From Escherichia coli O127:H6 str. E2348/69 (GTDB lineage Bacteria; Pseudomonadota; Gammaproteobacteria; Enterobacterales; Enterobacteriaceae), in NCBI RefSeq assembly GCF_000026545.1, contig NC_011601.1: DNA of 64,000 bases; one strand, given 5' to 3'. This document shows positions 1 to 64,000 of this stretch, one piece after another. A program made the position numbers and the translations under genes. Within the stretch, counting starts at the first letter, position 1. Each line of letters starts with the position of its first letter. The notes under the pieces are model-generated. The model was given only the letters and a program-made list of their open reading frames with translations. It was not told the origin of the DNA and did no database searches.

Positions 1-596
1 TGGAAGATCAGCCTGCCGTGCAACAGGCTGCCACCGAAGTACGTAACGCCTGGCTGGCGCTGGAGCGTACCCGTATTGTCAGTCCGATGACCGGTTATGT
101 CTCCCGCCGCGCGGTACAGCCTGGGGCGCAAATTAGCCCAACGACGCCGCTGATGGCGGTCGTTCCAGCCACCAATATGTGGGTGGATGCCAACTTTAAA
201 GAGACGCAGATTGCCAATATGCGTATCGGTCAGCCGGTCACCATCACCACCGATATTTACGGCGATGATGTGAAATACACCGGTAAAGTGGTTGGTCTGG
301 ATATGGGCACAGGTAGCGCGTTCTCACTGCTTCCGGCGCAAAACGCCACCGGTAACTGGATCAAAGTCGTTCAGCGTCTGCCTGTGCGTATTGAACTGGA
401 CCAGAAACAGCTGGAGCAATACCCGCTGCGTATCGGTTTATCCACGCTGGTGAGTGTCAATACCACTAACCGTGACGGTCAGGTACTGGCAAATAAAGTA
501 CGTTCCACACCGGTCGCGGTAAGCACCGCGCGTGAAATCAGCCTGGCACCTGTCAATAAACTGATCGACGATATCGTAAAAGCTAACGCTGGCTAA
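1..596 (+). CDS. emrA: Multidrug efflux membrane fusion protein EmrA, C-terminal part (5' end outside window)
   Basis: ORF 18..596 open to window start; position immediately upstream of emrB; protein recognised by recall. Confidence 0.88.
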   Translation, partial: EDQPAVQQAATEVRNAWLALERTRIVSPMTGYVSRRAVQPGAQISPTTPLMAVVPATNMWVDANFKETQIANMRIGQPVTITTDIYGDDVKYTGKVVGLDMGTGSAFSLLPAQNATGNWIKVVQRLPVRIELDQKQLEQYPLRIGLSTLVSVNTTNRDGQVLANKVRSTPVAVSTAREISLAPVNKLIDDIVKANAG

Positions 597-612
597 TCCA
601 GAGGTGCGTGTG

Positions 613-2151
613 ATGCAACAGCAAAAACCGCTGGAAGGCGCACAACTGGTCATTATGACGATTGCGCTGTCACTGGCGACATTCATGCAGGTGCTGGACT
701 CCACCATTGCTAACGTGGCGATCCCCACTATCGCCGGGAATCTGGGCTCATCACTCAGTCAGGGAACGTGGGTGATCACTTCTTTCGGGGTGGCGAATGC
801 CATCTCGATCCCGCTTACCGGCTGGCTGGCAAAGCGCGTCGGGGAAGTGAAATTGTTCCTCTGGTCAACCATCGCCTTTGCTATTGCGTCGTGGGCGTGT
901 GGTGTCTCCAGCAGCCTGAATATGCTGATCTTCTTCCGCGTGATTCAGGGGATTGTCGCCGGGCCGCTGATCCCGCTTTCGCAAAGTCTATTGCTGAATA
1001 ACTACCCGCCAGCCAAACGCTCGATCGCGCTGGCGTTGTGGTCGATGACGGTGATTGTTGCGCCAATTTGCGGCCCGATCCTCGGCGGTTATATCAGTGA
1101 TAATTACCACTGGGGCTGGATATTCTTCATCAACGTGCCGATTGGCGTGGCGGTGGTGTTGATGACACTGCAAACTCTGCGCGGACGTGAAACCCGCACC
1201 GAACGGCGGCGGATTGATGCCGTGGGGCTGGCACTGCTGGTTATTGGTATCGGCAGCCTGCAGATTATGCTCGACCGCGGTAAAGAGCTGGACTGGTTCT
1301 CATCACAGGAAATTATCATCCTCACCGTGGTGGCGGTGGTGGCTATCTGCTTCCTGATTGTCTGGGAGCTGACCGACGATAACCCGATAGTCGATCTGTC
1401 GTTGTTTAAGTCGCGCAACTTCACCATCGGCTGCTTGTGTATCAGCCTCGCGTATATGCTCTACTTCGGCGCGATTGTTCTGCTGCCGCAGTTGTTGCAG
1501 GAGGTCTACGGTTACACGGCGACGTGGGCAGGGCTGGCCTCTGCGCCGGTAGGGATTATTCCGGTGATCCTGTCGCCGATTATCGGCCGCTTTGCGCATA
1601 AACTGGATATGCGCCGACTGGTAACCTTCAGCTTTATTATGTATGCCGTCTGCTTCTACTGGCGTGCCTATACCTTTGAACCGGGTATGGATTTTGGCGC
1701 GTCGGCCTGGCCACAGTTTATCCAGGGTTTTGCGGTGGCCTGCTTCTTTATGCCGCTGACCACCATTACGCTGTCCGGTTTGCCACCGGAACGACTGGCG
1801 GCGGCATCAAGCCTCTCCAACTTTACGCGAACGCTGGCGGGGTCTATCGGCACGTCGATAACCACGACCATGTGGACCAACCGCGAGTCACTGCACCATG
1901 CACAGTTGACTGAGTCGGTAAACCCGTTCAACCCGAATGCTCAGGCGATGTACAGTCAACTGGAAGGGCTTGGTATGACGCAACAGCAGGCATCAGGCTG
2001 GATTGCCCAGCAGATAACCAATCAGGGGCTGATTATTTCCGCCAATGAGATCTTCTGGATGTCAGCCGGGATATTCCTCGTCCTGCTGGGGCTGGTGTGG
2101 TTTGCTAAACCGCCATTTGGCGCAGGTGGCGGCGGGGGTGGTGCGCACTAA
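613..2151 (+). CDS. emrB: Multidrug efflux MFS transporter EmrB
   Basis: ORF 604..2151; ATG at 613 gives MQQQKPLEG N-terminus; polytopic membrane protein ending in native Gly-run GAGGGGGGAH. Confidence 0.93.
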   Translation: MQQQKPLEGAQLVIMTIALSLATFMQVLDSTIANVAIPTIAGNLGSSLSQGTWVITSFGVANAISIPLTGWLAKRVGEVKLFLWSTIAFAIASWACGVSSSLNMLIFFRVIQGIVAGPLIPLSQSLLLNNYPPAKRSIALALWSMTVIVAPICGPILGGYISDNYHWGWIFFINVPIGVAVVLMTLQTLRGRETRTERRRIDAVGLALLVIGIGSLQIMLDRGKELDWFSSQEIIILTVVAVVAICFLIVWELTDDNPIVDLSLFKSRNFTIGCLCISLAYMLYFGAIVLLPQLLQEVYGYTATWAGLASAPVGIIPVILSPIIGRFAHKLDMRRLVTFSFIMYAVCFYWRAYTFEPGMDFGASAWPQFIQGFAVACFFMPLTTITLSGLPPERLAAASSLSNFTRTLAGSIGTSITTTMWTNRESLHHAQLTESVNPFNPNAQAMYSQLEGLGMTQQQASGWIAQQITNQGLIISANEIFWMSAGIFLVLLGLVWFAKPPFGAGGGGGGAH

Positions 2152-2157
2152 GGTTGC

Positions 2158-2186
2158 CAAAGGGAGCTGCGGCTCCCTTTTTATTT
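2158..2186 (+). terminator. Rho-independent terminator downstream of emrB
   Basis: GC-rich hairpin aaagggagc-tgcg-gctcccttt followed by T-run. Confidence 0.65.
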
Positions 2187-2408
2187 GCTCATTCTGCAAA
2201 CGGTTGTTTTATACACTCATTCGGTGTATCTTTTCGCCGCCCCAAACTCTTCCATTCACCATTAGCCGGTTCTGAGCATTCGCTCAGGTTGTTAATTCTC
2301 TTTTTCCTTCGCCCTTGCTTTCGCGGGTGATACTCACATTTTTATTTTAACCCCATAACTCGCACCCTCGCGGGCGTACATTTATTACACACAAAATAAT
2401 GGATTATT

Positions 2409-3116
2409 ATGAATACCCAACGAAAATACGGGAGAACCTGGCATTACCCCTTCTCTCCAGGCACCACCAGCGATGACCGCATTAACACCGATTACTGGCA
2501 GGATTTAAAGGCCATCACGCAATTGGTGCACACAGAAAAACTCGATGGCGAAAATAACTGCCTTAACCGCTACGGCGTGTTTGCCCGCTCCCATGCCACG
2601 CCTACGCAGTCGGCATGGACCTATAAAATTCGCCAACGCTGGCAACTGCTGAAAAACGATCTCGGCGACCTGGAGTTGTTTGGTGAAAATCTCTACGCCG
2701 TTCATTCCATTGAATACCGCGCGCTGGAACAGGACTTTTACCTGTTTGCCGTTCGCTGCCAGGATATGTGGCTGAGCTGGGAAGAGGTGCAGTTTTACGC
2801 CGCTCTGTTTGATTTCCCCTGCGTTCCCGAAATCTCCGGCCCGCAGCCGGGGAATGATGAAAAAAGCTGGCAACGTGATTTTCTGGCGCTGGCCAATGCG
2901 CGCGGCACATTCGATCCCTGGGATACGCAAACCTGGCAACCCTGTACGCTGGAAGGCATTGTCAGCCGAAATCATGATGCGTTTTCTGTCGCTGACTTTT
3001 CGCATAACGTCTTCAAGTATGTGCGCAAAAATCATGTCAAAACCACTGTGCACTGGAAACGCCACTGGCAACGGGCGCGGATGGCCCATGAGTTCGTTTA
3101 TGGAGAACAGTCATGA
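2409..3116 (+). CDS. ATP-dependent RNA ligase family protein (nucleotidyltransferase domain)
   Basis: 235 aa ORF; covalent nucleotidyltransferase motif I K-x-D-G in TEKLDGEN; ligase-like FGENLY and KYVRK motifs; no K-12 counterpart at this locus. Confidence 0.65.
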
Positions 3117-4225
3117 TTTGGCAACTTACCGACGATAAACGCTGGTCGGCGCTACGTCAGCGTTTTAGCTGGGTTGAGGAGATGCATCACACGCCACAAG
3201 ACCCTGAGCATCATGGTGAAGGCGACGTCGGCGTACATACCGAAATGGTGCTTAACGCCCTCATTACTCTGCCAGAATTCCAGCAACTCCCCGCTCAACA
3301 GCAGGAAGTTTTATGGGCGGCGGTGTTATTGCATGATGTTGAAAAGCGCAGCACTACCGTGCAGGAAAACGGACGTATTCAGTCTCCTGGTCATGCTCGT
3401 CGGGGCGAACTGACGGCCCGACAAATTTTATGGCGCGATATCCCAACGCCGTTCGTGCTGCGCGAGCAAATTGTTGCACTGGTGCGTCTGCATGGGTTAC
3501 CGCTATGGTTACTGGAACGCCCGGAACCGGAGCGTTTGTTGCTCACGGCTGCAATGCGCATCGACACGCGTCTGCTCGCTTTGCTTGCTCGTGCCGATCT
3601 GCTTGGTCGCCAAAGCCCGGATCAGCAATCAATGCTGGAACGCATCGATCTGTTCGAGCTGTTTTGCCATGAGCAACAATGCTGGGGAAAAATGCGCCCG
3701 TTCGTTTCTGATTCCGCACGCTGGCATTACCTGACCCATGAGCAAAGTTCTCCTGATTTTGTTCCCTGGGGGGCTGAACCTTTTGAGGTTATTTTGCTGT
3801 GTGGCTTACCGGGTATGGGCAAAGATCGCTATATCAGTGAACAGTGCCAGGGAATTGACGTTATCAGCCTTGATGATATGCGGCGGCGAATCAATGCCAG
3901 CCCGGATGACAAAACCGCTACCGGGCGTATTGTGCAACAGGCAAAAGAAGAGGCGCGCGTTTTTTTACGCCAGAAAAAGCCGTTCATCTGGAATGCAACG
4001 AACATTACCCGCCAGCTGCGTAGCCAGCTCATCAGTCTGTTTACGGCTTACGGCGCACGAGTAAAAATCGTTTATCTGGAAGTGCCATGGGCGCAATGGA
4101 AGCAGCAAAATGCCAGACGCGAGTATGCAGTTCCTGAAGCGGTCGTGATGCGGATGGCCTCAAGGCTGGAAGTTCCTCAACCTGATGAAGCACATAGCGT
4201 GGAGTATCGGGTGATTGAAAGGTAA
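3113..4225 (+). CDS. HD-domain phosphohydrolase fused to P-loop kinase-like domain (putative RNA end-healing enzyme)
   Basis: 370 aa ORF; start overlaps upstream stop (ATGA); N-terminal H..HD motifs ([17 protein letters not shown]); C-terminal Walker A-like [10 protein letters not shown]. Confidence 0.65.
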
Positions 4226-4247
4226 ATAAATATCCTCCGGCATAGCC

Positions 4248-5797
4248 CTGTCTCTTATACACAAATCCCCACCCGGGGATTTGTGATGTCTGTCAGTCTG
4301 CTTTAGGGGGACTCTTTCCATCCGGTAGTTTCCTTCCTCCCCGGCAGCGATTTTTTGAACTTTTTCCTCACCTGTTGATCTTCTCTTATATTTCATTTTC
4401 TTCGGGTCTGTTATGGTACTTTCTGATTGTTATTCATGGGCTAACGAGCAGTTTGGACATGCCCGTCTCGGTGATCCGCGTCGTACACGACGCCTTGTGT
4501 CACTGGCCTCTTCTCTCGCTCAGCATGCAGGTCTTTCTATTGTGAAATCATCCCAGTCCACTGCTCAGGTTGAAGGTGCGTACCGCCTGATACGTAACCC
4601 GTCTGTGTCCCCGCAAGCCATTGCCGAAGCCGGATTTACCGCCACTGTAAGGGCATGTGAGGCTCATCCGCTGCTCCTCGCGCTGGAAGACACCACCACC
4701 ATTAACTTCAGTCACAGTACGGCATCTGATGACCTGGGGAATACCACCACTAACCCGAAGACGCGCGGGCTGCTGGCTCACTCTGTCCTGATGTACGCCC
4801 CCGACAGCGCCCTGCCAGTCGGTCTTATCGAACAGCAGCGCTGGAGTCGTGCCACGGACACCTACGGTGTTAAGCACCAGCGAAAAGAACGTCCCTATGA
4901 AGAAAAAGAAAGTTACCGCTGGCAGCAGGCTTCGGAGCGCATGGCCGAACGGCTGGGGGAGATACAGAAACGGGTAATCACTGTCTGTGACCGGGAAGCG
5001 GATATCTGGCATTACCTGCATTATAAAGTCAGCCACGGGCAGCGCTTCGTGGTGCGTGCAGCACAGAATCGCCGGCTGGAAGAAGCACCCGGCAAGCTCT
5101 TCGAACTGCCGGAAGTCCTGGCAACCGCGGGAAGCCACACGCTGAATGTGATGCAAAAAGGCGGGCGGGCAGCCCGCCAGGCCCGGATGTTCATCAGTTA
5201 CAGCGAAGTCAGCATAAAAAATCCCGACAACAGCGGCCAGGCGCTCCCGCTCACGTATGTCTGTTGCCGGGAGCAGGCAGAGGACGGCGCCTGCTGGCAT
5301 CTGCTGACGTCAGAAAAAGTGGCGAGTGCCGCCGATGCGCGACGTATCGTCAGCCATTACGAGCGACGCTGGCTGATAGAGGAATACCACAAGGCGTGGA
5401 AAAGTGGTGGTACATGTGTGGAATCGCTGCGAATGCAGACCCGGGATAACCTCGAGCGCATGGTGGTTATCAAGGCGTTTATCGCGGTGCGGGTGCTGGG
5501 CCTGCGGCAGGGCGGTATCAGTGAAGAAACACAAAATGACAGCTGTGAGAAAATACTGACGCCGACAGAGTGGAAACTGCTGTGGGTTAAGCTGGAAGGA
5601 AAACCGCTTCCGTCACAGATGCCGACACTGAAATGGGCCTGTCTGAAACTGGCGAAACTGGGGCGATGGCATGACAGCAAACGCACCGGTCGCCCCGGTT
5701 GGGTAGTCATGTGGGATGGCTGGTTCAGACTTCAGGATATGGTTGAGGGTTACCTGGTGATGAAGTCTCTTGATCAGGAGATCTGATCAAGAGACAG
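4248..5797 (+). mobile_element. IS4-family IS50(Tn5)-like insertion sequence, copy 1 (1550 bp)
   Basis: Ends CTGTCTCTTATACACAAATCC and AGATCTGATCAAGAGACAG (the latter matching the Tn5 inside end as recalled); 9-10 bp duplication cggcatagcc; identical to copy 2. Confidence 0.85.
4413..5786 (+). CDS. IS4-family DDE transposase (Tn5 Tnp-like)
   Basis: 457 aa; Tn5 transposase-like motifs GDPRRT, VCDREADI, RWLIEEYHKAWKSGG, DNLERMV, DSKRTG. Confidence 0.88.
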   Translation: MVLSDCYSWANEQFGHARLGDPRRTRRLVSLASSLAQHAGLSIVKSSQSTAQVEGAYRLIRNPSVSPQAIAEAGFTATVRACEAHPLLLALEDTTTINFSHSTASDDLGNTTTNPKTRGLLAHSVLMYAPDSALPVGLIEQQRWSRATDTYGVKHQRKERPYEEKESYRWQQASERMAERLGEIQKRVITVCDREADIWHYLHYKVSHGQRFVVRAAQNRRLEEAPGKLFELPEVLATAGSHTLNVMQKGGRAARQARMFISYSEVSIKNPDNSGQALPLTYVCCREQAEDGACWHLLTSEKVASAADARRIVSHYERRWLIEEYHKAWKSGGTCVESLRMQTRDNLERMVVIKAFIAVRVLGLRQGGISEETQNDSCEKILTPTEWKLLWVKLEGKPLPSQMPTLKWACLKLAKLGRWHDSKRTGRPGWVVMWDGWFRLQDMVEGYLVMKSLDQEI

Positions 5798-5893
5798 CGG
5801 CATAGCCGGAGGTTTTTCAAATGCGCCTATAAGGCTCTCTTACCAGCCGCGCCCTAACAGGCGCACACGATCTGACATTTGCATCCAACTTCG

Positions 5894-6352
5894 TTACTTA
5901 CGGCCCGTAAACGGGCTGCCCGGATAGGGAATCGATAACTGCTCTCCCATTTTATCCTCTTCAAGCTGGTGCTTTATGTAATCCTGTATCTTCGCCGTGT
6001 TCTTACCCACCGTATCGACGTAATACCCTCTGCACCAGAACTCCCTGTTCCTGTACTTGAATTTCAAATCACCAAACTGCTCGTAAAGCATCAGACTGCT
6101 TTTCCCTTTCAGATATCCCATAAAGCCGGATACGCTCATTTTGGGCGGGATCTCCACAAGCATATGGATATGATCTGCACAGCATTCAGCTTCCAGAATC
6201 CGTACACTTTTCCACTCACACAGCTTTCTCAAAATACAGCCTATTGCTCTACGCTTCTCTCTGTAGAACACCTGTCTTCGGTATTTTGGCGCAAATACTA
6301 TGTGATATTTACAGTTCCATCGGGTGTGCGCTAAGCTCTTTTCGTTCCCCAT
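5894..6352 (-). CDS. tnpA: IS200-family transposase TnpA (Y1 HuH)
   Basis: MGNEKSLAHTRWNCKYHIVFAPKYRR N-terminus, HIHMLV HuH motif, C-terminal catalytic Tyr region; ORF 5894..6403 with start at internal Met. Confidence 0.85.
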   Translation of the reverse strand: MGNEKSLAHTRWNCKYHIVFAPKYRRQVFYREKRRAIGCILRKLCEWKSVRILEAECCADHIHMLVEIPPKMSVSGFMGYLKGKSSLMLYEQFGDLKFKYRNREFWCRGYYVDTVGKNTAKIQDYIKHQLEEDKMGEQLSIPYPGSPFTGRK

Positions 6353-6544
6353 TGGGACCCCCTTTTGATTTCTTGTTTGACACTTGCAGTTGCCAGACCG
6401 CAAGGTGTTTTAACAAATCAAAAGGGGTTTTAATAACTGGCTCAAAGCTGAAAGCTTTCCGGAACCCCCAGCCTAGCTGGGGGTTTTCTGTGCACAAAAA
6501 ACCGGGCGGTGGTGTCACCTGCCCGGCTTCTTTTGTTCCACTGA

Positions 6545-7060
6545 CTAAATGTGCAGTTCCTGCAACTTCTCTTTCGGCAGCGCCAGTTCTTCGTTGCTGT
6601 TGATGCGCACGTCACGTTCCAGAATGCTACGCGCAATATCCTGCGCTTCCTGCAACGAGTGCATCTGGTAAGTGCCACACTGGTAGACGTTCAGTTCCGG
6701 GATCTGATTCTGATCCTGCACTTTCAGCACGTCTTCCATTGCCGCTTTCCAGGCATCAGCGACACGCTGCTCATCTGGCGTACCAATCAGACTCATATAA
6801 AAACCGGTGCGGCAGCCCATTGGCGAGATATCGATAATCTCTACGCCATTACCGTTAAGATGGTTACGCATAAAACCAGCAAACAGGTGCTCCAGGGTAT
6901 GGATCCCTCTTTCTGGCATCACTTCTTTGTTCGGCACGCAGAAGCGCAGATCGAACACGGTGATTGCGTCGCCATGCGGGGTGTTCATTGTTTTCGCCAC
7001 CCGAACTGCAGGCGCTTCCATCCGGGTATGATCGACTGTGAAGCTATCTAACAACGGCAT
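6545..7060 (-). CDS. luxS: S-ribosylhomocysteine lyase LuxS
   Basis: 171 aa ORF, LuxS sequence by recall. Confidence 0.95.
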
Positions 7061-7094
7061 TTAGCCACCTCCGGTAATTTTTTTAAAAATTTTC

Positions 7095-7122
7095 TGAACT
7101 CTTTCTTCCCAGGCGAGTCTGA
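7095..7122 (+). promoter_or_regulatory. sigma-E type promoter of micA (-35 tgaact, -10 tctga)
   Basis: Spacing and sequence fit the sigma-E consensus about 7 nt upstream of the MicA 5' end. Confidence 0.6.
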
Positions 7123-7128
7123 GTATAT

Positions 7129-7205
7129 GAAAGACGCGCATTTGTTATCATCATCCCTGAATTCAGAGATGAAATTTTGGCCACTCACGAGTGGCCTTTT
7201 TCTTT
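7129..7205 (+). ncRNA. micA: MicA (SraD) small regulatory RNA
   Basis: Sequence gaaagacgcgcatttgttatcatcatccctgaattcagagatgaaattttggccactcacgagtggccttttt matches MicA by recall; terminator hairpin plus T-run; between luxS and gshA. Confidence 0.85.
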
Positions 7206-7209
7206 TCTG

Positions 7210-8793
<1,584 letters not shown>

Positions 8794-8838
8794 TTAATTA
8801 GCATAACTGTAATGGTGACCATATGTGCAGGCCTACAA

Positions 8839-9267
8839 TTAGTGCCACCACATCATGCCCTGAACGGTAGCTGCTGCAACTGCAACATAGCGTAACGCTT
8901 TACCAAGGCACAAAAAAAAGATTACCGGTCCCCACGAGATGCGCATCCATCCCGCTAACAGACACAGTAAATCGCCAACCACGGGCATCCAGCTTAATAA
9001 TAGCGTGACTGCACCATAGCGTTTCAGCCAGCCGGTAGCTTTCTCTTGCCAGCGCGATGTTTTACGCAATGGAAAGAAACGCCCAAGGATAACGTTAGTT
9101 AACCCTCCAAGGCTATTACCCATTGTTGCTGTTAAAACTAAAACCCAGGGATGACTCACTCCGGAAAGCAACATTGCCACCAGCACGACTTCGGAGTTGC
9201 CGGGTAATAGTGTAGCGCTGAGAAAACTACTGGCAAACAACGAGAAAAGCGATAACGCTTCACTCAC
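8839..9267 (-). CDS. yqaA: Inner membrane protein YqaA (DedA/SNARE-associated family)
   Basis: 142 aa hydrophobic ORF, conserved position. Confidence 0.85.
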   Translation of the reverse strand: MSEALSLFSLFASSFLSATLLPGNSEVVLVAMLLSGVSHPWVLVLTATMGNSLGGLTNVILGRFFPLRKTSRWQEKATGWLKRYGAVTLLLSWMPVVGDLLCLLAGWMRISWGPVIFFLCLGKALRYVAVAAATVQGMMWWH

Positions 9268-9830
9268 AGCAAGCGAACATCCACGGCGTCCATGCCTGCT
9301 GCACGGGCCGCCTGAATACCGAAATCGGCATCTTCAAAGACCACACACTGCGTCGGTTGCACGCCCATACGCTGCGCGCACAACAAAAATGTGTCTGGCG
9401 CGGGTTTATGGTGTTTGACGTGATCGGCAGCGACGACGGCGTCAAAATAACGGCGTAATCCCAGGTGTGCCAGCAATGCCTCAGCGATGGCGCTTTCACT
9501 CCCCGTTCCTACAGCCATTGGGCGACGACCATGCCAGCTTTTCACCACTTCAACAAGAGGAAGCGGCTCGACACTATCCAGCAGCATACTTCTTACTGCT
9601 TCTGTTTTTTCACGCGCTAACGCATGCGGGTCGAGATCGGCCTGATTCAGCTCAATAATCGCCTGAGCAATACGCCAGGTGGGCGAGCCATTAAGCGCAA
9701 TCATCGCCTGAACATCGTACTGAAGACCGTAGTGCCCTAATACTTCGCGCCACGCTTTACGGTGCGTAGGCTCGGTATCCAGGATGGTGCCATCCATATC
9801 AAAAATTAAACCTGCATAACGCTCGTACAT
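9264..9830 (-). CDS. yqaB: HAD-family sugar phosphatase YqaB
   Basis: 188 aa, HAD motif FDMDGTILDTE. Confidence 0.9.
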   Translation of the reverse strand: MYERYAGLIFDMDGTILDTEPTHRKAWREVLGHYGLQYDVQAMIALNGSPTWRIAQAIIELNQADLDPHALAREKTEAVRSMLLDSVEPLPLVEVVKSWHGRRPMAVGTGSESAIAEALLAHLGLRRYFDAVVAADHVKHHKPAPDTFLLCAQRMGVQPTQCVVFEDADFGIQAARAAGMDAVDVRLL

Positions 9831-9977
9831 GGTCTTCTCGCAAGTCGAAAAATATGACGCTACTTTAGCGTAATTGCTTGATTTTGTCGCTGATGGCGAA
9901 GGAGAAGAAAATTCAGGAAATGGATAAAGTAGTTATTTAGAAATGAGATATTTTTGAAGGAAATTTTTTGGAGAATA

Positions 9978-10054
9978 TGGTGCATCCGGGAGGATTCGAA
10001 CCTCCGACCGCTCGGTTCGTAGCCGAGTACTCTATCCAGCTGAGCTACGGATGC
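9978..10054 (-). tRNA. argQ: tRNA-Arg (ACG)
   Basis: 77-nt reverse complement of tRNA-Arg with CCA end; first of four identical copies; copy naming nominal. Confidence 0.9.
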
Positions 10055-10117
10055 ATCGGGAAAATTTATTTTACTACTGATATTGATATCGCTACTAAAG
10101 CCATATCAAGTAAGAGA

Positions 10118-10194
10118 TGGTGCATCCGGGAGGATTCGAACCTCCGACCGCTCGGTTCGTAGCCGAGTACTCTATCCAGCTGAGCTACGGATGC
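10118..10194 (-). tRNA. argZ: tRNA-Arg (ACG)
   Basis: Identical 77-nt copy. Confidence 0.9.
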
Positions 10195-10257
10195 ATCGGG
10201 AAAATTTATTTTACTACTGATATTGATATCGCTACTAAAGCCATATCAAGTAAGAGA

Positions 10258-10334
10258 TGGTGCATCCGGGAGGATTCGAACCTCCGACCGCTCGGTTCGT
10301 AGCCGAGTACTCTATCCAGCTGAGCTACGGATGC
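10258..10334 (-). tRNA. argY: tRNA-Arg (ACG)
   Basis: Identical 77-nt copy. Confidence 0.9.
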
Positions 10335-10397
10335 ATCGGGAAAATTTATTTTACTACTGATATTGATATCGCTACTAAAGCCATATCAAGTAAGAGA

Positions 10398-10474
10398 TGG
10401 TGCATCCGGGAGGATTCGAACCTCCGACCGCTCGGTTCGTAGCCGAGTACTCTATCCAGCTGAGCTACGGATGC
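10398..10474 (-). tRNA. argV: tRNA-Arg (ACG)
   Basis: Identical 77-nt copy. Confidence 0.9.
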
Positions 10475-10477
10475 AAA

Positions 10478-10570
10478 TGGCGGTGAGGCGGGGATTCGAA
10501 CCCCGGATGCAGCTTTTGACCGCATACTCCCTTAGCAGGGGAGCGCCTTCAGCCTCTCGGCCACCTCACC
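10478..10570 (-). tRNA. serV: tRNA-Ser (GCU)
   Basis: 93-nt reverse complement of tRNA-Ser with long variable arm and CCA end. Confidence 0.88.
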
Positions 10571-10885
10571 ACACGCCTCTTACGAGTGCTTCGAAGAACT
10601 TGTTTATCGCTCATCGTCGCTGCGTGGCGCACATATTACTTTCTGAGACTTATAAGTCAAACAATTTTTCCCACACTTTTATCGTTTGCACACTTCACGC
10701 TCAATTAGTCTGTAAAAACGTCAAAAAGAGTGTTTTATCAACAGAAAAACGGAGGTCTGACAGATAGCAGTAATGCAAAAAAATGGAGACTTAAGTTGAA
10801 TGAACGGGAGTAAAGCGAAAAGACAATGGAGTGAAAGAGAAATTTTGAGGGTGCGTCTCACCGATAAAGATGAGACGCGGAAAGA

Positions 10886-11071
10886 TTAGTAACTGGACTG
10901 CTGGGATTTTTCAGCCTGGATACGCTGGTAGATCTCTTCACGGTGAACAGAAACTTCCTTCGGGGCATTTACGCCAATACGTACCTGGTTGCCCTTTACC
11001 CCTAAAACTGTCACGGTGACCTCATCCCCAATCATGAGGGTCTCACCAACTCGACGAGTCAGAATCAGCAT
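10886..11071 (-). CDS. csrA: Carbon storage regulator CsrA
   Basis: 61 aa [61 protein letters not shown]. Confidence 0.97.
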
Positions 11072-27135: not shown

Positions 27136-29388
27136 TTATCCGTTCTGGACTTCCCCTGCCAACCAACGCGCCGCAACAATAACCCCCTGCCCCAGAGACA
27201 ACCCGCCGTCACCCGCCGGTAAACTCTGTGGAAAGAGCAATGTGAAATCAGCGAGATAATGCGCCAGACGTGCACGCAGCAAACGGTTATGAATAACCCC
27301 GCCGCTAAATACCAGCGTAGTGATACCACGCATCGTGGCCTGCTCACGCATCAACGCAGCAAAACCCTGCGCCAGCGCATCATGAAACGCCCACGCGCGT
27401 TGATTAACCGGAGCCTGCCAGTTCAGCCACTGCTGCCAGAAAGTGGCGAGATCCAGTTGATTATCCACCAGCGGCATCGTCACCGGATGCGTCACTCCCT
27501 GGCTCGAAGCCGCCAGCGCCTCGAGAGCACAAGCCGCTTCACCTTCATAACTTAACGTGGCTGGCGCACAGCCCAGCGCCGCCGCTACGGCATCGAACAA
27601 ACGTCCACACGATGATGCCATCGGCGCGTTAATTCCACGCTCAATAGCCCGCGCCAGCACGCTCCAGTTTTGCTGTTGCACTCTTGCCGTTTCAGAGTAA
27701 TTCTGCCACTCCGGCACAAAGCGCAGGCACTGCGCCAGCAGGTTTCGCCACGGCTGCTTCGCAGCCAAATCGCCCCCCGGAAGCGCCACCGCAGGCAAGC
27801 CGCCCAGGTGCTGGCATTCACGATAGTTCACCCGCAAGCACTCGCCGCCCCACAAAGCGCCGTTCTCCCCCATACCAATACCGTCGAGCGTCAACGCAAT
27901 GACATCTCCGCCATCCAGAGGCCAGAGGTGTTCTGCCAGACACGCCGCTGCGTGGGCATGATGATGCAGTACCGTTTGCGTCGGCAGATTCATTTCGCGC
28001 GCCCACTGGCTGGAGACATAGCCCGGATGCGCGTCATGCACAACGTATTGCGGAGTGAAATCGTAGATGTTTTGCATCAGGCGTAACGCTTCGCGCCACT
28101 GCATCTGGATGCCATCGTCACTTAAATCGCCCAGATGCTGACTCAACACCGCTTGTTCGCCGCGCACCAGGCAGAAGGTATTTTTCAGATCCGCGCCGAG
28201 ACACAGCACAGGCGGAACATTTTTAAAGCCCGGAGGCAAAGCCAGCGCATCCGGCACATACCCCCGCGAACGGCGCAGCATTTCGCCGCTTTCGCGCACC
28301 ACCGAATCATCCATCCGCTGCACGATGTCGCGGTTATGTATCAAGAATCCGTCGGCAATGCCCTGCAAATCCGCCAGCGCCTGTTCGTTGCTGATAGCCG
28401 GTGGTTTACCGCTCAGGTTGCCGGAGGTCATCACCAGCGGGCATTGCAGTTCCTGTAACAGCAAATGCTGGAGCGGGTTCGCAGGCAACATTACCCCGAC
28501 TTCGTTAAGGCCAGGGGCGATATCATCACAAAGCTCAGGAACGTATTTTTTATCCACCAGCACAATCGGCGCGGCGGGCGTGGTAAGCAACTGACGGGCA
28601 GCGTCTGGTAAACCTTCTGCCGTTGGCAACATGACCGCCAGCGGTTTCGCCGGGCGATGTTTGCGCGCCCGAAGTGTCGCCACCGCGTTACTGTTACGTG
28701 CATCGCAGGCAAGATGAAATCCGCCAATCCCTTTGATGGCGACAATGTTGCCCATTTTTAACTGTGCGATAGCTGCCTGTAATGCCGCCTCTTGTTCTGC
28801 ATGTTCACCATGACTTACCCATTCAAGATGGGGGCCACACTCCGGGCAGGCCACCGGCTGGGCGTGGAAGCGACGATCGAGCGGGTCACAGTACTCTTTG
28901 TCACAAGCCGGACACAGCGGAAACGCCGCCATCACGGTAAACGGGCGGTCGTAAGGCATGGCGCGAATAATGGTGAAACGCGGGCCACAGTGGGTACAGT
29001 TGATAAACGGATAACGCCAGCGTCGTTCGCCTGGGGTATTCATTTCGGCAAGGCAAGCAGGGCAAGTCGCGGCATCGGGAACAATTTGCGTATTCATGAC
29101 GCCACCCGCGCTCTGGCGGATGGTGAACTCAGTGGGCAGTTGTGACCAGATAAACGGCTCACGCTCGACGCTATCAATACGCGCCAGTGGCGGGCAGTGC
29201 TGATGCAATTGAACAAGAAACGTTTCCGGATCTTCCAGCAGCCGGACTTCTACGCCATCGCCGTCATTACAGACATCGCCGTGAAGATTTAATTACTGTG
29301 CCAGTTGCCAGACAAACGGACGAAAACCGACGCCCTGCACTTTGCCACGAATACGCAGTTGGACACCGCAAGATGTGTTTTTTGCCAT
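27136..29388 (-). pseudogene. hypF: Carbamoyltransferase HypF with premature ochre stop at codon 32
   Basis: Reading from ATG (rc of 29386..29388): [31 protein letters not shown] then TAA (rc of 29293..29295), then in frame LNLHGDV... through the 690-aa ORF. Confidence 0.85.
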
Positions 29389-29540
29389 TGAGTTATTCCC
29401 GCCATCATGAATTGCGTAACCCGCCCAGCCGGACACGACAGCGTCGCATCCGGCAGTCACAGGTCGGCGATACTGCCCGCTTCGTATTCTACGAATATTT
29501 CCGGGAATTCCTTTGATACCAGAACAGTTCTGTAAGATTT

Positions 29541-30068
29541 TTAGAACATCAGCGCCGTGCGGCGGCGTTTTTCTGCGCTCAGTTGTTCAAGTTTATTACG
29601 ATCGACACAAATCAGCGCATGGGTCGGGCAAGCCGCCATACACGCCGGGCCGTCTTCACGATGGTTGCACAGGTCGCATTTATTGGCTTCGGCTTTGTCA
29701 GCCCGTACATTCAGTCCTGCGCCGCTGTTGCGAATCACCGGACGCACCACCACTTCCATCGCACCATACGGGCAAGCCACAACGCAGGTTTTGCAACCAA
29801 TACAACGTTCCTGCATGACATGAACAAACCCTTTATCACGGCTGATAGCACCATTCGGGCAGACGTTAGCGCACGGTGCATCTTCACACTGACGGCAAAC
29901 TGTCGCCGTGGAAATGTTCACACCTTTAATGACATGGATACGCGGTAAAAATGTTTCCGGGGTCAGCGATGCACAGTCCTGATTTTCCTGATGAGAAACC
30001 ACGCACGCCACTTCACAGGTACGGCAACCAATACATTTACTCGCGTCAGCAATGATGAAACGGTTCAT
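29541..30068 (-). CDS. hydN: Electron transport protein HydN (4Fe-4S ferredoxin-like)
   Basis: [22 protein letters not shown]..., multiple CxxCxxCxxxCP motifs. Confidence 0.93.
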
Positions 30069-30436
30069 CAAATTCTCCAGCAATAACAGTTAATGCGCCG
30101 ATACATTCACAAATCATGCCAGTTTTTAATTTACTGTTATTTAAGGAAATTAAATTCTGTAATGCAGGAAAAACGATGTCATCGACACTAGTGACGATGA
30201 CATGTGATGACAGTATTTATCGTTGCCAGTCCACATCTGGGTACTTTTTTCCGACAAGTCGTTCTGGTGGTATAAAAAAGTAATTGCCAGTAACGGGGAG
30301 GATTTAAGGGAAGCAACCGTGCCGGATACGGCGTGAACAATGACCACTTTGTCAGCTATCCATATGATTGTATTTTGAGGTTCATCGCAGATTAGCGATG
30401 AACCTTTATTGTGCACAGAAAACCCCCAGCTAGGCT

Positions 30437-31986
30437 CTGTCTCTTATACACAAATCCCCACCCGGGGATTTGTGATGTCTGTCAGTCTGCTTTAGGGGGA
30501 CTCTTTCCATCCGGTAGTTTCCTTCCTCCCCGGCAGCGATTTTTTGAACTTTTTCCTCACCCGTTGATCTTCTCTTATATTTCATTTTCTTCGGGTCTGT
30601 TATGGTACTTTCTGATTGTTATTCATGGGCTAACGAGCAGTTTGGACATGCCCGTCTCGGTGATCCGCGTCGTACACGACGCCTTGTGTCACTGGCCTCT
30701 TCTCTCGCTCAGCATGCAGGTCTTTCTATTGTGAAATCATCCCAGTCCACTGCTCAGGTTGAAGGTGCGTACCGCCTGATACGTAACCCGTCTGTGTCCC
30801 CGCAAGCCATTGCCGAAGCCGGATTTACCGCCACTGTAAGGGCATGTGAGGCTCATCCGCTGCTCCTCGCGCTGGAAGACACCACCACCATTAACTTCAG
30901 TCACAGTACGGCATCTGATGACCTGGGGAATACCACCACTAACCCGAAGACGCGCGGGCTGCTGGCTCACTCTGTCCTGATGTACGCCCCCGACAGCGCC
31001 CTGCCAGTCGGTCTTATCGAACAGCAGCGCTGGAGTCGTGCCACGGACACCTACGGTGTTAAGCACCAGCGAAAAGAACGTCCCTATGAAGAAAAAGAAA
31101 GTTACCGCTGGCAGCAGGCTTCGGAGCGCATGGCCGAACGGCTGGGGGAGATACAGAAACGGGTAATCACTGTCTGTGACCGGGAAGCGGATATCTGGCA
31201 TTACCTGCATTATAAAGTCAGCCACGGGCAGCGCTTCGTGGTGCGTGCAGCACAGAATCGCCGGCTGGAAGAAGCACCCGGCAAGCTCTTCGAACTGCCG
31301 GAAGTCCTGGCAACCGCGGGAAGCCACACGCTGAATGTGATGCAAAAAGGCGGGCGGGCAGCCCGCCAGGCCCGGATGTTCATCAGTTACAGCGAAGTCA
31401 GCATAAAAAATCCCGACAACAGCGGCCAGGCGCTCCCGCTCACGTATGTCTGTTGCCGGGAGCAGGCAGAGGACGGCGCCTGCTGGCATCTGCTGACGTC
31501 AGAAAAAGTGGCGAGTGCCGCCGATGCGCGACGTATCGTCAGCCATTACGAGCGACGCTGGCTGATAGAGGAATACCACAAGGCGTGGAAAAGTGGTGGT
31601 ACATGTGTGGAATCGCTGCGAATGCAGACCCGGGATAACCTCGAGCGCATGGTGGTTATCAAGGCGTTTATCGCGGTGCGGGTGCTGGGCCTGCGGCAGG
31701 GCGGTATCAGTGAAGAAACACAAAATGACAGCTGTGAGAAAATACTGACGCCGACAGAGTGGAAACTGCTGTGGGTTAAGCTGGAAGGAAAACCGCTTCC
31801 GTCACAGATGCCGACACTGAAATGGGCCTGTCTGAAACTGGCGAAACTGGGGCGATGGCATGACAGCAAACGCACCGGTCGCCCCGGTTGGGTAGTCATG
31901 TGGGATGGCTGGTTCAGACTTCAGGATATGGTTGAGGGTTACCTGGTGATGAAGTCTCTTGATCAGGAGATCTGATCAAGAGACAG
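30437..31986 (+). mobile_element. IS4-family IS50(Tn5)-like insertion sequence, copy 2 (1550 bp)
   Basis: Same termini as copy 1; perfect 9-bp target duplication agctaggct at 30428..30436 and 31987..31995. Confidence 0.88.
30602..31975 (+). CDS. IS4-family DDE transposase (Tn5 Tnp-like)
   Basis: Identical 457-aa protein to copy 1. Confidence 0.88.
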   Translation: MVLSDCYSWANEQFGHARLGDPRRTRRLVSLASSLAQHAGLSIVKSSQSTAQVEGAYRLIRNPSVSPQAIAEAGFTATVRACEAHPLLLALEDTTTINFSHSTASDDLGNTTTNPKTRGLLAHSVLMYAPDSALPVGLIEQQRWSRATDTYGVKHQRKERPYEEKESYRWQQASERMAERLGEIQKRVITVCDREADIWHYLHYKVSHGQRFVVRAAQNRRLEEAPGKLFELPEVLATAGSHTLNVMQKGGRAARQARMFISYSEVSIKNPDNSGQALPLTYVCCREQAEDGACWHLLTSEKVASAADARRIVSHYERRWLIEEYHKAWKSGGTCVESLRMQTRDNLERMVVIKAFIAVRVLGLRQGGISEETQNDSCEKILTPTEWKLLWVKLEGKPLPSQMPTLKWACLKLAKLGRWHDSKRTGRPGWVVMWDGWFRLQDMVEGYLVMKSLDQEI

Positions 31987-32112
31987 AGCTAGGCTGGGGG
32001 TTCCGGAAAGCTTTCAGCTTTGAGCCAGTTATTAAAACCCCTTTTGATTTGTTAAAACACCTTGCGGTCTGGCAACTGCAAGTGTCAAACAAGAAATCAA
32101 AAGGGGGTCCCA

Positions 32113-32571
32113 ATGGGGAACGAAAAGAGCTTAGCGCACACCCGATGGAACTGTAAATATCACATAGTATTTGCGCCAAAATACCGAAGACAGGTGTTCT
32201 ACAGAGAGAAGCGTAGAGCAATAGGCTGTATTTTGAGAAAGCTGTGTGAGTGGAAAAGTGTACGGATTCTGGAAGCTGAATGCTGTGCAGATCATATCCA
32301 TATGCTTGTGGAGATCCCGCCCAAAATGAGCGTATCCGGCTTTATGGGATATCTGAAAGGGAAAAGCAGTCTGATGCTTTACGAGCAGTTTGGTGATTTG
32401 AAATTCAAGTACAGGAACAGGGAGTTCTGGTGCAGAGGGTATTACGTCGATACGGTGGGTAAGAACACGGCGAAGATACAGGATTACATAAAGCACCAGC
32501 TTGAAGAGGATAAAATGGGAGAGCAGTTATCGATTCCCTATCCGGGCAGCCCGTTTACGGGCCGTAAGTAA
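32113..32571 (+). CDS. tnpA: IS200-family transposase TnpA (Y1 HuH)
   Basis: Identical to copy 1 TnpA. Confidence 0.85.
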   Translation: MGNEKSLAHTRWNCKYHIVFAPKYRRQVFYREKRRAIGCILRKLCEWKSVRILEAECCADHIHMLVEIPPKMSVSGFMGYLKGKSSLMLYEQFGDLKFKYRNREFWCRGYYVDTVGKNTAKIQDYIKHQLEEDKMGEQLSIPYPGSPFTGRK

Positions 32572-32722
32572 CGAAGTTGGATGCAAATGTCAGATCGTGT
32601 GCGCCTGTTAGGGCGCGGCTGGTAAGAGAGCCTTATAGGCGCATTTGAAAAACCTCCGGCTATGCCGGAGGATATTTATTGAATAATACTATTTCGACTG
32701 AAATAACAGGTAAGGATACAAA

Positions 32723-33151
32723 ATGGGTTCATGGGGAATGGAGGCTCTCGAAAGCGACGAAGGGCTGGATTTGATTAATTGGGTAGAGGAACAACTGCAA
32801 GATGATTCGACCTTTGATGCCGAGTCAATTGTTCAACGCTTAAGCCAGCATGAAGATTTGTTCGGATTTCAGGGAGATGAAGAATTTCTCTACGATAATA
32901 ATGTTATCGGTCTCGTTGAACTTATCATTCAAAAAGCAGCCGGGAAAAAAATCACATCGAGTAAACAAATTGATCAACTCGACGGTTATCAGCTCACGTC
33001 GACTTTCAGCAAAAAACTCCAGGGCCGTTTACAAACAATCGACGACACACATGAGTGGATAATGCTTTTCGAGGGGCGAGCACGCGAAAAAGCAAAAGCA
33101 TATCTGATTGAGCTTACTGATAAATTAAGAGTAGTAAAGACAACAGCCTGA
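32723..33151 (+). CDS. Hypothetical acidic protein (142 aa), function unknown
   Basis: Intact ORF with downstream hairpin terminator; no family recognised by inspection. Confidence 0.5.
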   Translation: MGSWGMEALESDEGLDLINWVEEQLQDDSTFDAESIVQRLSQHEDLFGFQGDEEFLYDNNVIGLVELIIQKAAGKKITSSKQIDQLDGYQLTSTFSKKLQGRLQTIDDTHEWIMLFEGRAREKAKAYLIELTDKLRVVKTTA

Positions 33152-33242
33152 ATGACAAACAAGGGCGCGCAAAATTAAGAATCTGCGCCCTTTCAAAGCC
33201 CGACAGGCGTAGCGCATCAGGCGATTTAGCGTCTGCCATCAG

Positions 33243-33662
33243 TCAAAGAAACCATTCCGGCTTAACGCCAAATCGGGCTGAAAGTGCCTTAATGTGGGAT
33301 ATCGTCAGGGATCGTTGTCCAGATAAAATCTGACTGACCAGGGATTTAGAGCCGATTTCGTTCTTCAAATCCGCATAGGTCAGATTATGTTGATCAATCA
33401 GCGTACGAAGTAACGCCACGCCAACCGACATTGCTGCAACGGCTTTGTCGAACTCTGCAAACTTTTCGTTATTGTTTTCATATTCTGCAATGCGGCTCGC
33501 CAGAAAGTCGATAAGTGGATTGGTGTCATCTTCTTCAATCAAATATTCGACCAGTTCCAGTGCTTCACGATAATCATCTTCTGAGTCACTGCCTCCCAGA
33601 AAGGGGACTGCATTGACCAGTTCTCTTGTTGCTTTAACAGCGCGTGCAGCATTAGCAGTCAT
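33243..33662 (-). CDS. higA: HigA-like antitoxin (HTH, Xre family)
   Basis: 139 aa; resembles K-12 HigA as recalled (AVPFLGG, ALELVEYL, IGSKSLVSQILSGQRSLT, FGV); start overlaps toxin stop. Confidence 0.75.
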   Translation of the reverse strand: MTANAARAVKATRELVNAVPFLGGSDSEDDYREALELVEYLIEEDDTNPLIDFLASRIAEYENNNEKFAEFDKAVAAMSVGVALLRTLIDQHNLTYADLKNEIGSKSLVSQILSGQRSLTISHIKALSARFGVKPEWFL

Positions 33663-33970
33663 TCTTTGTTCTCTCTGTAGTAACGTGTCAGTTTGTCATA
33701 CTCTGCGTGATTCGTGATGTGCTTCACAAAGAACCGCTTATTAACAAAGTTTATGTAGGCAATAACCCTAAGATTGTTCCCGCCGACATCCAGAACGTAC
33801 CATTTGTTGCGATATTTAAAATTGTCGAGGTTGGGAAAAGCCGTTCGCATTTCTTCTGGCGTAGAAAAATCCGTTTCCTTAATAACCCGATACAATGAGT
33901 GTAGAGCCAGAGCGTCGTTAGGATATTTGCGCGCACACTCTTCAAATGGCGCTTTCGAAATGATGTGCAT
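33659..33970 (-). CDS. higB: HigB-like mRNA interferase toxin (RelE/ParE superfamily)
   Basis: 104 aa from internal Met with SD aggaag; FPNLDNFKY...YVLDVGGNNLRV...HAEYD resembles K-12 HigB as recalled. Confidence 0.75.
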   Translation of the reverse strand: MHIISKAPFEECARKYPNDALALHSLYRVIKETDFSTPEEMRTAFPNLDNFKYRNKWYVLDVGGNNLRVIAYINFVNKRFFVKHITNHAEYDKLTRYYRENKE

Positions 33971-34136
33971 TTTAACTTCCTTATTAGCGCCTGAATGACT
34001 AAACCTGGACAACCATTCCTTGGGATTTATTTTTCTATAGTAGTTGATCACACGGGTGTTCACAATATGTAAACACCCGTCTACACGTCACAATAGCACG
34101 TCCAAATTCCAAAACGTGAACATGTTTGTCTACGAA

Positions 34137-34607
34137 CTACTCTTCTTCCGCCGCTAACTGCGCGAAGCCGCCATTTCCTTCCCAGCCTTCCAGCCGCTGA
34201 TACACCGTTTCCACCGCATCTTTAATCTGCTGAGTCATCGGGTAGTAAAAGCCGACGATATCCGGCTGGATGCCAAGGAAAATCACTTCGCCAATATCTT
34301 CTTTCAACTGGTCGATAAGATAGTTCAGCGGCATGTTATGGGTAGTCATCATAAACATCTCGGCGATGTCAGCCGGGTCGATGATGCGGATCTCGCTAGG
34401 GTTTAGCCCCATATCCGTGGCGTCGACAATAAGCAGCCGTGTCGGGCGCAGTTCGCGGATAGCGACAATGTCGTTTTCCGGTGCGCTACCGCCGTCAATC
34501 ACTACCCAGTTACCTTTCGGCGCGGCAGCGCACTTTTCCGCCAGTAGCGGGCCTGCGCCATCATCGCCCATCATGCTATTGCCAACACAGAGTAAAACGT
34601 CAGTCAC
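34137..34607 (-). CDS. hycI: Hydrogenase 3 maturation protease HycI
   Basis: 156 aa, HycI sequence by recall. Confidence 0.93.
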   Translation of the reverse strand: MTDVLLCVGNSMMGDDGAGPLLAEKCAAAPKGNWVVIDGGSAPENDIVAIRELRPTRLLIVDATDMGLNPSEIRIIDPADIAEMFMMTTHNMPLNYLIDQLKEDIGEVIFLGIQPDIVGFYYPMTQQIKDAVETVYQRLEGWEGNGGFAQLAAEEE

Positions 34608-35010
34608 GCAGTCTCCTCACCATCAAATAGATGGCGTTTTCCTGATGAATATCATGCAGCATACTTAACAGCATTGTACTCCATTCCTTCTGCTGCGAAG
34701 TTTGCGCTGCCCGGGCTTTATCGAATGCGTTGGCCAGCATCGGCACATGGTTAATGTCGATGACGATCTCACCATATTTCGGCACGCCTTCCATTTTGCG
34801 GCGGGCTTCGCTGCCCGCCTCCAGAGTGGCAATCCATGCCAGATATTCATCCCACGGGCAGGTAAGCGCCGCTTCCAGGCAATCGATAACCCCAAGGTGG
34901 TGACCAATCGCCAGACTGTAATAGACCACCTGCTGCGCCTCGGCGGGCGTGGCATCGTTCTCATCAATAAATTTACGGCTCAGTTGACTGAACACCACCT
35001 TTTCACTCAT
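34600..35010 (-). CDS. hycH: Formate hydrogenlyase maturation protein HycH
   Basis: 136 aa, conserved operon position. Confidence 0.9.
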
Positions 35011-35774
35011 CGGATACGCGCCTCTTCAACAACATGATTCAGATGGCTGACAATCTCGTTCAGACGCGGATCGTTTTCCGCTTCCAGCCAGCGTGCAACC
35101 TGTTCTTCGCCCTGCCCTAATTGCGTCAGGAAATCATCGGCAATCTGGCGACCATAACGATAACCCGCCAGACGACGCGCTTCACGGTCCACTTTCACAC
35201 GCAACGGTTGCACCATATCAGGATGTAGAATGTCTGCCGGCTGCTCATCTTGCTCACCCGGCCCACGGGCGTGGATTTTCTGCTCCAGCAGGCCGAGCGC
35301 CATCGCAAAGCCGTACAGCGTGGCGGCAGGCGTTGGCGGGCAGCCAGGGATATAAACATCCACTGGGACGATTTTATCCGTACCGCCCCACACGCAGTAG
35401 AGATCGTGGAAGATCCCGCCGCTGTTACCGCAGGCACCGTAGGAGATACAGATTTTCGGGTCCGGCGCGGACTGCCACGCACGCAGCGCAGGGGATCGCA
35501 TTGCACGGGTGACCGCGCCGGTAAACAGTAAAATATCCGCATGACGCGGTGACGGAACGACTTTAATGCCGAAGCGTTCTGCATCGAACAGCGGCGAAAG
35601 CGTGGCGAAAATTTCGATTTCGCAACCGTTACAGCCGCCGAAGTCCACGCGATAAACGTAGGCAGAACGTTTGATTTTTTTCAGTAACGACGCCTTCATG
35701 CTGGCGATGGATTCATCCACCGTCATCGGGACCGGAATGCCGTTGGCGTCACGGGGGCCTAATAAATTGCTCAT
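35007..35774 (-). CDS. hycG: Formate hydrogenlyase small subunit HycG
   Basis: 255 aa NiFe-hydrogenase small subunit. Confidence 0.93.
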
Positions 35775-36316
35775 CAGATGGCCTCTTTCATATGGCGAGT
35801 CAGTTCAATACGGTCGGACGGCACCAGGCATTTCTGGCGCTTACATTCCGGGCAAGTCTCAAAGCTTTCGCGGTGGTTTTCCGCGCGGCTGTCGCCATTG
35901 TGCTTAAGCAGCGCAATGGCGTAGTCGATCTCTTTCTGGACGGCGAAAGGACGATTGCAGACGCGGCAGTTGCACAGCGCGAAGCGGGACTGTTGCAGGA
36001 AGTCTTCTTTCTTCCACACCGCCAGTTCGTATTCTTGCGACAGCTTAATCGCCACCGTCGGACAGACTTCTTCACAGCGTCCACAGAAGATGCAGCGCCC
36101 GAGATTGAACTGCCACGCCAGCTCTCCTGTGGCGAGGTCAGTTTCAACCGTTAAGGCATTTGACGGGCAGGCATTGACGCAGGCCGCACAGCCTATGCAC
36201 TGCTGCGGGTTCTGCTCTGGCTTACCACGGAAGTTTTTATCAACCGCAATCGGCTCCAGCGGATAAGACGAAGTCGCCGTGCCGGTTTTGATGACTTTTT
36301 TGATAAAGGTAAACAT
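35774..36316 (-). CDS. hycF: Formate hydrogenlyase Fe-S subunit HycF
   Basis: 180 aa with two 4Fe-4S Cys clusters. Confidence 0.93.
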
Positions 36317-36325
36317 GGCGATTCC

Positions 36326-38035
36326 TTATTTCAGCGGCGAGTTTTTACGCTCAATGCTGTAACGCTCGAGTTCTTTGTACGGCACCACTTTGCTCTTCTT
36401 CTTACGCACATCGACCACGGTCATGCGGTCGGTACAGGAGTAGCAAGGGTCCAGGCTACCGATAATCAACGGCGCATCGGAAACGGTGTTGCCGCGCAGC
36501 ATGTAGCGCAGGGTCGGCCAGTTCGCGTAGGTCGCCGCACGGCAGCGCCAGCGGTACAGCTTCTGGTTGTCGCCGGTCATGCTCCAGTGGATATCATCGC
36601 CGCGCGGCGCTTCGGCAAAGCCCAGCGCAAAGCGGTGCGGAATGTAGGTAAAGCCTTCCACCATCAGCGGGCCGCCCGGCAGGTTATCCAGACCGTAATC
36701 GATCATATTCAGCGCGGTATAGACTTCGTTGATACGCACTTTCAGACGGGAAATAACGTCGCAGCCCTGCTCGCTGTGGACTTCCATTGGCAGCAGGCCA
36801 TAACCAACAAACGGGTGATCGGCACGGGTATCACGGGCGTGACCGCTGGCACGAACCATCGGGCCAACGTTACTGAAGTCGCGAGCGATTTCCGGGTCCA
36901 GACGACCAATGCCGACGGTGCGTTGTTCCATGTTCGGTGTGCTCAGCAGCACATCCACCAGCTCCTGCACTTCACGACGCATCTGTTGTGCCAGCTGGCG
37001 GGTCTGGATCATGTCGTCTTTCAGCAGATCGCGACGAATCCCACCGATCAGGTTCAGGCCGTAGGTTTTACGCGCACCGGTAAGGATCTCTGCCATTTTC
37101 ATGGAGGTTTCACGCACGCGGAAGAACTGCATAAAGCCGGAGTCGAAGCCGGTAAAGTGACAGGCCAGGCCGAGGTTGAGCAGATGCGAGTGCAGGCGTT
37201 CTACCTCCAGCAGAATGGCGCGGATCATCTGCGCGCGTTCTGGCACCTGAATACCCATCGCGTTTTCCACCGAAGTGGTATAGGCGGTGCTGTGAGCAAA
37301 GCCGCAGATCCCGCACACACGGTCAGAGAGGAAGGTCACTTCGTTGTAACCCATACGGGTTTCCGCCAGTTTTTCCATGCCGCGATGGACGTAGAACAGG
37401 CGGTAGTCGGCGTCGATAATGTTTTCACCATCGACGAACAGACGGAAGTGACCCGGTTCGTCAGAAGTGACGTGCAGTGGACCAATCGGCACGACGTTGT
37501 TTTTCTTGTCGCCCAGTTCGTTGATGAACTCGTAGGTTTCAGCATCGGTAGTCGGTGCCGGACGCTGACGATAATCCATGCTGTCTTTACGCAGAGGATA
37601 AAGTTCATCCGGCCAGTCATCCGGCAGCACCAGACGACGTTCATCCGGCAGACCAACCGGAATCAAACCGTACATATCGCGCACTTCACGCTCGCCCCAC
37701 ACCGCCGCCGGAACGCGCGGCGTCACGGAAGGATACTCCGGTTTGTTGGCGTCAACTTCGACGCGAACCGTTACCCAACACTTGGTGCCCTTCTCCATCG
37801 ACAGCACGTAATAAACGGCGTAATGACCATTCAGTTTGCGTTCGTCGTTACCAAACAGCACCGACAGCCAACCCCCTTGTTTGTAGTAGAGAAACTCCAC
37901 CACTTCCGGCAGGTAGTTCACCTTCACGGTGACGGTTAGCTGATCTTTGGTCTGCCAGGCGTGGTCCAGCACGACGCCAGGAAATGCCTCATTCAGCGCG
38001 GCGAGATAATGTTGACCTAATTTTTCTTCAGACAT
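36326..38035 (-). CDS. hycE: Hydrogenase 3 large subunit HycE
   Basis: Start MSEEKLGQHYL at 38035; NiFe large subunit with C-terminal DPCYSC. Confidence 0.95.
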   Translation of the reverse strand: MSEEKLGQHYLAALNEAFPGVVLDHAWQTKDQLTVTVKVNYLPEVVEFLYYKQGGWLSVLFGNDERKLNGHYAVYYVLSMEKGTKCWVTVRVEVDANKPEYPSVTPRVPAAVWGEREVRDMYGLIPVGLPDERRLVLPDDWPDELYPLRKDSMDYRQRPAPTTDAETYEFINELGDKKNNVVPIGPLHVTSDEPGHFRLFVDGENIIDADYRLFYVHRGMEKLAETRMGYNEVTFLSDRVCGICGFAHSTAYTTSVENAMGIQVPERAQMIRAILLEVERLHSHLLNLGLACHFTGFDSGFMQFFRVRETSMKMAEILTGARKTYGLNLIGGIRRDLLKDDMIQTRQLAQQMRREVQELVDVLLSTPNMEQRTVGIGRLDPEIARDFSNVGPMVRASGHARDTRADHPFVGYGLLPMEVHSEQGCDVISRLKVRINEVYTALNMIDYGLDNLPGGPLMVEGFTYIPHRFALGFAEAPRGDDIHWSMTGDNQKLYRWRCRAATYANWPTLRYMLRGNTVSDAPLIIGSLDPCYSCTDRMTVVDVRKKKSKVVPYKELERYSIERKNSPLK

Positions 38036-38052
38036 GCTCAAACTCTCTTTAA

Positions 38053-38976
38053 TCACGCCGCCAGCAAGGAGACGAACGCTAAAAATGCAAAGCCAAACCC
38101 GGCCCAGGTAATGCGCGGAGTAATATCAAGACGCAGACGGGCCATGCTGTTTTCGAACAGCGCGATAACCAGGACGCCAACCACCAGTTTGACGATGGCA
38201 ATCACCAGCGCCAGCAGCAGCCCACCGACGGTGAAGGTTTCCATTTGTCCCCACGGAATAAACACCCCGACGAACATCTGCAACACCACCAACTGTTTCA
38301 GGTTGATGCCCCATTTCATGACGCCAAAACCGCTGCCGCTGTACTCAGAGAGCGGACCTTCCTGCAACTCCTGCTCGGCTTCCGCCAGGTCGAACGGCAG
38401 TTTGCCCATTTCGATAAAAGTGGCGAACGCACAGGCACAAAGCGCCAGCACCAGCGGGATGCTCTGGCTCAGTGGCCAGTGATAAACGGTGTCGGTGATG
38501 TTGCTGATGTTGGTGGAACCGGCAACCTGTGCGGCGACCCACAGACCAAGCAGCAACATCGGTTCAACCAACACGCCAAGCATCGCTTCACGGCTCGCGC
38601 CGATAGCGGTAAACGGGCTACCAGTATCCAGACCAGAAATGGCAAAGAAGAAACGCGCGATGGCGAAGAGATACAGTAAGGTGATCAAATCGCCAAGTTG
38701 CGGCAGCGGAGAACCGACGGTCACCACCGGCAGCGCAGTGGCGATAGTCAGCATGACGCCCACCATCACATACGGCGTCAGGCGGAACACCCAGCCGGAG
38801 GCATCCGGGCCAACGCTCTGGCGGCCCAGCAGTTTGATAATGTCGCGATACTCCTGCAACACGCCCGGCCCGCGACGGTTATGCAGACGGGCACGCGCCA
38901 CACGGGTAATACCGGAGAGCAGCGGCGCAACGGCAAATAGCACCAGCGCCTGAATTAACGGATATAAAACACTCAT
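38053..38976 (-). CDS. hycD: Formate hydrogenlyase membrane subunit HycD
   Basis: 307 aa membrane protein. Confidence 0.93.
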   Translation of the reverse strand: MSVLYPLIQALVLFAVAPLLSGITRVARARLHNRRGPGVLQEYRDIIKLLGRQSVGPDASGWVFRLTPYVMVGVMLTIATALPVVTVGSPLPQLGDLITLLYLFAIARFFFAISGLDTGSPFTAIGASREAMLGVLVEPMLLLGLWVAAQVAGSTNISNITDTVYHWPLSQSIPLVLALCACAFATFIEMGKLPFDLAEAEQELQEGPLSEYSGSGFGVMKWGINLKQLVVLQMFVGVFIPWGQMETFTVGGLLLALVIAIVKLVVGVLVIALFENSMARLRLDITPRITWAGFGFAFLAFVSLLAA

Positions 38977-38978
38977 TC

Positions 38979-40805
38979 TCAGGCTCCTCGTGAAACAATA
39001 ATCACCACCAGCACCGCCAGTTCAACCAGCGCCATCCGGCAGAACAGCAACGCACTCCCCTCGCACTGCCAGCCCGGCACCAGCGACACCGGATTCAACC
39101 ATTTGCGTAGTTTCAGCACCGGCGCAAACGCCTGTTTCACCGGCATGGCAAAACCGTGAGCGGTAATCACCATTGATTTTTCATGATCGTAGCCGCACAC
39201 CCAGGCCGCGCCGCGGGAACGCGACGGCAAACGATCGCCTTTGCAAATCGCCATAATGATGAATGGCAGCAGCGGGCAGGCAATCAGCAGCAACGTGATC
39301 ATCGGTTGAGAAACGGTGGTGTTAGCAGGCTCCAGCGGCAGAGGTACAGCAGCAGAGAGCATCGGCAGTAGCCACGGCGCAGCAACACCGCCAATTACGC
39401 AGCAAATCGCCAGTGCCACTACGCTTACGCTCATCAGGAGCGGCGCACAGGTGGCGTTTTCGGTCTCTTTGGTACGCGGCGCGCCGAGGAAAGTAACGCC
39501 ATAAACTTTCGCCATACACATCACCGCCAGCGCACCGGTAATTGCCAGCCCCACGGCGAGCAGCGGCCCGAGAAGACGGGCAACAAACGCGCCACTATTG
39601 CTCAGTTTGAAGAAGGATTGATAGATAACCCATTCCCCGGCAAAACCGTTCAGCGGCGGCAGCGCAGCCATTGCCATCAGCCCGACTAACATGGCGATGG
39701 AGATAACCGGCATTTTCTTGCCAATACCACCGAGTTTTTCGATATCGCGATGACCGGTACGGAACCAGACGCTCCCCGCACCAAGGAACAGTACGCTCTT
39801 GAACAGGCTATGGTTAAGCAGATGGTACAGACCACCAACCAGACCAAGGGCAATCAGCGCCGGTTGTTCGAGCGCGATACCCGTTACGCCAGCGCCCAGC
39901 CCCAGCAGGATAATGCCGATATTCTCCAGGGTGTGGTAAGCCAGCAGACGTTGGATATTATGTTCCATCAACGCATACAGACCGCCGACGAATGCGGTGA
40001 TCATACCGAGCACCAGCAGCGCGATCCCCCACCACAGCGGTGCATTACCGCCCAGTAGTGACAGAGTTAAAATGCCCAGCAGGCCAATTTTCATGACTAC
40101 CGTGGAAAACAGCGCGGCAGCTGGCGCAGAGGCGTTGGCATGTGCCTGTGGCACCCAGCCGTGCAGCGGAATAATCCCGGCCAGCAGGCCAAAGCCAATC
40201 ACACCGAGCAGCCAGATATCGGAACCGAGCGGCAGCTGTTGCATACGCATATCCAGCAGGCGCAGATCCAGCGTGCCGTAACGCTGCCACAGCAGCCAGC
40301 AGGCAATCGCCAGCAGCAGAGTGCCAAGACGCCCCAGCGCAAACCACAGTTTGCCCTCTTTGCTGTTGCTGGTGAGGAACACCGCACACAGGGCCATGAT
40401 TTCGGCCATTACCACGAACATGCCGAGGTTGCTGGCGATGACGGCACAGACGGCGGCAGCCATCAACATATTGATCTGCAAGCCGTTGCATTTCACCTGC
40501 GCGTGGCGATGCCAGTCAATGTTGTAGAGGCTGACAAACAGACCGCATAGGCCGAGTGTAATCAGCCAAATCGCATTAAGCGGAGAGATTTGCACATCGT
40601 AGCTTACCAGCGACAGCGCACCGCTCACGCCAACCGCGCCAGTCAGCACAGTGAAGCCCGCGGCTGCCGTATACAGGCTACCCACCGCGCCGCCAATTCC
40701 GGCTATCCAGCCACTTAGCGCTTTTTGAAAAGAAAAGAGAAATGCCAGAACAGCGGCGGCGACAAACCACGCCACGCCGCTATTGATCAGGGAAATTGCG
40801 CTCAT
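38979..40805 (-). CDS. hycC: Formate hydrogenlyase membrane subunit HycC
   Basis: 608 aa antiporter-like membrane protein. Confidence 0.93.
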   Translation of the reverse strand: MSAISLINSGVAWFVAAAVLAFLFSFQKALSGWIAGIGGAVGSLYTAAAGFTVLTGAVGVSGALSLVSYDVQISPLNAIWLITLGLCGLFVSLYNIDWHRHAQVKCNGLQINMLMAAAVCAVIASNLGMFVVMAEIMALCAVFLTSNSKEGKLWFALGRLGTLLLAIACWLLWQRYGTLDLRLLDMRMQQLPLGSDIWLLGVIGFGLLAGIIPLHGWVPQAHANASAPAAALFSTVVMKIGLLGILTLSLLGGNAPLWWGIALLVLGMITAFVGGLYALMEHNIQRLLAYHTLENIGIILLGLGAGVTGIALEQPALIALGLVGGLYHLLNHSLFKSVLFLGAGSVWFRTGHRDIEKLGGIGKKMPVISIAMLVGLMAMAALPPLNGFAGEWVIYQSFFKLSNSGAFVARLLGPLLAVGLAITGALAVMCMAKVYGVTFLGAPRTKETENATCAPLLMSVSVVALAICCVIGGVAAPWLLPMLSAAVPLPLEPANTTVSQPMITLLLIACPLLPFIIMAICKGDRLPSRSRGAAWVCGYDHEKSMVITAHGFAMPVKQAFAPVLKLRKWLNPVSLVPGWQCEGSALLFCRMALVELAVLVVIIVSRGA

Positions 40806-41413
40806 TTAGCCTCTCCACTTTGAGCCTGCTGAAACAAGGTGAGATCGCCAAAGTCCGTGTTAAAAGTCAGCTCACGCTTACGTTTGCTGACGCGGGCGAT
40901 ATCGGTGTTATCCACCAGATGCAGGGCTTTAGTCGGGCACATCCGCACGCAGGCCGGACCTTGTTCATCAAAGCTACAAAGGTCACATTTGACGGCGATC
41001 GCGCGAATACCTGGCACCCAGTCAAGCAATGTGCTGACACGCGCCGGAGCAGGCGGTGCCGGTGGCGCTTTCGGGGTATTGGCGTTTGCCGGAATATCCA
41101 GCGGACGGCTGCCGGAAAATTCAATTGCGCCAAACGGGCAGGCGATACCACACAGTTTGCAGCTTACGCACAGACTTTCATTCAACTGCACAGCACCATC
41201 AACACGAGTGATGGCGTTAACCGGGCAGACCACCGCGCAGGGTGCATCTTCACAGTGATGACAGAGCTGCGGCGCAGATTCTTTTTCATTTAGCATCACT
41301 CGCAGGCGCGGCATTGATTGCAGGCCGTGCTGGCGATGCGTCTCTGAACAGGCAGCCTCACAAGTGTGGCAGCCGATACAGAGCGTGGAGTCAGCAATTA
41401 CAAAACGATTCAC
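40802..41413 (-). CDS. hycB: Formate hydrogenlyase Fe-S subunit HycB
   Basis: 203 aa ferredoxin-like, four Cys clusters. Confidence 0.93.
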   Translation of the reverse strand: MNRFVIADSTLCIGCHTCEAACSETHRQHGLQSMPRLRVMLNEKESAPQLCHHCEDAPCAVVCPVNAITRVDGAVQLNESLCVSCKLCGIACPFGAIEFSGSRPLDIPANANTPKAPPAPPAPARVSTLLDWVPGIRAIAVKCDLCSFDEQGPACVRMCPTKALHLVDNTDIARVSKRKRELTFNTDFGDLTLFQQAQSGEAK

Positions 41414-41537
41414 CAGGCATTCCTCAGGTGATTGTCATTTTTGACGAAAACATGCCGATGAAATGTCATTTTCGACACTCATCGACACGCCCATCCCCAA
41501 ACAGGCGTAACGCCTGCAAAACGGGCAAAGCCTCAGC

Positions 41538-41999
41538 TCATGCTACCGGGCTTTGTCCCTTTACCAGTTGGCTTAAATTCACCGGCACATTGTTTTCAAT
41601 GGCGGTATATAAGCTGTCGTAAACGCCAGCGATTTTTTCGAGATAGTGTTCCAGAACTTGTTCGCGATCGCGGATGTTGACCTTGCCATCAATCATGCCG
41701 TCAATGCTCAACTGCGCCTGCGCAATCCGCTGTTTGTCTTCGCCATCTTTTGTTTCGACGTAATACTCGATGGTGTGGCTGTTAAAGCCATCCGCCAGGG
41801 TGACGTAAATGCGAAAATGTTCAAAAAGGACGAAACAGAGTTCTTTGTCCGGCGCGCAGCTCATGGCGTGATGCAGGCGCGCTTTCGATAACGTGATCCC
41901 CTGAACCAGCGAATTGCAGTAGATGTGCCACTGGTCCTGTAGGCGACGATGCCGCTGTGCGATGTAATCGGCTTTCTCGCTTATTTCCCAAATAGTCAT
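41538..41999 (-). CDS. hycA: Formate hydrogenlyase regulatory protein HycA
   Basis: 153 aa, first gene of the hyc operon. Confidence 0.92.
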   Translation of the reverse strand: MTIWEISEKADYIAQRHRRLQDQWHIYCNSLVQGITLSKARLHHAMSCAPDKELCFVLFEHFRIYVTLADGFNSHTIEYYVETKDGEDKQRIAQAQLSIDGMIDGKVNIRDREQVLEHYLEKIAGVYDSLYTAIENNVPVNLSQLVKGQSPVA

Positions 42000-42033
42000 T
42001 GTCAGGTTACCCGTTTAACAGAGATGCCAGCTT

Positions 42034-42052
42034 TAAGCATTTTCTGTGCCAA
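42034..42052 (-). promoter_or_regulatory. sigma-54 promoter of the hyc operon (tGGcacagaaaatGCtt on minus strand)
   Basis: GG-N10-GC element upstream of hycA. Confidence 0.7.
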
Positions 42053-42089
42053 CTTTTAATTCATTGTTATTAAAGCGATTTCTAAGCTA

Positions 42090-42140
42090 AAGATGAATTT
42101 CGTCGCCGTGTCGACGTGTCATTTCGACATCATCGACATT
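42090..42140. promoter_or_regulatory. FhlA upstream activating sequence in the hycA-hypA intergenic region
   Basis: Repeated tgtcgacgtgtcatttcgacatcatcgaca-type motifs; a similar block lies at 41440..41480. Confidence 0.55.
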
Positions 42141-42164
42141 ATTCACCGCAGGGATAATCAACAC

Positions 42165-42180
42165 TGGCACAATTATTGCT
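42165..42180 (+). promoter_or_regulatory. sigma-54 promoter of the hyp operon (tGGcacaattattGCt)
   Basis: GG-N10-GC element about 30 bp upstream of hypA. Confidence 0.75.
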
Positions 42181-42210
42181 TGTAGCTGGCAATAGTTAAT
42201 GGGAGGCGAT

Positions 42211-42561
42211 ATGCACGAAATAACCCTCTGCCAACGGGCACTGGAATTGATCGAACAGCAGGCCGCAAAACACGGCGCAAAACGCGTAACTGGGGTCTGG
42301 CTCAAAATTGGCGCATTTTCTTGTGTCGAAACCAGCTCTCTTGCCTTTTGTTTTGATCTGGTTTGCCGCGGCAGCGTGGCGGAAGGTTGTAAACTGCACC
42401 TCGAAGAACAAGAGGCCGAATGCTGGTGTGAAACATGCCAACAGTATGTGACGCTACTGACCCAGCGCGTCCGCCGCTGTCCACAGTGTCATGGTGACAT
42501 GCTACAGATTGTGGCAGACGACGGTTTACAGATTCGGCGGATAGAAATAGACCAGGAGTGA
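42211..42561 (+). CDS. hypA: Hydrogenase nickel incorporation protein HypA
   Basis: 116 aa from MHEITLCQRALE; Zn site CxxC...CxxC. Confidence 0.94.
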   Translation: MHEITLCQRALELIEQQAAKHGAKRVTGVWLKIGAFSCVETSSLAFCFDLVCRGSVAEGCKLHLEEQEAECWCETCQQYVTLLTQRVRRCPQCHGDMLQIVADDGLQIRRIEIDQE

Positions 42562-42564
42562 GCG

Positions 42565-43437
42565 ATGTGTACAACATGCGGTTGCGGTGAAGGCAACCTG
42601 TATATCGAGGGTGATGAACATAACCCTCATTCCGCGTTTCGTAGCGCGCCATTTGCCCCGGCGGCACGCCCGAAGATGAAAATCACCGGCATTAAAGCGC
42701 CTGAATTTACCCCCAGCCAGACTGAAGAAGGCGACCTGCATTACGGTCATGGCGAAGCGGGCACTCACGCGCCGGGCATGAGCCAGCGTCGGATGCTGGA
42801 AGTCGAAATTGACGTGCTGGACAAAAATAACCGTCTGGCTGAACGCAACCGCGCGCGCTTTGCTGCCCGCAAGCAACTGGTGCTCAACCTGGTTTCCAGC
42901 CCTGGTTCCGGTAAAACCACCCTGCTGACGGAAACTTTAATGCGCCTGAAAGACAGCGTTCCGTGCGCGGTTATTGAAGGTGACCAGCAAACCGTGAACG
43001 ATGCCGCACGCATTCGCGCTACCGGCACCCCAGCGATTCAGGTGAACACCGGTAAAGGCTGCCATCTTGACGCACAGATGATTGCCGACGCCGCGCCGCG
43101 CCTGCCACTGGACGATAACGGTATTCTGTTTATCGAAAACGTCGGTAACCTCGTTTGCCCGGCCAGCTTCGATCTCGGTGAAAAACACAAAGTGGCGGTG
43201 CTTTCCGTTACCGAAGGTGAAGACAAACCGCTGAAATATCCGCACATGTTTGCCGCCGCCTCGCTGATGCTGCTCAACAAAGTTGACTTGCTGCCGTATC
43301 TCAACTTTGACGTTGAGAAGTGCATCGCCTGCGCCCGCGAAGTCAATCCAGAAATTGAAATCATCCTTATTTCCGCCACCAGCGGCGAAGGGATGGACCA
43401 GTGGCTGAACTGGCTGGAGACACAGCGATGTGCATAG
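42565..43437 (+). CDS. hypB: Hydrogenase nickel-binding GTPase HypB
   Basis: 290 aa; N-terminal [10 protein letters not shown]-loop GSPGSGKTT. Confidence 0.95.
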
Positions 43438-43700
43438 GCGTTCCCGGCCAGATCCGCACCATTGACGGCAACCAGGCGAAAGTCGACGTCTGCGGCATTC
43501 AGCGCGATGTCGATTTAACGTTAGTCGGCAGCTGCGATGAAAACGGTCAGCCACGCGTGGGCCAGTGGGTACTGGTTCACGTTGGCTTTGCCATGAGCGT
43601 AATTAATGAAGCCGAAGCACGCGACACTCTCGACGCCTTACAAAACATGTTTGACGTTGAGCCAGATGTCGGCGCGCTGTTGTATGGCGAGGAAAAATAA
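43428..43700 (+). CDS. hypC: Hydrogenase maturation factor HypC
   Basis: 90 aa beginning MCIGVPGQI. Confidence 0.93.
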
Positions 43701-44821
43701 TGCGTTTTGTTGATGAATATCGCGCGCCGGAACAGGTGATGCAGTTAATTGAACATCTGCGCGAACGTGCTTCACATCTCTCTTACACCGCCGAACGCCC
43801 TCTGCGGATTATGGAAGTGTGTGGCGGTCATACCCACGCCATTTTTAAATTCGGCCTCGACCAGTTGCTGCCGGAAAACGTTGAGTTTATCCACGGTCCG
43901 GGTTGCCCGGTGTGCGTACTGCCGATGGGTAGAATCGACACCTGCGTGGAGATTGCCAGCCATCAGGAAGTCATCTTCTGTACCTTTGGCGATGCCATGC
44001 GCGTACCAGGGAAACAGGGGTCGCTGTTGCAGGCAAAAGCACGCGGTGCCGATGTGCGCATCGTTTACTCGCCAATGGATGCGTTAAAACTGGCGCAGGA
44101 GAATCCAACCCGTAAAGTGGTATTCTTCGGCTTAGGTTTTGAAACCACCATGCCGACCACCGCCATCACTCTGCAACAGGCGAAAGCCCGCGATGTGCAG
44201 AATTTTTACTTCTTCTGCCAGCACATTACGCTTATCCCGACGCTGCGCAGTTTGCTGGAACAGCCAGATAACGGTATCGACGCGTTCCTCGCGCCGGGCC
44301 ACGTCAGTATGGTTATCGGCACTGATGCCTATAATTTTATCGCCAGCGATTTTCATCGTCCGCTGGTGGTCGCTGGTTTCGAACCCCTTGATCTACTGCA
44401 AGGCGTGGTGATGCTGGTGGAGCAGAAAATAGCGGCCCATAGCAAGGTAGAGAATCAGTATCGTCGGGTGGTGCCGGATGCCGGTAACCTGCTGGCGCAA
44501 CAGGCAATTGCTGATGTGTTCTGTGTCAACGGCGACAGCGAATGGCGCGGCTTAGGCGTGATTGAATCTTCTGGCGTGCACCTGACGCCGGATTATCAAC
44601 GATTCGATGCCGAAGCACATTTCCGCCCGGCACCGCAGCAGGTCTGCGATGACCCGCGTGCGCGTTGTGGCGAAGTCTTGACGGGCAAATGTAAGCCGCA
44701 TCAATGCCCGCTGTTTGGTAACACCTGTAATCCTCAAACCGCGTTTGGTGCGCTGATGGTTTCCTCCGAAGGAGCGTGCGCCGCGTGGTATCAGTATCGT
44801 CAGCAGGAGAGTGAAGCGTGA
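43700..44821 (+). CDS. hypD: Hydrogenase maturation factor HypD
   Basis: 373 aa, CGGHTH and GPGCPVC motifs. Confidence 0.95.
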   Translation: MRFVDEYRAPEQVMQLIEHLRERASHLSYTAERPLRIMEVCGGHTHAIFKFGLDQLLPENVEFIHGPGCPVCVLPMGRIDTCVEIASHQEVIFCTFGDAMRVPGKQGSLLQAKARGADVRIVYSPMDALKLAQENPTRKVVFFGLGFETTMPTTAITLQQAKARDVQNFYFFCQHITLIPTLRSLLEQPDNGIDAFLAPGHVSMVIGTDAYNFIASDFHRPLVVAGFEPLDLLQGVVMLVEQKIAAHSKVENQYRRVVPDAGNLLAQQAIADVFCVNGDSEWRGLGVIESSGVHLTPDYQRFDAEAHFRPAPQQVCDDPRARCGEVLTGKCKPHQCPLFGNTCNPQTAFGALMVSSEGACAAWYQYRQQESEA

Positions 44822-45828
44822 ATAATATCCAACTCGCCCACGGTAGCGGCGGCCAGGCGATGCAGCAATTAATCAACAGCCTGTTTATGGAAGCCTTTGC
44901 CAACCCGTGGCTGGCAGAGCAGGAAGATCAGGCCCGTCTTGATTTGGCACAGCTGGTAGCGGAAGGCGACCGTCTGGCGTTCTCCACCGACAGTTACGTC
45001 ATTGACCCGCTGTTCTTTCCTGGCGGTAATATCGGCAAGCTGGCGATTTGCGGCACCGCCAATGACGTTGCGGTCAGTGGCGCAATTCCGCGCTATCTCT
45101 CCTGTGGCTTTATCCTCGAAGAAGGATTGCCGATGGAGACACTAAAAGCCGTAGTGACCAGCATGGCAGAAACCGCCCGCGCGGCAGGCATTGCCATCGT
45201 TACTGGCGATACCAAAGTGGTACAGCGCGGCGCGGCAGATAAACTGTTTATCAACACCGCTGGCATGGGCGCAATTCCGGCGAATATTCACTGGGGCGCA
45301 CAGACGCTAACCGCAGGCGATGTATTGCTGGTTAGCGGTACACTCGGCGACCATGGGGCGACTATCCTTAACCTGCGTGAGCAACTAGGGCTGGATGGCG
45401 AACTGGTCAGCGACTGCGCGGTGCTGACGCCGCTTATTCAGACGCTGCGTGACATTCCCGGCGTGAAAGCGCTGCGTGATGCCACCCGTGGTGGTGTAAA
45501 CGCGGTGGTTCATGAGTTCGCGGCAGCCTGCGGTTGTGGTATTGAACTTTCAGAAGCGGCACTGCCGGTTAAACCTGCTGTGCGCGGCGTTTGCGAACTG
45601 CTGGGACTGGACGCCCTTAACTTTGCCAACGAAGGCAAACTGGTGATCGCCGTTGAACGCAACGCAGCAGAGCAAGTGCTGGCGGCGTTACATTCCCATC
45701 CATTGGGAAAAGATGCGGCGCTGATTGGCGAAGTAGTAGAACGTAAAGGTGTTCGTCTTGCCGGTCTGTATGGCGTGAAACGAACCCTCGATCTACCGCA
45801 CGCCGAACCGCTTCCGCGTATATGCTAA
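44818..45828 (+). CDS. hypE: Carbamoyl dehydratase HypE
   Basis: 336 aa ending PRIC. Confidence 0.95.
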   Translation: MNNIQLAHGSGGQAMQQLINSLFMEAFANPWLAEQEDQARLDLAQLVAEGDRLAFSTDSYVIDPLFFPGGNIGKLAICGTANDVAVSGAIPRYLSCGFILEEGLPMETLKAVVTSMAETARAAGIAIVTGDTKVVQRGAADKLFINTAGMGAIPANIHWGAQTLTAGDVLLVSGTLGDHGATILNLREQLGLDGELVSDCAVLTPLIQTLRDIPGVKALRDATRGGVNAVVHEFAAACGCGIELSEAALPVKPAVRGVCELLGLDALNFANEGKLVIAVERNAAEQVLAALHSHPLGKDAALIGEVVERKGVRLAGLYGVKRTLDLPHAEPLPRIC

Positions 45829-45901
45829 TAAAATTCTAAATCTCCTATAGTTAGTCAATGACCTTTTGCACCGCTTTGCGGTGCTTTCCTGGAAGAACAA
45901 A

Positions 45902-47980
45902 ATGTCATATACACCGATGAGTGATCTCGGACAGCAAGGGTTGTTCGACATCACTCGGACACTATTGCAGCAGCCCGATCTGGCCTCGCTGTGTGAGGCT
46001 CTTTCGCAACTGGTAAAGCGTTCTGCGCTCGCCGACAACGCGGCTATTGTGTTGTGGCAAGCGCAGACTCAACGTGCGTCTTATTACGCATCGCGTGAAA
46101 AAGACACCCCCATTAAATATGAAGACGAAACTGTTCTGGCACACGGTCCGGTACGCAGCATTTTGTCGCGCCCTGATACGCTGCATTGCAGTTACGAAGA
46201 ATTTTGTGAAACCTGGCCGCAGCTGGCCACAGGTGGGCTATACCCCAAATTTGGTCACTATTGCCTGATGCCACTGGCGGCGGAAGGGCATATTTTTGGT
46301 GGCTGTGAATTTATTCGTTATGACGATCGCCCCTGGAGCGAAAAAGAGTTCAATCGTCTGCAAACATTTACGCAGATCGTTTCTGTCGTCACCGAACAAA
46401 TCCAGAGCCGCGTCGTTAACAATGTCGACTATGAGTTGTTATGCCGGGAACGCGATAACTTCCGCATCCTGGTCGCCATCACTAACGCGGTGCTTTCCCG
46501 CCTGGATATGGACGAACTGGTCAGCGAAGTCGCCAAAGAAATCCATTACTATTTCGACATTGACGATATCAGCATCGTCTTACGCAGCCACCGTAAAAAC
46601 AAACTCAACATCTACTCCACTCACTATCTTGATAAACAGCATCCCGCTCACGAACAGAGCGAAGTCGATGAAGCCGGAACCCTCACCGAACGCGTCTTCA
46701 AAAGTAAAGAGATGCTGTTGATTAATCTCCACGAGCGGGACGATTTAGCCCCCTATGAACGCATGTTGTTCAACACCTGGGGCAACCAGATTCAAACCTT
46801 GTGCCTGTTACCGCTGATGTCTGGCGACACCATGCTGGGCGTGCTAAAACTGGCGCAATGCGAAGAGAAAGTCTTTACCACTACCAATCTGAATTTACTG
46901 CGCCAGATTGCCGAACGTGTGGCAATCGCTGTCGATAACGCCCTCGCCTATCAGGAAATTCATCGTCTGAAAGAACGGCTGGTTGATGAAAACCTCGCCC
47001 TGACCGAGCAGCTCAACAATGTTGATAGTGAATTTGGCGAGATTATTGGCCGCAGCGAAGCCATGTACAGCGTACTTAAACAAGTGGAAATGGTGGCGCA
47101 AAGTGACAGTACCGTTCTGATCCTCGGTGAAACTGGTACAGGTAAAGAGCTGATTGCCCGCGCGATCCATAATCTCAGTGGGCGTAATAATCGCCGCATG
47201 GTCAAAATGAACTGCGCGGCGATGCCTGCCGGATTGCTGGAGAGCGATCTATTTGGTCATGAGCGCGGGGCTTTTACCGGTGCCAGCGCTCAGCGCATTG
47301 GTCGTTTTGAACTGGCGAATAAAAGCTCACTATTCCTCGATGAAGTGGGCGATATGCCGCTGGAGTTACAGCCGAAGTTGCTGCGTGTATTACAGGAACA
47401 GGAGTTTGAACGTCTCGGCAGCAACAAAATCATTCAGACGGACGTACGTTTAATTGCCGCGACTAACCGCGATCTGAAAAAAATGGTCGCCGACCGAGAG
47501 TTCCGTAGCGATCTCTATTACCGTCTGAACGTATTCCCGATCCACCTGCCGCCACTACGCGAGCGTCCGGAAGATATTCCGCTGCTGGCGAAAGCCTTTA
47601 CCTTCAAAATTGCCCGTCGTCTGGGGCGCAATATCGACAGCATTCCTGCCGAGACGCTGCGCATCCTGAGCAACATGGAATGGCCGGGCAACGTGCGTGA
47701 GCTGGAAAACGTCATTGAGCGCGCGGTATTGCTAACACGCGGCAACGTGCTGCAGCTGTCATTGCCAGATATTGCTTTACCAAAACCTGAAACGCCGCCT
47801 GCCGCAACGGTTGTCGCCCAGGAGGGCGAAGATGAATATCAGTTGATTGTTCGCGTGCTGAAAGAAACAAACGGCGTGGTTGCCGGGCCTAAAGGCGCTG
47901 CGCAACGTCTGGGGCTGAAACGCACGACTCTGCTGTCACGGATGAAGCGACTGGGAATTGATAAATCGGCATTGATTTAA
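45902..47980 (+). CDS. fhlA: Formate hydrogenlyase transcriptional activator FhlA
   Basis: Start MSYTPMSDLGQQ at 45902; GAF domains, sigma-54 AAA+ ([14 protein letters not shown]) and HTH. Confidence 0.94.
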   Translation: MSYTPMSDLGQQGLFDITRTLLQQPDLASLCEALSQLVKRSALADNAAIVLWQAQTQRASYYASREKDTPIKYEDETVLAHGPVRSILSRPDTLHCSYEEFCETWPQLATGGLYPKFGHYCLMPLAAEGHIFGGCEFIRYDDRPWSEKEFNRLQTFTQIVSVVTEQIQSRVVNNVDYELLCRERDNFRILVAITNAVLSRLDMDELVSEVAKEIHYYFDIDDISIVLRSHRKNKLNIYSTHYLDKQHPAHEQSEVDEAGTLTERVFKSKEMLLINLHERDDLAPYERMLFNTWGNQIQTLCLLPLMSGDTMLGVLKLAQCEEKVFTTTNLNLLRQIAERVAIAVDNALAYQEIHRLKERLVDENLALTEQLNNVDSEFGEIIGRSEAMYSVLKQVEMVAQSDSTVLILGETGTGKELIARAIHNLSGRNNRRMVKMNCAAMPAGLLESDLFGHERGAFTGASAQRIGRFELANKSSLFLDEVGDMPLELQPKLLRVLQEQEFERLGSNKIIQTDVRLIAATNRDLKKMVADREFRSDLYYRLNVFPIHLPPLRERPEDIPLLAKAFTFKIARRLGRNIDSIPAETLRILSNMEWPGNVRELENVIERAVLLTRGNVLQLSLPDIALPKPETPPAATVVAQEGEDEYQLIVRVLKETNGVVAGPKGAAQRLGLKRTTLLSRMKRLGIDKSALI

Positions 47981-48024
47981 CAGATGTGGTTATACTCGAT
48001 CAACATTCAATGAAAGGAGGCAGT

Positions 48025-48453
48025 ATGGCAGTTTCAGCAAGAAATCAATTAACCGGAACAGTTAGCGCAGTAGCAATGGGCGCTGTGAATGATGAAGTAG
48101 AACTGACGCTGGCAGGTGGTGCAAAGCTGGTGGCAATTGTGACTCACAGCAGCCAGCAAGCGCTGGGTCTGGCGAAAGGGAAAGAAGCGATTGCCCTGAT
48201 TAAAGCCCCGTGGGTAACGCTGGCAACGGAAGACTGTGGACTGAAATTCTCTGCTCGCAACCAGTTTGCTGGCAGCGTGTCGACAATCACCGAAGGCGCA
48301 GTGAACGCCACTGTCCATATCAAAACGGATGCGGGTTTTGAAATTGTGGCAGTGGTAACAAATGAAAGTCAGGATGAAATGAAACTCACCACTGGCTCGC
48401 GCGTTATTGCATTGATCAAAGCATCAGCCATCCTGATTGCCACCAAAGCGTAA
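48025..48453 (+). CDS. Tandem TOBE/Mop-domain molybdate-binding protein
   Basis: Two about 70-aa repeats each starting SARNQ(L/F)xG(T/S)VS; start at MAVSARNQ; ORF-track start 47986. Confidence 0.7.
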   Translation: MAVSARNQLTGTVSAVAMGAVNDEVELTLAGGAKLVAIVTHSSQQALGLAKGKEAIALIKAPWVTLATEDCGLKFSARNQFAGSVSTITEGAVNATVHIKTDAGFEIVAVVTNESQDEMKLTTGSRVIALIKASAILIATKA

Positions 48454-48463
48454 GCGCCGTATT

Positions 48464-48487
48464 TGCCGGAGAGTATGGCTCTCCGGC
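48464..48487. terminator. Bidirectional hairpin terminator between the Mop gene and ygbA
   Basis: gccggagag-tatg-gctctccggc flanked by A/T runs. Confidence 0.55.
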
Positions 48488-48491
48488 AGAT

Positions 48492-48836
48492 TTATTTCTT
48501 TGGACGATATTTTTCTGGCAACTCCGGCACCGGACGCTTGTCATCGATGAGATGACGCACGGTTAAGATCGGATGACGCCACAGCATTCTCGGCCCGGCC
48601 CAACGCATAATCTGTTTCATCTCTTCACGCTTTGCAGGCTGGTAACAGTGCACCGGACACTGCTTACAGGCTGGTTTCTCTTCGCCGAACACACATTTAT
48701 CCAGCCGCTTTTGCGCGTAAGCAAACAACGCCTCGTAATGCTCCGGCTCTGCTGACGCCTGCGGGCATTTCGCTTGATAAAGATCGATCATTTTTTTAAT
48801 CGTCAGTTTTTCACGAGAGATACGCTTGCCGGACAT
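48492..48836 (-). CDS. ygbA: Cys-rich small protein YgbA
   Basis: 114 aa with Cys-rich motifs, position between fhlA and mutS. Confidence 0.8.
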   Translation of the reverse strand: MSGKRISREKLTIKKMIDLYQAKCPQASAEPEHYEALFAYAQKRLDKCVFGEEKPACKQCPVHCYQPAKREEMKQIMRWAGPRMLWRHPILTVRHLIDDKRPVPELPEKYRPKK

Positions 48837-49120
48837 GCTGCCTCCATACTCTAAGGTGCATTTATATTACAACTTAACTTTAAAGGGGACTATGGCTCTG
48901 AAGGAGGAGGTTTCTTCAACCGACGAATTTTGCAATCTTGTTTCATCGTCATCACGCAAAAGCTGTAAAGCAGCATTTTTCGCGGAACCGACATCAAGAA
49001 CTCACCTTTCGCGTCTTCCCCTGAAATGATTAACTCCGGTATCATGTGCGCCTTATGTGATTACAACGAAAATAAAAACCATCACACTACATTTAACATC
49101 AGGGAGCCGGACTTAACCCC

Positions 49121-51682
49121 ATGAGTACAATAGAAAATTTCGACGCCCATACGCCCATGATGCAGCAGTATCTCAAGCTGAAAGCCCAGCATCCCGAGAT
49201 CCTGCTGTTTTACCGGATGGGCGACTTTTATGAACTGTTTTATGACGACGCAAAACGGGCGTCGCAACTGCTGGATATTTCACTGACCAAACGCGGTGCT
49301 TCAGCGGGAGAGCCAATCCCGATGGCGGGGATTCCCTACCATGCGGTGGAAAACTACCTCGCCAAACTGGTGAATCAGGGCGAATCCGTCGCTATTTGTG
49401 AACAGATTGGCGATCCGGCGACCAGCAAAGGGCCGGTTGAGCGCAAAGTTGTCCGTATCGTTACGCCGGGCACCATCAGCGATGAAGCGCTGTTGCAGGA
49501 ACGTCAGGACAACCTGCTGGCGGCTATCTGGCAGGACAGTAAAGGTTTCGGCTACGCAACGCTGGATATCAGTTCCGGTCGTTTTCGCCTGAGCGAACCG
49601 GCAGACCGCGAAACGATGGCGGCAGAACTGCAACGTACGAATCCAGCGGAATTACTGTATGCGGAAGATTTCGCCGAGATGTCGCTGATTGAAGGTCGCC
49701 GCGGCCTGCGTCGTCGCCCGCTGTGGGAGTTTGAAATCGACACCGCTCGCCAGCAATTGAACCTGCAATTTGGCACTCGCGATCTGGTCGGTTTTGGTGT
49801 GGAGAACGCACCACGCGGACTTTGTGCTGCCGGTTGTCTGTTGCAGTATGCGAAAGATACCCAACGCACGACCCTGCCGCATATTCGTTCTATCACTATG
49901 GAACGTCAGCAGGACAGCATCATTATGGATGCCGCGACGCGTCGTAACCTGGAAATTACTCAGAACCTGGCCGGCGGTGCGGAAAATACGCTGACCTCAG
50001 TGCTCGACTGCACTGTAACGCCGATGGGTAGTCGTATGCTGAAACGCTGGCTGCATATGCCAGTGCGCGATACCCGCGTGTTGCTTGAGCGCCAGCAAAC
50101 TATTGGCGCATTGCAGGATTTCACCGCCGAGCTACAGCCGGTACTGCGTCAGGTCGGCGACCTGGAACGTATTCTGGCGCGTCTGGCGTTGCGTACCGCT
50201 CGCCCACGCGATCTGGCCCGTATGCGTCACGCTTTCCAGCAACTGCCGGAGTTGCGTGCGCAGTTAGAAAATGTCGATAGTGCACCGGTACAAGCGCTGC
50301 GTGAGAAGATGGGCGAGTTTGCCGAACTGCGCGACCTGCTGGAGCGAGCAATCATCGACACGCCGCCGGTGCTGGTACGCGATGGTGGTGTTATTGCGAC
50401 TGGTTATAACGAAGAACTGGATGAATGGCGTGCGCTGGCCGACGGCGCGACCGATTATCTGGAACGTCTGGAAGTCCGCGAGCGTGAACGTACCGGCCTG
50501 GACACGCTGAAAGTTGGCTTTAATGCGGTGCACGGCTACTACATTCAAATCAGCCGTGGGCAAAGCCATCTGGCACCAATCAACTACATGCGTCGCCAGA
50601 CGCTGAAAAACGCCGAGCGCTACATCATTCCAGAGCTAAAAGAGTACGAAGATAAAGTTCTCACCTCAAAAGGCAAAGCACTGGCTCTGGAAAAACAACT
50701 TTATGAAGAGCTGTTCGACCTGCTGTTGCCGCATCTGGAAGCGTTGCAACAGAGCGCGAGCGCGCTGGCGGAACTCGACGTGCTGGTGAACCTGGCGGAG
50801 CGGGCCTATACCCTGAACTACACCTGCCCGACCTTTATTGATAAACCTGGCATTCGCATTACCGAAGGTCGCCATCCGGTAGTTGAACAAGTACTGAATG
50901 AGCCGTTTATCGCTAACCCGCTGAACCTGTCGCCGCAGCGTCGCATGTTGATCATTACCGGTCCGAACATGGGAGGTAAAAGTACCTATATGCGCCAGAC
51001 CGCGTTGATTGCGCTGATGGCGTATATCGGCAGCTACGTACCGGCGCAAAAAGTCGAGATTGGCCCGATTGACCGTATCTTTACCCGCGTAGGTGCCGCG
51101 GATGATCTGGCTTCCGGGCGTTCAACCTTTATGGTGGAGATGACCGAAACCGCCAATATTTTACATAACGCCACCGAATACAGTCTGGTGTTGATGGACG
51201 AGATCGGGCGTGGAACGTCCACTTACGATGGTCTGTCGCTGGCGTGGGCATGCGCGGAAAATCTGGCAAATAAGATCAAAGCGTTGACGCTGTTTGCTAC
51301 CCACTATTTCGAGCTGACCCAGTTACCGGAGAAAATGGAAGGCGTCGCCAACGTGCATCTCGATGCACTGGAGCACGGCGACACCATTGCCTTTATGCAT
51401 AGCGTGCAGGATGGCGCAGCGAGCAAAAGCTACGGCCTGGCGGTTGCAGCTCTGGCGGGTGTGCCAAAAGAGGTTATTAAGCGCGCACGGCAAAAACTGC
51501 GTGAGCTGGAAAGCATTTCGCCGAACGCCGCTGCTACGCAAGTGGATGGTACACAAATGTCTTTGCTGTCCGTACCGGAAGAAACTTCGCCTGCGGTCGA
51601 GGCACTGGAAAACCTCGACCCGGATTCATTGACTCCGCGTCAGGCGCTGGAGTGGATTTATCGCTTGAAGAGTCTGGTGTAA
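49121..51682 (+). CDS. mutS: DNA mismatch repair protein MutS
   Basis: 853 aa; Walker [10 protein letters not shown]. Confidence 0.97.
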
Positions 51683-51787
51683 TAATAATTCCCAATAGCC
51701 TTTTGCTATCGGGAATATTAACGACAACTGACGAATCAAATAAAAATACCCTGTATAATAGGAAAGCTTATTTTACAGGGTAAAACC

Positions 51788-52444
51788 ATGCCATCTACAC
51801 GCTACCAAAAAATCAACGCCCATCACTATCGCCATATATGGACCGTTGGTGATATTCATGGTGACTATCAATTATTACAATCCCGCTTACATCAACTCTC
51901 TTTTTGTCCTGAAACCGACTTACTTATTTCGGTAGGCGATAACATCGATCGTGGGCCGGAGAGTCTTAACGTACTACGCCTGTTAAACCAGCCCTGGTTT
52001 ACATCGGTTAAAGGCAACCATGAAGCGATGGCGCTTGATGCATTCGAAACTGGCGATGGAAATATGTGGCTTGCCAGCGGTGGTGACTGGTTTTTCGATT
52101 TAAATGATTCAGAGCAACAAGAGGCAATAGATCTGTTGCTGAAATTCCATCACCTTCCACATATTATTGAAATCACTAACGACACCATAAAATATGTCAT
52201 CGCACATGCAGATTATCCGGGGAAGGAGTATCAGTTTGGCAAAGAAATAGCGGAGAGAGAATTACTCTGGCCTGTTGATCGTGTGCAGAAATCACTTAAT
52301 AGCGAATTACAAAAAATAAACGGCGCCGACTTCTTTATATTTGGTCATATGATGTTTGATAACATTCAGACGTTCGCTAACCAGATTTATATTGATACCG
52401 GATCGCCGAAAAGCGGGCGGCTGTCATTTTATAAAATAAAGTAG
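51788..52444 (+). CDS. pphB: Serine/threonine protein phosphatase 2 (PrpB)
   Basis: 218 aa metallophosphoesterase, GDIHGD and GDNIDRG motifs. Confidence 0.9.
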   Translation: MPSTRYQKINAHHYRHIWTVGDIHGDYQLLQSRLHQLSFCPETDLLISVGDNIDRGPESLNVLRLLNQPWFTSVKGNHEAMALDAFETGDGNMWLASGGDWFFDLNDSEQQEAIDLLLKFHHLPHIIEITNDTIKYVIAHADYPGKEYQFGKEIAERELLWPVDRVQKSLNSELQKINGADFFIFGHMMFDNIQTFANQIYIDTGSPKSGRLSFYKIK

Positions 52445-52494
52445 TCTCATGCTTCTTCTGTGAAGCATGAGTAACCCGGCGTTATTGCAGGTCA

Positions 52495-53292
52495 TTATTC
52501 ATTTTTCGCTACCAGCAAAGAGAGATCCAGCTTCGCCAGCGCGCGGCTGGCACTCTCCGGCAGACCATCGTCAGTAATGATCTGATCAAACTCGCTTAAT
52601 GGTAACGCCAGCCATGTCGCCACCTGTCCATATTTCGTCGCATCACAGACCAAAACTCGCTGGCGGCTGGCACTGGCAATCGCCCGTTTCACCGTGACTT
52701 TATCTTCTGCTGGCGTAGAGATCCCCCGCACACTCCATGACGATGCAGAAATAAAAGCCTGATCAATCATCAGGCTACGCAGCATGGTCGCAGCGGCTTC
52801 CCCAACACAGGAACGGTTTTCCCGACACACTGCGCCGCCAGTGTGAATAATTGTGCAATTACTGTTGTCGAGCAAGTAGTCCGCAATAACGAAGTCGTTA
52901 GTAACCACTGTGAGTGGCTCCATGTGAATCAGATGCTGTGCAATCGCTAACGTGGTCGTTCCCGCATCCAGATAGATACAACGTCCCGGCTGAACAAGAC
53001 TTGCCGCCAGCTTGCCAATAGCCGCTTTTTGCGTCATTGCCAGCGCAGTTTTTACCTGATGAGAAGGTTCATGCGCCACGCGTCCCGGAGACTGGACGCC
53101 TCCGGACACCAGCACAACGGCTCCCTGCTGCTCCAGTTTTTGTAAATCCCGACGAATAGTCATATGTGACACATTCATTCTGTCCGTTAGTTCAGCAATA
53201 CTGACAATGCCTTTTTCAGCTACCATCTCAAGGATGATTTGGCGACGCTCTACGGGTATCAACTTTTGCTCCTTCCTTTGTCCTGCGGACAT
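52495..53292 (-). CDS. ygbI: DeoR-family transcriptional regulator YgbI (true start may lie about 10 codons downstream)
   Basis: 265 aa ORF with N-terminal HTH and DeoR sugar-binding domain. Confidence 0.85.
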   Translation of the reverse strand: MSAGQRKEQKLIPVERRQIILEMVAEKGIVSIAELTDRMNVSHMTIRRDLQKLEQQGAVVLVSGGVQSPGRVAHEPSHQVKTALAMTQKAAIGKLAASLVQPGRCIYLDAGTTTLAIAQHLIHMEPLTVVTNDFVIADYLLDNSNCTIIHTGGAVCRENRSCVGEAAATMLRSLMIDQAFISASSWSVRGISTPAEDKVTVKRAIASASRQRVLVCDATKYGQVATWLALPLSEFDQIITDDGLPESASRALAKLDLSLLVAKNE

Positions 53293-53457
53293 TCTACGCT
53301 ATTTGCCTGCGAAACGTGCGCGGCGCAACTAACGCTTAGTTCACATAAAATAACACACAATGTTAATTTTTGTGAATCAGCTCACCATATCGTTATCTTT
53401 CCGCGCTTATATTCACAACATCAAACAAAATATCACTTAAATTAACAAGGAGAGCAG

Positions 53458-54366
53458 ATGAAAACGGGATCGGAGTTTCATGTCGGTATCGTTGGCTTAG
53501 GGTCAATGGGAATGGGAGCAGCACTGTCATGTGTCCGCGCAGGTCTTTCTACCTGGGGCGCAGACCTGAACAGCAATGCCTGCGCTACGTTGAAAGAGGC
53601 TGGTGCTTGCGGAGTTTCTGATAACGCCGCGACGTTTGCCGAAAAACTGGACGCTCTGCTGGTGCTGGTGGTCAATGCGGCCCAGGTTAAACAGGTGCTG
53701 TTTGGTGAAAAAGGCGTTGCACAACATCTAAAACCCGGTACGGCAGTAATGGTTTCTTCCACTATCGCCAGTGCTGATGCGCAAGAAATTGCTACCGCTC
53801 TGGCTGGATTCGGTCTGGAAATGCTGGATGCGTCGGTTTCTGGTGGTGCGGTAAAAGCCGCTAATGGTGAAATGACTGTCATGGCCTCCGGTAGCGATAT
53901 TGCCTTTGAACGACTGGCACCCGTGCTGGAAGCCGTTGCCGGAAAAGTTTATCGCATCGGTTCAGAACCGGGACTGGGTTCGACCGTAAAAATTATCCAC
54001 CAGTTGTTAGCGGGCGTACATATTGCTGCCGGAGCCGAAGCGATGGCGCTTGCAGCCCGTGCGGGGATCCCGCTGGATGTGATGTATGACGTCGTGACCA
54101 ATGCCGCCGGAAATTCATGGATGTTCGAAAACCGGATGCGTCATGTGGTGGATGGCGATTACACCCCGTATTCAGCCGTCGATATTTTTGTTAAGGATCT
54201 TGGTCTGGTTGCCGATACCGCCAAAGCCCTGCACTTCCCGCTGCCATTGGCCTCAACAGCATTGAATATGTTCACCAGCGCCAGTAACGCGGGTTACGGG
54301 AAAGAAGACGATAGCGCAGTTATCAAGATTTTCTCTGGCATCACTCTACCGGGAGCGAAATCATGA
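53458..54366 (+). CDS. ygbJ: L-threonate dehydrogenase (3-hydroxyisobutyrate dehydrogenase family)
   Basis: 302 aa, Rossmann GIVGLGSMG. Confidence 0.9.
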   Translation: MKTGSEFHVGIVGLGSMGMGAALSCVRAGLSTWGADLNSNACATLKEAGACGVSDNAATFAEKLDALLVLVVNAAQVKQVLFGEKGVAQHLKPGTAVMVSSTIASADAQEIATALAGFGLEMLDASVSGGAVKAANGEMTVMASGSDIAFERLAPVLEAVAGKVYRIGSEPGLGSTVKIIHQLLAGVHIAAGAEAMALAARAGIPLDVMYDVVTNAAGNSWMFENRMRHVVDGDYTPYSAVDIFVKDLGLVADTAKALHFPLPLASTALNMFTSASNAGYGKEDDSAVIKIFSGITLPGAKS

Positions 54367-55625
54367 TCAAGATTGGCGTTATCGCCGATGATTTTACCGG
54401 CGCGACGGATATCGCCAGTTTTCTGGTGGAAAACGGTCTACCAACGGTACAAATTAACGGTGTTCCAACAGGTAAAATGCCGGAAGCAATCGACGCACTG
54501 GTGATCAGCCTGAAAACGCGCTCCTGTCCGGTGGTTGAAGCCACACAGCAATCGCTGGCGGCTCTGAGCTGGTTGCAACAGCAAGGTTGCAAACAGATCT
54601 ATTTCAAATACTGCTCTACTTTCGACAGTACGGCGAAAGGGAATATCGGCCCAGTTACCGATGCATTAATGGATGCTCTCGACACACCGTTTACGGTCTT
54701 CTCTCCGGCCCTGCCAGTCAACGGACGTACGGTTTATCAGGGGTATTTGTTCGTAATGAATCAACTGCTGGCCGAATCCGGAATGCGCCATCACCCGGTA
54801 AATCCCATGACCGACAGCTATCTTCCCCGTCTGGTTGAAGCGCAATCCACAGGGCGCTGCGGCGTCGTTTCAGCACATGTTTTCGAACAAGGTGTGAAAG
54901 CCGTTCGTCAGGAGCTGGCTCGCTTACAGCAAGAGGGCTATCGCTACGCGGTGCTTGATGCGCTGACCGAACACCATCTGGAAATTCAGGGAGAAGCCTT
55001 GCGCGATGCCCCACTGGTAACGGGCGGTTCTGGTCTGGCGATTGGCCTTGCCCGGCAGTGGGCGCAAGAAAACGGTAACCAGGCTCGCAAAGCAGGGCAT
55101 CCGCTCGCTGGGCGCGGCGTAGTGCTCTCCGGTTCATGCTCTCAAATGACCAACCACCAGGTAGCACATTACCGTCAAATTGCACCAGCCCGTGAAGTTG
55201 ATGTGGCACGCTGCCTCTCAACCGAAACTCTGGCCGCTTATGCACACGAGCTGGCAGAGTGGGTTCTGGGCCAGGAAAGTGTACTTGCTCCACTGGTTTT
55301 TGCCACCGCCAGCACTGACGCATTGGCAGCAATTCAACAGCAATACGGTGCACAAAAAGCCAGTCAGGCAGTAGAAACTCTGTTTTCTCAACTAGCGGCG
55401 CGGTTAGCAGCGGAAGGCGTGACACGCTTTATTGTCGCAGGCGGTGAGACCTCCGGCGTAGTCACACAGAGCCTGGGCATAAAAGGTTTTCATATTGGCC
55501 CAACCATTTCCCCCGGCGTGCCGTGGGTAAACGCACTGGATAAGCCTGTCTCACTCGCCCTTAAATCTGGCAACTTCGGTGATGAAGCCTTTTTTTCACG
55601 AGCCCAAAGAGAGTTTTTATCATGA
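54363..55625 (+). CDS. ygbK: 3-oxo-tetronate kinase (four-carbon acid sugar kinase family)
   Basis: 420 aa, operon position. Confidence 0.88.
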   Translation: MIKIGVIADDFTGATDIASFLVENGLPTVQINGVPTGKMPEAIDALVISLKTRSCPVVEATQQSLAALSWLQQQGCKQIYFKYCSTFDSTAKGNIGPVTDALMDALDTPFTVFSPALPVNGRTVYQGYLFVMNQLLAESGMRHHPVNPMTDSYLPRLVEAQSTGRCGVVSAHVFEQGVKAVRQELARLQQEGYRYAVLDALTEHHLEIQGEALRDAPLVTGGSGLAIGLARQWAQENGNQARKAGHPLAGRGVVLSGSCSQMTNHQVAHYRQIAPAREVDVARCLSTETLAAYAHELAEWVLGQESVLAPLVFATASTDALAAIQQQYGAQKASQAVETLFSQLAARLAAEGVTRFIVAGGETSGVVTQSLGIKGFHIGPTISPGVPWVNALDKPVSLALKSGNFGDEAFFSRAQREFLS

Positions 55626-56260
55626 GCGATTTCGCAAAAGTAGAGCAGTCTTTGCGAGAGGAGATGACGCGGATTGCCAGTTCATTCTTTCAGCGCGGAT
55701 ATGCAACCGGTTCGGCTGGCAATCTGTCGCTGCTTTTACCTGACGGGAATTTACTGGCGACACCGACAGGTTCATGCCTGGGCAATCTCGATCCGCAGCG
55801 GCTTTCCAAAGTCACCGCGGATGGCGAATGGTTAAGTGGTGACAAACCCTCGAAAGAGGTGCTCTTTCATCTGGCGCTGTACCGCAACAATCCGCGCTGT
55901 AAAGCGGTAGTGCATTTGCACAGTACGTGGTCGACGGCGCTTTCCTGCCTGGAAGGGCTGGACAGCAATAACGTTATTCGGCCGTTCACACCATACGTGG
56001 TGATGCGGATGGGAAACGTCCCGCTGGTGCCCTATTACCGACCGGGCGATAAACGCATCGCACAGGATCTGGCGGAACTGGCAGCAGACAATCAGGCTTT
56101 TTTACTGGCAAATCATGGCCCAGTGGTTTGCGGTGAAAGCCTGCAAGAAGCCGCCAACAATATGGAAGAGCTGGAGGAAACGGCAAAGCTGATTTTTATT
56201 CTCGGTGACCGCCCGATCCGTTATCTGACCGCAGGTGAAATTGCGGAATTAAGGAGTTAA
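55622..56260 (+). CDS. ygbL: 3-oxo-tetronate 4-phosphate decarboxylase (class II aldolase/adducin family)
   Basis: 212 aa, operon position. Confidence 0.88.
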
Positions 56261-56264
56261 TGCA

Positions 56265-57041
56265 ATGCCTCGTTTTGCAGCTAATTTATCCATGATGTTC
56301 ACCGAAGTGCCTTTTATTGAACGCTTCGCCGCAGCGCGAAAAGCCGGGTTCGATGCTGTGGAGTTTCTGTTTCCCTATGGCTACTCCCCCCAGCAAATCC
56401 AGCAGCAACTGGTGCAAAACCATCTGACACTGGCGCTGTTCAATACCGCTCCCGGAGATATTAATGCGGGAGAATGGGGATTATCCGCCCTTCCCGGACG
56501 TGAGCACGAAGCACGCGCAGACATCGACCTGGCACTGGAATATGCATTGGCGCTCAATTGTGAACAAGTCCATGTGATGGCAGGCGTCGTGCCCGCTGGC
56601 GAAGATGCTGAACGGTACCGGGGAGTATTTATTGATAATCTCCGCTACGCTGCCGACCGCTTTGCGCCACACGGCAAGCGAATATTGGTTGAAGCACTCA
56701 GCCCCGGCGTTAAGCCTCATTATCTCTTCTCCAGCCAGTATCAGGCACTGGCTATTGTTGAAGAGGTTGCGCGAGATAACGTGTTTATTCAACTGGATAC
56801 TTTCCATGCGCAAAAAGTAGATGGCAACCTGACACATTTAATCCGCGACTACGCCGGGAAATATGCGCACGTACAAATTGCCGGACTACCTGATCGACAT
56901 GAACCGGACGATGGAGAAATCAACTATCCGTGGCTGTTCCGCCTGTTCGATGAAGTGGGATATCAGGGCTGGATCGGTTGTGAATACAAACCTCGTGGCC
57001 TCACCGAAGAAGGGCTTGGCTGGTTTGACGCCTGGCGCTAA
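56265..57041 (+). CDS. ygbM: 2-oxo-tetronate isomerase (hydroxypyruvate isomerase family)
   Basis: 258 aa, TIM-barrel xylose-isomerase-like. Confidence 0.88.
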
Positions 57042-57129
57042 TTCGCTCAATCCCTAATTACAACGTACCCATACATCCCCCCATCTACGGATGGGGTAGG
57101 TTAACTATAACTTTCAGACAGGGTTTCCC

Positions 57130-58494
57130 ATGTCCACAATTACATTGTTATGCATTGCGTTAGCTGGCGTAATCATGCTGTTGCTACTGGTCATCAAGGC
57201 AAAGGTACAACCATTCGTTGCTCTGCTCCTCGTCAGCCTGTTAGTCGCACTTGCGGCGGGTATACCGGCGGGCGAAGTGGGTAAAGTGATGATCGCCGGG
57301 ATGGGCGGTGTGCTTGGTTCCGTCACTATTATTATTGGTCTGGGCGCTATGCTGGGGCGTATGATCGAACACTCTGGTGGTGCAGAGTCACTGGCTAATT
57401 ATTTCAGTCGCAAGCTAGGTGACAAACGAACTATCGCTGCGCTGACTCTGGCAGCGTTCTTCCTCGGTATTCCCGTCTTCTTTGATGTCGGCTTTATTAT
57501 TCTTGCGCCAATCATTTACGGTTTTGCCAAGGTTGCCAAAATATCACCACTCAAATTTGGCCTGCCTGTCGCTGGGATCATGCTCACTGTTCACGTGGCG
57601 GTACCGCCGCATCCAGGCCCTGTCGCCGCAGCGGGGTTACTCCACGCAGACATCGGCTGGCTAACCATCATCGGTATTGCGATTTCTATTCCCGTAGGGA
57701 TTGTTGGCTACTTTGCAGCGAAAATAATCAATAAGCGCCAATATACGATGTCGGTCGAGGTACTGGAACAGATGCAACTGGCTCCGGCCAGTGAGGAAGG
57801 CGCGACAAAATTAAGCGATAAAATAAATCCACCGGGCGTCGCGCTGGTCACCTCGCTAATTGTTATTCCTATCGCGATTATCATGGCGGGTACGGTTTCC
57901 GCAACACTGATGCCGCCTTCGCATCCCCTGCTTGGTACGCTACAGCTGATCGGCTCACCAATGGTAGCTCTAATGATTGCGCTGGTGCTGGCATTCTGGT
58001 TATTGGCTTTACGTCGCGGCTGGAGCTTACAACACACCAGCGACATTATGGGCTCAGCCCTTCCCACTGCGGCGGTAGTGATTTTGGTTACTGGTGCTGG
58101 AGGGGTATTTGGCAAAGTGCTGGTGGAATCGGGCGTCGGTAAAGCCCTTGCCAACATGTTACAAATGATTGACCTGCCTCTGTTACCAGCCGCATTTATT
58201 ATTTCACTGGCGCTGCGTGCATCGCAGGGGTCAGCAACCGTAGCAATCCTGACAACCGGCGGGTTACTCTCAGAAGCGGTGATGGGATTGAATCCAATTC
58301 AGTGCGTATTGGTGACGCTGGCAGCCTGCTTTGGTGGGCTTGGCGCGTCACATATTAATGACTCAGGGTTCTGGATTGTGACCAAATATCTGGGGTTGTC
58401 GGTAGCAGACGGGCTGAAAACCTGGACAGTGTTAACGACCATTCTCGGTTTTACCGGATTCTTAATTACCTGGTGCGTATGGGCGGTAATTTGA
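57130..58494 (+). CDS. ygbN: GntP-family permease YgbN
   Basis: 454 aa polytopic transporter. Confidence 0.9.
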   Translation: MSTITLLCIALAGVIMLLLLVIKAKVQPFVALLLVSLLVALAAGIPAGEVGKVMIAGMGGVLGSVTIIIGLGAMLGRMIEHSGGAESLANYFSRKLGDKRTIAALTLAAFFLGIPVFFDVGFIILAPIIYGFAKVAKISPLKFGLPVAGIMLTVHVAVPPHPGPVAAAGLLHADIGWLTIIGIAISIPVGIVGYFAAKIINKRQYTMSVEVLEQMQLAPASEEGATKLSDKINPPGVALVTSLIVIPIAIIMAGTVSATLMPPSHPLLGTLQLIGSPMVALMIALVLAFWLLALRRGWSLQHTSDIMGSALPTAAVVILVTGAGGVFGKVLVESGVGKALANMLQMIDLPLLPAAFIISLALRASQGSATVAILTTGGLLSEAVMGLNPIQCVLVTLAACFGGLGASHINDSGFWIVTKYLGLSVADGLKTWTVLTTILGFTGFLITWCVWAVI

Positions 58495-58532
58495 CCTTAA
58501 TAAAAAGGTCCGATGGGCATCGGACCTTTTAT

Positions 58533-58769
58533 CTAGCGCTTACCTTCCGCCAGCAGCGGCGGGATGCTCGGCACCATCGGCGCGTCATCAATATCTTTCT
58601 GCGTCATGCGGAACGCTTCGGGATAATGTTCGCGGCTGGTGCGGCGCAGCGGTTCGGTATCGCGCCAGGTATAGAGGCAATGCTGGCACTGGTAGACCGT
58701 CCAGACATCTTTTACCGGCGATTTCGCCATCACTTCAATCTGTTCATCAGCACAACGTGGACAAATCAT
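58533..58769 (-). CDS. Small Cys-rich subunit of phenolic acid decarboxylase (YclD/EcdD-like)
   Basis: 78 aa with CPRC...CQHC zinc-ribbon pattern, immediately downstream of the UbiD-like gene. Confidence 0.7.
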   Translation of the reverse strand: MICPRCADEQIEVMAKSPVKDVWTVYQCQHCLYTWRDTEPLRRTSREHYPEAFRMTQKDIDDAPMVPSIPPLLAEGKR

Positions 58770-58779
58770 CTTGTTCTCC

Positions 58780-60207
58780 TTATTTACGTGCGGCCAGCAT
58801 AGCGGTCAGTTTTTCAGCCCAGGCTTTGGTTTCCGGTAAATCCACCACCGGCTGGCTGTAGTGACCACGGTTGTCCGGAGCGACAGGCGTGGTGGCGTCG
58901 ATAATCAGCTTGTCGGTGATACCGGCCGGGCTTGAGCCGGGGTCGAGTTCCAGCACGGACATATTCGGCAACTGCACCAAATCCCCTGCCGGGTTCACTT
59001 TCGAAGAGAGCGCCCACATCACCTGCGGCAGGTTGAACGGATCAACGTCTTCATCGACCATAATCACCATCTTCACGTAGCCCAGACCGTGCGGCGTGGT
59101 CATCGCACGCAGGCCCACCGCGCGGGCAAAGCCGCCGTAGCGTTTTTTGGTGGAGATAATCGCCAGCAGGCCGTGGGTGTACATGGCGTTTACCGCCTGC
59201 ACTTCCGGGAACTCGGCTTTCAATTGCTGATACAGCGGCACACAGGTGGCTGGCCCCATCAGGTAGTCGATTTCTGTCCACGGCATGCCGAGGTACAGCG
59301 ATTCGAAAATCGGCCTGGTGCGGTAAGAGACTTTATCGATACGCACCACGGTCATGTTACGCCCGCCGGAGTAGTGCCCGGTAAACTCACCGAACGGCCC
59401 TTCGATTTCGCGTTTACGGCTTTCGATGACCCCTTCGAGGATCACTTCCGAGCCCCACGGCACATCAAAACCGGTCAGCGGGGCGGTGGCGATCGGGTAC
59501 GGGCTTTCGCGCAGCGCGCCTGCCATTTCATACTCAGACTGATCGTATTTCAGCGGCGTGGCCCCCATCAGGGTGATGATCGGATCGTTACCGAGCGTGA
59601 TTGCAATCGGCAGATCTTCACCGCGCTCTTCCGCTTTATGCAGATGCAGGGCGATATCGTGCATCGGCACCGGTTGCAGACCGAGCTTACGCTTACCCTT
59701 CACTTCCATACGGTAGATGCCGACGTTCTGCTTGCCGAAGTTATCCGGATCAAGCGGATCGCGGGAAACCACGCACGCTTTGTCGAGATAGAAACCGCCA
59801 TCACCGTCGTTTAAACGAAACAGTGGCAGAATATCGAACAGGTTGATCTCGTCGCCATCGACGGTGTTCTGCGCCCAGGCTGGATTGGCGCGGCGCTCCG
59901 GGGCAATGGGGAAGTTATCCCAGCGGCGGATAAACTCATCAATCTGTTTTTTAACCGGGGTGTTTGGCGGCAGGCCGAGGGAAATCGCGTGGTTCTGCCA
60001 GGAACCGATGGTGTTCATTGCCACGCGGGCATCGATAAAGCCGCGAATATTATCAAACCAAAGCGCGGGCGCGCCGTCGCCGATACGCCCGGTGGCGTTG
60101 GCTGCGGCTGCCAGATCCGGTTCCGCGTTCACCTCTTCGCTGATTTTCAGTAACTGGCCGTGGTCATCAAGCGCCTGTAAAAAGCTGCGTAAATCATCAA
60201 ATGCCAT
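58780..60207 (-). CDS. UbiD-family (de)carboxylase, aromatic acid decarboxylase subunit C-like
   Basis: 475 aa UbiD-family protein; not present between ygbN and rpoS in K-12 by recall. Confidence 0.8.
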   Translation of the reverse strand: MAFDDLRSFLQALDDHGQLLKISEEVNAEPDLAAAANATGRIGDGAPALWFDNIRGFIDARVAMNTIGSWQNHAISLGLPPNTPVKKQIDEFIRRWDNFPIAPERRANPAWAQNTVDGDEINLFDILPLFRLNDGDGGFYLDKACVVSRDPLDPDNFGKQNVGIYRMEVKGKRKLGLQPVPMHDIALHLHKAEERGEDLPIAITLGNDPIITLMGATPLKYDQSEYEMAGALRESPYPIATAPLTGFDVPWGSEVILEGVIESRKREIEGPFGEFTGHYSGGRNMTVVRIDKVSYRTRPIFESLYLGMPWTEIDYLMGPATCVPLYQQLKAEFPEVQAVNAMYTHGLLAIISTKKRYGGFARAVGLRAMTTPHGLGYVKMVIMVDEDVDPFNLPQVMWALSSKVNPAGDLVQLPNMSVLELDPGSSPAGITDKLIIDATTPVAPDNRGHYSQPVVDLPETKAWAEKLTAMLAARK

Positions 60208-60800
60208 TATTCATTCTCCTGAGAAAAATTCCGGGCCTGCGGCAATCCTTGCCAGCGCCTGGCGTGAGGATGTTCGAGGCCAAATTGATCCAGCACGCGG
60301 GCTACCACGTGGTGGACAATGTCATCTACCGTTTCGGGATGGTTATAAAAGGCAGGCATCGGCGGCACCATCGCCACGCCCATGCGTGAAAGTGCGAGCA
60401 TATTTTCGAGATGGATGGTGCTAAGCGGCGTTTCACGCGGCACCAGCACTAGTTTGCGGCCTTCTTTGAGCACGACGTCCGCCGCGCGCCCCACCAGGCC
60501 ATCGGCGTAACCGGCACGGATACCGGCGAGCGTTTTCATACTGCACGGAATAACGATCATGCCGTCGGTACGAAAGGAACCTGAGGAGATGGTCGCCGCC
60601 TGATCCGCCGGGTTATGGCTGAAGTCTGCGAGGGCAGCAACATCGTGGGCGCTGTAAGGCGTTTCCAGTTCAATGGTGGTTTTCGCCCACGTCGACATCA
60701 CCAGATGAGTCTCGACATTCGGCATCTCCCGCAGCGCTTGCAGTAATGCCACACCAAGAGGCGCACCGGTAGCCCCTGTCATCCCGACGATCAGTTTCAT
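60207..60800 (-). CDS. UbiX/Pad1-family flavin prenyltransferase
   Basis: 197 aa, MKLIVGMTGATGA N-terminus typical of UbiX. Confidence 0.82.
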   Translation of the reverse strand: MKLIVGMTGATGAPLGVALLQALREMPNVETHLVMSTWAKTTIELETPYSAHDVAALADFSHNPADQAATISSGSFRTDGMIVIPCSMKTLAGIRAGYADGLVGRAADVVLKEGRKLVLVPRETPLSTIHLENMLALSRMGVAMVPPMPAFYNHPETVDDIVHHVVARVLDQFGLEHPHARRWQGLPQARNFSQENE

Positions 60801-60913
60801 TGCTTACTCTCTAAATTGTTCGTATACGAACGTTATTATTAAAATACGCCTCTGTTTTCATCGCGGCAAGCGCTGAAAAGTAACAACATCTTCTTCGTCA
60901 CTGAAAAACCGCT

Positions 60914-64000: not shown

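Follow-up and report, generated by a model that had tools for sequence, protein, structure and literature searches.

The gene between fhlA and ygbA

The window analyzed here is a whole stretch of 64,000 nucleotides from Escherichia coli O127:H6 str. E2348/69. In it, fhlA, the gene for the transcriptional activator of formate hydrogenlyase (45902–47980, plus strand), has as its immediate downstream neighbor a coding sequence on the same strand (48025–48453, stop codon included), which is in turn followed by the convergent gene ygbA (48492–48836, minus strand). The intervening gene encodes a di-Mop (ModG-like) molbindin of 142 aa, RefSeq WP_000301062.1, and corresponds to c3292 of strain CFT073; we refer to it as the di-Mop gene. 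An earlier, sequence-only reading of the window had placed a gene between fhlA and ygbA, and both the list of open reading frames and the RefSeq annotation of strain N3 agree with this placement. The boundaries it had proposed, 47986–48453, held only in part: the open reading frame is real and intact, but position 47986 is the 5′ end of the longest open reading frame, and the gene is placed here at 48025.

In the six-frame list, the longest open reading frame (47986–48453, plus strand) would encode 155 aa from a GTG codon. However, translation almost certainly begins at the ATG at 48025, given the ribosome-binding site upstream of it, the RefSeq start, the starts of the orthologues, and the lack of protein conservation in the 39 nt before it. 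A strong Shine–Dalgarno sequence, AAAGGAGG (48013–48020, plus strand; read from the sequence), lies 4 nt before this ATG and is conserved as AAGGAG or GGAGG in the upstream regions of orthologues. RefSeq starts the 100%-identical copy in strain N3, named "TOBE domain-containing protein," at the equivalent ATG, and the 40+ orthologues from other genera are all 142 aa long, every one of them beginning at that codon. The GTG at 47986 was therefore rejected as a start, since the orthologues use the other codon and the 39 nt upstream of the ATG are unconserved as protein.

The spacer between fhlA and the di-Mop gene is 44 nt long (47981–48024, plus strand); neither a terminator scan nor folding (z-score −0.05) detected a terminator or a stable structure within it. 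A strong hairpin with a T-rich tract (48461–48501; −23.1 kcal/mol, z −4.9) was found by the same scan between the convergent di-Mop gene and ygbA, and alignment identifies it as a diverged homologue of the hairpin that directly follows fhlA in K-12.

In K-12 MG1655, fhlA and ygbA are separated by only 36 bp, and a pairwise alignment revealed that 474 bp of the window (47979–48452), reaching from the fhlA stop codon to the di-Mop stop codon, are missing. The view in the sequence-only reading that K-12 has no such gene was thus correct, and a check against reference genomes found that the gene is not universally present at this locus, with K-12 among the genomes that lack it. The length polymorphism is visible in published typing data, in which the fhlA–mutS amplicon measures 1,673 bp in CFT073 versus 1,208 bp in MG1655 and EDL933 (PMC4209514). 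This 465-bp difference agrees with the 474-bp indel once a 9-bp difference in the length of ygbA is taken into account. YgbA itself is 114 aa long here versus 117 aa in K-12 (window 48492–48500 versus positions 6454–6470 of the K-12 locus), and divergence in the flanks of the indel is highest at the 3′ end of ygbA and in the terminator hairpin common to both genomes.

Several other features of the window were observed alongside. Between emrB (604–2151) and luxS (5894–6403, minus strand), three open reading frames occupy 2409–5786, namely an RNA-ligase-family protein (2409–3116; so annotated in strain N3), an AAA_33 kinase-like frame (3113–4225), and an IS4/Tn5-like transposase (4413–5786). K-12 is not known to have protein genes between emrB and luxS. 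Strain N3 has the RNA-ligase-family and AAA_33 frames and lacks the transposase; the two frames at 2409–3116 and 3113–4225 could form an RNA-repair or defense-type cassette. A small open reading frame on the minus strand (48890–49045), between ygbA and mutS, is annotated in the N3 RefSeq record as a 59-aa hypothetical protein (WP_000611940.1), and a Pfam search of it gave no match. The mutS–rpoS interval, a known polymorphic region (PMC4209514), spans about 51700–58000 by comparison with strain N3. In N3 it is a short variant, versus the ygbI–ygbN genes of K-12, and contains a hypothetical gene, pphB, genes for subunits D/C/B of hydroxyarylic acid decarboxylase, and a regulator of the MarR family; of these, pphB alone was confirmed within the window, at 51788–52444.

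Domains, fold, and relatives of the encoded protein

The di-Mop protein consists of two tandem Mop/TOBE domains and no other domain within its 142 aa. A Pfam profile search returned two TOBE stretches (PF03459, E 8.8e-35), and an NCBIfam search returned two Mop domains (TIGR00638, E 4.1e-42). Domain 1 comprises residues 1–70 (48025–48234, plus strand; best Pfam stretch 4–66, TIGR00638 stretch 2–69), and domain 2, residues 73–142 (48241–48450, plus strand), corresponds to the second Pfam/TIGR00638 stretch and is 43% identical to domain 1 (E 4e-18). Both profile searches and this half-versus-half comparison bear out the view, already taken from the letters, of two TOBE repeats of about 70 residues.

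The residues expected to contact a ligand are present in duplicate. Domain 1 carries S4-A-R6-N, A20-V21-N22, T40, and K60-A61, and domain 2 carries S76-A-R78-N, A92-V93-N94, T112, and K132-A133; in the alignment of enterobacterial orthologues, the ligand residues of both domains are invariant or nearly so. Their roles were transferred from the structure paper on Tub, in which a buried type-2 oxyanion site is formed by Ser4, Arg6, and Lys60-Ala61 together with Ser40 of the neighboring chain, a type-1 site on the threefold axis is formed by the backbone of Ala20-Val21-Asn22, and the oxyanion sites are stated to resemble those of Mop, ModE, and ModG (PMC11980592). An AlphaFold monomer model built from an 18-sequence input reached a pLDDT of 95.9, and the top three Foldseek matches of this model were ModG entries, with TM scores of 0.94–0.95. 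Together, fold, sequence, and ligand pattern class the di-Mop protein as ModG-like, with both domains predicted to be binding-competent; a preference for molybdate versus tungstate is not readable from the sequence.

The closest relative of known structure is ModG of Azotobacter vinelandii (PDB 1H9J, 1H9K, and 1H9M), which is likewise a fusion of two Mop domains, about 140 aa in all, and nothing else. ModG 1H9J was the best PDB match (E 5e-33, query residues 1–140 on chain residues 4–143, 48–49% identity), superposes on the model with a TM score of 0.95 and an rmsd of 1.3 Å, ahead of the ModE di-Mop domain, and shares the SARN, AVN, T/S40, and KA motifs in both of its domains. The ModG type is further defined by a trimer with eight inter-subunit oxyanion sites. 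The genomic settings differ, as Azotobacter modG belongs to the mod region for molybdate transport and has ties to the physiology of nitrogenase and nitrate reductase, whereas the di-Mop gene follows fhlA in a hydrogenase-maturation and formate hydrogenlyase (FHL) cluster of a non-diazotroph.

Other Mop-containing families resemble the protein in part. E. coli ModE, a paralogue within the same genome, has a di-Mop domain of the same tandem fold (PDB 1H9S, 1O7L, and 1B9M; TM ~0.89, 34–36% identity, E ~1e-15), but ModE also bears an N-terminal winged-helix DNA-binding domain that the di-Mop protein lacks, and in the same alignment the second Mop domain of ModE is without the SARN, TxxS, and KA motifs, all of which the di-Mop protein keeps. 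Identity with ModE was rejected, as the ModE profile NF007957 was matched only at positions 124–261 of 263, with 88 bits versus a cut-off of 369. The ABC-transporter ATPases ModC and WtpC have a homologous C-terminal TOBE domain; they, too, were rejected, there being no ATPase domain here and a match to only the C-terminal 60–70 profile positions (47–49 bits versus cut-offs of 285–440). Since the ModE and ModC/WtpC matches are limited to C-terminal TOBE parts and fall far under the cut-offs, the protein is neither a DNA-binding regulator nor a transporter ATPase. The single-domain Mop and Tub proteins of about 70 aa (Clostridium pasteurianum MopII 1GUG, S. ovata Mop 1FR3, and E. limosum Tub 9BEB) match each half with E values from 2e-9 to 3e-5 and have the same ligand numbering (S4, R6, A20-V21-N22, S/T40, and K60-A61). 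They form hexamers, to which a trimer of two fused domains would be the equivalent particle, and the presence of two domains in one chain sets the di-Mop protein apart from them.

The names in circulation do not reflect this assignment. Databases call the protein a TOBE domain-containing protein, a transporter, a molybdopterin-binding protein, or a molybdate transport system regulatory protein; "transporter" and "molybdate transport system regulatory protein" are over-annotations that should be read as ModG-like molbindin. In a PCR-typing study, c3292 of CFT073 is listed as "putative molybdenum-pterin-binding protein" (PMC4209514), and another paper labels the gene "modE" (PMC7232297), a mistaken label, judged by domain content, as the protein lacks a DNA-binding domain. 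A literature search found no functional study of the di-Mop protein, and the only full-text match to c3292 was PMC4209514. For ModG or molbindin in E. coli, only the Tub paper (PMC11980592) was found, and nothing relevant was returned for fhlA together with TOBE, or for molybdenum-pterin binding together with formate hydrogenlyase.

Distribution and history of the gene

Among 5,426 complete E. coli genomes, the di-Mop gene was present in 1,892 (35%), always on the chromosome and in single copy. Copies were essentially full length in 1,889 of the 1,892 carriers, the other 3 covering <80% of the query. An 86-bp junction probe detected the K-12-type empty junction in 3,501–3,502 of the same 5,426 genomes, such that carriers and K-12-type junctions together account for all but ~32. 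Named carriers are S88, CFT073, IAI39, and an O15:H18 ST69 strain, and named non-carriers are K-12, O157 strains, and EDL933. Any statement on phylogroups rests on these named strains, of which we take S88 and CFT073 to be B2, IAI39 to be F, and the O15:H18 ST69 strain to be D. The identical protein sequence was listed in the database on at least 1,000 contigs. One E. coli allele, shared by the ST69 strain, differs by 1.7% in DNA (its positions 340–768 versus window 48025–48453) and nevertheless encodes the identical WP_000301062.1, all differences within the coding sequence being synonymous.

Beyond E. coli, a synteny scan with one genome per species yielded 49 loci with the gene, and in most of them, covering >12 genera, it stands right after fhlA. 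This was the arrangement, directly 3′ of fhlA, in E. albertii, an Escherichia cryptic-clade genome, eight Citrobacter species, Klebsiella, Raoultella, Kluyvera, Pluralibacter, Enterobacter, Lelliottia, Yokenella, and Kosakonia; in Phytobacter and Kosakonia sp. S29, the gene is located downstream of hypE. In the same genome pairs, dS and dN of the di-Mop gene were similar to those of hypD, hypE, fhlA, ygbA, and mutS; between the window and E. albertii, for example, its dS was 0.36, with neighbors at 0.27–0.64. Against 45 orthologues, dN/dS ranged from 0.03 to 0.12.

The gene also occurs in other settings. In the loci of Raoultella sp. BIGb0138 and Enterobacter sp. BIGb0383, it comes directly after ascB, without hyc, hyp, or fhlA; in the Raoultella locus, we additionally observed an ABC metal-transporter operon, sitABCD-like as judged by eye, after the di-Mop gene. 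In Serratia, Cedecea, and Edwardsiella, it lies amid unrelated genes. Salmonella enterica has an 89%-identical copy away from fhlA (6001–6429 and 4025–4453 on two contigs) in an accessory island, with Oxidored_molyb and cytochrome-b (Ni_hydr_CYTB) genes, a TetR regulator, and a fimbrial usher as neighbors and, on one contig, an IS21 fragment. From these locations, it appears that some Salmonella have moved the gene or acquired it anew.

Because synteny extends across genera, dS matches that of the neighbors, and dN/dS is low, the di-Mop gene is, on comparative grounds, an ancestral and vertically inherited occupant of the fhlA locus rather than an insertion, and the K-12 state is a derived deletion. 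The sharing of the same junction by 3,501 genomes favors a single deletion event as the simplest account of the K-12-type state, as judged from these sequences. A recent horizontal insertion in some E. coli lineages would make the carriers the derived state instead, and has in its favor that the fhlA–mutS region is a documented hotspot of gene gain and loss (PMC7232297), that carriers make up just over a third of E. coli genomes, and that the accessory island holding the Salmonella copies has an IS fragment next to them. However, the gene occupies the same position in E. albertii, the cryptic-clade genome, Citrobacter, Klebsiella, Kluyvera, Enterobacter, and others, its dS equals that of flanking core genes, the indel runs exactly from stop codon to stop codon with no mobile-element features, and the K-12-type genomes have one junction in common. 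On synteny and matching dS, horizontal acquisition in the carrier lineages was rejected, and we regard the insertion account as very improbable and already largely refuted. Even less credence, indeed next to none, is due to the idea that the open reading frame is decaying, or a remnant that no longer functions. The gene is dispensed with in two thirds of E. coli genomes, and there are the 3 truncated copies, but such a remnant would hardly combine the low dN/dS with an invariant length and start codon, a strong Shine–Dalgarno sequence, and diverged DNA alleles that encode an identical protein, found in exactly this form on so many contigs.

Transcription, formate hydrogenlyase, and proposed role

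We regard it as likely that the di-Mop gene encodes a ModG-type molbindin that is a putative molybdate buffer, is probably made together with hyp–fhlA, and, though ancestral, was lost by deletion from the K-12 lineage. Of this, the data show the domains and their fold, the conserved ligand residues, purifying selection on the gene, its synteny, its presence and absence counts, and where the terminator lies, whereas the oligomeric state, the binding of oxyanions, co-transcription with fhlA, and the role in the cell are inferred. By that analogy, the protein would be cytoplasmic and assemble as a trimer equivalent to the Mop hexamer, and the trimer would bind molybdate, and probably also tungstate, at inter-subunit sites. 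The oxyanion might then be buffered or stored for use in making the molybdenum cofactor. In Escherichia and most Enterobacteriaceae, the di-Mop gene would be the last gene before the hyp–fhlA terminator, so that the protein would probably be made alongside the FHL maturation and regulatory genes, at a time when the molybdoenzyme FDH-H, a component of FHL, is being built. The E. coli lineage to which K-12 and O157:H7 belong would then have lost the ancestral gene through one 474-bp deletion.

Co-transcription of the di-Mop gene with hyp–fhlA is likely, since the only terminator downstream of fhlA comes after the di-Mop gene. There may be a further signal. A possible −10 element, TATACT (47991–47996, plus strand; identified by inference, with no −35 match), lies 28 nt upstream of the ATG, and the same hexamer stands at identical distance in Escherichia, Citrobacter, and Pseudocitrobacter, with TATAAA there in two further genera. 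It may be the gene's own −10 element, belonging to a promoter that acts in addition to or instead of read-through from fhlA; a consensus scan of 47500–49150 found no sigma-70 consensus promoter. The ModE-box-like patterns TAYAT-N6-8-TAYAT and TATAT-N5-9-ATATA were absent from 47801–48030, which leaves ModE control of the gene unsupported. Azotobacter modG, for its part, is reportedly controlled by ModE.

The sequence-only reading had held a functional link to formate hydrogenlyase to be plausible. Synteny with fhlA in most of the 49 loci, the lack of a terminator before the gene and the placement of one after it, and the need of FHL for molybdate (PMC3149613) speak for such a link, but not for an obligate one, which is refuted by Serratia, Cedecea, Edwardsiella, and Salmonella, where the gene is located elsewhere, and by the loci that keep it without hyc–hyp–fhlA. 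K-12, moreover, makes active FHL without the gene, which is therefore dispensable for FHL in the laboratory. The best reading, by analogy, is a general cytoplasmic buffer of molybdate and tungstate that would be expressed with the FHL maturation and regulatory genes in most Enterobacteriaceae.

What the protein does with its oxyanion could be read otherwise. Resembling the di-Mop module of ModE but lacking a DNA-binding domain, it might be a regulatory molybdate sensor rather than a store, binding FhlA, ModE, or MoeA when loaded and so tuning the formate regulon to molybdenum. The conservation of the gene directly after fhlA in many genera would fit this, as would the superposition of the model on the ModE di-Mop domain, itself a regulatory sensor, at the TM score given above. 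In addition, full fdhF and hyc expression requires ModE and molybdate besides FhlA and formate, and FHL requires molybdate (PMC3149613). Yet this molybdate dependence of hyc and fdhF persists in K-12, which has no di-Mop gene, and the gene is retained where fhlA is absent; by sequence and by fold, the protein has ModG and not ModE as its nearer relative, and, unlike ModE but in common with storage proteins, it has kept the ligand motifs of both domains. We consider a sensor improbable. Distinctly improbable, too, is a mainly tungstate-binding (TudG-like) protein that sequesters tungstate and thereby protects molybdenum-cofactor synthesis: Mop-family proteins do bind tungstate as well as molybdate, structures of single-domain Tub are recognizable matches, and tungsten-binding ModG homologues have been proposed in gut bacteria (PMC11980592), but the sequence has nothing that separates a tungsten from a molybdenum preference, the nearest characterized relative is the molybdate protein ModG, and genes for a tungstate transporter or tungstoenzymes are absent from the neighborhood.

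Much about the di-Mop gene is already known, in that it is annotated, its polymorphism relative to K-12 is published, its family is structurally characterized, and it is an ordinary member of that family. The present analysis corrects the start codon, places the protein in the ModG type and not with ModE or a transporter, gives the polymorphism a polarity (the gene is ancestral, and the K-12 lineage deleted it), and sets limits to the link to FHL. More speculatively, and with an outside chance of being right, the presence or absence of the gene could make E. coli phylogroups differ in their handling of molybdate and tungstate, with the gene in the B2 strains, IAI39, the ST69 strain, and other Escherichia species and missing from K-12, O157:H7, and relatives. 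In carriers, FDH-H/FHL and other molybdoenzymes would stay active when molybdate is lower or tungstate is a challenge, or FhlA/ModE control of the formate regulon would be informed of molybdate status directly by the protein. If true, such a difference would bear on fitness in the gut and urinary tract and on tungstate-based suppression of Enterobacteriaceae. A neighbor of hyp–fhlA that is ancestral and strongly conserved is absent from the K-12 reference, and work on molybdenum homeostasis or FHL carried out in K-12 or BL21 alone is blind to it. Should the di-Mop protein act as a buffer of molybdate or tungstate, E. coli lineages could differ in anaerobic metabolism partly on its account.
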